Shown here piece by piece: positions 1 to 64,000 of a DNA stretch of 64,000 nt. Location of the stretch: contig CAXXTB010000002.1 in assembly GCA_963676795.2 (NCBI GenBank), positions 155,647-219,646 on the forward strand, in the 5' to 3' direction. The stretch comes from Geopsychrobacteraceae bacterium (lineage in GTDB: Bacteria; Desulfobacterota; Desulfuromonadia; Desulfuromonadales; Geopsychrobacteraceae). Each line of letters begins with the position of its first letter. The first letter of the stretch is position 1. The translations under genes were made by a program, and so were the position numbers. The notes under the pieces were generated by a model. It was not told the DNA's origin, searched no databases, and saw nothing but the letters and a program-made list of their open reading frames with translations.

Positions 1-993
1 GGACCCGGCCGACCGGAACAGTCAGGGTTCCGGAAATTGCCGCCGGAGTCAGATTGGCCAGGGTCGCCTCTTTGTTGTTCGGCACCAGTTTGACCCAGTC
101 GTTCGCGCCGGCGATCAGGCTTTCGATTTCACTCAATGGAATGTCTTTCTTCAGTTTGACGGTCAGCGCCTGGCTGTGGCAGCGCATGGCGCCAACGCGG
201 ACGCAGGTGCCGTCAACCGGGATCGCCGAGTCTTCACCGAGGATCTTGTTGGTTTCGACCATCCCTTTCCATTCTTCACGGCTCTGGCCGTCTTCCACTT
301 CCTTATCGATCCAGGGCAGGACGCTGCCGGCCAGTGGGAAGCCGAAGGCCGCGGTGGTCAGCTCGGAACCACGCATGGTTTCGGTGACCTTGCGGTCGAT
401 GTCAAGAATCGCCGAACCGGGATCGGCCAGCTCATCGGCGACCGCGTCACGCAGTTCGCCCATCTGGGTGAGTAGCTCGCGCATGTTCGGAGCGCCGGCC
501 CCGGAAGCGGCCTGGTAGGTCATAGAGGTGACCCACTCGACCAGATCGGCCTTGAACAGACCGCCAATCGCCATCAGCATCAGGCTGACGGTACAGTTGC
601 CGCCGATAAAGTCCCTGCCGCCGTTATTCAGCGAATCGTCGATAACGTTGCGATTGATCGGGTCGAGGATGAGAACAGCATTGTCTTTCATGCGCAGTGT
701 TGATGCCGCATCGATCCAGTAGCCCTGCCAGCCGCCGGCACGCAGTTGCGGGTGAATCTCGGTGGTATAGTCGCCCCCCTGGCAGGTGATGATGACATCC
801 TGCTCGGCAAGTTTGGTAAGATCTTTGGCATCTTCGAGGGTGCCACCACCCTGACCGAACTCAGGTGCAGGTTGTCCTGCCTGTGAGGTTGAGAAGAAAG
901 TTGCGTCGACACCGACGAGATCCTGTTCTTCTACCATGCGTTGCATCAGCACGGAACCGACCATGCCGCGCCAACCGACTAAACCGACTTTCA
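1..993 (-). CDS. asd: aspartate-semialdehyde dehydrogenase, C-terminus cut by window edge
   Basis: Reverse translation from ATG (complement of 991-993) gives [26 protein letters not shown]... and later [28 protein letters not shown], collinear with E. coli-type Asd. It stays open to position 1, so it is absent from the complete-ORF track; the + strand ORFs here are antisense shadows. Confidence 0.9.
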
Positions 994-1148
994 TAGCGTG
1001 CTCCATCTTATCATCAGGAAAAGTGCGAAAAAATAATCAGCTAGATGCATATGAGCGCATCAAGTTTGGCGAAAAAGCATATCAGCAATCGTTATAAAGT
1101 GATATGTTTTTTTCAGTACTTTTAACCTCATCATTGGCGGTTTGACGA

Positions 1149-1979
1149 ATGTCCAAATACGAAGAAAATCTGTTGTTAGGCAAGACCACTGAATATAAGT
1201 CGGAATATGATCCGGGCCTGCTCTGCCCCTTTCCCCGCCAAGTGAAGCGGGACGTGATCGGGGTGACCGGCGAATTGCCTTTTTCCGGCTATGATATCTG
1301 GAATGCTTACGAGATCTCCTGGCTCAACAACAAGGGGAAACCTCTGGTGGCCATGGCTGAGTTCCATATTCCCTGTACCACCCCCAACCTGATCGAATCG
1401 AAATCGTTCAAGCTCTATCTTAATTCTTTCAATCAGACCCGCTGCGCCGACAGCCGGGAGGTTACCGAGATCATGAGCCGGGATTTAAGCCGGGTGGCCG
1501 GCGGCGAGGTGCTGGTCAGGCTGATTCCGAGTGAGGACTTTGCCGCGGAAACAATCTGTTCTCTGCCGGGTGACTGTATCGATGACCTTGACCTCGAGCT
1601 TGACAACTATGCCCTCGACCCCGGCTTGCTGGAAAATGCAGCTGATGCCGATCAGCAGGTGACGGAAGAGCTGCACAGCCATCTGCTCAAGAGCAACTGC
1701 CTGGTGACCAATCAGCCCGATTGGGGGAGTGTGCTGGTCCGTTATCAGGGAGGGCGGATAGGCCGCGAAGCACTGCTGCGCTACCTGATCTCCTTTCGTG
1801 AACACAATGAATTCCATGAACAGTGTGTCGAGCGGATTTTTGTCGATCTGATGCGTTTCTGTCAGCCGGAAAAGCTCACCGTCTATGCGCGCTACACGCG
1901 GCGCGGTGGCCTTGACATCAATCCGTTCAGGTCGAACTTTGAGACCCGGATCGAGAATCTGCGCCTCGCCCGGCAGTAG
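1149..1979 (+). CDS. queF: NADPH-dependent 7-cyano-7-deazaguanine (preQ0) reductase, two-domain type
   Basis: 276 aa with [36 protein letters not shown] and [10 protein letters not shown] motifs, typical of the long (YqcD-like) QueF. Confidence 0.88.
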
Positions 1980-2173
1980 GTTTTTTGCACAGCTGTGCGC
2001 CTTTTCTGCAACAGAAAATATTAATGTGTCTGATTCATTAAGTAGAGATTTTTCTTGTTTGGGGAAAAACAGATGGTTAGCTTTTCCTGATTGGATGGCA
2101 TGGGATTTGTATTGAGATTGAAGTGTTAAAACCAAAATGCAAATTCTGTAGCACCATGGAAAAGGCTGACAAA

Positions 2174-2776
2174 ATGAAAAGATCGATTATCCCTCTGTTG
2201 CTGGTGGGGCTCTACCTGTTGCTGGCCACACCGGCATGGAGCGAACTCTACTACGCTGGCAGCCTGGGCAGTTCTTCCGTTGAAGATGCCTTCAGCGATG
2301 ACGGCATCGATTCGGGGGTCTTCAGTTTCGAGGATGGCTATGCGGTGACCGGAGCGGTGGGGTATACCCTGGGGCAGGCCAGGTCGCGCATCGAACTCGA
2401 AGCCGGTTATCGTTCCAACGATCTCAATTCAATGACAATCTACGGTGATGGCCGTTACCTGGTCGATGGCCGGGTTGAAGCGCTGTCTCTGATGGGCAAC
2501 GGATTTGTTGACCTGGCCCCGGGCCGGACCTTCTCCCCTTATATCGGCGTCGGCGTCGGGGTGGCCAACCTGGAAGCGGACATCGATGGGCTGGGGAGTG
2601 CAGATGATACGGTTTTTGCCTGGCAGCTGGCGATCGGTTGGGATTTTTCAGTAAATGAATCACTCGATTTCAACGTCGAGTATCGCTATTTCGCGACTGA
2701 AGATCCGGATTTCAACGGGCTTAAAATGGATTACGAGACACATAACCTGTTTGTCGGCTTGCGCCTGTCCTTCTGA
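2174..2776 (+). CDS. outer-membrane beta-barrel protein (OmpW/porin-like fold family)
   Basis: Internal ATG gives MKRSIIPLLLVGLYLLLATPAWS, a signal peptide. The body has an alternating Gly/aromatic beta-strand pattern and a C-terminal ...GLRLSF with terminal Phe, typical of OMPs. Confidence 0.7.
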   Translation: MKRSIIPLLLVGLYLLLATPAWSELYYAGSLGSSSVEDAFSDDGIDSGVFSFEDGYAVTGAVGYTLGQARSRIELEAGYRSNDLNSMTIYGDGRYLVDGRVEALSLMGNGFVDLAPGRTFSPYIGVGVGVANLEADIDGLGSADDTVFAWQLAIGWDFSVNESLDFNVEYRYFATEDPDFNGLKMDYETHNLFVGLRLSF

Positions 2777-2855
2777 TCCGCGTATTCTCATACTGAAAAA
2801 AATACTTTATGGCACCAGATTGCTGACGAAGTCAGCTTCTGCATCAATCATCATG

Positions 2856-2895
2856 CGGTTCTGCCCGTTGATGAGCGCAGCTCATCTTGGGGCGC
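2856..2895. repeat. left arm of about 40-nt inverted repeat (partner 5188-5228), itself containing hairpin GATGAGC-gca-GCTCATC
   Basis: CGGTTCTGCCCGTTGATGAGCGCAGCTCATCTTGGGGCGC aligns to the reverse complement of 5188-5228 at about 34 of 41 positions, including an 11-mer and a 7+9-mer block. Confidence 0.7.
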
Positions 2896-3335
2896 GGGCC
2901 GTTTCGCTGGTTTGGGCCGTAAGGAGAAGTCACAAGCGGTTTAGGTCGTTATGAAAAGTTTCCTTGATAGCGTCGGCACAAGCCGGCATGGATTAGGAGG
3001 TGAAAGTCCTCTACGTGGTAAAGGCTAGCGACCAGCCATGACCCCGAGTCATGCGTCGGCAGCCCGTAAGGGTTGCGGCGAAGCGTTGACAGGGGGCGTG
3101 CAGGCCAGGCTATTGAGCTCCGAAATCATCCAATCCGGGTTGCCGACCTTGTAAGGAAATGGGGAAGGCCGCACGGTACGTCGCGACATCGCAAGTGACG
3201 ATACCGGACCCGCGGAGTCAGAGACCCAGGGCATGTACGCAAGATCCATGCGCGGAAGCCGGGAGATCCGGGAATCAACCGACCACGATCCGATGGTCGG
3301 TTCGGTCGGGAAAGGCACAAGGCCGAACGCCCGAC

Positions 3336-4823
3336 ATGCACGAGCCCCGGAAGTCGGACGAAGGAATAGTATCGATGAAGCGGACGAACAAAGGAAGACA
3401 ACCAGAAGCATCAGGTGAACGATCGGCGGAGTTCGTGGAGAAAAGTCCTTCGGCCAAGGGAAATCCCGTTCAGACGACCGTGACCGAAACATAGGGTTCG
3501 GAAGCAGCGACGAGTGGACTGGACCGGATACGAGAAGCAGCGAAGCGGGACAAGACCCGGCGATTCACCAATCTGCTGCACCATATTACTGAAGATCTGC
3601 TCGACGCTGCCTACCACAAGCTCAACCCCAAGGCCGCTGAGGGCATAGACGAAGTGACATGGCAGGAGTACGGCGAAGGGCTGCAAGAGCGCCTGACCGT
3701 ACTTCGTGATCAAATCCATAGGGGAAGCTATCGCACCAAGCCGAGTAGACGGATTTGGATACCGAAACGGGACGGGAAGAATCGTCCCATCGGGATAGCC
3801 GCCCTGGAAGACAAGATCGTCCAGCAAGCACTGGCAGAAATCCTCCAACCGATCTACGAAGAGGATTTTCTCGGTTTCAGTTACGGGGCACGCCCCGGAC
3901 GAAGTCAACACAACGCCCTGGATGCCATCTATGTTGCGATCATGCGGCGCAAGGTGAACTGGGTTCTGGATGCGGATCTTCAAGGGTTCTACGACAGTCT
4001 CAATCACGACTGGTTGATGAAGTTTGTGGAGCATCGCATCGCCGACAAAAGAGTTCTCCGGCTAATCCGCAAATTTCTGCGAGCCGGAGTCTCCGAAGAC
4101 GGCAAGTGGTCCAAAACAGAGGTGGGGACACCTCAGGGAGCAGTCATCTCGCCACTGTTGGCGAATATATATCTGCACTATGTTCTGGACCTGTGGGTGA
4201 ATCAATGGCGGAAACGCCAGGCACACGGCGAAGTCTACATCGTACGATACTGCGACGACTTCGTTATGGGATTCCAATACCTATCCCACGCACGGATGTT
4301 TCAGATCGAACTCAGACAGCGATTGGCTGAGTTTGGGTTGACGTTACATCCGGAGAAAACCCGACTCATCGAATTTGGTCGTTTTGCCGCCAAAAGCCGC
4401 AAGGATCGAGGCAAGGGCAAACCAGAAACCTTCGATTTTCTCGGATTTACTCACATGTGTGGGAGGAGACGAAAAGACGGAAAGTTCATAGTGCAACGCA
4501 AAACCATCAGGACGCGGCTACGCGATAAGATCAAAGACGTTCGTACCGTCCTGAAGCGCAAGCGACATCGTCCGATGGCAGAACAGGGCAGCTGGTTGCG
4601 CTGGGTCATCCAGGGCCACTTCAATTACTACGGAGTTCCTGGCAACCACAGAGTACTGAATACGTTTCGTCAACAGATCATACGTGCCTGGTTGCAGGCA
4701 CTACGCAGCCGCAGCCAGAGAGGACGCAGTTTAACGTGGCGGCGTATGCGGGTCTGGATAGATCGATGGATACCCCGGACAAGAGTGTGTCACCCATACC
4801 CGAATCAACGCCTCTGCGTCTGA
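3336..4823 (+). pseudogene. group II intron reverse transcriptase/maturase, reading frame interrupted by in-frame TAG at 3492-3494
   Basis: Track ORFs 3159..3494 and 3654..4823 share one frame and are separated only by the TAG. Joined they read MHEPRKSDEGIVSMKRTNKG...TVTET*GSEAATSGLDRIREAAKRDKTRRFTNLLHHI...GIDEVTWQEY, a typical group II RT N-terminus. RT motifs present: RRIWIPKRDGKNRPIGI, TPQGAVISPLLANIYL, YCDD at 4248-4259. The maturase X tail is HFNYYGV...HPYPNQRL. Confidence 0.7.
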
Positions 4824-4833
4824 CCTGAGGCAG

Positions 4834-4906
4834 GAGCCCGGTGCGGTAATTCCGCACGCCGGGATCTGCGCGGGGGGCGCCGGGTAACCGGCGTTCCTAC
4901 CGTAAC
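4834..4906 (+). ncRNA. group II intron domains V and VI (catalytic helix and branch-site helix)
   Basis: 34-nt two-part helix starting with the AGC triad, immediately after the RT stop. It is followed by a GNRA-capped helix with a bulged A near the 3' end. Confidence 0.65.
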
Positions 4907-5187
4907 TGCTGACTTTCCTTTGCGACCAAAGGAAAGTCAGTCGTCTGGCGGGACGAGACCCGCCGGTTCGGTTTATTGGAACGAAAGGGATGAGTCTTAT
5001 CTTTTGACCAGGCTCGAAGCCTTGTAGGCAAAACAGGTTTCTCACCCCTTTTACCGGGCGTCCCCGGAACTGATACTAGCTATAAGAAACAACGGCGATC
5101 AACATATAAGGAGGCAAAAACTCCCTTTAATAACTGACGAAGATTGACCCGTACTCTCTTCGTAGTTTCCAGCATGGAGCTGACAAT

Positions 5188-5228
5188 GCGCCCGACGATG
5201 AGCTGTGCTCATCTGATGGGCAGAACCG
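5188..5228. repeat. right arm of inverted repeat (partner 2856-2895)
   Basis: The reverse complement reads CGGTTCTGCCCATCAGATGAGCACAGCTCATCGTCGGGCGC. Confidence 0.7.
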
Positions 5229-5230
5229 GA

Positions 5231-5253
5231 AAAACTCAGCCATGCTGAGTTTT
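5231..5253. terminator. bidirectional rho-independent terminator-like hairpin
   Basis: AAAACTCAGC-cat-GCTGAGTTTT: perfect 10-bp stem, 3-nt loop, A-tract on one side and T-tract on the other. Confidence 0.5.
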
Positions 5254-5319
5254 AATAAAAACCGGTTGAAACAAACTCCGATTTTGTCGGCAGTTGTACA
5301 AACAAAGGGCAATATTTCA

Positions 5320-5697
5320 ATGAAACAACAGAAGGTTATCCATATCCCCAGCCGGGAGGTTCCGCGGCTACTTCAACAGGGGGCGACGCTGGTCGATGTC
5401 CGGCGGCCTGAAGAGTGGAAGTTGACCGGCGTCGTTGAGGACAGTATCCTGCTGACGTTTTTTGACAGCGCCGGGGGTAGCCAGCCCGAGGAGTGGCTGC
5501 GCCAGATCGATGCCAGGATTTCCGTATCCGAGCCGCTGGTTCTGCTCTGTCGCACGGGACACCGGACGGGGCTGATCAGCGATTTCCTCGCCCAAACGAC
5601 ACAACGTGACATTATATACAATGTCAGTGATGGCATTCTGGGCTGGCTTGCAACCGGCCTGCCAATCAAAAAATATCCTCTCACTGAGAATGGCTAA
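5320..5697 (+). CDS. rhodanese-domain sulfurtransferase
   Basis: MKQQKVIHIPSREVP...LVDVRRPEEW...; active-site loop CRTGHRT (CxxxxR[ST]). About 125 aa, single rhodanese domain. Start taken at the internal ATG downstream of the terminator. Confidence 0.85.
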   Translation: MKQQKVIHIPSREVPRLLQQGATLVDVRRPEEWKLTGVVEDSILLTFFDSAGGSQPEEWLRQIDARISVSEPLVLLCRTGHRTGLISDFLAQTTQRDIIYNVSDGILGWLATGLPIKKYPLTENG

Positions 5698-5843
5698 CCT
5701 ATTCAGCTTATTACTTTGCTTGTCTAAGTTGTTGAAAAACAGTCGAAAAAAAACATTTCCATCAGTTGACTTTTCTGTTCCGCGCGATATTCCTTTAAAT
5801 TGTCACTTCAGAATAAAGGTCCCAAAAAGACAAGGAGGTCGTT

Positions 5844-6071
5844 ATGGAATACCACCGTGGTGACCGTGTCAGGATCCTGGGGAGGCCGGAGTGGGGTCCC
5901 GGCTATATTCAGGCTGACTGCAGGAATGGAAAAGTGAATGTCCGCTTCGCCAACGCCGGACGCAAGGTTCTGGATATACATCACGCCAAGCTGATGAAGG
6001 TAGCTCTGCGTGATCCTGTCTGGCTGGAGCAGAGAGAAAGTTGCTGGCGGGGGCGACAACTGCTCAGTTGA
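5844..6071 (+). CDS. small DUF3553-like protein
   Basis: RBS AAGGAGG 6 nt upstream. YHRGDRVRILGRPEWGPGYIQADCRNGKVNVRFANAGRKVLDIHHAKL matches my recollection of the DUF3553 pattern (GxxVxHxxxPxWGxGxV...V.F...G.K.L). Confidence 0.55.
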   Translation: MEYHRGDRVRILGRPEWGPGYIQADCRNGKVNVRFANAGRKVLDIHHAKLMKVALRDPVWLEQRESCWRGRQLLS

Positions 6072-6197
6072 CACTTTCCTGGAGATCTCCGGGTTTTATT
6101 GGCGTCCGAAAGGGCGTATAATCAGAAAACCGAACAAAATTAACGGGCATGCCTGGCGATCAGGCGTGCTGTCTTTTTCTGAGCTCCGGAGAATACA

Positions 6198-6686
6198 ATG
6201 AAAAAAGCGCTAATTTGGTCAATAGTCCTGTCTTTCGCTGTTCTGACGCTTGGCTGTCAGGCAACCGGAACCTATTATCTGGGGGCCGGTGTTGAGCGCA
6301 AAGCGAGATTGCCGGTTGCTGATGCTGCTCAGTCGGCCATGCGCTGGCAGGATGACTACGTCATCGTCGATTTCGATCTGAGCAGAGAGCCGACAGCACT
6401 GACGCTTGCCGGAACAGTGGGTTTTACTGATTTTTCGAGGATTATGTATGTCTGGGCGCATGGTTTGAAGATGCAGATGTTCTTCCTCGATGCCGATGGC
6501 AGGGTCGTCACTTATGCGGAAATTCTGCCGCAGCGGGGGCGCGATGTCAGCAGAGCTTACAAGTTCAGCCTGACCCTTCCACAGAACGTCACCTTTTCAT
6601 CGGTCTTTTTCGGTTACGAGACGACATTTGTCGATGATGAAGGGTCGGGAAGTCTGGTCAAAAACTGGCCCGCTGTCGGTCAGTAG
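6198..6686 (+). CDS. lipoprotein of unknown function
   Basis: MKKALIWSIVLSFAVLTLGC: signal peptide with lipobox L-T-L-G-C. A strong terminator follows. Confidence 0.65.
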   Translation: MKKALIWSIVLSFAVLTLGCQATGTYYLGAGVERKARLPVADAAQSAMRWQDDYVIVDFDLSREPTALTLAGTVGFTDFSRIMYVWAHGLKMQMFFLDADGRVVTYAEILPQRGRDVSRAYKFSLTLPQNVTFSSVFFGYETTFVDDEGSGSLVKNWPAVGQ

Positions 6687-6708
6687 TGAGCGAGAAGCAC
6701 AGTAAAAA

Positions 6709-6736
6709 AGGCGGCCCCGTTGGGACCGCCTTTTTT
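6709..6736 (+). terminator. rho-independent terminator
   Basis: GGCGGCCCC-gtt-GGGACCGCC (one mismatch) followed by TTTTTT. Confidence 0.7.
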
Positions 6737-6867
6737 GCGTCCAGCCGAGTCCGCCGCGGGTTCGGCTGCATTGCGTCGTGCTTTGAAAAATACTATTCAC
6801 ATGCTAGTATCCCAGTCTTTTCTGCGTCCTGAAAAGGAAGCGCAGATCTTCAACAGGGAGAACCTCT

Positions 6868-9165
6868 ATGGCTATTTTTGATGTTGCCCGGCAGCTCGTA
6901 GAAGAAACCGGTCTGAAAGCGTTTCAGATTTCCCAGACCGTTGCGTTGCTGGAAGAAGGAGCGACGGTTCCTTTTATCGCCCGTTATCGTAAAGAAGCGA
7001 CGGGTGAACTTGATGAAGTTCAGGTCAGGCAGCTTGAAGAACGCCTGAATTACTATAAAGAGTTGCAGGACCGTCAGCAGGCGATTCTCAAATCGATCGA
7101 CGAGCAGGGCAAGCTGACCGCTGACCTGCGGGCCAAAATTGAAGCCTGTCGGCAGAAGAACGAGCTTGAAGATCTCTATCTGCCCTATAAGCCGAAACGC
7201 CGGACCAAAGCGACAATGGCCCGTGAGCAGGGACTGGAGCCTCTGGCCACTGCGATTCTCGAGGCGCGTGGCTCTGTGGTGGCGCTTGAGATCCTGGCTG
7301 AGGCCTATATCGATATCGAGAAGGGGGTTGAAGATAGCGCGGCGGCCCTGAGCGGAGCCGGCTTTATTCTCGCTGAAACTTTTGCCGAGAATGCCGCCTG
7401 CCGGACCATCGTCCGCGACCAGACCTGGGAGCATGGCCTGTTCCGTTCTCAGCCTGCGCGTGGCAAGGAAGGAACAGTCAGCAAGTACGAGATGTACTAC
7501 GATTTCAGCGAGGCGCTCAAAGAGATCCCTTCTCACCGGATGCTGGCCATGCGTCGCGGTGAAAAGGAGGAGATCCTGCGGCTTGTTGTTGATGCCCCCG
7601 AAGAAGAGATCCTGCGCCGTCTGCAGCACTTGCTGGTTCCCGCCCAGCATCCTTACGCGAATTGGCTGGCCAGCGTTATCGCCGATGCCTATGCCCGGCT
7701 GCTGTTCCCTTCGATCGAGGTTGAGCTGCGCCTGAAGGCCAAGACCGCCGCCGATGAAGAGGCGATCCGGGTGTTCGCCGAAAATCTGCGTAACCTGCTG
7801 CTTGCCGCACCGGCCGGCAGCCGCCGGGTGCTGGGCATCGATCCGGGCTTGCGCACCGGCTCCAAGCTGGCCGCCGTCGACCAGACCGGCAAGTTTCTCG
7901 AGCATGTCACCATCTATCCGCATACCGGCAGCAACAAGATCGAACCGGCCCAGAAAGAGCTGTTGCGTCTGGTCGTAAGCCATCAGATCGAGATGGTTGC
8001 CATCGGCAACGGTACCGCTGGGCGCGAGATGGACCAGTTTGTTCGCCAGTGTTTCAGGGATGCCGACATCAAGCTGCCGGTTGTCATGGTCAGTGAAGCC
8101 GGTGCCAGTGTCTATTCTGCTTCGGATATTGCCCGCGAGGAATTTCCTGATCTCGATCTGACCGTGCGTGGCGCCATTTCTATTGCTCGGCGCCTGCAGG
8201 ATCCGCTGGCCGAGCTGGTCAAGGTCGATCCGAAGAGTATTGGCGTCGGCCAGTATCAACATGATGTCAACCAGACCCTGCTCAAAAAAGCGCTTGATGA
8301 TGTCGTCGAATCCTGCGTCAACTATGTCGGTGTCGATCTGAACACGGCCAGCTGGGCACTTTTGAGTTTTGTCTCCGGGATCAGCGAATCTCTGGCCAAG
8401 GCGATTGTCCGTCAGCGCGATGCCAAAGGGCTGTTTACCCGGCGTGAACAGCTGCTCGATGTCGCCCGTTTCGGACCCAAGGCGTTTGAGCAATCTGCCG
8501 GTTTTCTGCGCATCCGCCAGGGGGAGCAGCCGCTCGATAATACGGCCGTTCACCCGGAACGTTACGCCCTGGTCAAGACCATGGCTGGCGATAGCGGTGT
8601 CACTCTTGAGACATTGATTGCCGAACCGGCCCTGCTCGACAGGATCGATCTCAAGAAATATCTATCCGGCGATGTCGGTCTGCCGACCTTGAAGGATATC
8701 ATCGCCGAATTGAAGAAGCCGGGGCGCGACCCGCGCCAGAGCTTCGTCACTACCAGCTTCCGTGAAGATGTCATGGAGATCAGGGATCTGAAAGCGGGGA
8801 TGAGTCTCAACGGCGTGGTCACCAATGTCGCTGCCTTCGGAGCCTTTGTCGATATCGGCGTGCATCAGGACGGACTGGTTCATGTCAGCCAGCTTGCCGA
8901 TCGTTTTATCAGGGATCCAAATGAGGTGGTCAAGGTTGGTCAGCAGGTTCAGGTGCGGGTGCTCGAGGTTGACGAACAGCGCAAGCGGATTTCTTTGACC
9001 ATGCGTAGTGATTCTACTGAGTCTGCTGGAAATTTCAAAAAAGGCTCAGATGTGAAAAATATGAACAAGGGAAATAAGTCGAACAAGAAGGTTGATGAAA
9101 AAAAGAATGGGATCTCTGATTTGGCCCTTGCTCTACAAAAATCCGGTTTCAAGGTGAAGTCCTGA
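6868..9165 (+). CDS. tex: Tex-like transcription accessory protein (YqgF/HhH/S1 domains) with Lys-rich C-terminal tail
   Basis: 765 aa. N-terminus ...ISQTVALLEEGATVPFIARYRKEATGELDEVQ is the Tex signature. YqgF-like VLGIDPGLRTGSKLA. C-terminal S1 domain GMSLNGVVTNVAAFGAFVDIGVHQDGLVHVSQ. Confidence 0.92.
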   Translation: MAIFDVARQLVEETGLKAFQISQTVALLEEGATVPFIARYRKEATGELDEVQVRQLEERLNYYKELQDRQQAILKSIDEQGKLTADLRAKIEACRQKNELEDLYLPYKPKRRTKATMAREQGLEPLATAILEARGSVVALEILAEAYIDIEKGVEDSAAALSGAGFILAETFAENAACRTIVRDQTWEHGLFRSQPARGKEGTVSKYEMYYDFSEALKEIPSHRMLAMRRGEKEEILRLVVDAPEEEILRRLQHLLVPAQHPYANWLASVIADAYARLLFPSIEVELRLKAKTAADEEAIRVFAENLRNLLLAAPAGSRRVLGIDPGLRTGSKLAAVDQTGKFLEHVTIYPHTGSNKIEPAQKELLRLVVSHQIEMVAIGNGTAGREMDQFVRQCFRDADIKLPVVMVSEAGASVYSASDIAREEFPDLDLTVRGAISIARRLQDPLAELVKVDPKSIGVGQYQHDVNQTLLKKALDDVVESCVNYVGVDLNTASWALLSFVSGISESLAKAIVRQRDAKGLFTRREQLLDVARFGPKAFEQSAGFLRIRQGEQPLDNTAVHPERYALVKTMAGDSGVTLETLIAEPALLDRIDLKKYLSGDVGLPTLKDIIAELKKPGRDPRQSFVTTSFREDVMEIRDLKAGMSLNGVVTNVAAFGAFVDIGVHQDGLVHVSQLADRFIRDPNEVVKVGQQVQVRVLEVDEQRKRISLTMRSDSTESAGNFKKGSDVKNMNKGNKSNKKVDEKKNGISDLALALQKSGFKVKS

Positions 9166-9215
9166 TCCTTCCCTGGCAGGGGGGATGTTGTCGTGCGAAG
9201 TAATTTGCCCTTTTG

Positions 9216-9244
9216 CCTGCTGATTCCTGTTTCGTGATCAGCAG
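9216..9244 (+). terminator. hairpin downstream of tex
   Basis: CCTGCTGAT-11 nt-ATCAGCAGG, 9-bp perfect stem followed by a C/T-rich run with a weak U-tract. Confidence 0.4.
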
Positions 9245-9548
9245 GCTTCTTCTTCTCTGTGATCCATGAAGGCTGATCGATCTTTTGTGCAGGCCCTTGA
9301 ATTGGCGATAAATGCACATAAAATATGTTTGTTCTTGAATAATGTTGGTGACTTCCGGCCATATCATTGTCTTTGGCCGTGTTTCGTTGTTGGTTTTTGG
9401 CAACAGTGCAGATTAGCCCTTTTCATTCAGGAATCGGACAGGTACACTTGCATTCTGCCCATGGTTTGGTTATGAAATGACCTGTAAATTTTTCTATGGG
9501 ATTCTGTCTGTAACATCATCTGTATCTGTCATGGACTAATATTCAGGG

Positions 9549-10031
9549 ATGGCCGGGGAGGGCTTCATGTCTGAGGGTAAATGGGGAGGTAAAGGCATGG
9601 ATGGTAAAAAGTCGACATCCAGAAAAAAACACAGGTCCGAAAAGGACCTTAAAAAATTCAAGGTGATTGACGGACGGCGGGAAGTGCAGTCTGAAGCAAA
9701 GCCCGAGCACGTAGAAAAGGAAAAAAAGGTGACTTCTGAAACAGCATCTGCAGTACGTACCGGTAATCGACAAATGAACATCAGCTTCATCAAGGCAGGG
9801 ATCGGCTTTGGTCTCGTCGCTCTGGTGATGTCTTTCATCATGCAGGATTTCCGTGAGCATTTTGTCGTGATCGGCATCTGTGCCGGTGTTCTGGTCTATG
9901 TTGCCCTGCATCTGGTCAATTTTGTCCTCGAATCGAGGCAGGTGGCCCTGAAAATCGGTCTTTTCGTCGTGTCGGCATTATTGCTTGCGGCACTGCTTTA
10001 CACCTTCATCATGAGTGTCAAGCCTGGATGA
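9549..10031 (+). CDS. hypothetical membrane protein (basic N-terminal region, about 3 TM helices)
   Basis: Lys/Arg-rich N-terminal half, then hydrophobic segments GFGLVALVMSFIM, VVIGICAGVLVYVALHLV and IGLFVVSALLLAALLYTFI. A terminator follows. The start codon is uncertain. Confidence 0.4.
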   Translation: MAGEGFMSEGKWGGKGMDGKKSTSRKKHRSEKDLKKFKVIDGRREVQSEAKPEHVEKEKKVTSETASAVRTGNRQMNISFIKAGIGFGLVALVMSFIMQDFREHFVVIGICAGVLVYVALHLVNFVLESRQVALKIGLFVVSALLLAALLYTFIMSVKPG

Positions 10032-10060
10032 CGGCTGCTTTGAAAAGATAAAGAGAATGT

Positions 10061-10096
10061 GAGCCCGGTTCGGAAGAGTCGGGCTCGTTTTGTTTC
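10061..10096 (+). terminator. rho-independent terminator
   Basis: GAGCCCG-12 nt-CGGGCTC followed by GTTTTGTTTC. Confidence 0.65.
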
Positions 10097-10141
10097 AAAA
10101 AGGATCTGGGCAGGCCGGGGCGCCTGCCGGTAAGGAGAGCT

Positions 10142-10684
10142 ATGTTCATTGAATTAGCAAGGAAACGCAGAAGTGTCAGAGCCTTCACGGACCAACCGGT
10201 TGAAGAGGAACAGCTGGCCCGCATTGTTGAGGCGGCATTACGTTCGCCATCGGGGCGTTCCAAGCGTCCCTATCACCTGCTGGTTGTCACCGACAGGGCT
10301 CTGATCGATCAGATGGTTCAGGCCAAAACCCACGGAGGACTGTTTTTGGCGACAGCGACAGCGGCCATTGTCGTTTGTGGCGATCCGACCATTTCAGATA
10401 TGTGGATCGAGGACTCAACCATTGCCGCTGTGACCATGCAGTACGCGGCAACGGACCTGGGGCTGGGCAGCTGCTGGGCGCAGATCCGGGCGCGCAACCA
10501 CAGTGATGACTTAAGTGCCGGAGAATATCTGAATCAGCTCCTTGCACTGCCGGAGCATTTCGAGGTCGAATGTGTGCTGGGGATTGGCTGCCCTGCCCAG
10601 CAGACCCGTCCGTTGGAGGATGACGCCTTAAGGTATGACAGAGTCAGCCTGAATAGCTATATGACCCCATTCAAGGTTTCCTGA
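10142..10684 (+). CDS. nitroreductase family protein
   Basis: ARKRRSVRAFTDQPVEEEQLARIVEAALRSPSGRSKRPYHLLVV is the canonical nitroreductase N-terminal motif (RRSxRxF...P). Confidence 0.85.
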   Translation: MFIELARKRRSVRAFTDQPVEEEQLARIVEAALRSPSGRSKRPYHLLVVTDRALIDQMVQAKTHGGLFLATATAAIVVCGDPTISDMWIEDSTIAAVTMQYAATDLGLGSCWAQIRARNHSDDLSAGEYLNQLLALPEHFEVECVLGIGCPAQQTRPLEDDALRYDRVSLNSYMTPFKVS

Positions 10685-10686
10685 AA

Positions 10687-12054
10687 TTAACTGCTTTGAG
10701 CGGCCTTGTCGCTGAGAATGACAAGGATTCTCTGGCGCCACTGGCGAGGGTGGTGTAACTGTTTCAGGGCGCCCACCATGCAGCTGAGGTCCTCGGCCGA
10801 GAGGGGGATTTCCTGAAAGTGTTTTTGGCGGTAGCCGTGATGAATTCGCTCGATTGCCGGCTGCAGTTCGGCAAACAATGAACCCAGGCGGCGACAATAT
10901 TGGTGTGGGGTTTCAGCCTGGCGCGGCGGAACCCCGCTGCGCGTGCCCCAGAGAATCAGGCGTCTGAAACAATCTTCACTGGTGTAGCTTTTGCGCCGCA
11001 AAAAATTGTAGGCGCTTCTGAACAGCAGCGCGATAACCTTGAGCAGCCGAACTGGTATCCGGATAAACCCGGAACGCTGAAGTTGTGGTCTGGCGTTTGA
11101 GCCTTTTGCCCAGAGCAGGCGCAGCAGCGTGGCCAGAATCAGGCCGAGAAAAAACAGGCCGACGAGAATGAGGACCGCGGCGAACAGATACTGGGCGACG
11201 CTGAAATGGTGGAACAGATCGGGGCGGAGCACTGTCTCAAGAGCAGGGTCCGCTGATTTCGCTTGGGACGGAAGCTTGCCCAGTCCCGCGGGGCTGTAGC
11301 TGAAGATTGCATGGAGAACCGCCTCTAGAGGTTTCAGCAGCACGGAACCGGATGTGCCGATCCCCTCGATCGTTGTTTTGGTGATTCGGCTGATTTGCGG
11401 ATAGAGCAGGGTGACGATGGCCAGGATTCCGCAGAACAGCGCCGTTGAACTGAGCCAGAACAGCAGCCCCCTTCTTACCGTCGTGCCGATTCGTTGCGCT
11501 GAGGCCTGGTGGCTCTCTGCAAGGGTTATGGCTCCCAGAATGAAAAAGCAGAGATAGGGCAATGGGCCCGGAACAGCAAGCTGTAAACCTTCTTTGTAGC
11601 TGAGCCAGAGTTTGCTTAAAGCGAGCAGAAAGAGCCAGAAGGCTCCCCGGTCAAAGATTCTGCAGATCCTGAAATAACTGGTTTCCTTGAGTGGTAGCTG
11701 GGCGCCGAGAGTCATGAAGAGCAAACTTAAGACGATGAACAGGACCAGCTGATACCAGCTTCCCACGGAATGCGGTTGACGCAGTGCCGCCTGCCAGTTC
11801 AACAGCGCGTAGAGGATGACAGCGCCAAGCGGTATCTGCAGCAGCAGAATCCAGAAAATGCGCAGGCGACGTTCGGTCGCAATGAGCGATAGCAACATCG
11901 GCAGGATATAGGCGATGAGGCCGCTTAAGAAGGAGTAGTTACCGCCCTGTCCCGCCGAGATCAGGTAGCTGCTCCAGGCTTGAAGCCAGCACAGGTTCAT
12001 ACCCGCACAGAGGATCAGCCGGAGCAACGACTGTGGCGTGGTTATTCCAGGCAT
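10687..12054 (-). CDS. polytopic membrane protein with C-terminal DUF4129-like domain; third gene of the MoxR operon, no transglutaminase core seen
   Basis: Many TM helices in residues 1-330. The C-terminus ...ETPHQYCRRLGSLFAELQPAIERIHHGYRQKHFQEIPLSAEDL resembles DUF4129. The start overlaps the DUF58 gene by 13 nt. Confidence 0.65.
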   Translation of the reverse strand: MPGITTPQSLLRLILCAGMNLCWLQAWSSYLISAGQGGNYSFLSGLIAYILPMLLSLIATERRLRIFWILLLQIPLGAVILYALLNWQAALRQPHSVGSWYQLVLFIVLSLLFMTLGAQLPLKETSYFRICRIFDRGAFWLFLLALSKLWLSYKEGLQLAVPGPLPYLCFFILGAITLAESHQASAQRIGTTVRRGLLFWLSSTALFCGILAIVTLLYPQISRITKTTIEGIGTSGSVLLKPLEAVLHAIFSYSPAGLGKLPSQAKSADPALETVLRPDLFHHFSVAQYLFAAVLILVGLFFLGLILATLLRLLWAKGSNARPQLQRSGFIRIPVRLLKVIALLFRSAYNFLRRKSYTSEDCFRRLILWGTRSGVPPRQAETPHQYCRRLGSLFAELQPAIERIHHGYRQKHFQEIPLSAEDLSCMVGALKQLHHPRQWRQRILVILSDKAAQSS

Positions 12055-13226
12055 AGGTTCTCCAGTGGGATCACGCGCAGATCGTTGACGGTCTCAGTGC
12101 TCGTCAGCGCCGGAACCAGGGTGATCGACATTCTTCTGGTTTTCAGCAATTTCAGCGCAGCACCAGTTTGCGGCTGATGCTGTGAAAGACAGAGGAGCAG
12201 GATCTGCGCCCCGCTGAGCTGGTGCATACAGCGACCAAGCAGGGCCCCCAGAGTGGGGCCCGTCTCAGCCGTGTGTCTGGCCAGCAGCTCAAACATGTTT
12301 GTCAGGTCGGGATGGCTGTCGGGCGGGACAAGAGCCTCTGGTGCACCGATCATCCTGCCGTTGCTGACCAGGCCGAGCTGGTGTCCCTGTTGGGAAAAAT
12401 GATGAATCAGGCTGGCCGATAGTCCCAGCATCCGTTCAAAGGAGGCGTTCATCTCTTCACTGGCGAAACCTTCCACGTCGATCACCAGCAGGACCTTGCC
12501 CATACTGGCCGGTTCGCAGACCTTTTCACTGAGCCGGTTGAGCCGCGCGCTGACTTTCCAGTTGATTCTTCTGGCCGGCGATTCGCCGCGGTATTCCCGG
12601 CTGCCGCTGACATAGATCGGATCCTCTACCGGGCTGCGCCAGCCCGGGCGGCCGAAGAACAGGCGCTCACTGATCGCCGGTGCTGCCAGGGGGACCAGGG
12701 ACGGGAAAACAATAATCTCGGCGCTGATGACCTGCTTCTTGATGTGGGGGTAGAAGCCGAACGGGTCGGCCGTCAGCAGAGATGTGTCGGAAAAGGAATA
12801 GACTCCGCGACGTAACACGGGGAAATGACACCGGGTCGAAAGCTTCTGCAGGCCCGATAGCCAGAATTGTTGCGAATCCTGTTCGCTGCTACCCTGGTGA
12901 AGAGCGTTGAGACGGCTGTCGACTCTCAGCCACAGTGGAAGCAGGCCGCTGTTCCGTCCGCTGACGACAAGTTCGATCTTTTCACCGGCAAAGACCCTTG
13001 ATGAAGCGACTGAGCAACAGATGTCCAGTTTCCGGCTGACGCGTTTGCTCCACAGGGAAGCACTGACAAACAGCAGCAGGCCCAGAGCGCAGAAAAGGGT
13101 CAGCTCTGCCGATCTGCAGGCCAGGGCCAGCAGCAGGAAAAACAGGGTGAAGACCAGCAGCAGGCGCGAAGCGAAAAGCGACGTGCTGTGCTGCTGGACC
13201 AGGGTTGCTTCACTCATGGGGATCAA
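12042..13226 (-). CDS. DUF58 domain protein (vWA-like, MoxR partner)
   Basis: N-terminal TM pair. DPIYVSGSREYRGESPARRINWKVSARL is the DUF58 signature, followed by VLLVIDVEGF. 4-nt overlap with the MoxR gene. Confidence 0.8.
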   Translation of the reverse strand: MIPMSEATLVQQHSTSLFASRLLLVFTLFFLLLALACRSAELTLFCALGLLLFVSASLWSKRVSRKLDICCSVASSRVFAGEKIELVVSGRNSGLLPLWLRVDSRLNALHQGSSEQDSQQFWLSGLQKLSTRCHFPVLRRGVYSFSDTSLLTADPFGFYPHIKKQVISAEIIVFPSLVPLAAPAISERLFFGRPGWRSPVEDPIYVSGSREYRGESPARRINWKVSARLNRLSEKVCEPASMGKVLLVIDVEGFASEEMNASFERMLGLSASLIHHFSQQGHQLGLVSNGRMIGAPEALVPPDSHPDLTNMFELLARHTAETGPTLGALLGRCMHQLSGAQILLLCLSQHQPQTGAALKLLKTRRMSITLVPALTSTETVNDLRVIPLENLCLE

Positions 13227-14161
13227 CCGGGCATGCCCGGAACCTTAACTGTGCCGGCCAGTTCTGAAAGCAGATCGTTGATCTGAATGCCTTTGATCTT
13301 GGCCTGATCGTGAAGGACGATTCTGTGGCCGAGGACCGGAATGAGCAGTTCCTGAATATCATCGGGAATGACATAGCTGCGCCCTTCCACCGCGGCCAGT
13401 GCCTGGCAGGCTCTCATCAGGGCCATTGAGGCCCGCGGGCTGGCACCGAAACGGATCTGGGTGTGGTTACGGGTGGCCTGGACAATCTCGGCCAGGTACT
13501 CTTTGATCGCTTGTGAGACGATCACCTTTTTGCGCAGTTGCTGCAGGTCATGAACTTCAGCAGGGCTGGTGATAGCCGAGAGCTGCTCGAGGGGGTTCTG
13601 CGCTTCGAAACGTTCAAGGATGGCGACCTCTTCCTGAAGGGTTGGGTAGCCTAGCTCGATCTTCATCAGGAACCGGTCGAGCTGGGCTTCCGGCAGAGGA
13701 AATGTTCCTTCCAGCTCAACCGGGTTCTGGGTGGCGATAACAAAGAAGGGCTGAGGCAGCTTGTAGGTGACCCGGTCGACGGTGACCTGGCGCTCTTCCA
13801 TGCTTTCCAGCAGGCTCGACTGGGTTCTTGGGACCGTCCGGTTGATTTCGTCGGCGAGCAGGATGTTGGTCATCACCGGTCCCTGCTGGAAACGGAACTG
13901 CCCTTCGTTTTGCAGATAGATATTAAAACCGGTGATATCGGATGGCAGCAGGTCGGGGGTAAACTGAATGCGCTGGTAAGTACCGCCGATCGACAGGGCC
14001 AGGGCATGGGCGAGCATGGTTTTGCCGACGCCTGGGACATCTTCCAGCAGGACATGGCCATCGGCGAGCAGGGCAACGACGATCTGTTTGATCGTCTGTT
14101 GTTTGCCGACTATAACGCGCGAGATGTTGTCCATGATGCGCGTGCAGGTCGAAAAATCCAC
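13223..14161 (-). CDS. MoxR-family AAA+ ATPase
   Basis: VIVGKQQTIKQIVVALLADGHVLLEDVPGVGKTMLAHALA (Walker A), ILLADEINR (Walker B), VIATQNPVELEGTFPLPEAQLDRF. GTG start chosen 7 nt after AAGGAG; the track start 14209 is a TTG and ATG 14134 is an alternative. Confidence 0.9.
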   Translation of the reverse strand: MDFSTCTRIMDNISRVIVGKQQTIKQIVVALLADGHVLLEDVPGVGKTMLAHALALSIGGTYQRIQFTPDLLPSDITGFNIYLQNEGQFRFQQGPVMTNILLADEINRTVPRTQSSLLESMEERQVTVDRVTYKLPQPFFVIATQNPVELEGTFPLPEAQLDRFLMKIELGYPTLQEEVAILERFEAQNPLEQLSAITSPAEVHDLQQLRKKVIVSQAIKEYLAEIVQATRNHTQIRFGASPRASMALMRACQALAAVEGRSYVIPDDIQELLIPVLGHRIVLHDQAKIKGIQINDLLSELAGTVKVPGMPG

Positions 14162-14472
14162 AAATAGCTCCTTTGACTCCCCCTCATGAGATGAACAAAG
14201 ACGTCTCAATATATACCCAGAAAGTGTGTTTGGCTATTCGTGTTTACACTTCTTAACAATAAATCTAAGGACGGGAATGAGACGTTTTTTCTAAGCAGAG
14301 AGAGCGGTTTATTCCTATCTGTGGATAACTCTGTTGATAGACGATATTTATCCCCTTTTGGCGTTTATTTCAGTGGAAAACTTCTCAGGGATTGTCGTTC
14401 AGGGTCTCTGTCTGTTCTTCATTGATTGTTGAGAAAGATCGGAGCAGAAGCTGTCGTTGGTGTACCAGAGGG

Positions 14473-14976
14473 TTAGTAGTTTCGGCATCCGCTGGTGGTA
14501 AAGTCGATCTGGGGGCGGCTTCCTGCCGCCGCCGCTTTTCTGTAGCGTACGTAACAGCTTGCCGTTCCTGCATCGACCGGAATAACTTCCGGCCAGTAGA
14601 CCCAGGCGTCATAGACGGTACTGTGGCGGACTTTCCATCCTGATGGCGTGTCGACCATTTTGGTGATGCCGTAAACAGGTGTAGTGTTGTTCGGGGGGAT
14701 CGATGGAAAGCCGTAGGCGAGCTCGATGGTTTCCCCTTCGGCGATAATGGTCGAAGTCGGCTGACTGTCTACGCCATCAATTCTTGCCTTGGCGTGAGCC
14801 AGGGTGGAGGCTGTCTCCAGTGCTCCGATCAGGCCTTCCATTGAGCTGATTATGGCCCGTTCCTTCATGTTGACGAATTTGGGAACGGCGACGGCACCTA
14901 ATATTCCAAGGATGACAATGACAACAACCAGTTCTATGAGTGTGAAGCCACGTTCATTGCTGATTTCTGTTGGCAA
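14473..14976 (-). CDS. type IV pilin / pseudopilin-like protein (prepilin N-methylation motif)
   Basis: ...NERG|FTLIELVVVIVILGILGAVAVPKF class III signal peptide. C-terminal Cys pair (C..26 aa..C) typical of a pilin D-region. TTG start 5 nt after GGGAGAG preferred over the longer track ORF. Confidence 0.78.
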   Translation of the reverse strand: MPTEISNERGFTLIELVVVIVILGILGAVAVPKFVNMKERAIISSMEGLIGALETASTLAHAKARIDGVDSQPTSTIIAEGETIELAYGFPSIPPNNTTPVYGITKMVDTPSGWKVRHSTVYDAWVYWPEVIPVDAGTASCYVRYRKAAAAGSRPQIDFTTSGCRNY

Positions 14977-15337
14977 GAGACTCTCCCATTTCAGTGGAAT
15001 TAGATTTGGCAAATAAATCACTAACATACTGGTGAGTCAACACAATTTTTAATTTCGGATAACATCAGTAATACCTTTTCAGAGCTGATATTCCAGAATA
15101 ATTGCAGGTGTCATCGGTCTTTTGATGGGAATGATCATTTTATCGGTGAAGGGAATGGTTTGAGCCAAAAATATGACATTCCTTCAATGTTGATCTCTTC
15201 CAGTGAAACTCGATTCCATATAATAAAATCTTTTTAAATTATATGTTTACGCTAAATTAGTACTTGATTAGTTGATGTTAATTGATGTAGTTTTGTTCCT
15301 ATTCAGTGAAGTGAACAACGAGTCAAGGAGGCTTCTT

Positions 15338-16630
15338 ATGAGCTGGACTTTTTCAAGAAAGACTGTGCTTGCGGGGATTGTTTTTTTTCTCGCTCTGATT
15401 ATTCAGGCTTGGGTCTTCAGTCAAATCAATTCACTTGTCGCATCTCATCAGGTCCTGAGCGAACAGATTCACAGGTTCACTTTGACCGGTTACATCATTC
15501 TGATTCTGATGTTTATCTTTTTCGTAGTACTATCCTTCCTGTTGATAAAGGGGCTGATTCAGCCGATAAGACAGTCCATTTCCATGGTGCAGGGGCTGGT
15601 GAATGGTCGGCTCAATCAACAACTGGATGTTACCACCAGTAGTGAGGTCGGCCAGCTGGCCTCAGCACTGAATTCACTGGCTCTTGAACTTAACCAGGAG
15701 GTTGTGCGTCCTTTGCAGCAGCTGGCTGATGGCGATTTCAACTTCACTGTGACTCTTCGCGATGAGGGGGATCAAATCCGCCAGGCAATAGCCCGTACTT
15801 GCAGTGATTATAACGAGATGCTCGGGCAGTTTATGGAAGCGACAGAGCAGATGAGCATTGCCAGCACTCAGGTCTCAACCGCGATGCAGGCTCAGGCTGA
15901 TGGCGCGAGCAAAGCGGCTGCTTCCATCGAAGAGATCAGCAGTTCGGTGCATGAAATGTCATCCCAGACCCAGCTCAACGCTGATAATGCCAACCAGGCC
16001 AGTCATCTGGCCCTGGAGGCCAGCGGTGCCGCCGCCAAGGGTGGAGAACAGATGCAGGCCATGGTTGTGGCGATGAATGATATCAATGCTGCTGGCCAGA
16101 ATATCAGCAAGATCATCAAGGTTATCGACGAAATCGCTTTTCAGACCAATCTCCTGGCGCTCAATGCAGCCGTTGAGGCGGCCCGGGCCGGTCAGCATGG
16201 CAAAGGGTTTGCCGTTGTTGCCGAGGAAGTTCGAAATCTCGCTGCACGCAGTGCCAAAGCTGCCCAAGAGACCGCGGATCTGATCGAGAGTTCCGTCCAG
16301 AAAACTGTGAACGGAACAAATATCGCCGAACAGACATCTGGCTCGTTGACCGAAATTGTCAATTCAATCAATCAGGTGACCGGACTCATTGCCGAGATTG
16401 CCTCTTCGAGCAACGAACAGGCTCGTGGTATAGAACAGGTCAACCAGACCTTGTCGCTGATAGATAAAGGGGTTCAGGCCGATACCGCCAATGCCGAGGA
16501 GGGCGCAGCTGCAGCAGAAGAGATGTCCAGCCAGGCGAGTTATCTTCAGCAATTGCTCAGTCATTTTCATCTGAATAGGGGGCAGCTCGCATCATCGTCA
16601 CAGTCGGTCCAGCTCTCCCTGCCTCACTGA
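15338..16630 (+). CDS. methyl-accepting chemotaxis protein (two TM, minimal periplasmic loop, HAMP)
   Basis: RBS AAGGAGG. Signalling hairpin [48 protein letters not shown]. Confidence 0.9.
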
Positions 16631-16640
16631 TCCAGCATAA

Positions 16641-16680
16641 AAGAGACGGCCTGCACTTTATGCAGGCCGTCTCTTTTGTC
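16641..16680 (+). terminator. rho-independent terminator
   Basis: AGAGACGGCCTGC-7 nt-GCAGGCCGTCTCT, 13-bp perfect stem, then TTTGTCT. Confidence 0.8.
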
Positions 16681-16921
16681 TCCAGCGAACGTCCGGCTCA
16701 AAGCTGAGGCTGGCCAGCATGATCCGCAACTTGAGCGATTTGATTGAGGTTCGCTTCTGCTTTCTCAGTCCCGCGGGAAGTGCTTTGTCGATTGATCCGG
16801 GTTTTTCGTTGACAGTCATTGAGCCCTTTGCGTACAACCATAGTCGACTGTTCTCAAAACAGCGGATTGATAAATCGACCGGCAGAATCTCAAACGCCAT
16901 GAGCAGCAAAGCCCCATCACG

Positions 16922-17860
16922 ATGACCGAAATTGCCAACCTGATCCTGGTTTCCGGCCGGGCCGCCGTTGAACTTGCCCTGTTTATCCTACTGCCGGTCA
17001 TGATCGTCATGCTGACCCTGATGAGACTCCTTGAGGCCAAGGGGATTCTCGATCGCTTCGTCTCTCTCTTGTCGCCGGTTCTGAAACCGCTGGGGATTCC
17101 CGGGCTCGGGGTTTTTGCCTTGATCCAGGTTCTGCTGGTCAGCTTTGCCGCGCCGTTGGCAACACTGATCATGATGGAAAAAGGCGGGGTCAACAGACGT
17201 CACCTCGCTGCCGGCCTGACCCTGATCTTTGCCGGTGCCCAGGCCAATGTGGTCTTTCCGATGAGTGCCATGGGGCTGAACGGTCCGGCGACCCTGATTA
17301 TTTCAGGAATTGCTGCAGTTATCGGTGCAGCGGCAACCTTTCATCTCTTTGGTCGTAAGCTGGAAAATGAGGATGAACCCCCGGAGCCCAAGCCGGAACA
17401 TGCCACGGTTGACAGTGGTAAGGGGGTGATCGATCTGATCAACGCCGCCGGAAAAGAAGCCTTCACTATTGCGGTCGGCTCTCTGCCGATGTTGGTGCTG
17501 TCGTTGTTGCTGGTCAATATTCTGCGTACGATCGGCACCATTGAATTTATTGAATCCTTGAGCGCACCGTTGCTGGCTCTATTCGACCTGCCGCCGGCGG
17601 CAGCGCTGGCCGTCATCACCAAGGCGATTGCCGGCGGAACGGCAATGATGGGTATTTCTTCCGATATGCTTCAGCAGGGGCTGCTGTCGACGCTTGATAT
17701 CAACCGGATGGCCGGACTGCTGATCCACCCCTTCGATCTGGTCGGGATCACCATCATGATTTCGGCCGGACCACGGGTGGCTTCGGTCCTGCGTCCGGCG
17801 ATCTGCGGAGCGGTTGTCGCTATTCTGCTGCGGGCGGCCATTCACCTGCTGGTCTGGTAG
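16922..17860 (+). CDS. nucleoside-recognition (Gate) domain membrane protein
   Basis: 312 aa polytopic. N-terminus LILVSGRAAVELALFILLPVMIVMLTLMRLLEAKGILD resembles SpmA/FeoB-gate-type proteins. Confidence 0.6.
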   Translation: MTEIANLILVSGRAAVELALFILLPVMIVMLTLMRLLEAKGILDRFVSLLSPVLKPLGIPGLGVFALIQVLLVSFAAPLATLIMMEKGGVNRRHLAAGLTLIFAGAQANVVFPMSAMGLNGPATLIISGIAAVIGAAATFHLFGRKLENEDEPPEPKPEHATVDSGKGVIDLINAAGKEAFTIAVGSLPMLVLSLLLVNILRTIGTIEFIESLSAPLLALFDLPPAAALAVITKAIAGGTAMMGISSDMLQQGLLSTLDINRMAGLLIHPFDLVGITIMISAGPRVASVLRPAICGAVVAILLRAAIHLLVW

Positions 17861-17868
17861 GGTTTTTC

Positions 17869-18195
17869 TCAGACTTCATTTTTGTGAAAGACATCGAAGA
17901 AGACGACGCTGTCGTCACTGATCTTTCCGCATTTTTCGCAGCGTTCTTCCAATTTCATGCTGGCCTTCTGGCAGAGTGAACACCACTCATAAATCAGGCG
18001 GTAATCACGGCGGCCGACGTATTTTTTGAAGCGGCTGTGGTGCTGGCCGCGCATCCGTCCGTCCGCATCTTCCGGATTCTCCAGGATACGTTCTATGACC
18101 TGGTGAATGCGTTTAAAGCCGACTGTATCCTGCTTTTTGATCCGTTCCAGTTTGTTTTCAAAGCAGACCGTCGGATGGTAGCTGTAGGGTGGCAT
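17869..18195 (-). CDS. RelE/ParE-superfamily toxin-like protein with CxxC-x10-CxxC insertion; no cognate antitoxin gene seen
   Basis: ...IHQVIERILENPEDADGRMRG...FKKYVGRRDYRLIYEW[CSLCQKASMKLEERCEKC]GKISDDSVVFFDVFHKNEV follows the RelE/ParE pattern (L.nP...g...k.rvGdYRliY...v.f..v.hR). Confidence 0.55.
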   Translation of the reverse strand: MPPYSYHPTVCFENKLERIKKQDTVGFKRIHQVIERILENPEDADGRMRGQHHSRFKKYVGRRDYRLIYEWCSLCQKASMKLEERCEKCGKISDDSVVFFDVFHKNEV

Positions 18196-18477
18196 CGATT
18201 AGTCCTTCCGCAAAAAATAACTGTGAGTTTGTATAAAATACTGGATTCAGGTGTTTTGTCAGCACTTCTTTTATCTTGCCCTCTGAATTTTCATTTCTTC
18301 AATTCAACGCTAACATATTGCTGTCATGAGGAAACCGAGCCTTCACCGTTACTTCTGGCGCAAGCGTTCTTGTGCGCTCCAATGTTCCTTATTCGGGACT
18401 ATAAGTAAAATTTATAGTGTTGATATAAAAAAAATATTTTCTTTCGATTACCAAATAGGTTATGTTTAGTTCGCACA

Positions 18478-18493
18478 GGGCAACAATGTTGCA
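18478..18493 (+). promoter_or_regulatory. sigma54 (-24/-12)-like promoter upstream of the small-peptide genes
   Basis: GGGCAA-caatg-TTGCA against consensus TGGCAC-N5-TTGCA. GG and GC are separated by exactly 10 nt; about 60 nt upstream of the first ATG. Confidence 0.4.
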
Positions 18494-18555
18494 GATAGAG
18501 AAACTGCCCCTGGGGGCTTCAGGCTCATTAACACAACCTCAAAGGAGTAAAGATC

Positions 18556-18651
18556 ATGAAAGGCTTTAAACATTTTGCAGGTACAGGCACCGCCCTTGGT
18601 CTTCTTGTCGTATTTACCGTTATCCTGGCCGGACTGGCAGCTGTCGCCTAG
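18556..18651 (+). CDS. small hydrophobic peptide, 31 aa (paralog 1 of 3)
   Basis: AAAGGAG RBS 8 nt upstream. MKGFKHFAGTGTALGLLVVFTVILAGLAAVA*. Below the ORF-track size cutoff. Confidence 0.62.
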   Translation: MKGFKHFAGTGTALGLLVVFTVILAGLAAVA

Positions 18652-18705
18652 GTGAGTGAAAAGAAAACAAACTTAACCAGCTGATGAAAATTAAAGGAGA
18701 ACGTC

Positions 18706-18801
18706 ATGAAAGGTTACAATCATTTTTCTGGTACTGGTACCGCTCTTGGCCTTCTTGCAGTATTTACAGTTATTCTGGCCGGGTTGGCTGCTGTTGCATA
18801 A
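18706..18801 (+). CDS. small hydrophobic peptide, 31 aa (paralog 2 of 3)
   Basis: AAAGGAG RBS. MKGYNHFSGTGTALGLLAVFTVILAGLAAVA*. 27/31 aa identical to paralog 1 while about a dozen codons differ only synonymously. Confidence 0.65.
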   Translation: MKGYNHFSGTGTALGLLAVFTVILAGLAAVA

Positions 18802-18874
18802 CCGATAGATGTGAATATTGAACGTGAAATCAACGTCAGGAGCAGGAAAAACTGATCAAATAAAGGAGTGATTT

Positions 18875-18976
18875 ATGAAAGGGCTCAAGCATTTTACTGG
18901 AACAGGCGCTGCATTGGGAATTCTTGTTGCTTCCACTCTGGTTCTTGTGGCTCTGGCCAGCTCCCTGGTCGCCTGA
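18875..18976 (+). CDS. small hydrophobic peptide, 33 aa (paralog 3 of 3)
   Basis: AAAGGAG RBS. MKGLKHFTGTGAALGILVASTLVLVALASSLVA*. Shares MKGxxHFxGTGxALG(L/I)L with paralogs 1 and 2. Confidence 0.55.
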   Translation: MKGLKHFTGTGAALGILVASTLVLVALASSLVA

Positions 18977-19008
18977 CTTAGACATAAAAAAAATACAAGA
19001 TCCAACAC

Positions 19009-19038
19009 AAGGCCCCGCTCAATTGCAGGGCCTTTTTA
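19009..19038. terminator. terminator hairpin between convergent genes
   Basis: AAGGCCC-12 nt-GGGCCTT followed by TTT. Confidence 0.55.
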
Positions 19039-19048
19039 CGTCCTTGCG

Positions 19049-19276
19049 TTAATCGAGTAATTCAATTTCGGTGGTGACAGAATAAAGGATGCGAAGTTTT
19101 CGCCCGGCGTGGTTTTTCAGCCATTGTCGGGAAACGGGCAGGTCTTCAATTTCAAAGGAATGTGTATCGTTCTCAGTTTTGATTTCGACGCCATCGCTGA
19201 GAATGTTGTCACTGATAATTTCCGAAAGTTGACCTTCATAAGTGCTGGTGAAATTTTGGTTCGCTACCTTTTCCAT
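19049..19276 (-). CDS. hypothetical small acidic protein (75 aa)
   Basis: RBS AGGAGA 6 nt upstream of the ATG. MEKVANQNFTSTYEGQLSEIISDNILSDGVEIKTENDTHSFEIEDLPVSRQWLKNHAGRKLRILYS... No family recognised. Confidence 0.5.
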   Translation of the reverse strand: MEKVANQNFTSTYEGQLSEIISDNILSDGVEIKTENDTHSFEIEDLPVSRQWLKNHAGRKLRILYSVTTEIELLD

Positions 19277-19709
19277 GGTATTCTCCTGTTTTCATTTATG
19301 TGTGCGTCGTTTTTTGCCTTTTGGTTTTGCTGTGTAGCTGACTATAAGAAAAATAGAAGCCGTGTTTCGTGTCATTTTGAGCCTGAAAAAGCGGAACAGA
19401 TTGATGAAAAGACTGCCATTGGTTAATCTGTCTAATGTCTCATTAAAATTAAACTAAGTCGCTATAGTTGCAAACAATTATTTTCAGTTCTTTGGTTGAT
19501 CACTGGGACATGACTCGTCGATGGCTGTTGATGACAATCCTGGTCGCAGGCTGACGGCAAGAGCCGGCAGGTCATAAAGTGGCTTGCTTCAAAACTTAAT
19601 ATTTGCTAGGAATTTTAAGCTAACTATCTGAAATAGAATTATTATTTATCATTTATGGGAGGCGGGAGCAGTTCAGATCCATGTCTCTTTGCGAACTGGG
19701 TGATATTCG

Positions 19710-21329
19710 ATGAAAGAAGGGCAGTTGTTCAACGGCAGGTCTCTGGTCGGTGATGTTTTTGGTGGGGTGACCGCGAGTGTTATCGCTCTGCCTCTGGCTC
19801 TGGCCTTTGGTGTAGCCAGTGGTGCCGGTGCTCAGGCCGGTCTTTACGGCGCTATTATCCTTGGTTTTGTCGCGGCGCTGCTTGGTGGAACCAGGGTCCA
19901 GATTTCAGGACCAACCGGGCCGATGACCATAGTCACCGCGTCGACACTGGTGCTGTTTCAGGGAGATATCAGCCTTTTGATGGCTGTTGTTCTGCTCACC
20001 GGGCTGTTTCAGGTCCTCCTCGGTCTGCTCAAGGTCGGCCGCTTCGTCAAATATGTCCCCTATCCGGTTATTTCCGGGTTCATGAGTGGCATCGGTGTGA
20101 TCATCATTCTGCTGCAGATCAACCCGCTGCTCGGCCTTGACGGCGTGAACTCTCCAATGCAGGCGGTCATCTCCTTTACCGATCTTGCTTCCGGCTTGGC
20201 TCCGGAAACGATCTGTCTCAGCCTGGTTGCCCTGGCGATTGTCTTTCTCACGCCTAAAAAAATCGCCAGAATGATTCCGACTCCGCTGCTGGCTCTGATC
20301 CTTGTGACCTTGCTCTCGCGCCTTGCCGGCTGGCAGGTTGAGACGATCGGTGATATCCCCTCTGGCTGGCCGGCACTGACGCTGCCGGTATTTTCCTTGG
20401 GGCAGCTATCGACCATTGTTGCCTCCGCTCTGAGCCTGGCTCTGCTCGGCTCGATCGACAGTCTGCTCACCTCGCTGGTCGCCGACTCGCTCACCAGGAC
20501 CGAGCATAATCCCAACCGTGAGCTGATCGGCCAGGGGGTTGGTAATGCGCTGGTTGCTTTCTTTGGCGGAATTCCTGGTGCCGGGGCAACGATGCGGACT
20601 GTCGTTAATGTCAAGTCGGGAGGTTCAACCCGCCTGTCGGGAATGCTCCATGCGCTGATTCTGGCGGCGATCCTGTTGGGGCTCGGACGCTATGCATCGG
20701 TAGTTCCCATGGCGGTTCTGGCCGCGATCCTGATCAAGGTCGGGATTGATATTGTCGATTACCGGTTTATCAAAATCGTCCGGCAGGCCCCCCGCCATGA
20801 TCTGGTTGTCATGATCACTGTTTTGCTGCTGACCGTTTTTGTCGATCTGATCATGGCCGTCGGGGTTGGGGTCATTCTGGCTTCAGTGCTGTTGACCATC
20901 AGGGTGACAAACCAGGTGCGTTCTACGGTCAATGACATTACAGTGCCTTCTCGCAGCCTTGCGGATGGGGGAAACGCTGTTGAAGAGGGCGGTTTTACTA
21001 TTCGGGTTGTCGATGTTGACGGGCCGTTTTTTTTCGGTTCGACGTCACAGCTGGTCGGTCAGGTCGGTCAGTTGCTCGGTACCAAGGCGGTTATCATCAA
21101 CTTTCAGAAGGTGCCCTTTATCGATCTTTCCGCCTATTTTGCGCTCTGCGAGATCATTCTCAAGCTAAAAGGCAAGGGGACCTTGCCGTTTCTGGTAGCC
21201 AAGCCTGAAGTGAAAGCCAAGCTAATGGCACTCGGAATTGGCGATGTTCTGCGGGAACCCCATATCTACTGTAATTTCGACCAGGCTGTCGAGCATGCAA
21301 AAGATCATGTGTTTTTAAATCGGCCCTGA
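19710..21329 (+). CDS. SulP-family anion transporter with C-terminal STAS domain
   Basis: DVFGGVTASVIALPLALAFGVASGAGAQAGLYGAIILGFVAALLGGTRVQISGPTGPM. STAS-like tail with VVDVDGPFFFGS. Confidence 0.9.
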   Translation: MKEGQLFNGRSLVGDVFGGVTASVIALPLALAFGVASGAGAQAGLYGAIILGFVAALLGGTRVQISGPTGPMTIVTASTLVLFQGDISLLMAVVLLTGLFQVLLGLLKVGRFVKYVPYPVISGFMSGIGVIIILLQINPLLGLDGVNSPMQAVISFTDLASGLAPETICLSLVALAIVFLTPKKIARMIPTPLLALILVTLLSRLAGWQVETIGDIPSGWPALTLPVFSLGQLSTIVASALSLALLGSIDSLLTSLVADSLTRTEHNPNRELIGQGVGNALVAFFGGIPGAGATMRTVVNVKSGGSTRLSGMLHALILAAILLGLGRYASVVPMAVLAAILIKVGIDIVDYRFIKIVRQAPRHDLVVMITVLLLTVFVDLIMAVGVGVILASVLLTIRVTNQVRSTVNDITVPSRSLADGGNAVEEGGFTIRVVDVDGPFFFGSTSQLVGQVGQLLGTKAVIINFQKVPFIDLSAYFALCEIILKLKGKGTLPFLVAKPEVKAKLMALGIGDVLREPHIYCNFDQAVEHAKDHVFLNRP

Positions 21330-21357
21330 TCGTGTGTTAACTGCTCAGAGCCGCTAA

Positions 21358-22767
21358 TCAGAGCTCCATGCGTCGCCGCTGAACCACGGCAAAACGGACG
21401 ATAATCTGTTCCGCGTCGTAATTACAGCTCAGGCCGAGAAGATCATAGATGCCGCCGTAGCGTACATCACCGCCTGCCAGGGCTCTTCGACTGGAATCTG
21501 ACATGAGCATGTAGCCATCGAAGTGCGTCCAGATCTGCTGTTTTCCCCAACCTTTGTCCTGACCGATACGCAGGTGCAAGTCTGGGGGGATGCACACGAG
21601 TTTGAACTGGCCTGGTTCAAGATCAAGCTCCTGTTCAAGAATGTCATTACCCCTTTGCAAAAGCGCAGACTCTATCTGGTAACGGGTCAGGCAGTTTCTA
21701 CGTTTCAGCCCCAGTGCTTCAATCAACTCGCTGGACGGAGCATCGGTCCCTGATTTTGGTTCCGGAAAATCTTCAACAAGAACATCTTCCTCGAGCATAT
21801 TGGGCAGATAGCGCACACCTCCTGAATTAATGAATGGGTGAATTGCGAACAGTTGCAGGCGGTTTTTCAGTGCCTGGGGGACTCCTTCCGGAAGCGGAAT
21901 ATCTGGAACCTGAAGAACGCTGTGTTGACTGTTGTGGGAGTCTGAATAGGTTGGATGCCAGGCAAACCGGGCAAATGGAGCAAATTCGGTGTGGCGTGAC
22001 GGAGCATGAAAGAGGTTGAGGCCCAGCTGTGCCGCGGCTTTGAGAGTTTTTTTCGGGTATTGGTAGCGGTAGTCTGCAGGAGTGTTCAATCTTGAATTGA
22101 ACATTTCCGTTGGTGTCGTTGTTTTCCCATTTATGGAGGCTTGCAGAATCTTCTCCGCCAGTTTTTCCAGCTGTGTGATGTTGTTCTGTTCCAGTGCGTC
22201 CAGAGCTTCTTCTTCGAGCACCTCTTTGGGTGTCTCAGAGGATTGGGCTAACGTATTTTCGTAGATCGGCAACTTTTTTAAGGTTTCATTTCGCTGGTGG
22301 TACAGTACCTGCCATTGTGTATCGGTCTTGGCTAGTCTCTCAAGGATACCGATCAATCTTTTCTTCAGAGGTTCCAGTTCTTCGAGCGTAACACCGGAAA
22401 GCCTGTACATCCCGGGTGAAAAAGGATTGACAGGAATCTCCTGAGTCTCGTAGAGGTGACCGGCGAGTTCCATTTCCTCGGCTTTTTCTTTCAACTCCAG
22501 CTGTAGGACTGTATGTCGTGCACTGAGTTCACGGACCTGGCTCCAGTCGTTGTGCATCATTGCGTTACGAATCCTGATGGGCAGGCTTTCCAGCTGTGTC
22601 TGGTTCTGGCGCAGGAGATGATAACGTGACTTCGGTAGTACCTTCTCCATAAAGATACAGGCGCGTTGGCGGTAAAGATCGTGATAAAGAGTGTCGCTGC
22701 GACTCAGTTCGGTCAGATCGCGGATGTTGGAATGAATCTGGCTTTGTTTTTTATCGAAAACATGCAT
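21358..22767 (-). CDS. hypothetical protein (469 aa), no family recognised
   Basis: Long uninterrupted ORF with a coding-like composition that looks AT-richer than the flagellar genes. No motif I can name. Confidence 0.55.
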   Translation of the reverse strand: MHVFDKKQSQIHSNIRDLTELSRSDTLYHDLYRQRACIFMEKVLPKSRYHLLRQNQTQLESLPIRIRNAMMHNDWSQVRELSARHTVLQLELKEKAEEMELAGHLYETQEIPVNPFSPGMYRLSGVTLEELEPLKKRLIGILERLAKTDTQWQVLYHQRNETLKKLPIYENTLAQSSETPKEVLEEEALDALEQNNITQLEKLAEKILQASINGKTTTPTEMFNSRLNTPADYRYQYPKKTLKAAAQLGLNLFHAPSRHTEFAPFARFAWHPTYSDSHNSQHSVLQVPDIPLPEGVPQALKNRLQLFAIHPFINSGGVRYLPNMLEEDVLVEDFPEPKSGTDAPSSELIEALGLKRRNCLTRYQIESALLQRGNDILEQELDLEPGQFKLVCIPPDLHLRIGQDKGWGKQQIWTHFDGYMLMSDSSRRALAGGDVRYGGIYDLLGLSCNYDAEQIIVRFAVVQRRRMEL

Positions 22768-22896
22768 GGTGGGGCTCCCTGTCTGATAGATATCGTCGCA
22801 GGAGAAATCGAATTTTTGTCACTTGACCGGCAATAAACCCTTTTCAGAGCGATAACTAAACGGTAGCGCAGTCTTGATAAATCACAAGAGGTAAGC

Positions 22897-23259
22897 TTAG
22901 CCTCTTTTTTTACAGAGCAGGGCTATGATGTTGGTTTCTGAGTGACGGCCAAGTATTTCAAGAGCTTCCACTGCTGTTTCGGCATTTTCCTTCGGGCTGC
23001 CGGTCAGGTAGGCAAAGAGGAAGGAGGCGAGGTCGGCGCGTGCAGCTGACTGTTTTTCTTCGGGGCTCCGCTTTTTCCCCGCCGCCAGCCAGAGTTCGGC
23101 CGATCGCTCCTGATGGTGACTGATGGCGCGACTGGTCAGGTCAAGACGTTTCTGCAGGGAAACGTTTTCTTCGAAAAAGAATGCGGATTGAAGATCTTCC
23201 GGAAAATCTTGCTGGATCAGCTCTGCCAGCCTGAGAAGTCTGTTCTTCACTTGGATCAT
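22897..23259 (-). CDS. hypothetical helical protein (120 aa), last gene of the GIY-YIG/YheU operon
   Basis: The start overlaps the yheU-like stop (ATGA). No family recognised. Confidence 0.5.
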   Translation of the reverse strand: MIQVKNRLLRLAELIQQDFPEDLQSAFFFEENVSLQKRLDLTSRAISHHQERSAELWLAAGKKRSPEEKQSAARADLASFLFAYLTGSPKENAETAVEALEILGRHSETNIIALLCKKRG

Positions 23260-23498
23260 ACCTTGTCAACGGGAATCAGGTTTGTCGATTCGCTCTTTAA
23301 ATCATGAACAATACGGATCTTTTTCTCTTTAAGCTGAGCCCTCAGCTGCGCGATCTTATCGTCCAGGCTGCAGCCTGCCTGGTCCCAGTCCATGCCGTCA
23401 CGGGTGACAAATTCTTCCAGCAGCGCCCGCAAGATTTCGGGGTCAAGCTGTTGGAATGGAATTTCAACCAGCTCTTCTGTCATGGTCTTTCCTGCCAT
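23256..23498 (-). CDS. YheU-family (UPF0270) protein
   Basis: VEIPFQQLDPEILRALLEEFVTRDGMDWDQAGCSLDDKIAQLRAQLKEKKIRIVHD is collinear with E. coli YheU ([44 protein letters not shown]). Confidence 0.75.
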   Translation of the reverse strand: MAGKTMTEELVEIPFQQLDPEILRALLEEFVTRDGMDWDQAGCSLDDKIAQLRAQLKEKKIRIVHDLKSESTNLIPVDKV

Positions 23499-23752
23499 TC
23501 GATCAGTTTTCTTTTCTCACGGGCAGATAACCTTTTCAGTTCCGCCTCTCGGCAGCTGGCTGAACTGCGGCTGTGATTGGATTCCAGAAATACGACGCGC
23601 AAGGGTTTGCGACCGCGAAAATATTTAGCCCCCTGGCCGGACTCATGCTGAACAAAACGTCTTTGCATGTCGGTCGTAATCCCGGTGTAGAGCGAATCAT
23701 CGCTGCACAGAATCATGTACACCTGCCATGTCTTGTTTATCGGGGTATCCAT
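23480..23752 (-). CDS. GIY-YIG nuclease-family protein (YhbQ/UPF0213-like)
   Basis: WQVYMILCSDDSLYTGITTDMQRRFVQHESGQGAKYFRGRKPLRVV...EAELKRLSAREK: GIY..YTG, R, H and E core residues. Confidence 0.85.
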   Translation of the reverse strand: MDTPINKTWQVYMILCSDDSLYTGITTDMQRRFVQHESGQGAKYFRGRKPLRVVFLESNHSRSSASCREAELKRLSAREKRKLIEWQERP

Positions 23753-23944
23753 AAGCAGAGCTTTTATAGCAGTTTTTATTCCTTCAAGAATAGTAGGATC
23801 TCTTTTTTTCAGAGTCGTTCTTTTCTTTTTTCTTCCAAATTTTTTTCACTTTTTTTGTGTAGCTTTATTCCCGTAGCTAATGTCCGTCCCGAATGTCCGG
23901 ATGGCACGAAGCAAGTTTCTTCCATATCAGATACGGAGTAAGTC

Positions 23945-24502
23945 ATGAAAAGAATGATCCTGACAGTCGTGTTTTTAACGCTGATGAGCTGCACACTATA
24001 TGCAGCACCTGGGGCAGGGATGATAGCGGGCCCTGAAGGTTCTGGGCAAATGCCGTCACCTGCATTCCGGGCCGAAAAAGATCAGCCGCCGTGCGGTCCG
24101 AAAATGGCTGCTGCGCCCCTGCAGCTGAGTGAAGAACAGCTGCAGAAGTTTTGGGATATGACCGATAAAGAGCGCAAGCAACTCAGGGAACTGAACTATA
24201 AATCTGAGAATATTATGGACGATATCCATAAAATGGAACGCAGCGCCAAGATCGATTTTGATGTCTATGAAAAGCTGGTCAAGCAGCTGATGTCGCTTGA
24301 AGCTGACAAGCTGGTTGTCAGGGCTAGAACCCATGCGGCTATCCGGACGATTCTCAGCGAGGAACAGCTTAAGTCTTTCCCTCCTTTTATTGGGATGCCG
24401 GAAGCCCTCGTTATGACGGGGCCTGATCACGGGCCACGGGGACCACAGGGACGCCCTGGTTCGCCCTGTGACATGGAGCCTAAGCCACATCTTCAAAACT
24501 GA
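23945..24502 (+). CDS. periplasmic Spy/CpxP/ZraP-family (LTxxQ) protein
   Basis: Signal peptide MKRMILTVVFLTLMSCTLYA and two LSEEQL(Q/K)xF repeats. Confidence 0.6.
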   Translation: MKRMILTVVFLTLMSCTLYAAPGAGMIAGPEGSGQMPSPAFRAEKDQPPCGPKMAAAPLQLSEEQLQKFWDMTDKERKQLRELNYKSENIMDDIHKMERSAKIDFDVYEKLVKQLMSLEADKLVVRARTHAAIRTILSEEQLKSFPPFIGMPEALVMTGPDHGPRGPQGRPGSPCDMEPKPHLQN

Positions 24503-24547
24503 ACCTGCTGTCCTGAATCAGGCAGCAGGTGTGATATGAACAGACAA

Positions 24548-24580
24548 GGGGGGAGCCGTCAAGCTCCCCCCCTGTGTTTG
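24548..24580. terminator. terminator hairpin between convergent genes
   Basis: GGGGGGAGC-cgtcaa-GCTCCCCCC followed by TGTGTTTG. Confidence 0.5.
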
Positions 24581-24603
24581 TGACTTATGAGCTGCAGGGT
24601 TTT

Positions 24604-26850
24604 TTATTTACCCCACTCTCCCGGTGGCAATGCGGCCTGTTTCGACTGTCTTGGTGGTGCTGTCGCGACATTTACACTGCCGGTTTTGGCCAGGGTGAAA
24701 CGGCGGAGCATCTCCTGCATCTGGGCTGCCTGGCCGGTCAGCTCTTCAGCTGCAGCGGCGCTTTCTTCGGCACTGGCAGTGTTCTTCTGGGCGACCTGGT
24801 CGATCAGTCCCAAACCGTTGGTGACTTCACTGATGCCCTGAGACTGATCGCTCGATGCAGCAGCGATTTCCTGGAGCAGATCGGCGACCTTGGTCGTGCT
24901 GCTCATGATTTCATCCAGAGCCTTGGCCGTCTGTTCGGCCATCTTGACCCCCTGGTCGGTCAGTTCGACCGAGCCTTCAATCAGGGTCGCGGTTTCTTCA
25001 GCGGCCTTGGCGCTGCGGGCTGCCAGGTTACGGACCTCTTCGGCGACAACGGCGAAGCCTTTACCGTGCTGACCGGCGCGGGCGGCTTCGACTGCGGCGT
25101 TGAGGGCCAGCAGGTTGGTCTGGAAGGCGATTTCATCGATAACCTTGATGATCTTGCTGATGTTCTGACCGGCGTCGCTGATCTTGTCCATGGCGCCGAC
25201 CATATCCTTCATTCGTAGGTTGCCCGTTTCGGCTGCGCTTTTCGATTCACCGGAAAGCTGGCTGGCCGTTCTGGCGTTTTCGGCGTTGGTCTTGACCTGA
25301 TCGGCCATCTGATTCATCGAGGCGGACACTTCTTCCAGCGAACTGGCCGTTTCTGTCGCCCCCTGGGATAGATCCTGGCTGGCACTGGAGATCTCCTGGG
25401 CTCCGGACGCGATCTGCTCTCCGGCGACCTGGATATTGCCGACGATTTCACGCAGGTTGGTCAGCATGGTGCGCAGGGCATTACCGAGCTGATCACGTTC
25501 GGAGGCGACACTGACATCGCGGGTCAGATCGCCATGCGCAATGGCATCGGCAACCTGCGCCGTGGCATCGAGGCCATCGGCCATTTTGTCAAGCGCCCGG
25601 GCCAGCACGCCGACCTCGTCGTGGGTGTTCATGTTAAGGCGCTTGCTGAAATCCCCCAGGCTGATGGTGTCGGCCAGGTCTGCCGCAGCCTTGACCGGAC
25701 GGGCGATGCTGCGCGCCATGATGAACAGGATGATCAGGGCAACGATGATGACGATGACGCCGACAACGATCTGCCAGGTCGCATTGCTGTTCCCCTGCGC
25801 CGTCAGCTCATCTCTCAGCTTGTAGGCGTCGGCCAGGATGACATCCTCATTGACGCGGACCATGACCGACCAGTATTTACCGCTGTTGCCTAGGCGAATT
25901 GGCGCCATGGCCCGGAAATCACCGGTTTTCTCGTCCTTGATAACTGTATGTGCACCTTTGCTGATGTTGCCGAGAATTTCGTCCCAGCCTTCTTTAATGC
26001 GCGAGCTGTAGCTTGTGCCGATCGTATCGGGATGTTCGCTGTGAGCGATAACCAGTCCCATATCGCTGAGGATGATGACAGCACCCTGGCCATCCAGCAG
26101 CCCCTTGTCGGCCTCTTCACTCAGTTTCTGAACAAAGGAAAGGTCATAATCGGCCCCGGCTACGCCGTAGAATTTATTATCGACCAGAATCGGCACCGAC
26201 ATGGTGGCCAAAAAGACCTGTTTGCCCTGAACGATATAGGGGAGCGGCCCGAGGACGCTTTCTTTGCCGGTGTCGTGCGGAGCTATATACCAGCCGCCCT
26301 TGAGTACGCCGTTAGGGTGACGATCCATGGTGTCGTATTCAACCAGCGGCTGAACGGCGATGTTGCCTCTGCTGTCGCGCGTCCAGTAAGGGGTGAAGCG
26401 GCCGGTGACTTTGTTGTTACCGTCTCTGTCGACCATGAATTCCGCGTCTCTGCCGTCGATGGCGTCCGGTTCCCAGCAGGAATAGGTACCGTTAAATGCC
26501 GGGTTGCCCTTGAGGACGTTAAGGAGAATGCCGTTGACCGCATCGCGGTCGATCAGCACATCGGTCTTGCCGTTGTTGTTGATTTTGCCGACCTCAAAGG
26601 TGTCGGCCATGGTCCGCGCCGCATCCAGGGCCAGGTTGACATCGGCCTGGATCATGCCGGCCTGATCGCCGGACAGGTTCAGCAGGGAGTCTTTAGATAC
26701 TGATTCCAGCTGGGACGAGACGTTGGCGATGGTCATATCCTGGGTGGCGCTTGCCGAGTAGAGCCCGTAGATGACCAGGATCGCCGCGGTGATGAACAGG
26801 CAGAGCCCTGCCAGCAGGGTGATTTTCAGTTGAATGGATTTAATCTTCAT
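24604..26850 (-). CDS. methyl-accepting chemotaxis protein with periplasmic double-Cache-like sensor and HAMP
   Basis: ATG at 26850 preceded by [35 protein letters not shown] is TM1, followed by an about 330-aa periplasmic domain, TM2, HAMP and the conserved signalling hairpin. Confidence 0.9.
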
Positions 26851-27084
26851 GACTCTTCCTTTCATCATTGAAAGTGACTGTTGAGGCATAATATTAAAAC
26901 ATTCACATTTTTCGATCTTATTCTTTGTGAGGTCGGCACACAATAGTTTTTTTGAATTTTAGCCGTTTTTCAGGAAGTTTTCGTTTTTTTCTGCACAATG
27001 AGGAATTTTTCCCCCAGCTTTGCCGGGAGGGGGCTAGAGCATTTAATCTGAGAGGAGTTCAAGCATAATCAGGGTTTTGTCTTG

Positions 27085-28269
27085 TTATGCTGTTTGAGCT
27101 GCCCTTCGTTCACCGGCGTTTTTAGCCATGCCCCAGAACAGGGCGATTCCCCCCATAAAGATAAAAAGCAGCGCCGCGACAATAAAGGCATAGCGGTTCA
27201 TGTCGGAGCCGATCATCTGGGCCAGCGCAGAGATGACATAGGGATTGATAAAGGACCCCAGGTTCTGGCCCATGATCACGATCGACATGGCCAGAGGAAC
27301 AGCTGCGGGGCTGACCGACAGGGAGGTCCCCATCATGATGCTGGCGAAGACGATGGTGACCGTTCCGCCATAGAGAAAGCTGCCGCAATAGAGGATGGGC
27401 AGATTGGGTGACAAGGCGATGATGAGAAAGGAGACTGTGCCCAGAAACAGGCCGACGCTCAACGAGAGATGACCCACCAGCCGGACCAGTTTGCCGTAGA
27501 GAAATCCGGTAACGACACCACCGATGGCAAAGACCATTGTTGCCTGGCCGGCCTGGGCGGCGCTGCCGAGTTGGTGATCAGTCACGAAGAAGGCCAGAAA
27601 GTTTGCCAGGGTCATGGCGCCGATGAAAAAGATCAGGGTGGTGACTGTCCAGCCCAGAGCTGCGGGAGTGAGTTTCGGCTTGTTCGCGCCTGCTGTGTGA
27701 CATGATACGCGAACGGGTGGTTTCTTGGGTAAGAAAAGCGCAACACAGATCAGGGAGATCAGGGCCACAGCGTGGACGTAGAAGGTGATATTCCAGTCGA
27801 TAACAGCCAGATAGCCGCTGGTAAAGAACATGAAGGCGCAACCGAGCATCTGTGCCGAAGAGAGCTGGCCCATGACCCTGGTCCGCTCATCTCCAGCAAA
27901 ATATTCGGCAACAAGGGCCGAAGAGAGGACCTGGGTTATAGCCACGCCGACACCGAGGACGGCTCTGCAGGCGAGGATCAGCTTAAACGAATCGAGAAAG
28001 GCAGGCGCCATGCCGCCAAGCAAAAAGCAGACGATGCCGAACAGGACCAGGTTTTTCTTGGCTACGAATTCGTCAAGCTTGCCGATCAGCGGATTGACGA
28101 AGATGATGACGATGCAGGGCAGGGTGATCAGCAACTGGATGGAGGTCTGACTGACGTCGCTGAAGTGTTTGGCGATTTCAGCAAGACCGCTGGCTATTCC
28201 GACAACTCCCATCAGGAGGATGCCGATACTGAGAATGGCGATACGGACACTGCTATCTGTCTGGTTCAT
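27085..28269 (-). CDS. MFS transporter
   Basis: 394 aa, about 12 TM helices, typical MFS loop motifs. Confidence 0.8.
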   Translation of the reverse strand: MNQTDSSVRIAILSIGILLMGVVGIASGLAEIAKHFSDVSQTSIQLLITLPCIVIIFVNPLIGKLDEFVAKKNLVLFGIVCFLLGGMAPAFLDSFKLILACRAVLGVGVAITQVLSSALVAEYFAGDERTRVMGQLSSAQMLGCAFMFFTSGYLAVIDWNITFYVHAVALISLICVALFLPKKPPVRVSCHTAGANKPKLTPAALGWTVTTLIFFIGAMTLANFLAFFVTDHQLGSAAQAGQATMVFAIGGVVTGFLYGKLVRLVGHLSLSVGLFLGTVSFLIIALSPNLPILYCGSFLYGGTVTIVFASIMMGTSLSVSPAAVPLAMSIVIMGQNLGSFINPYVISALAQMIGSDMNRYAFIVAALLFIFMGGIALFWGMAKNAGERRAAQTA

Positions 28270-28466
28270 GAGTTTACCGAATAAAAGTCGAGGTATAAAT
28301 AATGGCTAGTCATATAGACGACTATAATACATGGAGCGGCGGAAATTTCGACAGTTAATTTATTCAACCGAAAAAAAAGAATTGATCGGCAGATTTTCTG
28401 CCAGTTGCAGCCCATGTTCAGGACAGTTATTTGATAGCGGGAATGATGGCTGTATGACCAGCTGGC

Positions 28467-30149
28467 TCAGTTCTTCAAGCTGACGACCGGCTCAAGTCTC
28501 ACTCGTGCAGCATAATAGGCCAGGCCATCGACTGCGTCGGTAAGCCGCGCAGGGATGGCGTTGTTGGCCTGTCCCTGTTTCATCGGGACGTTTTTCCAGC
28601 ACATCAGGGTGCCCGGGGCTATATCCGTCGTTATGACGGCCTCGGCGACGAAGCTCCCGGTCGGTCCGGCTATCCGGACCTCATCCCCCTGCTGCAGGGC
28701 AAGGTTCCGGGCATCTTCGGGGTGGATGTGGACCGTCTGGAGCCCCTCTTCCATCCCCGGCAGGATCTGGGAGTTCAGGTAGCTCATATGCGATGAAGTC
28801 AGCAGCTGAAATCCTGCGGCCTGGTCCGGAGCATCCAGGTCCAGTTGCCTGGTCCAGTAGTGTCGTTCAGGAAGTTCGATCCGTTTTAGCTGTGCCTGTG
28901 GCTTCAGCGAAAAGTTCAACTTCAGGCTGTCTGCCAGGAGGGTCGCGGCCGCAAGATCAGACAACTCATCTGTCAACCGTTCTCTCTGGAGATGATGCGG
29001 GAAGAAATAGCTGCCCATGAAATCGTCCTGGGCGAACATGCCGCCGACCTTGAGAAAGAAGTCGGCATGGCGGCTGGTTTCGTCAATTCCGGTGCCGATC
29101 ACCAGGCTCGGCGTGGTTGTCAGGGCCTGCCGCCAGAGGTTGGAATCGGGAAAGGTCATGGCCGGGTTGGCGGCCACGCAGACGAACAGGTCGAAGTCGC
29201 CGTTGACCAACGCTGCAGCGATACGGTCGATATGGACATAACCGGCAAACGACGCTTGCGGCTTTTCCCACAGCCGTTTCGACCCGTGGGTCCAGAACAG
29301 CAGGTCCTGGCTGCCGGTCTTGACCGCCAGGCGGTTGATCCAGCGAAAGGCGTTCATGCCGTTTTGCTGGCGTTGCAGACCGGATCCCTGGATGTGGGCC
29401 ACCCTGCTGTTTTTCAGGAGGGCCAGCAGCAGGTCAAAGTCTTCTCTGCTGATACCGCACTGGCTGATCAGCCGGTCCGGGTCATAGCCGTCCTCAAGCC
29501 CCAGGGCGCAGAGCAGGGCGCAGGCGAGCAGGCCGTCGCAGCCGGGTCTGATCTGGAGGTAATGGTCGGCCAGTTCGGCCGTTGGTGCCCGGAACGGATC
29601 GATGTAGATCAGCTGCTTACCCTGTTTTTTGAGCTGCTTGAGGTAGGTGTAAAGGTGCGGGCTGGTCGCTTTGGCGTTTTTTCCGTAGACCATGATCGCT
29701 TCCGACTTTTCCAGCTCATTGACATCCGGATTGACGACAACGCCAAAATCGGCCTGGTGGGCGGCACTGCCGGTGTCGTCACAGGGCCCTCCGCTGGTTG
29801 CCTGGCAGTTGGGAAATGCCGAGAAGAACAGGTCCCAGCAGGCCATGTTGTAGCCCAGACTGCCCGAACCGCGCAGGTAGAGGATCTTCTTGTCCCGATA
29901 AGTGGCCAGATTCTCTGTCAGCGCATGCAGAGCTTCGCCACTGTTGGCAAATGTCTCCTTCGCTCCATTGTTCAATCGCCAGGACGGTTCACCATTGTTG
30001 ACCTCACGTTCGATGAATGTCCGGAATTTTTGGCAGACAAAGCCGGGAGACGACCAGTCCTGGGCCTGCCCCTGGTAGTTGTAAGGGGAGATCGATGTGA
30101 AACTGACACCACAGAGGTCGGGGCAATCTTTGCTGCAGAAGAAATTCAT
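28467..30149 (-). CDS. molybdopterin (bis-MGD) oxidoreductase-family protein, cytoplasmic, stand-alone
   Basis: N-terminus MNFFCSKDCPDLCGV is an Fe-S Cys cluster at residue 5 with no Tat signal. Molybdopterin-binding-type body and C-terminal beta-barrel-like VHIHPEDARNLALQQGDEVRI. Confidence 0.75.
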   Translation of the reverse strand: MNFFCSKDCPDLCGVSFTSISPYNYQGQAQDWSSPGFVCQKFRTFIEREVNNGEPSWRLNNGAKETFANSGEALHALTENLATYRDKKILYLRGSGSLGYNMACWDLFFSAFPNCQATSGGPCDDTGSAAHQADFGVVVNPDVNELEKSEAIMVYGKNAKATSPHLYTYLKQLKKQGKQLIYIDPFRAPTAELADHYLQIRPGCDGLLACALLCALGLEDGYDPDRLISQCGISREDFDLLLALLKNSRVAHIQGSGLQRQQNGMNAFRWINRLAVKTGSQDLLFWTHGSKRLWEKPQASFAGYVHIDRIAAALVNGDFDLFVCVAANPAMTFPDSNLWRQALTTTPSLVIGTGIDETSRHADFFLKVGGMFAQDDFMGSYFFPHHLQRERLTDELSDLAAATLLADSLKLNFSLKPQAQLKRIELPERHYWTRQLDLDAPDQAAGFQLLTSSHMSYLNSQILPGMEEGLQTVHIHPEDARNLALQQGDEVRIAGPTGSFVAEAVITTDIAPGTLMCWKNVPMKQGQANNAIPARLTDAVDGLAYYAARVRLEPVVSLKN

Positions 30150-30305
30150 CTTTCATCCTGTCAATTCAAGTCGTCGGAACGAGCTGTCGCGCAGTTGTCA
30201 AAATCCTGTCATCTCGCTTTGATAGCGTCCCATTCTAACCTGAATAGACTTCCCTGTCTCGTGAAAGACCAGGAAAATCAATCTGTTAAATTTGATTTAA
30301 TGTTT

Positions 30306-30321
30306 TGGCGCGATTCTCGCT
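30306..30321 (+). promoter_or_regulatory. weak sigma54-like promoter upstream of the AMIN/TPR-flgB operon
   Basis: TGGCGC-gattc-TCGCT; GG-N10-GC spacing correct; about 45 nt upstream of ATG 30363. Confidence 0.3.
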
Positions 30322-30362
30322 AGGAAGATATCCGGATTGTTGTGCTAACCCTGGAGGGCTTG

Positions 30363-32765
30363 ATGAAACAACCTCTTGTCTCGATAAAATGGTTTGGCTG
30401 GTCGCTGCTGTTGATCCTGCTGTTCGCCAGTATGGTTGTGCCGGTTCAGGCGGACCAGGCGCTGACTGCGATGAGCAAGGATGAATCTCCCCATCAGACC
30501 AAACTGATCCTCAAGCTGACGGAGATGCCGGCTTTTGAGTTGCGACACTCCGGTCAGCGGGTCGATCTGGAAATTCAAAACGCTGGTGTCGCACCGAGCC
30601 TGCACAGTCTTCCGGAAGATCAGAGCATCGTCAAAGTGATGCTGGCGAAGAAGCATGATGCGCTACTGATCTCTTATCTGTTACGCCGCCTGCCGCAACA
30701 GGTTGTGGCAGAATCGAAGGACAACCCGCCGCGCATTGAACTGAATATCTACTGGGAGCAGGGGAGTGAGGGGGCCCGCCCCGGTGTCGCTTTCAGAATT
30801 GCCGACCTGCCGCCCCGCAAAGCCGGACCGGGGGTGGCCAAGTCGCTGCTGCGCTCCCCCTGGGAGGATGACTGGCTGGCCTTTTTCGAGGAGTACCGCA
30901 GCCTCTGGACGCTGGATCTGCCCCTGACCTATACACTGCCCAGCCTGCCGCAGCTGATCAGCGATGAGCAGAGCGTACTCTGGCCGTTACAGGACTTTGC
31001 CAACCGGGGGATGTTCCTCAGCCTGTTGCAGGAAGCGACCGCGCTGAGCGACCTGGCGGAAGAAGAACTCTATCTGCGTGATGTCATTGTCGCCGAGGCC
31101 CAGTTGCGCACCGATGCTCTCGAGGCGGCAACGGCCAGGCTCGATGCGTTGCGAGATCTGGGAGGTTCCCAACAGGCCCGTGTCGAATATTTGACAGCCT
31201 ACGCACAGGGAGTTGCCGGTCAGCCGCTCGTCGCTCAATTGACACTCGGTGGCCGGCTCCCCCAGCTCGCGGAACAGGATCCTTTCCTGCCGCTCTATCA
31301 GCTGCTTTACGCGGAAACCTCTCTGGACTCAAAGCAGGACAAGGAGGCTCTCGGGCACCTCGGTAGCGGCATCAACTGGCCGGACAGCCTGTTGTCGATT
31401 GTCGACCTGCGCCGCGCCGATGCCCTCGCCGGGCTCGGTGACATGCAGGCAGCCTCGGAGATCTATACCGATCTGGCGGAAGAACCGGGCCTCTTTGAGC
31501 ATTATCTGTTTTCCTTCAACCGTGCTGCCTTCAATGCCTTCAAGCTGCAAAACTACGAATTTTCCTACCACCTTTACCGCCAACTCGCTGACCTGGCTCT
31601 GGAGCTGCCGGGAAGCGATCTGGTTCTCTATGCTTCGGGGGCGGCGGCCCTTGAATCGGGAGATCTCGGCTGGGGGCTGGTCGGCTTGCAGCGGGCGACC
31701 CTCGATCGACCCGGAAGTGAAGGTGGCGACCGGGCCGAACTGTTGATGATCGATCTGAAGGTCAACAACGATGGGGACATGGCCCTGCTCGATGCGGCCG
31801 ATGCCTATGGCGACCTGGCCCGCCGCTCGAATTCGCGTGCTGTGCGCGAAGAGGCCTATTTCAAACAGGCACTGGCCCATTACCTTCTGGGTGAAAATGT
31901 CCAGAGTGTCGATGAGCTGATGACCTTTAACCGCGATTTCCGCAGCTCTGCACTGCGCCGAGAAGCGGAGCTGCTGCTGGCAAAACAGTTGCCCGGTCTG
32001 ATCCGCAGTCTGATCGATGAGCAGGACGATCTGAAAGCGGTGGTTCTGGTCGAACAGAATCGCAAGCTGTTGCTCAACGACAAGCTGGGCCGGGACTTCC
32101 TTAACGATGTTGCCAAGGCTTTTGACCGCCTTGGGCTCTACGAGCGTGCCACCAAGGTGCTGCTCTATCTCTTCGATCAGAGCAGAGGTAGAGCCGAGCG
32201 CGAGGATCTCTATCTGCCTCTTGCCGAATCCTACCAGAAACAGGGGGAGTACGCGCGGGCCAGTGAGTATTCGGAAAACTATCTGAAGCGTTACCCGAAG
32301 GGAGATGACGCCGGCCCCCATTACCAGATTCTGCTCGACAGTCTGGCCCGCCAGGAGCGCAATCAGGAGCTGCTTGAATGGCTGCGCAAAGGCGATCGCC
32401 CGACATCCGTCGACCTGGAGAAGCGTGCTGCCCAGGCTTACTGGGACCAGGGCGATTACCTGGCGGTTATCGACAGTCTGAACAAGGTCATGCAGATGGG
32501 GGGCGACCTGCAAGTCAAAGAAATGGCACAGCTGGCCGAAGCCAGCTATCAGATCGGTCAGCTGAGCGCTGCCGACAGCTATTATCGGGCCCTTTTTGAA
32601 GATCCTGAATTTTCCTCCCAGGCTCGTTATCGGGTCGCGCAAATAGGCTTGAAATCTGGAGATAAGGCCGAATCACTCAAGCTGTTGGAGAACCTGGTCG
32701 AAAAAGACGGAGTGAGCGGCTGGGGGAAATTGGCCCGGGATTTGCTCTTGGTAGAAAACAGGTAA
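30363..32765 (+). CDS. secreted TPR-repeat protein with possible N-terminal AMIN-like domain; first gene of the flagellar cluster
   Basis: Signal peptide MKQPLVSIKWFGWSLLLILLFASMVVPVQA. TKLILKLTEMPAFELRHSGQRVDLEIQN resembles an AMIN fold. Long TPR-like helical repeats follow. Only 38 nt from flgB. Confidence 0.65.
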   Translation: MKQPLVSIKWFGWSLLLILLFASMVVPVQADQALTAMSKDESPHQTKLILKLTEMPAFELRHSGQRVDLEIQNAGVAPSLHSLPEDQSIVKVMLAKKHDALLISYLLRRLPQQVVAESKDNPPRIELNIYWEQGSEGARPGVAFRIADLPPRKAGPGVAKSLLRSPWEDDWLAFFEEYRSLWTLDLPLTYTLPSLPQLISDEQSVLWPLQDFANRGMFLSLLQEATALSDLAEEELYLRDVIVAEAQLRTDALEAATARLDALRDLGGSQQARVEYLTAYAQGVAGQPLVAQLTLGGRLPQLAEQDPFLPLYQLLYAETSLDSKQDKEALGHLGSGINWPDSLLSIVDLRRADALAGLGDMQAASEIYTDLAEEPGLFEHYLFSFNRAAFNAFKLQNYEFSYHLYRQLADLALELPGSDLVLYASGAAALESGDLGWGLVGLQRATLDRPGSEGGDRAELLMIDLKVNNDGDMALLDAADAYGDLARRSNSRAVREEAYFKQALAHYLLGENVQSVDELMTFNRDFRSSALRREAELLLAKQLPGLIRSLIDEQDDLKAVVLVEQNRKLLLNDKLGRDFLNDVAKAFDRLGLYERATKVLLYLFDQSRGRAEREDLYLPLAESYQKQGEYARASEYSENYLKRYPKGDDAGPHYQILLDSLARQERNQELLEWLRKGDRPTSVDLEKRAAQAYWDQGDYLAVIDSLNKVMQMGGDLQVKEMAQLAEASYQIGQLSAADSYYRALFEDPEFSSQARYRVAQIGLKSGDKAESLKLLENLVEKDGVSGWGKLARDLLLVENR

Positions 32766-32803
32766 TTTGACTCGCCAACAGTAGCGACAGGCAGGAGAGA
32801 CAC

Positions 32804-33217
32804 ATGGCAGATTTTATACTCACCGACCGGACCTTTTCGGTTCTGCAGAAGAGCCTGGATCTTCGTGCTCAGAATCAGGAAGTCATCGCGTCCAACATCG
32901 CCAATGCTGAGACTCCGGGGTACAGCGCGCGCAAAATGCACTTTGAAGAGAATCTGCGCAAAGCGATCGAGACACCGCAACTGGACAGCCGTCAGACAAA
33001 CTCCAAGCACTTCCCGATCGGCGGCAGCAGCATTCAGGCGGTTCAGGGCACTATTGAAAAGGAACTGGAAGCCAGCCCTCTGGGGGACGGCAACAACGTC
33101 TCGATGGATGAGGAAATGTTCGATCTGGCAGAAAACCAGCTGCTCTACGAGGCCGGTGCGCAGATTCTCAAGAAGAAGCTGACCCTGCTAAAGTATGCGG
33201 CCAATAACGGCGGCTAG
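32804..33217 (+). CDS. flgB: flagellar basal-body rod protein FlgB
   Basis: LDLRAQNQEVIASNIANAETPGYSARK rod motif; heads the flgB-flgC-fliE triad. Confidence 0.92.
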   Translation: MADFILTDRTFSVLQKSLDLRAQNQEVIASNIANAETPGYSARKMHFEENLRKAIETPQLDSRQTNSKHFPIGGSSIQAVQGTIEKELEASPLGDGNNVSMDEEMFDLAENQLLYEAGAQILKKKLTLLKYAANNGG

Positions 33218-33225
33218 GAGGTTCT

Positions 33226-33657
33226 ATGGATATCTTTACCAGTATGAAAATCAGCGCTTCGGCGCTAAAGGCCCAGCGGATCCGGATGAATGCGATCAGC
33301 TCCAACCTGGCCAATATCGAGACAACCCGGACGCCGGACGGTGGCCCGTACCGCAAGCGTGAGGTTGTCTTTACCTCAACCCAGCAGGGGTTTGCCGAAC
33401 AGCTCGACAGCCAGATGAGTGATGCCGTGCAGGGGGTCAAGGTAGCTAACGTCCAGGCCAGCAGCCTGCCGCCGCGCATCGTTTACGACCCGACCCATCC
33501 GGATGCCAATGAAAACGGCGAGGTCGCGATGCCCAATATCAGCCTGGTCGAAGAGACGGCCGATATGATGTCGGCATCACGCGCCTACGAAGCGAACGTC
33601 ACGGTTGTTAAGTCGGCCAAGCGCATGGCGCTCAAGGCCCTCGAGATCGGCAAGTAG
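33226..33657 (+). CDS. flgC: flagellar basal-body rod protein FlgC
   Basis: ISSNLANIETTRTPDGGPYRKREVVF... and C-terminal MMSASRAYEANVTVVKSAKRMALKALEIGK. Confidence 0.93.
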   Translation: MDIFTSMKISASALKAQRIRMNAISSNLANIETTRTPDGGPYRKREVVFTSTQQGFAEQLDSQMSDAVQGVKVANVQASSLPPRIVYDPTHPDANENGEVAMPNISLVEETADMMSASRAYEANVTVVKSAKRMALKALEIGK

Positions 33658-33669
33658 AAGGAGTAGTTC

Positions 33670-33972
33670 ATGAACAGTATCGCTGACATTACCATGAAGG
33701 CTCACCTCCAGGGAATGAGCCAGGTCAAGACCAGCCCGATCCAGCAAAGCGCCGACAAATTCGGCGCAGCCCTGCTGAAATCGATCTCCGAGGTGAACCA
33801 GTCGCAGATCAATGCGGACAAGGCCGCCGAGCAGATCGCCGCCGGTGATACCAAGAACCTGCACGAAGCGATGATCAAGCTCGAAGAAGCGGATATCTCA
33901 CTGCGCCTGATGGTGCAGGTTAGAAATAAAGCTGTCGAGGCGTACCAAGAGATTATGAGAATGCAAGTTTGA
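33670..33972 (+). CDS. fliE: flagellar hook-basal body complex protein FliE
   Basis: 100 aa; C-terminal LHEAMIKLEEADISLRLMVQVRNKAVEAYQEIMRMQV. Confidence 0.9.
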   Translation: MNSIADITMKAHLQGMSQVKTSPIQQSADKFGAALLKSISEVNQSQINADKAAEQIAAGDTKNLHEAMIKLEEADISLRLMVQVRNKAVEAYQEIMRMQV

Positions 33973-34073
33973 TGGAGACACCTTAGGTTCCACCATCAAA
34001 GTTATTGCAAAATTGGTTGAAGCACGAATCAGATTGACCCAGGGCAGAGCCAGATAATCGGAGGATGTGACCG

Positions 34074-35696
34074 ATGGCAGACGAAAAGAACGATATCATG
34101 AAAACAGGCGCAGGGGCTGAAGAGAAGGCCGCTGACGTCAAAAAGAACATCATCGACGTCATCAAGGAGTGGCCACTGATGCGCAAGCTCAGTCTGGCCG
34201 GTGCGGTGGTTGTCTGTGTAGTTCTTTTCGGTGTGATTATCGCTCAGTCGCGGGTAGCGGACTACAGCCTGCTGTTCGCCAATCTGCCCAGTCGGGACGC
34301 CGCTACCGTTGTCCAGTGGCTGAAGGACCGCAAGATCCCTTACCGTCTTGATGATGGCGGCCGCGATATCCTGATCCCAGCCGATCAGGTCTATGAGGCA
34401 CGCATCGAGCTGGCCGGTTCCGGTCTGGCCGAAGGCGGAGTCGGTTTCGAGATCTTCGACAAGCAGAGCTTTGGCATGACCGATTTTGCCCAGAAGGTCA
34501 ACTACCGTCGGGCCATGCAGGGCGAACTGCAGCGCACCATTTCCTCGCTGGCTCCGGTTGAATCGGCGCGCATCCATCTGGCGATCCCGGAAAAACGTCT
34601 GTTCCGTGAAGAGCAGCAGGCTGCGACAGCCTCGGTCATCGTCAAGCTTGAGCAGGGCCGTTATCTGACCGAACCTCAGTTGCAGGGGATCGTCCACCTG
34701 GTGGCTGGCAGTGTCGAAGGACTGGAAGCCGAGAATGTCACCGTCGTTGACTCGAGTGGCAAGGTTCTCTCCAAGAGCCGCGCCGATGAACTGGGCGGGC
34801 CGATGACCCCGGGCATGCTGACCTATCAGCAGACCATGGAAAAACGCCTGGAAAGCCGCGCCCAGTCGCTGCTTGACCGTGCTCTCGGAGCCGGCAACTC
34901 GCTGGTCCGGGTCAATGCCGAGCTTGATTTCGATCAGCGTGAACGGGTCGAAGAGGCGCTTGATCCGAAAGGTTCGGTGGTGGTCAGCGAACAGACCAGT
35001 AATGAAGAGGGGGGCGGCGAGGTCTCCCAGGGGGTTCCCGGGGTCGTCTCCAACCTGCAGAACAACGGTGGCTCGACCACGGCCAGAACGCCGGCGAGCC
35101 GTTCCAACGAGACGGTCAATTACGAGCTGAGTAAGGTGGTCAGCAAAACCGTCGAGTCGGTCGGCAGCCTCAAGGCCCTGTCGGTCTCGGTGCTGGTGGC
35201 CGACCGCGTGAGCACGGGTGCCAACCCCGGTGATCCGCCGGTCAGCACGCCGCGCAGCGCCCAGGAACTGCAGGAGATCGAGCAGATGATGCGCAGTGCT
35301 CTGGGGATCAATGACACCCGTGGCGATCTGATTTCTGTCGTATCGATGCCGTTTGAAAGCAGTTTCGAAGAGCAGCTCCCGGCGCCGACCGTGGTCGAGA
35401 AGGTCTATCCCTTCATGCCGCTCATCAAGTATGTGCTGCTGGCGATTGCCGCTCTGTTTGTCTACCTGCTGTTCTTCCGCCCGCTGATGAAAACCCTGCG
35501 TGGTGTCAAGGAAGAGACTCAACCGATGAAAACGGTGGAAGAGCTTGAAGCGGAGCTGCGTGGTGGAGAAGGGCCAGCGTTGCTCGGGACTTCTTCCGAT
35601 CCCCTCGAGCGACTTCGTCAGGAAGTTATGGGAGGAGGTGCCGTGCCTGTTCAGATCATCAAAACCTGGTTGCGTGAAGAAACAGCCGAATCATGA
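34074..35696 (+). CDS. fliF: flagellar MS-ring protein FliF
   Basis: 540 aa; N-terminal TM, LKDRKIPYRLDDGGRDILIPADQVYEARIELAGSGL, second TM near the C-terminus. Confidence 0.93.
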   Translation: MADEKNDIMKTGAGAEEKAADVKKNIIDVIKEWPLMRKLSLAGAVVVCVVLFGVIIAQSRVADYSLLFANLPSRDAATVVQWLKDRKIPYRLDDGGRDILIPADQVYEARIELAGSGLAEGGVGFEIFDKQSFGMTDFAQKVNYRRAMQGELQRTISSLAPVESARIHLAIPEKRLFREEQQAATASVIVKLEQGRYLTEPQLQGIVHLVAGSVEGLEAENVTVVDSSGKVLSKSRADELGGPMTPGMLTYQQTMEKRLESRAQSLLDRALGAGNSLVRVNAELDFDQRERVEEALDPKGSVVVSEQTSNEEGGGEVSQGVPGVVSNLQNNGGSTTARTPASRSNETVNYELSKVVSKTVESVGSLKALSVSVLVADRVSTGANPGDPPVSTPRSAQELQEIEQMMRSALGINDTRGDLISVVSMPFESSFEEQLPAPTVVEKVYPFMPLIKYVLLAIAALFVYLLFFRPLMKTLRGVKEETQPMKTVEELEAELRGGEGPALLGTSSDPLERLRQEVMGGGAVPVQIIKTWLREETAES

Positions 35697-35728
35697 TCTG
35701 TTGTGTTTGATATGGGGAGTATAACAAG

Positions 35729-36742
35729 GTGATGAAAGCAAAAGCTCTGACTGGAGCTCAAAAAGCGGCAATCCTTCTGCTGTGTCTTGGCGAAGAAGTC
35801 TCGGGTAAGATTTTCGAAGCCCTGGATGATAAGGAAGTGCGTGAAATCACCCGTGAGATGATCGCTATCGAACATGTCGACGGGGCCGTGGCGCGGGAAA
35901 TTCTTGAGGAGTACAACAAGGTCCGTGGTGGTGATATCGGCGTTTATGTCCGCGGTGGAGAGTTTGCCAAACATGCGATATTGGGGACCGGGGATCCGAC
36001 CCGCGCCCAGAATCTGCTGGAACAGGTTCATGCCGGGATCGAATCACGTCCTTTGGAAACCATTTCCAAAATGCATCCGCGGATGGTTGCCGGCTTGCTG
36101 GAAAATGAACATCCCCAGACGGTGGCGCTTATTTTGTCGACCCAGAAAGAAGATCTGACCAGCCGGGTCCTTTCTGAAATGCCTGACGATCTGCGCGGTG
36201 AAATCGTCTACCGGATCGCCAAGATTGACACCGTATCACCGGAGGTCATCAATCAGATTGAGGAAGCTCTTCAGCGGGATGTCGGTGTCGCTGTGGGCCG
36301 TGACCAGAAGCAGGTCGGCGGGATCGATAAGGTTGTCGAGATTCTGGCCAAACTGGACAAATCGTCCGAACAGGGGATTCTGACCAGTATTGAAGCGGCT
36401 GATCCTGAAATGGCCGAAGAAATCCGCCGTCATATGTTCACCTTCGAAGATATGGTGATGATCGATAGCCGCGGGATGCAGGCTGTTCTGCGCGAGGTCA
36501 GCACCGATATGCTGACCCTGGCCTTGAAGACGGCCAGCAATGAGATCAAAGAGAAGATTTTTGCCAATATTTCCCAGCGGGCGGCCGATATGATTGCCGA
36601 GGATCTCGAGGCCATGGGGCCACGCAAGCTCTCAGAGGTCGAGGCGATGCAGTCCGAAGTGGTGAGGGTGGCACTGAAGCTGGAAGAAGAAGGAACCATA
36701 GTCATTCCTGGACGAGGTGGTAGCGGCGATGAGCTTGTCTAA
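35729..36742 (+). CDS. fliG: flagellar motor switch protein FliG
   Basis: LTGAQKAAILLLCLGEEVSGKIFEALDDKEVREITREM; FliG middle and C-terminal domains. GTG 35729 or ATG 35732 start. Confidence 0.93.
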   Translation: MMKAKALTGAQKAAILLLCLGEEVSGKIFEALDDKEVREITREMIAIEHVDGAVAREILEEYNKVRGGDIGVYVRGGEFAKHAILGTGDPTRAQNLLEQVHAGIESRPLETISKMHPRMVAGLLENEHPQTVALILSTQKEDLTSRVLSEMPDDLRGEIVYRIAKIDTVSPEVINQIEEALQRDVGVAVGRDQKQVGGIDKVVEILAKLDKSSEQGILTSIEAADPEMAEEIRRHMFTFEDMVMIDSRGMQAVLREVSTDMLTLALKTASNEIKEKIFANISQRAADMIAEDLEAMGPRKLSEVEAMQSEVVRVALKLEEEGTIVIPGRGGSGDELV

Positions 36743-37406
36743 AATCTACAGAGGAGAACAGGCCGCCGGCCTGAGAGCATTTCAGTTCGCCTCATTCGGT
36801 GAGGGGGCCGTTCAACAGTGTGCGGAACCGGCTGAGTTTGTTGCCGATGGCAGTCAGCAGGTCATGAACGCGGAGCCGTTTGAGCCAGCGGCGCCGGGAC
36901 ACAGTGCTGAAGAGCTCGAAGAGGCTTACGCCAAGGGCGTAAGCGATGGCCTGGAGCAGGCCCGCCTGCAGTTCGGTGACAGTGCTCAGTCTCTGGCCGA
37001 TGCGGCGACCCAGCTCAGTCGCCTGCGCGACGATCTGGCCCGCAACAGCTCACAGGATATGCTGCGTCTGGTGATGGCTATTGCCGAACAGGTCATCCGC
37101 CGCGAGGCCCAGTCAGGTGCTGACGTGGTGCTCAAGATCATTGAGCATGCCCTGCAGTCCTCGGTGCGGGCCGACCAGTACCGGGTCAAGGTCAATCCTG
37201 ACGATCTTGACAAGGTCGTCGAAAACAAGCCGCTCTTTCTGGCCAGTATCGGTGGCCTGAAAAACCTCTCCGTTGAAGCCGATCCCGCTGTTTCACAAGG
37301 CGGCTGTCTGGTCGAGTCGGAGCTGGGGGAGGTCGATGCGACCATCGAAACCCAGCTGTCTTCCATTCGGCAGGTTCTCGATGAGGCGATCGCGGCGAAA
37401 CGATGA
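36729..37406 (+). CDS. fliH: flagellar export-ATPase regulator FliH
   Basis: Between fliG and fliI. C-terminal ...PAVSQGGCLVESELGEVDATIETQLSSI is typical of FliH. ATG after GAGGTGG. Confidence 0.85.
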   Translation: MSLSKIYRGEQAAGLRAFQFASFGEGAVQQCAEPAEFVADGSQQVMNAEPFEPAAPGHSAEELEEAYAKGVSDGLEQARLQFGDSAQSLADAATQLSRLRDDLARNSSQDMLRLVMAIAEQVIRREAQSGADVVLKIIEHALQSSVRADQYRVKVNPDDLDKVVENKPLFLASIGGLKNLSVEADPAVSQGGCLVESELGEVDATIETQLSSIRQVLDEAIAAKR

Positions 37407-38719
37407 GATCCCTGGTCGATTGCGTCAAAGCTGTCAATCCGCTCAAGGTCAGCGGCAAGGTTATCCAGATCGTCGGGCTGGTCGTCGAAGGCTACTGTCC
37501 GACAGCGACGGTCGGCACCCTCTGTCAGCTGATTCCTCTCGGCGGCGGTGAGCCGGTTCCTGCCGAGGTGGTCGGTTTTCGCGATTCCAAGGCATTGCTG
37601 ATGCCGCTTGGCGAGCTGCGGGGCCTGGGGCCGGGCAGTCTGATCCAGGTGGTGCGCGACCGGGCGACGCTCAATGTCGGCAATCAGCTGTTAGGCAGGG
37701 TTCTCGACGCCCTCGGTCAGCCGCTCGATGAGCTGCCGATACCATTCTGTCCTGATGAAATGCCGCTCTACGCGCTGCCGCCAGGTCCCATGGCGCGCAA
37801 GCCGATCAAAGAGCCGCTCGATCTCGGCGTGCGCGCGATCAACGGTCTGTTGACCTGCGGCATCGGCCAGCGGATGGGGATCATGGCCGGTTCCGGGGTC
37901 GGCAAGTCGGTGCTGCTCGGTATGATGGCCAAGCACACGGTCGCTGATGTCAACGTCATCGCCCTGATCGGTGAGCGTGGCCGTGAAGTCCGCGAGTTCC
38001 TCGAGCGCGATCTTGGCCCCGAAGGGGTTGCGCGCTCGGTGGTTATCTGTGCGACCTCCGACCAGTCGCCGCTGCTCAGGATGCGTGGCGCCTTTGTCGC
38101 CACAACCGTTGCCGAGTATTTCTGCAGGCAGGGGAAAAACGTTCTGCTGCTGATGGATTCGGTCACCCGTTTCGCCATGGCGATGCGCGAGGTCGGTCTG
38201 GCGATCGGCGAGCCGCCGACCACCAAGGGCTATACCCCGTCGGTCTTCGCCACCCTGCCGAAACTGCTCGAGCGTGCCGGCAGCTTTTCCGGCCAGGGGA
38301 GTATCACCGGGCTCTATACGGTACTGGTCGAAGGGGACGATATGAATGAGCCGATCGCCGACTCGGTCCGCTCCATCCTCGATGGTCACATCGTGCTATC
38401 CCGTGATCTGGCCGCCCGTAACCATTTCCCGGCGATCGACGTGCTGCGCTCGGCCAGTCGGGTCATGCGCGATATCGTGCCGGAGGAGCATATGCAGGCC
38501 GGTGGCCAGGCCCGTGAGATTCTGGCGACCTACAAGGAGGCGGAAGACCTGATCAATATCGGCGCCTACGCCGAAGGGAGCAACAAGCGGATCGATTACG
38601 CCATCTCCAGGATCGAGGCGGTCAACGGGTTTCTCAAGCAGGGAATGAACGACGCTGTCGACCTGGAAACCACTCTGGCCGAGCTGACTGAGCTGCTGCT
38701 CGACCGCAGGCGGGGGTAA
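37403..38719 (+). CDS. fliI: flagellum-specific ATPase FliI
   Basis: Walker A GSGVGKSVLLGMM, Walker B VLLLMDSVTRFAMA, F1/YscN-like. Confidence 0.95.
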   Translation: MRSLVDCVKAVNPLKVSGKVIQIVGLVVEGYCPTATVGTLCQLIPLGGGEPVPAEVVGFRDSKALLMPLGELRGLGPGSLIQVVRDRATLNVGNQLLGRVLDALGQPLDELPIPFCPDEMPLYALPPGPMARKPIKEPLDLGVRAINGLLTCGIGQRMGIMAGSGVGKSVLLGMMAKHTVADVNVIALIGERGREVREFLERDLGPEGVARSVVICATSDQSPLLRMRGAFVATTVAEYFCRQGKNVLLLMDSVTRFAMAMREVGLAIGEPPTTKGYTPSVFATLPKLLERAGSFSGQGSITGLYTVLVEGDDMNEPIADSVRSILDGHIVLSRDLAARNHFPAIDVLRSASRVMRDIVPEEHMQAGGQAREILATYKEAEDLINIGAYAEGSNKRIDYAISRIEAVNGFLKQGMNDAVDLETTLAELTELLLDRRRG

Positions 38720-38824
38720 GGATGGACCATCTCAAATTTGAAATTTCAGATTTCAGATCGCCGGAGGCGGTAAGGGTGGACCATTTCAGATTTGAAGTTT
38801 CAGCTTTGAAATCGCCGGAGGCGT
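38717..38824 (+). repeat. 54-nt tandem direct repeat x2 spanning the fliI stop to the fliJ RBS
   Basis: Copy 1 (38717-38770) TAAGGATGGACCATCTCAAATTTGAAATTTCAGATTTCAGATCGCCGGAGGCGG. Copy 2 (38771-38824) TAAGGGTGGACCATTTCAGATTTGAAGTTTCAGCTTTGAAATCGCCGGAGGCGT. 46 of 54 positions identical. Each copy carries four ATYTSAR heptads. Confidence 0.9.
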
Positions 38825-38828
38825 GCTG

Positions 38829-39269
38829 ATGGCGTACAAATTCAAACTTCAGTCGGTACTCAACTATCGGCAGATCCTTGAGGATCAGGCTCAGCAGCAG
38901 CTCTCAAGCAGTCTGCAGCAGCGCCTCGAGCTGCAGCAGCAGATGACTCGCGTCGCAGAGCGCCTGATGCAGACCGACCGGGAGCTCAAACTTAAACAGC
39001 AAAAAGGGATGGATATCGCCGATCTGACCCTTTTCGAGGATCAGATCAGCCACTGTCAGCGCCAGTTGGATCTGTTGCGCAAACAGCAGCTCAGGCTGGA
39101 AAGAACCATCGATGAACAGCGTCAGGAGCTGTTGCAGGCCTCTATGGAACGTCAGGTCATGGAAAAGCTCAGGGACAAACAGAAAGACGAATATCTGCGG
39201 GCAGAAGGGCGCAAGGAGCGTGAGCTGCTTGATGAAATCAGCCTGCGGGGTAAAGGAGACAGCCAATGA
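38829..39269 (+). CDS. fliJ: flagellar export chaperone FliJ
   Basis: 146-aa coiled coil, MAYKFKLQSVLNYRQILEDQAQQQL; follows fliI. ATG 8 nt after GGAGG. Confidence 0.85.
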   Translation: MAYKFKLQSVLNYRQILEDQAQQQLSSSLQQRLELQQQMTRVAERLMQTDRELKLKQQKGMDIADLTLFEDQISHCQRQLDLLRKQQLRLERTIDEQRQELLQASMERQVMEKLRDKQKDEYLRAEGRKERELLDEISLRGKGDSQ

Positions 39270-39808
39270 AACGGATGATGTTCTGGCTGCTGGTCCTGGT
39301 GAGTCTGGGAGCCGTCGGTTTTGCCGCAGATGCCACGCCGGGCACTGAAAACGATACGACCATCTCTTCGGTCGAAGAGCGCCGTATCCTCGTTTCCGTG
39401 GAACAGGAACGGGCGAAATTGCTGGAACGGGAAAAAGAAGTCGATGGCCGGGAAATGCAGCTAAAGACTCTTGAGGGCGAGGTCGATAAGAAGCTCGCAG
39501 AGATGCAGAGCCTAAGGACGGAACTGCTCAACCTGATCGAGAGCAACAAGCAGGCCGAGCAGAAAGTGCAGGATCTGGTCAAGCAGGTCGAAACGGAGCG
39601 AATCTCCGAACTGAGCCTGATGTACGAGAAGATGAGCCCGCAGAAGGCCGCAATTCTGCTAAAGGATCTTGATCAGGATGTCGCAGTCGGCGTGCTCCTC
39701 GGGCTGAAGAAAAAGTCGGCCGGAAAAATTCTCGACAGTCTTGATGCGGACACGGCGATCCAGCTCAGCTCAGCGCTTACCGAGATCGATATCCCGGATA
39801 CGCAATAG
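39266..39808 (+). CDS. MotE/YlxF-like flagellar protein (MgtE-N-like domain)
   Basis: Signal/TM, coiled coil, then MSPQKAAILLKDLDQDVAVGVLLGLKKKSAGKILDSLD (MgtE_N-like). Same position as B. subtilis ylxF. Confidence 0.7.
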   Translation: MKRMMFWLLVLVSLGAVGFAADATPGTENDTTISSVEERRILVSVEQERAKLLEREKEVDGREMQLKTLEGEVDKKLAEMQSLRTELLNLIESNKQAEQKVQDLVKQVETERISELSLMYEKMSPQKAAILLKDLDQDVAVGVLLGLKKKSAGKILDSLDADTAIQLSSALTEIDIPDTQ

Positions 39809-39857
39809 CGGGAACAGTCCGCAACGAACCTTATCCCATAGAAAGGAGGTGAATGAG

Positions 39858-41459
39858 ATGCAAACAGTCATGAACGTCGATATGGCATCGACCGTTGGAG
39901 ACAATCTGTTTTCCTCCAGAACGACATCCGCAGGCAGCCAGGATTTCGGGCGGGTCATGAACGAAGCCCGTCAGGCCGGGAAGAAGTCTGAAGTCAACAC
40001 TGGCGAAGCCAGGTCTGAACAAAAGGCAATCCAGCAAAAATCGCATAAGCAGGCTGAACGGCCGGAAACGGCGGATCAAACCGATGCTGTCGCTCAGACA
40101 GATCAGGTCGAAGCTCAGCAGGCTGGCATCACTGACGACGCTGCTGTCATCAACAAAAAGCCTGAAAAGGTTCAGCACGAGCTGGTAAACCTGCTGCAGA
40201 CTCTGGCAGAGGTCTCTGACCAGGTCAGTGATTCGCAAGAGGTCGATCTGGATGGGCTGCTGAGTCAGTTGGTGACAACTCTGAACGATGCAGTTGACAA
40301 CAGCGAGCTGCATGGCGAGCATGTGGTCGCCGGGGTTGATCTTTCGCCCTTGGTCGATATGCTCAAGGACCTTGAGTCGTCTGAGGATCCGCAGGCCACC
40401 CTCTCCGGGTTGACTGATCAGCTCAAGGAGCAGTTGCACGCTCTGTTTGAAACCAGAGAAAGCGGTGCTGCGGCGGTTTCTCCTGAGGTTGTTGCTCAGG
40501 CTCCTGGCGTTGTCCCTGTGACGGAAACTCTTGCCCAGGCCCGTCAGTTGCTGCAGAAAGCCATTGACGCAGTTGCCTCTCAGAACGAAAACGAGGTGGC
40601 TGGCGGTGATGAGCAGCAAGTTGTTGGCGAGGATCTGTCGTTGTTCAAAACAGAGACAAAGGACGAGATCGATCCGCGCTTTGCCGGACTGCTGAATGTT
40701 CGTCAACAGTCGCGCAGCGGCTCTGACGCTTCAACGGTTCCTGTCAACGGGCAAAAAAACAGCGAGCAGGTTGCCAGTGGAAGCGCGGTAACCACTGAAG
40801 CGTCCCCGGCTGAAGGACTTGAAGCTCAGGTTCCGGCTCAGTCTCAGGCTGCGGTCCCGTCTCAGCCTCAGGTCGAAGCAGGACCGCAACAGGCAACGGC
40901 GCATAATGTCACGCAGTCTCAGGGACAGGCCCAACTGGCCGGTCTGAATGCGCAACCTCAGGCCAACGGCGTACAGGTTTCTGTGCAGCCCCAGGCACAG
41001 CAGGTTTTTACTCTGGCCAGCGGAACTCAGGTCAGTGAGAGTCAGATCTTTGATCAGGTTGTCACACATATCTCCGGCAGCGCCAACGGTGAAACCGGAC
41101 GTATGGTTGTCCGCCTCAACCCCGCCGAACTGGGCAGCCTCAAGCTGGATCTGCAGGTCGAAGGGGACAAGGTTCGCGCCAATATCCATGCCCAGAGTCA
41201 GCAGGTTCAGGAAGTGATCGAACGTAACCTGCCGCAATTGCGCAATGCCCTGGCCGAACAGGGGCTGAAGATCGATCAGTTCCAGGTCAGTGTCGATCAG
41301 CAGCAGGATCAGAACCGCTTTGCCGGACAGCAGCAACAGCAGTCACGCAATTCTTCCGCCCGGCAGATCTGGCACAACGAAGGGACGGCAGAAGAACAGT
41401 CGATCCCCCTGGCCCACCTGGTTCAGAACGGTGGCGGAGGCATCAGCCTCCACGTCTAA
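39858..41459 (+). CDS. fliK: flagellar hook-length control protein FliK
   Basis: ATG 8 nt after AAAGGAGG. Q/A/P-rich central region. C-terminal Flg_hook domain VVRLNPAELGSLKLDLQVEGDKVRANIHAQSQQVQEVIERNLPQLRNAL. Confidence 0.88.
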   Translation: MQTVMNVDMASTVGDNLFSSRTTSAGSQDFGRVMNEARQAGKKSEVNTGEARSEQKAIQQKSHKQAERPETADQTDAVAQTDQVEAQQAGITDDAAVINKKPEKVQHELVNLLQTLAEVSDQVSDSQEVDLDGLLSQLVTTLNDAVDNSELHGEHVVAGVDLSPLVDMLKDLESSEDPQATLSGLTDQLKEQLHALFETRESGAAAVSPEVVAQAPGVVPVTETLAQARQLLQKAIDAVASQNENEVAGGDEQQVVGEDLSLFKTETKDEIDPRFAGLLNVRQQSRSGSDASTVPVNGQKNSEQVASGSAVTTEASPAEGLEAQVPAQSQAAVPSQPQVEAGPQQATAHNVTQSQGQAQLAGLNAQPQANGVQVSVQPQAQQVFTLASGTQVSESQIFDQVVTHISGSANGETGRMVVRLNPAELGSLKLDLQVEGDKVRANIHAQSQQVQEVIERNLPQLRNALAEQGLKIDQFQVSVDQQQDQNRFAGQQQQQSRNSSARQIWHNEGTAEEQSIPLAHLVQNGGGGISLHV

Positions 41460-41495
41460 AAGTATAAAAATTCTAAAGAAAGGAGGATTAGATAG

Positions 41496-42164
41496 ATGGC
41501 GGCAATCAGTGGAATCGATACAGGCTATTCAATCAGCAGCCTGACCTCGTCGAAAACTGAAGACGTGTCGATGGGCAAAGAGGATTTTCTGACCCTGCTC
41601 GTCGCTCAGCTGCAGAATCAGGATCCGATGAACCCTTCCGATGCGACTGAATTCACGGCCCAACTTGCCCAGTTCAGTCAGCTGGAGCAGTTGACCAACG
41701 TCAACAGCAGCCTGGAAGGCTTGGCAACCATGAGCAGCGAGATGCAGCGCATGTCGGCACTTGGCCTGATTGGTCAGGATGTCGTCGCCCAGGCCGATGA
41801 GTTCGACTTCAACGGTGAGTCCGTTGAACTGGGTTATCGTCTCGACAGCCCGGCCGAGGATGTCAAGCTTTACGTGCTGGGTTCAAGCGGCGCAACCCTG
41901 GCGACCCTGACAGCACAGGACACCTCGGCGGGAGAACATTTCTTCAGCTGGGATGGCACGACCGACACCGGCATGCCGTTGGTGGCGGGGCATTACAGCC
42001 TGGTGGCCAGGGCTGTCGACGCCGATGAAGCCCTGTTGAACTGTCAGACCCTGGTTCAGGGGCAGGTCAGTGCCGTTGACTTGAGTGCCGAACCGGCACA
42101 GCTGGAAACAACGGCGGGCACCTTCTCGATCTCCAAGGTCGATAAGGCAGGGGCGGTCCTATGA
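41496..42164 (+). CDS. flgD: flagellar hook capping protein FlgD
   Basis: MGKEDFLTLLVAQLQNQDPMNPSDATEFTAQLAQFSQLEQL. Confidence 0.93.
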   Translation: MAAISGIDTGYSISSLTSSKTEDVSMGKEDFLTLLVAQLQNQDPMNPSDATEFTAQLAQFSQLEQLTNVNSSLEGLATMSSEMQRMSALGLIGQDVVAQADEFDFNGESVELGYRLDSPAEDVKLYVLGSSGATLATLTAQDTSAGEHFFSWDGTTDTGMPLVAGHYSLVARAVDADEALLNCQTLVQGQVSAVDLSAEPAQLETTAGTFSISKVDKAGAVL

Positions 42165-42544
42165 GTGATGATCTGACCATTATCCCGCAACCGATCGGGG
42201 TTGCCAGGCCTCAACAGGCCAAGGGAGTGCAGCAGGCTCAGAGGAGCGGCCAGAGTTTTGATCAGCTGCTCAACAAGAAGATAGATCAGGGCAGTGTCAA
42301 GTTTTCCCGCCACGCCAGTGAACGGATGCAAAGTCGCGGTATTTCCTTTGATGCCGGACAGCTGCAGCGTCTCGAGAGCGCCGTCTCCCAGGCCAGCGCC
42401 AAGGGGTGCAGGGAATCGCTGGTGATGCTGGATGAAACAGCCCTGGTGGTCAGCGTAAAAAACGATACCGTGGTCACAGTGGTTGATCGCGAACAGATGA
42501 AAAACAACGTTTTTACAAATATCGACAGCGCAGTAATCGCTTAA
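42161..42544 (+). CDS. conserved flagellar-operon protein found between flgD and flgE (TIGR02530-like, from memory)
   Basis: VKFSRHASERMQSRGISFDAGQLQRLESAV...ALVVSVKNDTVVTVVD...VFTNIDSAVI; overlaps the flgD stop. Confidence 0.55.
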   Translation: MSDDLTIIPQPIGVARPQQAKGVQQAQRSGQSFDQLLNKKIDQGSVKFSRHASERMQSRGISFDAGQLQRLESAVSQASAKGCRESLVMLDETALVVSVKNDTVVTVVDREQMKNNVFTNIDSAVIA

Positions 42545-42618
42545 TCCGAACCGGTCCTCTTGGAGGAGGTTCGCAAGCCGCCGACCGATAGACGCGGCTT
42601 CCCAAAAGGAGAGACAAG

Positions 42619-43950
42619 ATGGGTGTATCCAGTTCTTTGTACAGTGGTGTCAGTGGCTTGAACGCCAACGGTAACGCCATGAGCGTTATCGGTAACAATA
42701 TTGCCAACGCCAATACAGTCGGTTTTAAATCGAGCCGGGCGATCTTCGGTGACCTGCTCTCCAGCCAGATCTCGGGCTCCGGCGGGATTTCCCAGGTTGG
42801 CCGCGGGGTCGGCCTGTCGATCGTCGACAACATCTTCAGCCAGGGCACCTTTGAAAACACCGAAACCAATACCGATCTGGCAGTTGAAGGGGCCGGTTTC
42901 TTTATCGTCAGTGATCCGTCAACTGGAAATACTGTCAATAACTATACCCGGGCCGGAGCCTTCCGCTTTGATGCCAATGGCTACATGGTGAACCCGGAAG
43001 GTTACAATGTCATGGGTTACCAGCTGGATGAAGAGGGTAATGCTATCGGTGACCTGACGCCGATCTGGGCCAACACCCAGTCTTTTACCCAGGCGGGTTA
43101 TACAGCGAATATCGATCTGAATACCAACCTCGATTCCGATTCGATAGCCATTCCGACCGGCTTCGATCCTCTCGATCCGACCAACTCATCCAACTATGCA
43201 ACCTCGATCCAGGTCTACGACAGTCTGGGGAGTACCCACCTGATGACCACCTATTTCACCAAGACGGCCGATCAGTCCTGGCAATGGAACACGGTTGTCG
43301 ACGGCGGCGAGCTGACCGGGGGGACTGCCGGCGTTCTCGAGGTTGTCGGGAGCGGAACGCTGGGTTTTGATGCCAGCGGTGACCTGATCACTATCGACGG
43401 CAACGACCTGTACACGACCCCCGGCGATACCTCAAGCGACCCGGTCAATCCTCGACCGGCTGCTGTGACGACCGCCGGTGCTCTCGACTGGAACAACGGG
43501 GCGATTCAGACCCAGCAGGTGTCGATCGATATGCAGACCAGTCAGTATGCCAGCCCCTCGGTCGTGGTTTCCCAGGAGCAGGATGGCTACGGAACCGGTA
43601 CCCTGGTGAAGTTGAGTGTCGATGAGCTCGGCAATGTCGTTGGTAACTTCTCCAACGGCACACCGCGTAAACTGATGCGTCTCGCTCTGGCCAAGTTCAC
43701 CAACCCGAACGCTCTTGATAAGGTTGGCAACAATATGTTCGCCCAGAGCAACAATTCCGGTGTTCCGGTTATCGGTACCGTTGGCTCAGGTGTCGGTAAT
43801 ATCTTTACCAATGCGCTGGAACTTTCCAACGTCGATCTGGCCCAGGAGTTTGTCAAGATGATAACCACCCAGCGCGGTTTTTCGGCCAACTCGAAGACGA
43901 TCACCACGACGGACGAAATGCTGACAGAGGTTATTAATCTGAAACGCTAA
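42619..43950 (+). CDS. flgE: flagellar hook protein FlgE
   Basis: SLYSGVSGLNANGNAMSVIGNNIANANTVGFKSSR... and C-terminal LSNVDLAQEFVKMITTQRGFSANSKTITTTDEMLTEVINLKR. Confidence 0.95.
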   Translation: MGVSSSLYSGVSGLNANGNAMSVIGNNIANANTVGFKSSRAIFGDLLSSQISGSGGISQVGRGVGLSIVDNIFSQGTFENTETNTDLAVEGAGFFIVSDPSTGNTVNNYTRAGAFRFDANGYMVNPEGYNVMGYQLDEEGNAIGDLTPIWANTQSFTQAGYTANIDLNTNLDSDSIAIPTGFDPLDPTNSSNYATSIQVYDSLGSTHLMTTYFTKTADQSWQWNTVVDGGELTGGTAGVLEVVGSGTLGFDASGDLITIDGNDLYTTPGDTSSDPVNPRPAAVTTAGALDWNNGAIQTQQVSIDMQTSQYASPSVVVSQEQDGYGTGTLVKLSVDELGNVVGNFSNGTPRKLMRLALAKFTNPNALDKVGNNMFAQSNNSGVPVIGTVGSGVGNIFTNALELSNVDLAQEFVKMITTQRGFSANSKTITTTDEMLTEVINLKR

Positions 43951-43979
43951 TATTCTGGTCAAAATTATGACTTACTATG

Positions 43980-44019
43980 AGAGGGCTGCTCCAGTGACAT
44001 GGACAGCCCTCTTTTTTTG
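43980..44019 (+). terminator. strong rho-independent terminator after flgE
   Basis: AGAGGGCTG-15 nt-CAGCCCTCT followed by TTTTTTG. Confidence 0.85.
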
Positions 44020-44076
44020 TTTTATAACAAACTGTAATTCGTATGGTTTTTATTTGTTGGAAAACGCTATGGAAGA

Positions 44077-44092
44077 TGGCATACAATCTGCT
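44077..44092 (+). promoter_or_regulatory. sigma54-like promoter upstream of motA
   Basis: TGGCAT-acaat-CTGCT against TGGCAC-N5-TTGCA; GG-N10-GC spacing exact; about 90 nt upstream of the motA ATG. Confidence 0.45.
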
Positions 44093-44183
44093 TAGTATCA
44101 AAACGGCAGCTTTATGCTAGATTTTAGTGTCATCTTTTTGGACAGAAGAGTTGGCAGATTCTTGAAACGGATCGGGGAAAATT

Positions 44184-44948
44184 ATGGATATAGCCACTAT
44201 AATCGGCCTGCTGGCGGCCTTCGGTTTGATGATCTCCGCTATCATGCAGGGCGGTTCGCTGATGATCTTCATCGATGTTGCTTCGATGATCATCGTTATT
44301 GGCGGAACTATCGGTACCATTCTGGTCCATTTCCCGCTAGGGGACATCCTCGGTGCATTCAACGTTGCCCGTAAGGCCTTTTTTCATAAATCACAGTCTC
44401 CGGTTGAGACCATTACAAAACTGACCACTTTCGCCGGCAAAGCGCGGAAAGAAGGGATACTTTCCCTGCAGTCTGTCATGAACGAGATCGATGACGATTT
44501 TTTTCTCAAGGGGTTGCAGATGGCAGTTGACGGCCAGGAACCGGAAGCCCTGAGTGATCTGCTCGACAAGGAGATCGAATATGTCATGGAACGTCATGAC
44601 AAAGGGGCGGATATCTTTAGCGCCCTGGCCTCCTATTCTCCTGCGATGGGGATGATCGGTACTCTGATCGGTCTGGTCCAGATGCTGCAGAATATGAGTG
44701 ACCCATCTTCTATTGGTCCGGCGATGGCGGTTGCTCTGCTGACGACCTTTTACGGCGCGGTTATTGCCAACGTTATTGCGACGCCGATAGCCGGCAAACT
44801 GAAGTTACGCTCTGCCAGTGAAATTTTGAACAAAACCCTGATCAATGAGGGGATGAAAGCGATTCTGGAAGGGGAGAATCCGCGCCTGATGGAGCAGCGC
44901 CTGCACGCTTTCATCGCCCCGAAACTGCGACAGAGCAATTTCAATTAA
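44184..44948 (+). CDS. motA: flagellar stator protein MotA/PomA
   Basis: 254 aa, 4 TM, ...SPAMGMIGTLIGLVQMLQNM...MAVALLTTFYGAVIAN. Confidence 0.92.
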   Translation: MDIATIIGLLAAFGLMISAIMQGGSLMIFIDVASMIIVIGGTIGTILVHFPLGDILGAFNVARKAFFHKSQSPVETITKLTTFAGKARKEGILSLQSVMNEIDDDFFLKGLQMAVDGQEPEALSDLLDKEIEYVMERHDKGADIFSALASYSPAMGMIGTLIGLVQMLQNMSDPSSIGPAMAVALLTTFYGAVIANVIATPIAGKLKLRSASEILNKTLINEGMKAILEGENPRLMEQRLHAFIAPKLRQSNFN

Positions 44949-44961
44949 GGCGGATCTATCG

Positions 44962-45693
44962 ATGGCAGCCAAGAAACCAAAATGCCCTGCCGGGGCGCCG
45001 ATGTGGATGGTGACCTTCAGTGATATGGTCACCCTGTTGTTGACTTTTTTCGTTCTGCTTTTGTCGATGGCCAACATGGACCAGATTAAATTTAATCAGG
45101 CCAGTGATTCTCTGGCCGGGGCATTCGGCGTTCTGGGCAGTGACCGTAAAACCGCTGTCGAACAGCCCCGGGTTGTTTCCTATTCACCGATGGATGACGA
45201 TTTTACCTCCAGGGTTTATCGGCGGATCAAATCAAAACTGCGGGAACTCAAGCTCAATCGCGAGATCGAGGTGGTCAAGGATCGTGGCGCAGTTATCCTG
45301 CGGATTGATGAGGCTGTCCTCTTTACCAGTGGCAGCAGCGCCCTGCAACCTGACGCTGAAGCTGTCCTGCGCAAGGTCGCCGAGCTGGTCAAGCCGCTGC
45401 CGCTCAACCTCAAGATCGAGGGGCATACCGATGATCAGGGGAATGAACTGAACAACTGGAACCTGTCGGTCAACCGGGCCGTTGCTGTCCTGCGCTTTAT
45501 GGCGACCAATGAGCTGGTGCCCTTGACCCGTATGGCGGCGACAGGTTACGGGTCCCAGAAACCTCTGTTCCCGAACAACAGTGAGCGGGAGCGGGCGCTG
45601 AACCGTCGGGTCGAATTCGTGCTCGAAAGCCAGGGGGATCCGAATCAGGAACTGCCTTACCTGATCGATGCCAGTGAACAGACCCCATTCTGA
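44962..45693 (+). CDS. motB: flagellar stator protein MotB (OmpA-like C-terminus)
   Basis: PMWMVTFSDMVTLLLTFFVLL (conserved Asp); C-terminal NRRVEFVL peptidoglycan-binding motif. Confidence 0.92.
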   Translation: MAAKKPKCPAGAPMWMVTFSDMVTLLLTFFVLLLSMANMDQIKFNQASDSLAGAFGVLGSDRKTAVEQPRVVSYSPMDDDFTSRVYRRIKSKLRELKLNREIEVVKDRGAVILRIDEAVLFTSGSSALQPDAEAVLRKVAELVKPLPLNLKIEGHTDDQGNELNNWNLSVNRAVAVLRFMATNELVPLTRMAATGYGSQKPLFPNNSERERALNRRVEFVLESQGDPNQELPYLIDASEQTPF

Positions 45694-45710
45694 CAGGAGT
45701 CAGAGCGGGG

Positions 45711-45745
45711 ATTTGAAATCTGAAATCTGATATTTGAAATCTCGC
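45711..45745 (+). repeat. heptad array ATTTGAA ATCTGAA ATCTGAT ATTTGAA ATCTCGC between motB and fliL
   Basis: Read directly; AT-rich 7-nt periodic array, followed by the small hairpin GCTCG-cta-CGAGC. Confidence 0.85.
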
Positions 45746-45773
45746 TCGCTACGAGCGGGTGGAAGGAAAGACA

Positions 45774-46274
45774 ATGGCGAAAGAACCTGTAAAAGGCTCG
45801 GAAGAAGGCGGAAAGAAGGGGAAGAAAAAACTGCTCATCATCATTATCGTCGTTCTGGTTATGCTGATCGGTGGTGGAGTCGGAGCCTTTCTGTTTCTCA
45901 AGGGGGGCGGAATGGAAGACAAGATTTCTCCCGAGGAAGAACAGGCCCAGCTTGCAGCCCAGGCCCAGCAAGTCGGCCCGATGGTCAACATCGATTCCTT
46001 CATCGTCAATATTATCGACAGTGAAGAAAGCCGGTATCTCAAGGCCGCCATCACCCTCGAGGTTGACAGCGATGCCGCTTCCCAGGAGCTGTCCCAGCGC
46101 ATGCCGCAGATCAAGGATGCAATTCTGCTGCTGGTCGGCAACAAAACCTACACAGAACTGAACGATCTGCAGGGCAAGATTCAGCTGCGTGCCGAGCTGA
46201 TCAATAAGATCAACAGCATCCTCAAGCAGGGTAAAGTGAAAAGAATCTATTTTACCGATTTTGTGGTCCAGTAA
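45774..46274 (+). CDS. fliL: flagellar basal body-associated protein FliL
   Basis: Lys-rich N-terminus, TM LLIIIIVVLVMLIGGGVGAFLF, ...FIVNIIDSEESRYLKAAITLEV...RIYFTDFVVQ. Confidence 0.88.
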   Translation: MAKEPVKGSEEGGKKGKKKLLIIIIVVLVMLIGGGVGAFLFLKGGGMEDKISPEEEQAQLAAQAQQVGPMVNIDSFIVNIIDSEESRYLKAAITLEVDSDAASQELSQRMPQIKDAILLLVGNKTYTELNDLQGKIQLRAELINKINSILKQGKVKRIYFTDFVVQ

Positions 46275-46285
46275 AGGACAGCTGC

Positions 46286-47281
46286 GTGGAAAAGATACTC
46301 AGCAAAGATGAGATTGCCGACCTGTTGTCGGCGGTCCGGCATGGTGAAGTCGATTTCGAAGAGGAAAATTCTGACGATTTTGTCACAGCCAGAAGAAAAT
46401 CGGTCCAGAACTTCAACCTGGTCAGGTCGAACGAGCCGGAAAACTGGAGGTTGCGGAATTACGATCTGATCCTCGACAGTTTCGCGCGAAATTACTCTCT
46501 TGCGCTTTCATCGCGTTTTCAGAGGTCTCTTCAGGTTAAACTGGAAGCGATGGAGTCGATGCGTTTTGATGCCCTCCTTCAGCGCCTTTCCGGGCGAGGT
46601 GCGATCGGGGTTCTGGATCTCAGTCCCCTGGTCGGAGGTGCACTGCTGGTTTTCGATGAACAGCTGTCCTTTGCCCTGGTTGAAATCGTTCTTGGCGGCG
46701 ATGCCGGAAATAAAACGGCAGTACCTGACAGAAGTATGACGGCGATTGAGCTGAATGTGCTGCGTGATGTCATTCAATCAGCCTGTTCTGAGCTCAATAA
46801 AGGTTTTGATCAGCTTTTCAAGGTCGACACCTCTTTGCTGGAACTTGTCAGTAATCTGCGTCTGCTCAATTTTGCGACTTCCGAGGTCGGTGTCGTTACG
46901 GCCCGCTTCCGGACGACTATAGACGGACTGGAAGGGAGTATTACCCTGGTCATTCCCCATACGGCCCTGGAGCCGTTGCAGAAAAAACAGCAGGCCAAGG
47001 CTGCGGCTGCGACGATTCAGGTGAACAGTAAATGGCAGACTTTTGTCTGTGATGAGCTGGAGCAGATGGAGGTTGAAGTCGAAGGGGTCCTGGCCAAGCT
47101 CAGTCTGCGGGTGAGGGATATTCTCAATTTTCAGGTCGGGGATGTGATCGAGCTGAACAGCAAGCCGGATGCCCCGTTGAGATTGATGGTTGAGAACCAA
47201 CCGAAGTTTCTTGGGATGCCGGGGGTGCATGACGGCAAAAAAGCGATTCGTATAATGGGGCGGATTCCCCATGGAGGTTAG
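46286..47281 (+). CDS. fliM: flagellar motor switch protein FliM
   Basis: LSKDEIADLL N-terminal CheY-P binding-type motif (LSQxEIDxLL); FliM body; GTG start. Confidence 0.9.
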   Translation: MEKILSKDEIADLLSAVRHGEVDFEEENSDDFVTARRKSVQNFNLVRSNEPENWRLRNYDLILDSFARNYSLALSSRFQRSLQVKLEAMESMRFDALLQRLSGRGAIGVLDLSPLVGGALLVFDEQLSFALVEIVLGGDAGNKTAVPDRSMTAIELNVLRDVIQSACSELNKGFDQLFKVDTSLLELVSNLRLLNFATSEVGVVTARFRTTIDGLEGSITLVIPHTALEPLQKKQQAKAAAATIQVNSKWQTFVCDELEQMEVEVEGVLAKLSLRVRDILNFQVGDVIELNSKPDAPLRLMVENQPKFLGMPGVHDGKKAIRIMGRIPHGG

Positions 47282-47282
47282 T

Positions 47283-47597
47283 ATGATGAGTGACGAAGCG
47301 GTAGAAAACAATGGCCCGAAAGCCGGCGCCGGAGATGCGCGCGGGATTGATTTGCTGCTCGATATTCCACTGGAAATTTCTGTCGAGGTGGGGCGGACAA
47401 GAATTCTGGTGCGCGACCTGTTGCTACTGCAGGAAGGCTCATTGGTTGAGCTCGACAAGCTGGCCGGTGAACCGCTCGATCTTTATGTCAATTCCAGGCT
47501 GATCGCGCGTGGTGAAGCGGTTGTTGTTAACGACAAGTTTGGCCTGCGTCTGACCGATGTGGTCAGCCCGTCTGAACGGATCGAGAAGCTGGGTTAA
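47283..47597 (+). CDS. fliN: flagellar motor switch protein FliN
   Basis: IDLLLDIPLEISVEVGRTRILVRDLLLLQEGSLVELDKLAGEPLDLYVNSRLIARGEAVVVNDKFGLRLTDV. Confidence 0.93.
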   Translation: MMSDEAVENNGPKAGAGDARGIDLLLDIPLEISVEVGRTRILVRDLLLLQEGSLVELDKLAGEPLDLYVNSRLIARGEAVVVNDKFGLRLTDVVSPSERIEKLG

Positions 47598-47601
47598 ACG
47601 C

Positions 47602-47973
47602 ATGGCGCGTATGCTTATTGCTCTGCTGTTCGTGGCTCAGCCGGTCTGGGCCGCTGATGCCGGTGCTGCTCCGAGCCTGCTCGGCTCGGCCTTGAAGATG
47701 CTGGCCGTGATGGTCGTCCTGATCGGTATTCTGCTGCTCTTCTATGCGGCCAGCCGCAAAGGCTTTGGTGTCCTGCCGCAGCGCAAAGAAGGGTTGATCA
47801 AGGTCCTCGAGACCAAACCGCTGGGCGGGCGCAAGTTTCTCTGTGTGGTCAGGGTCGGTGGGGAGGAACTGCTGCTGGGCTTGAGCCATGACCGGATTGA
47901 ATGTCTGAGCAAGCTGACTCCCCGCAAGGACTTCTCTCAGACGCTAGATCAGGCAGAGAAGGACGAGTCATGA
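47602..47973 (+). CDS. fliO: flagellar biosynthesis protein FliO
   Basis: Single TM MLAVMVVLIGILLLFYA, ...LKVLETKPLGGRKFLCVVRVGGEELLLGLSHDRI. Confidence 0.8.
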   Translation: MARMLIALLFVAQPVWAADAGAAPSLLGSALKMLAVMVVLIGILLLFYAASRKGFGVLPQRKEGLIKVLETKPLGGRKFLCVVRVGGEELLLGLSHDRIECLSKLTPRKDFSQTLDQAEKDES

Positions 47974-48710
47974 GAAGCAAACTGTTACTGCTGTTGATTC
48001 TGGTTCTCCTGCCGAGGACGCTTTTTGCCGCAGGCTTGCCGACCATCACTCTCGGTGTCGGCGAGGCCAACTCGCCGGGTGAGGTTTCAACGGCCATCCA
48101 GATCCTGCTGCTGCTGACCATTTTGTCGGTGGCACCGGCAATTCTGTTGATGACCACCGGTTTTACCCGGATCGTCATCGTCTTGTCTTTCGTGCGTCAG
48201 GCGATGGGGACTCAAGGGGCACCATCCAACCAGATTGTCATCGGGCTTTCCCTGTTTCTGACCTTCTTTGTTATGGCGCCGGTTTTCAGTCAAATAAATG
48301 AACAGGCTCTGCAGCCCTATCTGCAGCAGCAGATCAATCAGGAGAAGGCGATCACCGAGGCGATCAAGCCGATGCGTGAGTTCATGTTTTCCCAGGTGTC
48401 CGAGCAGGATCTGCAACTCCTGGTCGATATCTCCAGATCGCCCCAACCGGAAAACAAGGACGATGTCTCAACTCTGACCCTGATTCCTGCCTTTATGCTT
48501 TCAGAACTCAAGCGCGCCTTTCAGATGGGGTTTCTGCTCTTCGTTCCTTTTCTGGTGATCGATATGATCGTCGCTTCGATCCTGATGGCGATGGGGATGA
48601 TGATGTTGCCACCGGTTATCGTTTCCCTGCCGTTCAAAATTCTGCTTTTTGTGCTGGTTGACGGCTGGTCGCTGGTGATCGGTTCTCTGGTTCAGAGTTT
48701 CGGGACCTGA
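47970..48710 (+). CDS. fliP: flagellar export apparatus protein FliP
   Basis: ATGA overlap with fliO. ...LLLLTILSVAPAILLMTTGFTRIVIVLSFVRQAMGTQ...GFLLFVPFLVIDMIVASILMAMGMMMLPP. Confidence 0.94.
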   Translation: MRSKLLLLLILVLLPRTLFAAGLPTITLGVGEANSPGEVSTAIQILLLLTILSVAPAILLMTTGFTRIVIVLSFVRQAMGTQGAPSNQIVIGLSLFLTFFVMAPVFSQINEQALQPYLQQQINQEKAITEAIKPMREFMFSQVSEQDLQLLVDISRSPQPENKDDVSTLTLIPAFMLSELKRAFQMGFLLFVPFLVIDMIVASILMAMGMMMLPPVIVSLPFKILLFVLVDGWSLVIGSLVQSFGT

Positions 48711-48729
48711 ATGTTGGGAGGACCTTCTC

Positions 48730-48999
48730 ATGACTCCTGAATTTGTTGTCAACATCGGCCGCCAGGCGATCGAAACGGTTTTGGTCTGCGCCGCACCGAT
48801 GCTGATCGTTGCCCTGCTGGTCGGTCTGATTATCAGCATCTTTCAGGCCGCGACACAGATCAATGAACAGACCATGACCTTCATTCCGAAGATCGTCGGG
48901 GTGTTTATTACGTTGCTGTTTTTCGCCCCCTGGATTATGCAGAAGACCATGGCTTTCATCACCATGATTTTCAGTCAGCTGCCGAATATCGGACACTGA
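48730..48999 (+). CDS. fliQ: flagellar export apparatus protein FliQ
   Basis: 89 aa, ...APMLIVALLVGLIISIFQAATQINEQTMTFIPKI. Confidence 0.93.
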   Translation: MTPEFVVNIGRQAIETVLVCAAPMLIVALLVGLIISIFQAATQINEQTMTFIPKIVGVFITLLFFAPWIMQKTMAFITMIFSQLPNIGH

Positions 49000-49000
49000 T

Positions 49001-49777
49001 ATGGAGCTCCCCGAGTTCTCCCTGCCCCTGTTGCAGGGGTTTCTGATCTGCCTTGCGCGCATTGCCGCCATGTTTTCCGCTATTCCCGTTTTCAGCGGTG
49101 CCCAGATCCCTTTTCAGCTGCGCGTCGCAGTCGCTTTCCTGTTCTCCCTGATCACCTATCCGGTTGTTGAACGCTTCCTGCCGGCTCAAAGCTTTACGCC
49201 GCTTGAGCTTGGCCTGGTCGTAGCTGGAGAGATCGTCCTCGGCCTGCTGGTCGGATTCCTCGCTCAGCTGGTCTTTATGGCGGCTGAATTTGCCGGTTCG
49301 ATCATCGGTTACAAGATGGGCTTTGCCGCAGCCAATGTCTTTGATCCGACCACCCAGCAGCAGGTTGCACTGATTTCCCAGTTTCAGGGAATTCTGGCGA
49401 TCCTTTTGTTTCTCAGCCTGAACGTTCATCATCTGTTTCTGCGGGCGATTGTGACCTCCTTTGAAATGCTGCCTCCGGGCGGACTCAACCTTAAGGGTGG
49501 GGCTATCCCGATGATTGTCGAAGTGCTCAATCATTCTTTTGTGCTCAGCATCAGGCTTGTCGCCCCTATTCTTGTCCTGCTGATTCTTTCCGTTTTAATT
49601 CTCGGCGTCATGGGCCGGGTTTTCCCCCAGCTCAACGTCTTTCTGCTCTCCTTTCCGCTCAATATCGGCATCGCCTTTATCGTTATGGGCCTGACCCTCG
49701 GGGTGATGGCCAGTATGCTCACTGAAGAATTTTCTCAACTTTCGGAACGATTTTTGCGTCTATTCAGTTTGATGTGA
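49001..49777 (+). CDS. fliR: flagellar export apparatus protein FliR
   Basis: 258 aa polytopic, follows fliQ by 1 nt. Confidence 0.9.
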   Translation: MELPEFSLPLLQGFLICLARIAAMFSAIPVFSGAQIPFQLRVAVAFLFSLITYPVVERFLPAQSFTPLELGLVVAGEIVLGLLVGFLAQLVFMAAEFAGSIIGYKMGFAAANVFDPTTQQQVALISQFQGILAILLFLSLNVHHLFLRAIVTSFEMLPPGGLNLKGGAIPMIVEVLNHSFVLSIRLVAPILVLLILSVLILGVMGRVFPQLNVFLLSFPLNIGIAFIVMGLTLGVMASMLTEEFSQLSERFLRLFSLM

Positions 49778-49877
49778 CCTTCCTGGCTGCTGGTGCCAAA
49801 ATTCCGGCATGGAAGACTTCATAGAACTCTGATTTTTGGACTGTGTCAAAATTGTTGCCGCAGCCGGAGATGCGAAG

Positions 49878-50936
49878 ATGGCGGAAGAATCCGGACAGGA
49901 ACGGACAGAGAATGCGACCGGTAAGCGGAGGAAGGATTTCCGTGACAAGGGGCAGGTTGCACAAAGCAAAGAGGTCGGAACCGCAGCTCTGCTGACGACC
50001 TCGTTGCTGCTCTGGGTCTTCTATGCCAGGTATTTCTGGAGAGATCTGGAGTCAATTTATCGCGAGGTTTTTGAGCTGATGGCTCACCTCGAGGTGACCA
50101 GTCAGTCGATGACCCTGTTCGGCTGGCAGGTTGCGAAATTCATGATCGGGCTGCTCTGGCCGATCTTTCTGCTGACGCTGGTGGTCGGTTTCTTTGCCTC
50201 ATTTCTTCAGGTTGGTCCGCTCTTTTCGACCAAGGTCTTCAAGCCTGATATCGCCAAATTCAACCCGATCAAAGGGATGTCCAAATTCGTCTCCAAGCGC
50301 AGTGCCGTTGAATTGGTCAAGTCTCTGGCCAAGGTCGCGCTGATCGGGTTTATCGCCTACAAGACGGTTGCCGGAGAATTTGACGCGGCCCTGACCCTGG
50401 TTTCCCAGGATCTTCACCAGATGCTGGTTTTCCTCGCCCATGTCGCCTTCCTGGTGTTCGCCAAATGCTGCGGGGTGATTATTGTGCTGGCGATCATAGA
50501 TTTCGGTTTCAGTAAATATGAGATGGAGCAACGGATGAAGATGACCAAGCAGGAAATCAAAGAAGAGCACAAGGAAACGGAAGGGGATCCGAAGGTCAAG
50601 TCGCGGATCCGTTCGATGCAGATGCAGGCAGCCCGGCGGCGGATGATGGCGGAGGTGCCGAAGGCCGATGTCATCATCACCAATCCGACCCACCTGTCGG
50701 TGGCTTTAAGTTATGAGCGGGGGAGTATGGGGGCGCCGAAGATTATCGCCAAGGGGGCGGATCATGTGGCCTTCAGGATCCGTGAAATCGCCCGCGAACA
50801 CAAGATTCCTATCATTGAAAACAAGCCGGTGGCACGGGCTTTGTACAAGCAGGAGATAGGGGAAGAAATTCCTGAAGAAATGTTTACCGCTGTAGCCGAG
50901 ATTCTGGCCTACGTCTACAGCCTGAAGAAGCATTAA
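49878..50936 (+). CDS. flhB: flagellar export switch protein FlhB
   Basis: MAEESGQERTENATGKRRKDFRDKGQVAQSKE; autocleavage site ITNPTHLSVAL (NPTH). Confidence 0.94.
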   Translation: MAEESGQERTENATGKRRKDFRDKGQVAQSKEVGTAALLTTSLLLWVFYARYFWRDLESIYREVFELMAHLEVTSQSMTLFGWQVAKFMIGLLWPIFLLTLVVGFFASFLQVGPLFSTKVFKPDIAKFNPIKGMSKFVSKRSAVELVKSLAKVALIGFIAYKTVAGEFDAALTLVSQDLHQMLVFLAHVAFLVFAKCCGVIIVLAIIDFGFSKYEMEQRMKMTKQEIKEEHKETEGDPKVKSRIRSMQMQAARRRMMAEVPKADVIITNPTHLSVALSYERGSMGAPKIIAKGADHVAFRIREIAREHKIPIIENKPVARALYKQEIGEEIPEEMFTAVAEILAYVYSLKKH

Positions 50937-51030
50937 CATTTGATATGACAGAGATTTTAGAAAAAAATTAGCAGCTTTTTAACTGGGTCGGAAAATTGAC
51001 AGGCTGTCAGAAAGCGGACGACGGAGATAG

Positions 51031-53127
51031 ATGGATATGGCAACTCTCGATGGAATAATGCAGCAACGTTGGAAAGAAATGCTGATGCGCAGCGATATCC
51101 TTGTCGCTTTCGGACTGGTCCTGATTCTGATGCTGATGATTCTGCCGGTTCCGCCGCTGCTGCTTGACCTTTTCCTGTCGATGAACATCACCATCGGGCT
51201 GCTGATCCTGATTATCGCCCTGTATACGACAAAGGCCCTCGATTTTGCCATTTTCCCCAGCATCCTGCTGATCACGACCCTGTTTCGCCTCTCGCTCAAC
51301 GTCGCATCGACCCGTCTGATCCTGCTTCACGGTGACGAAGGTCCGTCAGCGGCCGGGACCGTCATCCAGTCGTTCGGTCAGTTTGTCGTCGGCGGCAACT
51401 ATGTTGTCGGTATCGTCATCTTTGTCATTCTGGTCATCATCAATTTCATGGTTATCACCAAGGGCGCCGGGCGGATCGCCGAGGTCGCCGCGCGTTTTAC
51501 CCTGGATGCGATGCCGGGCAAGCAGATGGCCATCGATGCCGATCTCAACGCCGGACTGATCAATGAAGATGACGCCCGGACCAGACGCATGGAGGTCGCT
51601 TCTGAAGCGGATTTCTACGGCGCGATGGACGGTGCCAGCAAGTTCGTCAAGGGGGACGCCGTCGCCGGTATCATCATTACCATGATCAATATCGGCGCGG
51701 GGTTTGTCATCGGTGTCATGCAGAAGGGGATGCCGATGGCCGAAGCTGCTGCAAACTATACGATTCTGACCGTCGGTGACGGTCTGGTCGGCCAGATTCC
51801 GGCGCTGATCATTTCCACCGGGGCCGGTATCATGGTCACCCGGACGGCTGGCGACGAGGATTTCGGCAGCCAGATGAAGAGACAGTTCTCCGTTCATCCC
51901 CGCGCTCTGTGGGTGGTCTCCGCAACCCTGCTGGTCTTTGCTCTGATCCCGGGTCTGCCGCACCTGCCGTTTCTGTTCCTCTCTGTCATCGTTGGGGTCA
52001 TCGCCTGGCGGGTCCAGAAGGCCGAAAAAGAGCAGCAGCTGGAAGCGGCGAGGCCTGAACTGCCGGCGCCGAAACAGCTGGAAGAAGAAAACTACGAGAA
52101 GATGCTCAGTGTTGACCTCCTTGAAATGGAAGTCGGCTATGGCCTGATTCCGCTGGTCGATACGGCGCAGAACGGGGAACTGCTGCCGCGCATCAAGTCG
52201 ATCCGCCGCCAGTTTGCTCTCGACATGGGCTTCATTGTCCCGCCGGTGCATATCAAAGACAACCTGCAGCTCAAGCCGAACGAGTATGCCATTGTCCTTA
52301 AGGGGGTCAAGATCGGCGGTGGCGAACTGCTGCCCGGCCATTTCCTGGCGATGAATCCGGGCACCGCGACCGAGGTGATCAAGGGGGTCAATACCGTCGA
52401 ACCGGCCTTCGGTCTGCCGGCGGTATGGATTTCCGAAGACAAGAAGGAGCGCGCCCAGATCTCCGGTTATACGGTCGTCGACAATACCACCGTTGTCGCC
52501 ACCCACTTAAGCGAACTGATCAAGCGTCACGGTCATGAACTGCTCGGCCGTCAGGAGACCCAGAATCTGCTTGACAACCTGGCCCACGACTATCCGAAGC
52601 TGGTCGAGGAGCTGGTACCAAACCTGCTCAGCCTCGGTGTCATCATGCGTGTTCTGCAAAATCTGCTGCGCGAAGGCGTTTCTGTGCGCGATCTGCGAAC
52701 TATTTTGGAGACTTTGGCAGATTGGGCACCAGTTGTGCATGATCCAGATCAACTGACCGAACATGTCAGGGCTGTGATGGCCCGCTCGATCAGTAACAAC
52801 TACAGTGAAGATGGGCAGGTACTTGAAGTGATGACCTTTGACCGCAAAGTCGAAAACATGATCCAGGAAGCGCTCCACACCACGGATCACGGTGCATATC
52901 TGGCTCTCGAGCCGGGTTTCGCCCAGGCGCTGATCAACAGCCTGAACAAGACTCTGCAGAAGGTGACGGCGGCGACACCGGTGCTGTTGTGTACGCCAAC
53001 AATCCGACTCCATGTCAAAAGGTTGACTGAACGTTATCTGCCGAATCTGGCAATTATCTCTCACAACGAGATCGCGCCTCATATGAAGGTCCGGTCGATA
53101 GGAACGGTGACTGTCGATGTTGGTTAG
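51031..53127 (+). CDS. flhA: flagellar export gate protein FlhA
   Basis: 698 aa; FHIPEP-type motifs ...VVGGNYVVGIVIFVILVIINFMVITKGAGRIAEVAARFTLDAMPGKQMAIDADL. Confidence 0.95.
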   Translation: MDMATLDGIMQQRWKEMLMRSDILVAFGLVLILMLMILPVPPLLLDLFLSMNITIGLLILIIALYTTKALDFAIFPSILLITTLFRLSLNVASTRLILLHGDEGPSAAGTVIQSFGQFVVGGNYVVGIVIFVILVIINFMVITKGAGRIAEVAARFTLDAMPGKQMAIDADLNAGLINEDDARTRRMEVASEADFYGAMDGASKFVKGDAVAGIIITMINIGAGFVIGVMQKGMPMAEAAANYTILTVGDGLVGQIPALIISTGAGIMVTRTAGDEDFGSQMKRQFSVHPRALWVVSATLLVFALIPGLPHLPFLFLSVIVGVIAWRVQKAEKEQQLEAARPELPAPKQLEEENYEKMLSVDLLEMEVGYGLIPLVDTAQNGELLPRIKSIRRQFALDMGFIVPPVHIKDNLQLKPNEYAIVLKGVKIGGGELLPGHFLAMNPGTATEVIKGVNTVEPAFGLPAVWISEDKKERAQISGYTVVDNTTVVATHLSELIKRHGHELLGRQETQNLLDNLAHDYPKLVEELVPNLLSLGVIMRVLQNLLREGVSVRDLRTILETLADWAPVVHDPDQLTEHVRAVMARSISNNYSEDGQVLEVMTFDRKVENMIQEALHTTDHGAYLALEPGFAQALINSLNKTLQKVTAATPVLLCTPTIRLHVKRLTERYLPNLAIISHNEIAPHMKVRSIGTVTVDVG

Positions 53128-54520
53128 AAAATTCGAAGCGGAAACGATGGCGGCTGCTCTGCAGCAGGTGAAGGAAACCTTGGGCTCGGATGCCCTGATC
53201 CTGTCGACCCGGACGATGGGTCGCAAAGGGCTCGGTGTGCTTGGCAAGCAGCTGATCGAGGTCACTGCCGCCATTGAATCGCCGGCGATGAAGGCTTCCG
53301 CAGCCAGGCTCGATAGTGGCCGTGTTCCGTCCGGCAAGACTCAGGCGCGAATTCCGGCTGCCTACAGCCAGCGTTTTGACCATCTTGACGATGAGAAGGT
53401 CTCCCTGACACGGCCGCTGCGCTCCGAACCTGTCGAGGTCGCCGGCATCCCCCTCGAGGATGAGGTCAGGGAGCTGCGGGCCAGACTCGAATCTCAGAAT
53501 TTTGACCAGCTGCAGGCCGAGCTGAGTGAACTGAAGAACCTGCTGCAGAGCCTGTCTCGCCAGAGTCTTCAGCAGCCAGTGTCCGCACCGCTGGCTCCGG
53601 TCGTCGCCGTACCGCAGATTGCCCCGGTTGAGCTTGCTGCGCAGGCGCCTAAGGCCGCCAGCGAACCGCGCCGTCCGCATATTGCCAAGTCTCCCGTTGC
53701 AGCTGCAGCTCCTCAAGGCCTGGATGATCTGGGCCAGTTGCTTGCCGACTGCGGTATCGACGCGGAAGCCGCAGCGACCATCGCCCGCTTCAGTGCCGCC
53801 AAAATGACTGCTGAGCAACGTCAGGACAGCGCGGAATGCCAACGCGTGCTGAGTTCAACCCTGGCCAGTCTGGTGCAGACCAGCGGGCCGCTGTGGCAAC
53901 CGGGTCAACCCCAGAAGCGTATCTCGCTGATCGGCGCGACCGGTGTCGGCAAGACGACGACGATCGCCAAGCTGGCCGCCGAAGCGATGACCAAAAGCCG
54001 GGCCCGTGTTGCCCTGGTGACCATTGACACTTACCGGATCGCCGCTGTCGAGCAGCTCAAGGTTTACGGCGAAATCATGGGCTTGCCTGTTGAGGTCGTG
54101 CTCTCTCCGGACCAGCTGCAGGAGGCTTTTAAGCGTCATGCCGATAAGGATCTGATCCTGATCGATACGGCCGGGCGCAGCCCGAAGGATGAGCCGCGCA
54201 TCGAAGAGCTGAACCTGTTCCTCGGCGAGGGCTCGGGGGTTGAAAACTGTCTGGTCCTTTCGGCCCCGACCGAAGAGCGCCTGCAGCGTAAAACCCTCAA
54301 GGCCTTCAGTAAGCTGCCACTTAAGCGTCTGATCTTCACCAAGCTGGATGAAGCCGATCGCTGTGGCTCGATGATTAATCTCTCAACCAGCAGCAATCTT
54401 CCCCTGGCCTACCTGACCAACGGCCAGAAGGTTCCTGAAGATCTGCTGATGGCCGCTCCGCAAACCGTTGCCGGGCTGGTCATGGAAGGCGCACAAGCTG
54501 AACGGAGGTTGGCGGTATGA
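53117..54520 (+). CDS. flhF: flagellar GTPase FlhF (SRP-like)
   Basis: MLVRKFEAETMAAALQQVKETLGSDALIL; G1 LIGATGVGKTTTIAKLA; DTAGR. Confidence 0.92.
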   Translation: MLVRKFEAETMAAALQQVKETLGSDALILSTRTMGRKGLGVLGKQLIEVTAAIESPAMKASAARLDSGRVPSGKTQARIPAAYSQRFDHLDDEKVSLTRPLRSEPVEVAGIPLEDEVRELRARLESQNFDQLQAELSELKNLLQSLSRQSLQQPVSAPLAPVVAVPQIAPVELAAQAPKAASEPRRPHIAKSPVAAAAPQGLDDLGQLLADCGIDAEAAATIARFSAAKMTAEQRQDSAECQRVLSSTLASLVQTSGPLWQPGQPQKRISLIGATGVGKTTTIAKLAAEAMTKSRARVALVTIDTYRIAAVEQLKVYGEIMGLPVEVVLSPDQLQEAFKRHADKDLILIDTAGRSPKDEPRIEELNLFLGEGSGVENCLVLSAPTEERLQRKTLKAFSKLPLKRLIFTKLDEADRCGSMINLSTSSNLPLAYLTNGQKVPEDLLMAAPQTVAGLVMEGAQAERRLAV

Positions 54521-55413
54521 TGAGCGGTGTTGATCAGGCAGGGACCTTGCGCAGCATGCGCGACAAACTTGAGCCAGTGGACAGTGAACTGCACATGGGG
54601 ACGACCCGGGTTCTGTCTGTGACCAGCGGCAAGGGCGGAGTCGGCAAGACGGCCGTAACCTCGAACGTTGCGGTGACCCTTGCCCGCCAGGGTTTGAAGG
54701 TGCTGGTCATCGACGCCGACCTGGGGCTGGCCAACATCGATGTGGTCCTCGGTCTGTCACCGACCTACAACCTGAATCATTTCTTCAACGGTGAACGCTC
54801 CCTTGAAGAGGTCATGATCGAAGGCCCCTACGGGCTGAAGATCCTGCCCGCCGGCTCTGGTGTCCAGCAGTATACCCGACTCGACAGCCAGCTGAAGATG
54901 CGCCTGATTGAAGCGCTCGACGGCCTTGGCGAGCACTTTGATGTGGTGCTGATCGATACCGAAGCGGGAATCTCCGACAACGTCACCTATTTCAACGTTG
55001 CGGCTCAGGACATCCTGGTCGTGACCACCCCGGAGCCGACCGCGATCACCGACGCCTACGCGCTGATGAAGCTGCTCTCGACCCAGTACCACCAGAAACG
55101 CTTCCTGCTGGTTGTCAACTCGGTGCGCAACGCCGACGAAGGGCTCGATGTCTTTGAAAAGCTGACCATGGTTTCAGGGCGATACCTCGATATCTATCTC
55201 GATTACCTGGGCTGTATCCCCTACGACAAAAAGATGCATGAATCGGTCCGCCAACAGAAGGTCATGGTCGATCTGTTTCCCGATCACAAGGTCGCCAGGG
55301 CCTTCACCGAGCTGGCCGAGACTCTGGCTGACATGCCGATCAACAATCAGGCGCAGGGAACTCTGCAATTCTTCTGGAAGCAGTTTCTGGGAGTGGGGAC
55401 GGAGGTAAGCTGA
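54517..55413 (+). CDS. flhG: MinD/ParA-type ATPase FlhG (FleN)
   Basis: VTSGKGGVGKTAVTSNVAVTLARQGLKVLVIDADLGLANIDVVLG; follows flhF with a 4-nt overlap. Confidence 0.9.
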   Translation: MMSGVDQAGTLRSMRDKLEPVDSELHMGTTRVLSVTSGKGGVGKTAVTSNVAVTLARQGLKVLVIDADLGLANIDVVLGLSPTYNLNHFFNGERSLEEVMIEGPYGLKILPAGSGVQQYTRLDSQLKMRLIEALDGLGEHFDVVLIDTEAGISDNVTYFNVAAQDILVVTTPEPTAITDAYALMKLLSTQYHQKRFLLVVNSVRNADEGLDVFEKLTMVSGRYLDIYLDYLGCIPYDKKMHESVRQQKVMVDLFPDHKVARAFTELAETLADMPINNQAQGTLQFFWKQFLGVGTEVS

Positions 55414-56168
55414 TGACCAACAGCTATGGCCCGCCGGGAGCTGTCGAGCGGGAAAAAATGATCGAATCCCATCTGTCGCTGGTCGATTTTCTGGTTGACC
55501 GGATGATGACCCAGGTGCCGGCTTTTGTCGACCGTGAGGATATCCGCAGCGCCGCGCTGATGGGGTTGATGGATGCGGCCAACCGCTTCGACCCGCGCCG
55601 TGGCGTTCTGTTCAAGACCTTTGCCGAACGGCGGATCCGCGGTTCGGTGTTCGATGAGGTCAGACGCATGGACTGGTTCTCCAGAACCTTGAGAGAGAAG
55701 CAGTCGCGGCTGTCAAGGGCGACTGAAGATCTGGCCAAAAGACTCGGACGCACCCCGGAGGATCCCGAACTGGCCGAGTATCTGGAGATGACCCTGGACG
55801 ATTTCCGTGAGCTGCAGCTGCAGGTCAGTCAGCTCGGTTATGTCAGCCTGAACGAAAATCTCGATGAGGACGACACCAACAGTCAGTCGTTTATCGACAA
55901 TCTGGAAGATACCAGCCTGGTCAGTGTTCAGGAACGGATGGAAGCCAACGAACTGACCAGGGAACTTGCCGGTTATCTCGAGCAGCTGTCCGATAAGGAG
56001 CGGTTGGTCATTGCCCTGCTCTACTACGAGGAGCTGTCCCAGAAGGAGATCTCTGAAGTTCTGGAGCTGTCGGAAGGGCGGATCTCCCAGCTGCACAGCC
56101 AGGCTCTGAGCAAGCTCAAAGGCAAGATGCGCCGCAGTATCTATGCCCAGCGCGGAGAGCAGGGATGA
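55413..56168 (+). CDS. fliA: flagellar sigma factor FliA (sigma28)
   Basis: Regions 2-4 of a sigma70-family protein; ...LLYYEELSQKEISEVLELSEGRISQLHSQALSKLK. Confidence 0.92.
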   Translation: MTNSYGPPGAVEREKMIESHLSLVDFLVDRMMTQVPAFVDREDIRSAALMGLMDAANRFDPRRGVLFKTFAERRIRGSVFDEVRRMDWFSRTLREKQSRLSRATEDLAKRLGRTPEDPELAEYLEMTLDDFRELQLQVSQLGYVSLNENLDEDDTNSQSFIDNLEDTSLVSVQERMEANELTRELAGYLEQLSDKERLVIALLYYEELSQKEISEVLELSEGRISQLHSQALSKLKGKMRRSIYAQRGEQG

Positions 56169-56533
56169 TGTCTGTCGGACTCTGGCTGACCTGTGCGGCG
56201 CTCTTTGTTGCACTTGCGGCGCTGCTGTTGAGTGTTTTCCTGCTGAGCGGGCAGCGACAGCTCAGGCTCCAGATCCGTGAGCTGGAAAGCAAAGAGAAGG
56301 AGCCGTCACGCGAGAGTTTCGATGCGCGTCTCGTGGTGGCCGAGGAAGAGTACCATCGGCAGCTGGCGACAGGCGCCGGGACCGCAGAAAAGTATCGTCT
56401 CGTCGAGGTCCTCTCCAGTCAGGGGCGCAGCAACGGCGAGATCGCCGAGCAACTCAGGATGTCGGACAGTGAAGTTGCCCAGCTGCTCAGTCTGGTCCGC
56501 TTGAAGCAGAACCACAATCAGGCCGGACACTAA
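56165..56533 (+). CDS. hypothetical single-pass membrane protein with C-terminal HTH-like segment, translationally coupled to fliA
   Basis: ATGA overlap with the fliA stop. TM LWLTCAALFVALAALLLSVFLL, coiled region, then GRSNGEIAEQLRMSDSEVAQLLSLVRL. Confidence 0.6.
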   Translation: MMSVGLWLTCAALFVALAALLLSVFLLSGQRQLRLQIRELESKEKEPSRESFDARLVVAEEEYHRQLATGAGTAEKYRLVEVLSSQGRSNGEIAEQLRMSDSEVAQLLSLVRLKQNHNQAGH

Positions 56534-56587
56534 AGAAATGACGAGAAGCTGTCGACAAGAATGGCAGATCAAGATGGAGTCTTAACC

Positions 56588-57313
56588 ATGCCGAGTGGAA
56601 AATATGGAGCCATATCCGGTGCCGTAGGGCGGATGGAGATGCTGGACAGGATCAGTGAGCATCTGGCTGCGGCCAAGACCCCCGGCTACAAGAAGGGGGT
56701 ATCAACCTTCGCGGCCAAGCTGGGGGAAGCGACCTCGGGGATGGCAACCAGTGCGACCAACTATACGCAGGTGACCAGGGAAGAGATCGATTTCACCCAT
56801 GGGGTCATGGAATACAGTGGTGATCCCCTTGATCTGGCGATCAACGGAGAAGGTTTCTTTCAGATACAGCGTCCCGACGGAACCCTTGGTTACACGCGTA
56901 AAGGGAATTTTCAGCTTACCGGCGAGGGGCAGCTGGTCGACAGCAACGGCTTTCCGCTGATGGGAGCCGGCGGGCCGATCACCCTGACCACCTCGGATGT
57001 CGACATCCTTCCCGATGGTTCGATCTGGGAAGGGGAACAGCAGCGTGGCCAGATACCGCTCTATCAGTTTGAGGATACCTCGATTCTGGAACGCGCCGGC
57101 AATGAACTGTTCGTCGCCTCAGACGGAAGTCAGCCGACGCTGATGGCACAGCCGGAGATGGTCCAGAAAAACCTCGAGACCTCGAATGTCGACATGATGC
57201 GTGAAATGATGCATATGACGACCAATATGCGCGCTTTCGAGGCGACCCAGAAGGCCTTGAGGATTTACAGCGATATGAATGCCAAGGCCTCGGACATCGG
57301 CCTGGTTCAATAA
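56588..57313 (+). CDS. flgF: flagellar basal-body rod protein FlgF
   Basis: MPSGKYGAISGAVGRMEMLDRISEHLAAAKTPGYKK...; C-terminal ETSNVDMMREMMHMTTNMRAFEATQKALRIYSDM. ATG after GGAG preferred to the track start 56561. Confidence 0.85.
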   Translation: MPSGKYGAISGAVGRMEMLDRISEHLAAAKTPGYKKGVSTFAAKLGEATSGMATSATNYTQVTREEIDFTHGVMEYSGDPLDLAINGEGFFQIQRPDGTLGYTRKGNFQLTGEGQLVDSNGFPLMGAGGPITLTTSDVDILPDGSIWEGEQQRGQIPLYQFEDTSILERAGNELFVASDGSQPTLMAQPEMVQKNLETSNVDMMREMMHMTTNMRAFEATQKALRIYSDMNAKASDIGLVQ

Positions 57314-57335
57314 GGATTGACCTAAGGAGTCAGCA

Positions 57336-58121
57336 ATGATCAGAGCACTTTGGACAGCTTCAACCGGGATGCAGGCCCAGCAGTTAAATATGGACGTTAT
57401 CGCCAACAACCTGGCCAACGTCAACAGCTCCGGTTTCAAGAAAAGTCGTCCCGATTTTCAGGATATCCTCTATCAGACCACCAAGGCGGCCGGTACCGGC
57501 GCCGCTGGAGGGGAAACCCCGACCGGTGTTCAGGTCGGTCTCGGTGCCAGGGTCGCTTCGGTGACCAAGGTGTTTACCACTGGCGATTTCCAGCAGACCG
57601 AGAACGAGCTGGATGTAGCCATCGAAGGGAGCGGTTTCTTTCAGGTGACCCTGCCTGACGGGACCGACGCTTATACCCGCTCCGGTGCGCTCAAGAAGGA
57701 CAGCACCGGCCAGCTGGTGACTTCGGACGGCTATCCGATCGTGCCGCAGATCGTTATCCCGGAGAATACGACCGCGGTGACGATTACCAGTGACGGTACC
57801 GTCAGTGTCCTGCTCGATGGCCAGAGTGTTCCGACCGAGGTCGGTAACTTCGAGCTGATCCGCTTCGGCAACCCTTCCGGGCTGAAGAGCCTGGGGCGCA
57901 ATCTCTACGCGGAAACACCGACCACCGGTGCCCCGGTTGCCGGGACCCCGGGAAGCGAAGGCTTCGGCACCCTGTCGCAGGGCTTTCTTGAAGGGTCGAA
58001 CGTCAACATCATGGAAGAGATGGTCAATATGATCGCCGGCCAGCGCGCCTATGAGGTCAACTCCAAGGCGATTACTACAGCCGACCAGATGCTGGAAATG
58101 ACCTCGCAGCTGGTTCGTTAA
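57336..58121 (+). CDS. flgG: flagellar distal rod protein FlgG
   Basis: MIRALWTASTGMQAQQLNMDVIANNLANVNSSGFKKSR...GFLEGSNVNIMEEMVNMIAGQRAYEVNSKAITTADQML. Confidence 0.95.
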   Translation: MIRALWTASTGMQAQQLNMDVIANNLANVNSSGFKKSRPDFQDILYQTTKAAGTGAAGGETPTGVQVGLGARVASVTKVFTTGDFQQTENELDVAIEGSGFFQVTLPDGTDAYTRSGALKKDSTGQLVTSDGYPIVPQIVIPENTTAVTITSDGTVSVLLDGQSVPTEVGNFELIRFGNPSGLKSLGRNLYAETPTTGAPVAGTPGSEGFGTLSQGFLEGSNVNIMEEMVNMIAGQRAYEVNSKAITTADQMLEMTSQLVR

Positions 58122-58130
58122 GGTAAGCAT

Positions 58131-58835
58131 ATGAAGAGCTTGGCCCAGTTGATAGTTCTGCTGTTTTTCTGTTCATCGGTTTTCGCCGCCCAGCCGGGTG
58201 TGCTGATCGACAGGCAGGAAATGTTACAGCTGGTGAACGATTATCTGGCCGACCAGTCACGACAACTTCCGAATGTTCAGCTGAAGCTTGCCGATGCTTC
58301 GTTCCCTGCCGCGTTTGAGGTTCCGCAGGGGCGCATTGAGCATCAGCTGATCCCCTCCCGTCCTGGCGTTATCGGCAGCAGCAGGTTGACCCTGATGACC
58401 AGGGTCGATGGCCAGATTGTCGCCAACCAGTCGATCCGCGTCGACCTGCAGGCCCTGGCCGAGGTCGTTGTGGCCAGTGAAAACCTGACCCGCGGCGAGT
58501 TGCTCGATGCCGGGCGGGTCGAGCTGGTCTATCTGGATATCTCCAGGCTGCGTGGACCGATTTTCAGCGTCGAAGATGTCGTCGGCAAGCGGGTCAAGCG
58601 TTCCGTACGGCTCGGCGATGTTCTCGAACAGCAGCAGGTGGAGTTTCCTCCTGTGGTCAAGCGTGGTGAGCGGGTGACGATTCAGGCTCACGGCCGTGGC
58701 CTGGTGCTGACCGCCGTCGGCGAAGCCAAACAGGATGGTCGTATCGGAGAATCGATCCGGGTGCTCAACAGCGGCTCGCGCAATGAGGTGCTCTGCCAGG
58801 TGGTTGCTCCCGGTCAGGTTCAGGTGGAGTTTTAG
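58131..58835 (+). CDS. flgA: flagellar P-ring assembly chaperone FlgA
   Basis: Signal peptide; SAF-like ...VKRGERVTIQAHGRGLVLTAVGEAKQDGRIGESIRVLNSGS. Confidence 0.85.
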   Translation: MKSLAQLIVLLFFCSSVFAAQPGVLIDRQEMLQLVNDYLADQSRQLPNVQLKLADASFPAAFEVPQGRIEHQLIPSRPGVIGSSRLTLMTRVDGQIVANQSIRVDLQALAEVVVASENLTRGELLDAGRVELVYLDISRLRGPIFSVEDVVGKRVKRSVRLGDVLEQQQVEFPPVVKRGERVTIQAHGRGLVLTAVGEAKQDGRIGESIRVLNSGSRNEVLCQVVAPGQVQVEF

Positions 58836-58836
58836 G

Positions 58837-59514
58837 ATGAAATATCTCGCTCTTTTAGTTCTGGGTGCCCTGCTCGGTGCCTGTGCAGGCCCTGCGGCCA
58901 ATGTCGATCTCGATGTCAAGCCGGTAGAGCCGATCGTCACCGAGATTCCAATGCCGAAATCGACGGGTTCGCTGTGGACCGAACCGCGCGGCACCATGTT
59001 CCTTGATAACAAGGGGCGCGCCGTCGGCGATATCGTCACCGTAGTGATTTCGGAAAGCGCCAGCGCCAGTAAGGAAGCGACCACCTCGACGGGACGTTCA
59101 AGTGACATGTCGGCCGGCATTACAAGTCTGCTGGGGCTGGAAAGATCGATCAGCCAGGCAACCAGTATGGATCCTTCCGCTCTGGTTGATGCGAGCACCA
59201 GTAACTCGTTCTCCGGCAGCGGCAAAACGGCGCGCAAGGAAAATCTGGTCGCAACCCTGACCACCCAGGTTATAGAAGTGATGCCGAACGGCAACCTGCG
59301 CATCGAGGGGAATAAGACGGTCACGGTCAACAGTGAGATGCAGATCGTGACCCTGAGCGGGATCGTGCGCTCCAGCGATATCACCCCGGGGAACCTGGTC
59401 GATTCGGCTGATGTGCTCAATGCTCGGATCGCCTACGTCGGCAAAGGGGTGATCAGCGACAAGCAGCAGCAGGGGTGGTTGGTCCGCGGCCTGGACGCAG
59501 TATGGCCGTTTTAG
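58837..59514 (+). CDS. flgH: flagellar L-ring lipoprotein FlgH
   Basis: MKYLALLVLGALLGAC lipobox; GSLWTEPRGTMFLDNKGRAVGDIVTVVISESASASK...NGNLRIEGNKTVTVNSEMQIVTLSGIVR. Confidence 0.93.
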   Translation: MKYLALLVLGALLGACAGPAANVDLDVKPVEPIVTEIPMPKSTGSLWTEPRGTMFLDNKGRAVGDIVTVVISESASASKEATTSTGRSSDMSAGITSLLGLERSISQATSMDPSALVDASTSNSFSGSGKTARKENLVATLTTQVIEVMPNGNLRIEGNKTVTVNSEMQIVTLSGIVRSSDITPGNLVDSADVLNARIAYVGKGVISDKQQQGWLVRGLDAVWPF

Positions 59515-59700
59515 GGGTAGGGCCGATGAGAAGCACCCATCTGCGGCGTTGCCCTTGCTTCGGCTCAACGACGTAGCTGGCGCTACGCCTTATTCGCCGA
59601 ATCTGCGAGCGCCTTGCATCTTGGCAGTTTTGATCGGCCTCGGTAGGGGCGTGGAAAATTAAGGAAGCAAAGCTCTGTCAGAATTAAGTGGGAGCTCGTT

Positions 59701-60816
59701 ATGGTAAATCGAATTTCTGTCAACAAAGTCATCATCACTCTGCTCGTACTCTGGGCGGTTGTTCTGCTTTCGACGGCGGATGCCTCGCGGATCAAGGAAC
59801 TGGCCCAGATTGAAGGGGTACGGGCCAACCAGCTGGTCGGCTACGGCCTGGTGGTCGGTCTGAACGGCACCGGCGACAGCGCCAGTACCGAATTCACCGT
59901 ACAGTCGCTGGCCAATATGATGGAACGGCTCGGGGTGACCGTCGATCCTGAAGCAGTCACCGTCGAAAATGTCGCTGCTGTCATGGTCACTGCGGAGCTT
60001 CCGGCTTTTGCCCGGGCCGGAAGTTCGATCGATGTCACCGTCTCGTCGATCGGCGATGCGGAGAATCTGGCCGGCGGGACTTTGCTGATGACACCGCTCA
60101 AGGCGGGGGACGGTCAGGTCTATGCCGTCGCTCAGGGGGCGCTGGTAGTCGGCTCGCTGGCTTTCGGCGGCAAGGCCGCCAAAGTGCAGAAGAACCATCC
60201 GACCGCTGGCCGTATTCCGGGCGGGGCTTTTGTCGAGCGGGAGGTCCCTTTTGTCTTCGGCCAGGACTCGGCATTGAACTATCGCCTCAAGGATGCCGAT
60301 TTTACCACCATGTCACGGATGACTGCGGCGGTGAACAGTCATTTCGGTGGCCCCTATGCGAAAGCGCTCGATGGCGGTGAGATGACCGTCCAGATTCCGA
60401 AAAGTTACCAGAATAATATCGTCGCTTTTGTCGCCGATCTGGAACGCCTGGAAGTGGCCCCGGATACCCTGGCGCGGATTGTTGTCAACGAAAAGACCGG
60501 TACTATCGTCATGGGTGAAAATGTCAGAATTTCGACAGTGGCGGTTTCTCACGGCAATCTCAGTCTGATTATCAGTGAATCCGAAGATGTCTCTCAGCCG
60601 GCCCCCTTTTCCGAGGGAGAAACGGTTGTTTCCCCGCAGACTCAGGTCGGTGTGACCGAGGAAGACGGTGAGCTGGTGGTCCTCCAGCAGGGGGTCAGTA
60701 TCGGTGATGTCGCCTCTGCCCTGAATGCGATCGGTGCCTCTCCGCGCGACCTGATTGCCATCTTTCAGGCGATCAAGGCAGCCGGTGCCATGTATGCTGA
60801 CCTCGTAGTTCTGTAA
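59701..60816 (+). CDS. flgI: flagellar P-ring protein FlgI
   Basis: RIKELAQIEGVRANQLVGYGLVVGLNGTGDS...; C-terminal DLIAIFQAIKAAGAMYADLVVL. Confidence 0.95.
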   Translation: MVNRISVNKVIITLLVLWAVVLLSTADASRIKELAQIEGVRANQLVGYGLVVGLNGTGDSASTEFTVQSLANMMERLGVTVDPEAVTVENVAAVMVTAELPAFARAGSSIDVTVSSIGDAENLAGGTLLMTPLKAGDGQVYAVAQGALVVGSLAFGGKAAKVQKNHPTAGRIPGGAFVEREVPFVFGQDSALNYRLKDADFTTMSRMTAAVNSHFGGPYAKALDGGEMTVQIPKSYQNNIVAFVADLERLEVAPDTLARIVVNEKTGTIVMGENVRISTVAVSHGNLSLIISESEDVSQPAPFSEGETVVSPQTQVGVTEEDGELVVLQQGVSIGDVASALNAIGASPRDLIAIFQAIKAAGAMYADLVVL

Positions 60817-60839
60817 GCCGTTGCTTACAGAACCACGAG

Positions 60840-60874
60840 ATTTCAAATTTGAAATCTCAGATTTCAGATAAGGT
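60840..60874 (+). repeat. heptad array ATTTCAA ATTTGAA ATCTCAG ATTTCAG ATAAGGT between flgI and flgJ
   Basis: Read directly. 25 of 27 nt identical to the core of copy 1 at 38733-38759 (TCAAATTTGAAATYTCAGATTTCAGAT). Confidence 0.85.
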
Positions 60875-60880
60875 CGAATT

Positions 60881-61183
60881 ATGGATCACAATATTGATGC
60901 TGCCCAGCTGATCAGCCAGACAACCAGCCAGACTCCCAGGGTGAGTAAAGGGCAGGATCCGGAAAAACTCAAGGAGGTCTGCCAGCAGTTCGAGGCGATC
61001 TTTATTCAGCAGATCTACAAGGAGATGCGCAATACCATCCCGAATGAGGGGTATATCCCGCGCGGCAATGCGGATGACATGTATGCTCAGCTCCAGGATA
61101 TGGAAGCGGCAAAAATAACCGCCGAGCGTGGCGGGATCGGCCTTGCCGAGATGATGATGCAGCAGTTAATGGATGAAGAATGA
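60881..61183 (+). CDS. flgJ: rod-binding protein (FlgJ N-terminal domain only, no muramidase domain)
   Basis: 100 aa; CQQFEAIFIQQIYKEMRNT is the Rod_binding motif. The ORF ends right after the domain. Confidence 0.8.
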   Translation: MDHNIDAAQLISQTTSQTPRVSKGQDPEKLKEVCQQFEAIFIQQIYKEMRNTIPNEGYIPRGNADDMYAQLQDMEAAKITAERGGIGLAEMMMQQLMDEE

Positions 61184-61294
61184 CCCAGCGAAAGCTCTGT
61201 GAGAGCTGGCGCAAGGTCATTTTTGCTGTTGGTTCTGGTCGCACTGCCTGTAACGAATCCGTTACCTTTTGAAAGAATCCTTACAAAAAATCCC

Positions 61295-61322
61295 TAAAGA
61301 AACGCGCCCGATGAGTCGATAT
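61295..61322 (+). promoter_or_regulatory. sigma28 (FliA)-type promoter candidate
   Basis: TAAA-N16-GTCGATAT against consensus TAAA-N15-GCCGATAA; the -10 box ends 32 nt before ATG 61355. Confidence 0.45.
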
Positions 61323-61354
61323 AGTTCCAAGGAGTAATCATGGAGGATTAAACG

Positions 61355-61894
61355 ATGGAACGTATCGACAGTACACAATCGTCAGCTCCGCTTGCAACCA
61401 CATCGCAGGAAGCGAATAAAAACAATAAGTTAGAAAAGGAATCAGCGCCCATTGAGGATCGCGTGACCTTGAGTGAGCCTGGCTCCGCCGGGCAGACTTA
61501 CGGCCCCGGGTTCAAAGTCGGTTCCGCTTATGATCTGTTGCGTAACCTGGTGATCAAGACCCTTCAGGATCAGGGGGTACAGGTTCAGGTCAGTACCGGT
61601 GATACGACGATCGATCTGACGACCCTCTCTCCGGAAGAAGCCCAGAACCTGATCTCCGACGATGGCTACTTCGGCGTCGAAAAAACCTCTCAGCGGATCG
61701 TTGATTTTGCCATCAATGCCTTTGGTGGCGATCCGGCCCGGCTGCAGGAGATGAAAGACGCAATCGATCAGGGGTTCGCTGCTGCCCAGGACGCTTTCGG
61801 TGGAGAGTTGCCGGAAATTTCTCAGCAGACTTACGAAGCGATTATGGATAAACTGGATGCCTTTGCAACCCAGTTTGGGAATAACGAGGAATAG
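61355..61894 (+). CDS. hypothetical protein leading the flgM operon (C-terminal half possibly DUF5610-like, from memory)
   Basis: RBS GGAGGA 7 nt upstream. ...DDGYFGVEKTSQRIVDFAINAFGGDPARLQEMKDAIDQGFAAAQDAFGGELPEISQQTYEAIMDKLD. Confidence 0.6.
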   Translation: MERIDSTQSSAPLATTSQEANKNNKLEKESAPIEDRVTLSEPGSAGQTYGPGFKVGSAYDLLRNLVIKTLQDQGVQVQVSTGDTTIDLTTLSPEEAQNLISDDGYFGVEKTSQRIVDFAINAFGGDPARLQEMKDAIDQGFAAAQDAFGGELPEISQQTYEAIMDKLDAFATQFGNNEE

Positions 61895-61903
61895 GAGGCC
61901 GTC

Positions 61904-62197
61904 ATGGTCGATAAAATCTACGGTGGAAAAGGGTTCGCCCCGCTCGGTTCGGTCGGTTATGCCGGCAAGGCCGGTGTGACCAAGAAATCCGACACCGGCG
62001 TCAAGACTGGGGACCGGGTCGATTTTTCCAGTGCTTTGCAAGAGGCCTCTAAGGCTCAGGAGAGCAGCTCTATGCAGGAAACAGCCAGAGCAGAAAGAAT
62101 TCAGGCGCTCAAAAGCCAGATCGAGAATGGCACTTATCAGCCTGACCTTGAAAAGGTCGCCTCCAGTCTGCTGCCGTTCATCATGAAGGATGTCTGA
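61904..62197 (+). CDS. flgM: anti-sigma28 factor FlgM
   Basis: 97 aa; C-terminal RAERIQALKSQIENGTYQPDLEKVASSLL. Confidence 0.88.
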   Translation: MVDKIYGGKGFAPLGSVGYAGKAGVTKKSDTGVKTGDRVDFSSALQEASKAQESSSMQETARAERIQALKSQIENGTYQPDLEKVASSLLPFIMKDV

Positions 62198-62199
62198 AA

Positions 62200-62553
62200 A
62201 TGACCGCCGTTGATGTCAGAACGCAACTCGAAACCCTGCTTGACCTGCTGCGTCAGGAGCGCGAATGCGCCATGGCTCTCGATATGCAGGGGCTGCAAGC
62301 GGTTGTCGAGAACAAGGAAGCTCTGCTGGCAGGGCTGACGCTTGAGCGTGAAGATGTCGTCGGCCTGGAAGACCTTCTGCGCAAGATAGATAATGAAAAC
62401 AGGCGTAACGCCTTTTTGCTCTGGACCGGCCTTAACTGGGTCCGGGATTTGATGGGCTTTTTCGGTAAGGCCGCCATGCCGCAGGTCTATGGACAGAGCG
62501 GCAGTTCCAGGACCCTGACACAAGGCGGACGCTTACTCTCCGGGAAGGTGTGA
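62200..62553 (+). CDS. flgN: FlgN-family flagellar chaperone
   Basis: 117-aa helical protein, LETLLDLLRQERECAMALDMQGLQAVVENKEALLAGL; sits between flgM and flgK. Confidence 0.75.
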   Translation: MTAVDVRTQLETLLDLLRQERECAMALDMQGLQAVVENKEALLAGLTLEREDVVGLEDLLRKIDNENRRNAFLLWTGLNWVRDLMGFFGKAAMPQVYGQSGSSRTLTQGGRLLSGKV

Positions 62554-62554
62554 T

Positions 62555-63937
62555 ATGGGTTTAGCTGCAGCACTCAATTCAGGACGTTCTTCACTGCAGA
62601 CCAACCAGAAGGCGATCGAGATCACCGGCCTGAATATTGCCAACGTCAATACCGAAGGCTATTCTCGCCAGACGCCGAACATGACCCCGTATCCGGCTCT
62701 GGCCTTCGGCGATTTCTTTATCGGCACCGGCGTCACTGTCGGTTCTGTCGAACGTTCCCACGATGTCTTTCTCGATGGTCAGATCAAGGATAAGTCGGCC
62801 GATGTCGGCCTGGAGAGCAGTATGGCCAATCCGCTGGCCGAGCTGGAGCGAGTCCTGAACATCGATGATGGCAGCCTGTCCGATGAGTTCGATCAGTTCT
62901 TTGACGCCTGGCGGCAGTTGTCGACCAATCCGGGTGGTGAGGTCGAGCGCCAGCAGGTCCTGCAGCGCGGCGAACTGATCGGCGACGCTTTTGCCAATAT
63001 CTATAACGAGACCCAGCAGGTCGTTAAAAATATCAACAATACCATCGTTTCGAAGATCGACGGTGTCAATCTGGCGGTCGATGAGATCGCTCAGCTGAAT
63101 AACCGGATCTCGTCTCTGGAGCTGTCCGGTCAGGACGCCAATTCCGACCGTGACCGGCGTGACTATCTGCTCAAGAACCTGGCTGAATCGATCGGGGCAA
63201 CCAGTTTCGAAACCTCGACCGGTACGGTTTCGGTGCAGTTGGGCAACGGTATGCCGTTGGTCGAAGGCAACGAAGCGACCCATATCGCCGCCGTTTACAA
63301 CGGCACCGACGTCAATCTTCAGCTCGAGTACGGCACCGCCAATATCGATCTGGAGCGGACGGCGATGGGGGGCGAGTTCCGTGGCCTCTATGAGGTGCGC
63401 GATGTGGTGATTCCCGACGCCGTCAATCGTCTCGATCAGCTGGCCTATACCTTCGCCACTGAAGTCAATGCCATGCACCAGGCCGGGACCGATCTGAACG
63501 GCAATCCTGGACAGGATTTTTTCGTTCAGCCAGCGGCTGTCACTGACGCGGCTGCCTCGCTGACGATGAACATCACGATGACGGCTGAGATTGCAGCGGG
63601 AACCTCTGCTGCTCATGGAGATAACACCAATTCTCTGGCCATTCTTCAGCTTGAACAGCAGCAGTTTGCGGCTTTGGGCGGCAACGATACCTTCGTCTCC
63701 TATTATGGCAAAATCGTTTCGACCGTTGGCGTTGAGGCGGCCCGTAACAACCAGGCCAGGCAGGGGTATGAAGACAGTCTGATCCAGTTGCAGAACCTGC
63801 GCGACGGCATCGACGGGGTTTCCCTGGAAGATGAAATGATCAACCTGATGCAATACCAGAAAGGCTTCGAGGCTTCAGCCAAGTTCCTGTCGACGATTGA
63901 TGAAATGATGGGAACCCTGCTGACACTGAAAAGTTAG
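62555..63937 (+). CDS. flgK: flagellar hook-associated protein 1 FlgK
   Basis: LNSGRSSLQTNQKAIEITGLNIANVNTEGYSRQ...; C-terminal GVSLEDEMINLMQYQKGFEASAKFLSTIDEMMGTLLTLK. Confidence 0.93.
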   Translation: MGLAAALNSGRSSLQTNQKAIEITGLNIANVNTEGYSRQTPNMTPYPALAFGDFFIGTGVTVGSVERSHDVFLDGQIKDKSADVGLESSMANPLAELERVLNIDDGSLSDEFDQFFDAWRQLSTNPGGEVERQQVLQRGELIGDAFANIYNETQQVVKNINNTIVSKIDGVNLAVDEIAQLNNRISSLELSGQDANSDRDRRDYLLKNLAESIGATSFETSTGTVSVQLGNGMPLVEGNEATHIAAVYNGTDVNLQLEYGTANIDLERTAMGGEFRGLYEVRDVVIPDAVNRLDQLAYTFATEVNAMHQAGTDLNGNPGQDFFVQPAAVTDAAASLTMNITMTAEIAAGTSAAHGDNTNSLAILQLEQQQFAALGGNDTFVSYYGKIVSTVGVEAARNNQARQGYEDSLIQLQNLRDGIDGVSLEDEMINLMQYQKGFEASAKFLSTIDEMMGTLLTLKS

Positions 63938-63944
63938 GTGATTT

Positions 63945-64000
63945 ATGAGAGCGACCCAGACCACGACATATCGCAGCCTGCAGGCGTTCCTTGACCGGAC
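63945..64000 (+). CDS. flgL: flagellar hook-associated protein 3 FlgL, N-terminal fragment (runs off window)
   Basis: ATG after AGGTG; MRATQTTTYRSLQAFLDR... fits the FlgL N-terminus (MR.T....Y..L) and the position after flgK. Confidence 0.7.
   Translation, partial: MRATQTTTYRSLQAFLDR

Follow-up and report, generated by a model that had tools for sequence, protein, structure and literature searches.

The 64,000-nucleotide stretch of DNA analyzed here (the window) carries three tandem open reading frames of 31–33 codons, and the question raised by this locus is whether such short reading frames are genuine genes and, if so, what their products do. The first-pass annotation had placed each of them behind an AAAGGAG ribosome-binding site lying 6–8 nt from its ATG. 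We find the same three reading frames exactly there, on the plus strand, with measured distances of 8, 6 and 6 nt (Table 1). The spacers of 54 nt (between genes 1 and 2) and 73 nt (between genes 2 and 3) are likewise borne out by measurement; those in related arrays measure 64–106 nt, and the repeat unit is 150–175 bp long. The AAAGGAG Shine-Dalgarno sequence is kept at every array copy in all the loci compared. A degenerate codon pattern of the shared motif matches three times in the 64-kb window, against 0.01 matches expected from shuffled sequences. Peptide gene 1 has already been called as a gene in public assemblies.

Table 1. Features of the peptide array and its surroundings (window coordinates)
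Feature	Position	Strand	Description
Inverted repeat ACTATAA-N7-TTATAGT	18398..18418		perfect, 7-bp arms; upstream of array; candidate operator
Promoter candidate TTGATA-17 nt-TTCGAT	18420..18448	+	weak, sigma-70-like; read by eye
Inverted repeat GCAAC-N3-GTTGC	18480..18492	+	conserved; putative 5′-UTR hairpin or second operator
Shine-Dalgarno AAAGGAG, peptide 1	18541..18547	+	8 nt 5′ of ATG
Peptide gene 1	18556..18651	+	31 aa, MKGFKHFAGTGTALGLLVVFTVILAGLAAVA
Shine-Dalgarno AAAGGAG, peptide 2	18693..18699	+	6 nt 5′ of ATG
Peptide gene 2	18706..18801	+	31 aa, MKGYNHFSGTGTALGLLAVFTVILAGLAAVA
Shine-Dalgarno AAAGGAG, peptide 3	18862..18868	+	6 nt 5′ of ATG
Peptide gene 3	18875..18976	+	33 aa, MKGLKHFTGTGAALGILVASTLVLVALASSLVA
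Intrinsic terminator	19009..19038	+	AAGGCCC..GGGCCUU, then more U; closes array; −18 kcal/mol, z = −2.7
75-aa acidic orphan protein gene	19049..19276	−	convergent with array

It is evident from the pattern of substitutions that the reading frames evolve as coding sequences. Between copies 1 and 2 there are 15 synonymous and 4 nonsynonymous changes (dN/dS = 0.06, P = 2×10−7, Fisher’s exact test); the four residue differences had been reported before, whereas the earlier count of about a dozen synonymous codons was slightly low. The orthologous pair A1/G1 has a dN/dS of 0.08 (P = 5×10−4), most paralog pairs fall between 0.01 and 0.2, and variable sites number 9, 9 and 23 at the first, second and third codon positions, respectively (P = 2×10−5). 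Among the 31 copies read at nine related loci, not one shows a frameshift or premature stop, and frame-breaking indels, which would speak against coding if they were tolerated, are absent. All keep the ATG, the Shine-Dalgarno sequence and the frame, and the stop codon is kept in every copy uncut by an insertion sequence; the sole copy that is not intact is cut by an IS21 insertion and is seen twice, as L006 and L010 overlap. Paralogs with a dS of about 1 are still 87% identical as proteins. Since this dS is much greater than the divergence between species (dS = 0.40 for A1/G1; 85% nucleotide identity for the adjacent Gate-domain transporter gene), the isoforms have long been maintained as distinct types. 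The alignment is shallow, since all the sequences are metagenome-assembled genomes of two species. We also considered an RNA element and rejected it: a search of Rfam gave no match, and neither strand folds better than its shuffles (z = +0.99 for the plus strand; z = +2.34, i.e., less structured, for the minus strand). TRF detects no DNA tandem repeat in the array, owing to the synonymous divergence of its copies. Selection on the peptide rather than on an RNA, as the first-pass annotation had proposed, is therefore upheld. Judged by these comparisons, the peptide genes are real protein-coding genes under purifying selection, and their reading frames are almost certainly translated.

The three genes probably form one transcript, as had been suspected, because the spacers in the window are unstructured, no internal terminator was found between the peptide genes, and a single terminator stands at the end of the array. 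The Shine-Dalgarno sequences are unpaired in the predicted folding. The terminator is a real hairpin followed by U5, is conserved in a related locus (L001), and is common to the array and the convergent 75-aa gene; a consensus terminator scan missed it, presumably because its stem is interrupted. Upstream of the array, the ACTATAA-N7-TTATAGT repeat is identical in L001 and preserved at 6 of 7 positions in the right arm in the sister-species locus L006. It is a candidate operator with a putative regulatory function, for which no regulator could be recognized nearby, and no HTH or TPR regulator adjoins the array. The sigma-70-like promoter candidate is embedded in a conserved A/T tract; its −10-like TTCGAT is TTTAAT in both L001 and L006, the consensus promoter scan made no call at this site, and we propose it with low confidence. 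The window, L001 and L006 all preserve the stem of the GCAAC-N3-GTTGC repeat, L006 with a G·U equivalent, around a loop that varies (AAT, AGA and AAG, respectively). A sigma-54 −24/−12 element (GGGCAACAATGTTGCA, 18479–18494) had also been read here by eye. L001 has AA, and L006 has AG, in place of its essential GG, and the conserved element at this site is the palindrome, so that this candidate was discarded.

The array is of copy number variation, with three or five copies in strains of one species, and in the sister species it holds three copies together with two unrelated 26-aa Cys-rich peptides. Peptide gene 1 is mosaic, combining parts of copies 1–3 of the five-copy form, peptide gene 2 is the ortholog of its copy 4 (dS = 0.04), and peptide gene 3 belongs to a divergent type that takes the last position in every array. 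The 33-aa and 31-aa types differ by an in-frame 6-nt indel. Array copy number changes within species by unequal crossing-over. In a profile search of 1.84 billion protein representatives, matches were found in this clade only and no longer protein has a related N-terminus; the family is so far found in two related uncultured Desulfuromonadales species only. Scanning genomes with M-x4-HFxGTGxALG yielded one true locus and three chance matches inside large genes. There were no matches in JGI metagenomes, either with a looser motif or for the Cys-rich peptides, nor in viral contigs, nor by tblastn in plasmid and phage collections. A word-index protein search with copies 1 and 3 concatenated (one peptide alone does not reach the required 40 aa) gave no scored match. 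The narrow range is a lower bound, because gene calling often passes over such short reading frames and the single genome scan relied on a strict motif. The first-pass annotation did not recognize the family, and it is indeed absent from every library searched: Pfam and NCBIfam (E ≤ 10), PADLOC and PHROGs (E ≤ 1), and PDB chains compared with the family profile (E ≤ 10). Conservation beyond this strain was found, so far within the two-species clade only. The peptides are a previously undescribed, lineage-restricted family of small membrane peptides, of a kind that is already known.

The peptides have GRAVY values of 1.2–1.5, a net charge of +1 to +2 that is entirely N-terminal, and a hydrophobic span of about 24 residues (24–27). 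Their hydrophobic moments are low (0.15–0.37, Kyte-Doolittle scale), i.e., they are uniformly hydrophobic. AlphaFold2 models peptide 1 as a single helix from residue 2 to residue 30 (pLDDT 87). The C-termini are AAVA, SLVA or AAVG, and no charged or aromatic residue lies past residue 20. It is very likely that the peptides are single-span membrane proteins. The HFxGTG motif had been called invariant, which holds within the window but not among relatives, where H6Y, G11A and G9D are found; similarly, the A-x-A ending holds for copies 1 and 2 (A-V-A) but not for copy 3 (L-V-A) or one relative (A-V-G). Six of the eight invariant transmembrane positions lie inside an 80-degree arc, a clustering on one face that is matched by random subsets in 8.5% of trials and is only suggestive. 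Sequence variability is helically periodic (permutation P = 0.02–0.03). The peptides had also been likened to free-standing signal peptides. Sec signal peptides do likewise have a hydrophobic stretch behind a basic n-region, and the A-V-A end of copies 1 and 2 fits. However, the h-region of a Sec signal peptide usually has 7–15 residues, whereas the span here is of transmembrane length (about 24–25 residues), and the stop codon directly follows the last Ala, which leaves no mature domain and nothing to cleave after an A-x-A that is itself unconserved. The signal-peptide reading was given up.

The explanation that we prefer, and to which we give about an even chance as a whole, is a polycistronic operon of paralogous single-span inner-membrane proteins that modulate the membrane. 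The layout would be a regulated promoter region, three Shine-Dalgarno-led reading frames and one terminator. The cationic MKGxK/HF head would stay in the cytoplasm according to the positive-inside rule, the Gly/Ala/Thr-rich helix of ~24 residues would span the membrane, and the C-terminus would lie at the periplasmic face. Insertion would be post-translational, because the entire peptide is shorter than the ribosomal tunnel, as for the 27-aa YohP of E. coli, which is inserted post-translationally via SRP (PMC7549839). The N-in/C-out helices may associate with each other, or with a partner helix, through a conserved Thr/Leu face of invariant residues (T10-L14-L17-T21-L24-A28, 3-4 spacing) and small G/A positions. 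The odds of such helix-helix oligomers seem to us evenly balanced, and the retention of isoform types as orthologs across species suggests that an oligomer would be a hetero-oligomer. Small toxins are thought to depolarize the membrane through oligomerizing (PMC12648545). Once the promoter is induced, the peptides could accumulate in the producer’s own membrane and lower its potential or alter its permeability, in the manner of YohP-type stress-induced proteins and pore-forming small toxins and without type I antisense control. We infer this YohP- or toxin-like role from the build of the peptides, and the functional steps toward a self-directed membrane effect, which we judge somewhat less likely than not, are put forward tentatively.

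YohP is similar to the peptides in having about 30 residues, one transmembrane helix, a short basic N-terminus and no catalytic domain, and both are too short for co-translational targeting. It lowers membrane potential outside any toxin-antitoxin pair (PMC7549839, PMC12719787) and triggers a protective low-metabolism state (PMC12719787). The two share no sequence similarity, however, and YohP is single-copy, whereas the present operons hold 3–5 diverged paralogs. The narrow range, the variation between five and three copies and the IS insertions are in keeping with accessory or conflict-type genes and not with housekeeping subunits. Strong Shine-Dalgarno sequences on 3–5 toxic peptides would require tight repression, of which the upstream palindromes are the only hint, and this counts against the membrane-modulating operon. 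The charged and polar residues typical of pore-lining toxins, e.g., TisB, are also lacking in the peptides, which is another point against membrane modulation.

Of the alternatives, the one that survives best, although we consider it unlikely, is that the peptides serve a larger membrane protein as accessory or regulatory subunits, much as KdpF, CydX, AcrZ, MgtS and sarcolipin do. Through the conserved helix face they would then attach to a transporter or respiratory complex, whose activity or stability they would adjust. Candidate partners are the nearby SulP/STAS or Gate-domain transporters, or a complex encoded elsewhere. A single transmembrane helix with one conserved face, strong purifying selection and the stable Gate-domain to SulP synteny in all loci could be explained in this way, which is also the mode of many characterized small membrane proteins (PMC12648545). 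However, the array is a transcription unit of its own: it has its own terminator, the 108-aa gene on one side is divergent and the 75-aa gene on the other is convergent, so no transporter is co-transcribed, and no partner complex that shares the operon or the distribution was identifiable nearby. The peptides are confined to two species, while SulP and Gate proteins have a wide distribution, and arrays of 3–5 paralogs with copy number variation within species are atypical for stoichiometric subunits. Moreover, IS elements break the array in a sister genome while the SulP gene persists (507 aa as called, vs. 534–539 aa elsewhere).

Two further readings are each considerably less probable. The peptides might be exported, either as a multi-component leaderless bacteriocin or PSM-like set aimed at competitors, or as precursors of hydrophobic signals processed by an intramembrane protease, like those of streptococcal SHPs or enterococcal pheromone inhibitors. 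The staphylococcal psm-alpha operon has the same layout, with consecutive homologous small leaderless peptides in a single transcript. In aureocin A70 and garvicin KS, too, three or four homologous leaderless peptides of ~20–34 aa share a single transcript with their own Shine-Dalgarno sequences (PMC6131525), and the present arrays place 3–5 such paralogs between one promoter region and one terminator. The likeness to these peptides, which the first-pass annotation had raised, goes no further than layout. Leaderless bacteriocins and PSMs are amphipathic, often strongly cationic and Trp-rich, and are encoded beside exporter or immunity genes in Gram-positive bacteria, whereas each window peptide is a transmembrane helix of uniform hydrophobicity that lacks both amphipathic character and a strong positive charge. 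The hydrophobic moments are below those of reference peptides (1.45 for PSM-alpha3 and 0.55 for AurA). We found no ABC exporter, peptidase, immunity gene or RRNPP/Rgg-type receptor within about 8 kb. SHP and pheromone-inhibitor precursors resemble the peptides as tiny reading frames with a basic head, a terminal hydrophobic tail and no cargo (PMC7564271, PMC5167397, PMC4173765). SHP genes, however, adjoin an Rgg receptor gene and need the PptAB exporter and the Eep protease; here the array has neither such a regulator nor such an exporter beside it, its divergent neighbor is weakly RelE/ParE-like, and the hydrophobic span (~24 residues) is longer. To our knowledge, leaderless multi-peptide bacteriocins and SHP-type pheromones are known from Gram-positive bacteria only, and a Gram-negative outer membrane would be an added barrier for ~24 hydrophobic residues. 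Export would account for the isoform types kept across species, and narrow range and fast turnover suit conflict or communication genes. The unrelated Cys-rich pair of the sister species sits in the same array, so that the locus resembles a peptide-production cassette. It is conceivable, with the same low probability, that array and Cys-rich peptides together make a Gram-negative cassette whose isoforms form a hetero-oligomeric membrane-active agent or are processed to intercellular hydrophobic signals. Such a cassette would be to Desulfuromonadales what multi-peptide leaderless bacteriocins or SHP-type pheromones are to Gram-positive bacteria.

Similarly doubtful is the reading of the peptides as membrane-depolarizing type I toxins, each blocked in translation by a small antisense RNA that escaped detection. 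Peptides that are shorter than 70 aa, hydrophobic, tandem and intergenic are what Fozo et al. (2010) searched for (PMC2887945), and at 31–33 aa with one transmembrane segment the window peptides fall within this description. Like the array, ldrA-D, ibsA-E, zor and aapA encode small hydrophobic single-helix peptides, are multi-copy, intergenic and limited to particular lineages, and have escaped annotation (PMC2887945). In the neighborhood of the array there are also a mobile RelE-like gene and IS elements. The resemblance to ldr and ibs loci, suggested earlier, does not extend to their organization. The repeats of known type I loci are several hundred base pairs long, each with its own promoter, structured 5′ UTR and antisense sRNA, whereas the short units and spacers of the apparently co-transcribed array are too short to accommodate a promoter, an sRNA gene and an extended 5′ UTR for each copy, and the strong Shine-Dalgarno sequences are open rather than sequestered. 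The known toxins have polar or aromatic C-terminal tails, and the polar, charged or aromatic cluster described by Fozo et al. (2010) is lacking here, where the peptides end in Ala/Val. A search for antisense promoters, as had been recommended, did find one weak promoter-like site inside copy 3 (9/12 match), and minus-strand terminator-like hairpins are present in the 5′ UTR of relatives; in total, however, such promoter-like sites occur at chance frequency (3 found vs. 2.5 expected), and the minus strand is less structured than its shuffles.

Finally, that the reading frames are non-functional, being chance frames in a repeated DNA or RNA element or decaying duplicates of a 5′ gene fragment that encodes a signal peptide, would suit their shortness, two-species range, lack of annotation and signal-peptide look, but this very improbable reading is largely refuted by the concentration of differences at synonymous sites, alongside the intact frames, the protein identity of diverged paralogs, the lack of an RNA structure signal and the lack of a longer related protein.

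Annotation systematically overlooks small membrane proteins, most of which have no known function. At the present locus, sequence comparison alone establishes with unusual clarity that reading frames of ~30 codons are genes, because synonymous divergence is deep, no copy except the IS-cut one is disrupted in frame, and the isoforms are retained in two species. An operonic array of 3–5 diverged paralogs is non-standard for type I toxins and accessory subunits alike, and the layout suggests selection for dosage or for hetero-oligomers. Should the peptides act by depolarization or between cells, they would be a new family among the few characterized Gram-negative membrane-active microproteins; should they be merely lineage-specific membrane fillers, they would be of local interest only. 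Their present value lies in correcting the annotation and in providing a defined target for small-protein proteomics of Desulfuromonadales.

The genes surrounding the array encode an MCP, a Gate-domain protein, the RelE-like protein, the 75-aa orphan, the SulP transporter and a 469-aa unknown protein, and the first-pass description of the weakly RelE/ParE-like 108-aa gene, the acidic 75-aa orphan and the SulP/STAS transporter is accurate. None of them is identifiable as a partner, regulator, exporter or immunity gene. We considered the divergent RelE-like gene as a partner and rejected it, as it is a mobile gene with copies of at least 90% identity in unrelated contexts that have no peptide genes. 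The 75-aa protein has no family match and, among 5.8 billion proteins, forms only two clusters, whose members all belong to this clade. A structure search with its AlphaFold2 model, a small beta-rich fold (pLDDT 72), gave nothing at E ≤ 0.001, and the top matches were OB-fold-containing proteins. In the sister locus disrupted by IS21, both the 75-aa gene and the 3′ end of copy 3 have been lost. The 75-aa protein has the same clade restriction as the peptides and, for this reason, is possibly associated with them.

Three tandem ORFs encoding hydrophobic peptides of 31–33 residues were found exactly where the first-pass annotation had placed them. Each is led by an AAAGGAG Shine-Dalgarno sequence (SD), and 54 and 73 nt separate the successive genes. 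The motif that they share, written as a degenerate codon pattern, matches three times in the 64-kb window (0.01 expected from shuffles), with no match in the window outside the three ORFs. Identical peptides are present in a public protein collection and as gene calls on several long ENA/NCBI MAG contigs.

Coordinates of the peptide genes, their signals, and other features of the window and the compared loci
Feature	Sequence	Position	Strand	Remark
Peptide gene 1	window	18556-18651	+	encodes MKGFKHFAGTGTALGLLVVFTVILAGLAAVA
Peptide gene 2	window	18706-18801	+	encodes MKGYNHFSGTGTALGLLAVFTVILAGLAAVA
Peptide gene 3	window	18875-18976	+	encodes MKGLKHFTGTGAALGILVASTLVLVALASSLVA
AAAGGAG of gene 1	window	18541-18547	+	ATG 8 nt further on
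AAAGGAG of gene 2	window	18693-18699	+	ATG 6 nt further on
AAAGGAG of gene 3	window	18862-18868	+	ATG 6 nt further on
Palindrome ACTATAA-N7-TTATAGT	window	18398-18418		perfect; part of conserved block
Weak promoter candidate TTGATA-17-TTCGAT	window	18420-18448		TTTAAT in relatives; within A/T tract
Inverted repeat GCAAC-N3-GTTGC	window	18480-18492		stem conserved, loop variable
Hairpin and U-run	window	19009-19038		
Array, compared with window 18556-18976	L001	3308-4102		
Array	L014/L015	2637-3431		compared with window 18556-18976
V18D copy	L014, L015	3330-3431 (each)		
105-nt spacer	L001	3404-3509		
105-nt spacer	L006	4506-4611		
Cys/Trp-rich peptide genes	L006	4770-4850, 4930-5010		each with own AAAGGAG
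Same two genes	L010	4360-4437, 4520-4597		
IS4-type and IS21 elements	L010	4748-5917 and 6215-8413		
108-aa RelE/ParE-like gene	window	17869-18195	-	
RelE/ParE-like relatives	L011	4053-4379, 5001-5327		
RelE/ParE-like relative	L012	5001-5345		
RelE/ParE-like relative	L013	5001-5372		
Group II intron domains D1-D4	window	3003-3227	+	Rfam RF02005, 187 bits, E 6e-55
389-aa ORF	window	3654-4823	+	
MoxR/DUF58 operon	window	10687-14209	-	
Type IV pilin-like gene	window	14473-15027		N-terminal methylation motif

Copies 1 and 2 differ by 15 synonymous and 4 non-synonymous changes (dN/dS = 0.06, Nei-Gojobori; P = 2e-7, Fisher's test on sites), and most paralogue pairs show dN/dS of 0.01–0.2 with dS around 1. 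Among 31 copies read from 9 loci (15 distinct DNA sequences, 12 distinct peptides), the ATG, SD, frame and stop are kept in all except P0032, which is cut by an IS21 insertion and is seen in the overlapping sister-species loci L006 and L010. Tolerated frame-breaking indels, named beforehand as the mark of an RNA element, were not seen among these copies; the 31- and 33-aa lengths differ by an in-frame 6-nt indel. Variable sites fall at codon positions 1, 2 and 3 in the ratio 9:9:23 (P = 2e-5). Compared with dinucleotide shuffles, neither strand of the array shows excess folding (z = +0.99 and +2.34), and the array has no Rfam match. These data lend good support to the earlier proposal that selection acts on the peptide. 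Within the limits of comparative sequence evidence the three ORFs are genes, and we consider this finding solid.

No relative of the peptides was found in Pfam, NCBIfam, PADLOC, PHROGs, plasmid and phage collections or, using the family profile, the PDB. When 1.84 billion representative proteins were searched with a profile HMM, three sequences were recovered, all of the same clade. The pattern scan of GTDB representative genomes recovered one true locus, OY781919.1, labelled Geopsychrobacteraceae, and scans of JGI metagenomes and viral contigs gave no match to the family. The Gate and RelE-like genes are 98–99% identical in nucleotide sequence across the window and loci L001-L005 and L014-L018, which shows these to be one species; OY781919.1, whose Gate gene is 85% identical, is a sister species. 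At present only MAGs of two species are known to carry the family, a range to be read as a lower bound since ORFs so short are often uncalled and the genomes were covered by a single strict-motif scan. The peptides are a new sequence family among bacterial small single-span membrane proteins, in an array architecture that is unusual, though not unprecedented. Their genes have practical use in annotation and offer a target for small-protein work.

Two forms of the array, with 5 and with 3 copies, occur in the window's species between flanks that are 98–99% identical. Copy 1 of the window is a mosaic of the 5-copy form, its 5′ end matching copy 1, its middle copy 2 and its 3′ end copy 3, which indicates that the 3-copy form arose by unequal crossing-over with the reading frame kept. 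Isoform types are kept as orthologues in both species: the 'GTAP' type stands first (cross-species dS 0.40, dN/dS 0.08), and the last place is invariably taken by the 33-aa type. The paralogues (dS about 1) long predate the split of the two species. These results point to selection for several distinct isoforms, not recent amplification.

Several variants of the array were also observed. The last (33-aa) copy in L014 and L015 carries V18D, which puts a charge midway along the transmembrane helix; either an assembly error or an allele that inactivates the peptide could account for it. In L001 and L006 the first copy is separated from the second by a 105-nt spacer with stem-loops (folding z = -4.1 and -2.0), including GACAG..CUGUC directly 5′ of the next SD, with its stem conserved between the species and its loop different; these may form an mRNA processing or stability element. 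This spacer is missing from the window because recombination removed it. The array of the sister species carries two insertions, an IS4-type element (DUF4372 and DDE_Tnp_1) and an IS21 element (istA/istB). The latter truncates the last peptide gene and goes together with the absence of the 75-aa gene, and the neighbouring SulP gene has a shorter call (507 aa vs 534–539 aa). Also encoded in the sister-species array, in tandem, are two Cys/Trp-rich peptides of 26 aa, MKAKKQCACNPTQAMWVYTSICWKEL and MKTRKQCACNPIQAMWVYSSICWKEL, which are below gene-caller length, absent from the window and without a match in the JGI metagenome scan.

The window spacers are unstructured with unpaired SDs, and the array has no internal terminator and one terminal terminator, so a single transcript is the simplest reading. 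The hairpin and U-run after gene 3 (-18 kcal/mol, z = -2.7) are a credible intrinsic terminator. A block upstream of copy 1 is conserved in both species; in it lie the palindrome, the A/T tract with the promoter candidate, and the GCAAC-N3-GTTGC inverted repeat. This last site was rejected as a sigma-54 promoter, its -24 GG not being conserved.

The peptides are uniformly hydrophobic beyond residue 7 (GRAVY 1.2–1.5), with a transmembrane stretch of 24–27 residues, a low hydrophobic moment (0.15–0.37) and a net charge of +1 to +2 confined to the MKGxK head. They are not aptly described as free-standing signal peptides, as had been suggested, since the hydrophobic span is as long as a transmembrane segment and A-x-A is not a conserved ending. 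AlphaFold2 with the family alignment predicts a single helix at residues 2–30 (pLDDT 87). Invariant in the 12 distinct peptides are M1, K2, G3, F7, T10, L14, G15, L17, T21, L24, A28 and V30, of which T10-L14-L17-T21-L24-A28 follow a 3-4 spacing on one 80-degree arc of the helical wheel. Sequence variability is helically periodic (permutation P = 0.02–0.03), and clustering of the invariant positions is by itself weaker (P = 0.085); this is suggestive of a conserved helix-helix packing face, though not conclusive. By the positive-inside rule the N-terminus should be cytoplasmic, with the C-terminus at the periplasmic surface without a tail. A 31-residue chain completes translation inside the ribosome, and insertion must therefore be post-translational, as demonstrated for the 27-aa E. 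coli membrane protein YohP (PMC7549839).

The array is an operon-like set of SD-led genes under selection, each for a single-helix hydrophobic peptide. The peptides probably insert N-in/C-out into the inner membrane and may associate via the Thr/Leu/small-residue face, most likely with the retained isoform types combined in hetero-oligomers. On induction they would affect the producer's own membrane, for example by lowering its potential or altering its permeability. We put this effect forward tentatively, by analogy with YohP, which reduces membrane potential and brings on a protective low-metabolism state (PMC12719787), and with small toxins thought to depolarise through oligomerising (PMC12648545), and in view of the accessory, fast-turnover nature of the locus. 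The main rival, that the peptides serve a larger membrane protein as accessory subunits, is rather unlikely in view of their narrow distribution, separate transcription unit and variable copy number. Export as multi-peptide bacteriocins, PSMs or SHP-like pheromone precursors seems improbable: the operon layout is shared with multi-peptide bacteriocins (PMC6131525) and the look of a signal peptide without cargo with SHP-like precursors (PMC7564271, PMC5167397), but the moment and net charge are wrong for such peptides, and no exporter, immunity gene or receptor adjoins the array. Equally doubtful is a classical type I toxin-antitoxin system, as the array fails the autonomous repeat units, sequestered SDs and polar C-terminal tail listed for such toxins by Fozo et al. 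2010 (PMC2887945). The family analogies first drawn for the peptides are resemblances, not memberships.

The neighbouring genes give no functional handle on the peptides. The 108-aa gene encodes a weakly RelE/ParE-like protein with a CxxC..CxxC insertion, and no antitoxin gene lies beside it at the window locus. Unrelated genomes that do not have the peptides carry copies of this gene with 90% identity or more (contigs L011-L013), and it behaves as a mobile solo gene; one Desulfobulbus-labelled contig bears two copies. The convergent 75-aa acidic gene is confined to the same clade as the peptides, and its protein has no family match and no structural match of significance. The transporters on either side of the region, SulP/STAS and Gate-domain, are separate transcription units. 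Elsewhere in the window, the 389-aa ORF downstream of the group II intron domains may be the intron-encoded protein. An operon unrelated to the peptides holds MoxR-type AAA ATPase, DUF58 and large membrane protein genes, the MoxR/DUF58 identities resting on resemblance to Pfam-annotated L011 genes only, and is adjoined by a type IV pilin-like gene and an MCP.
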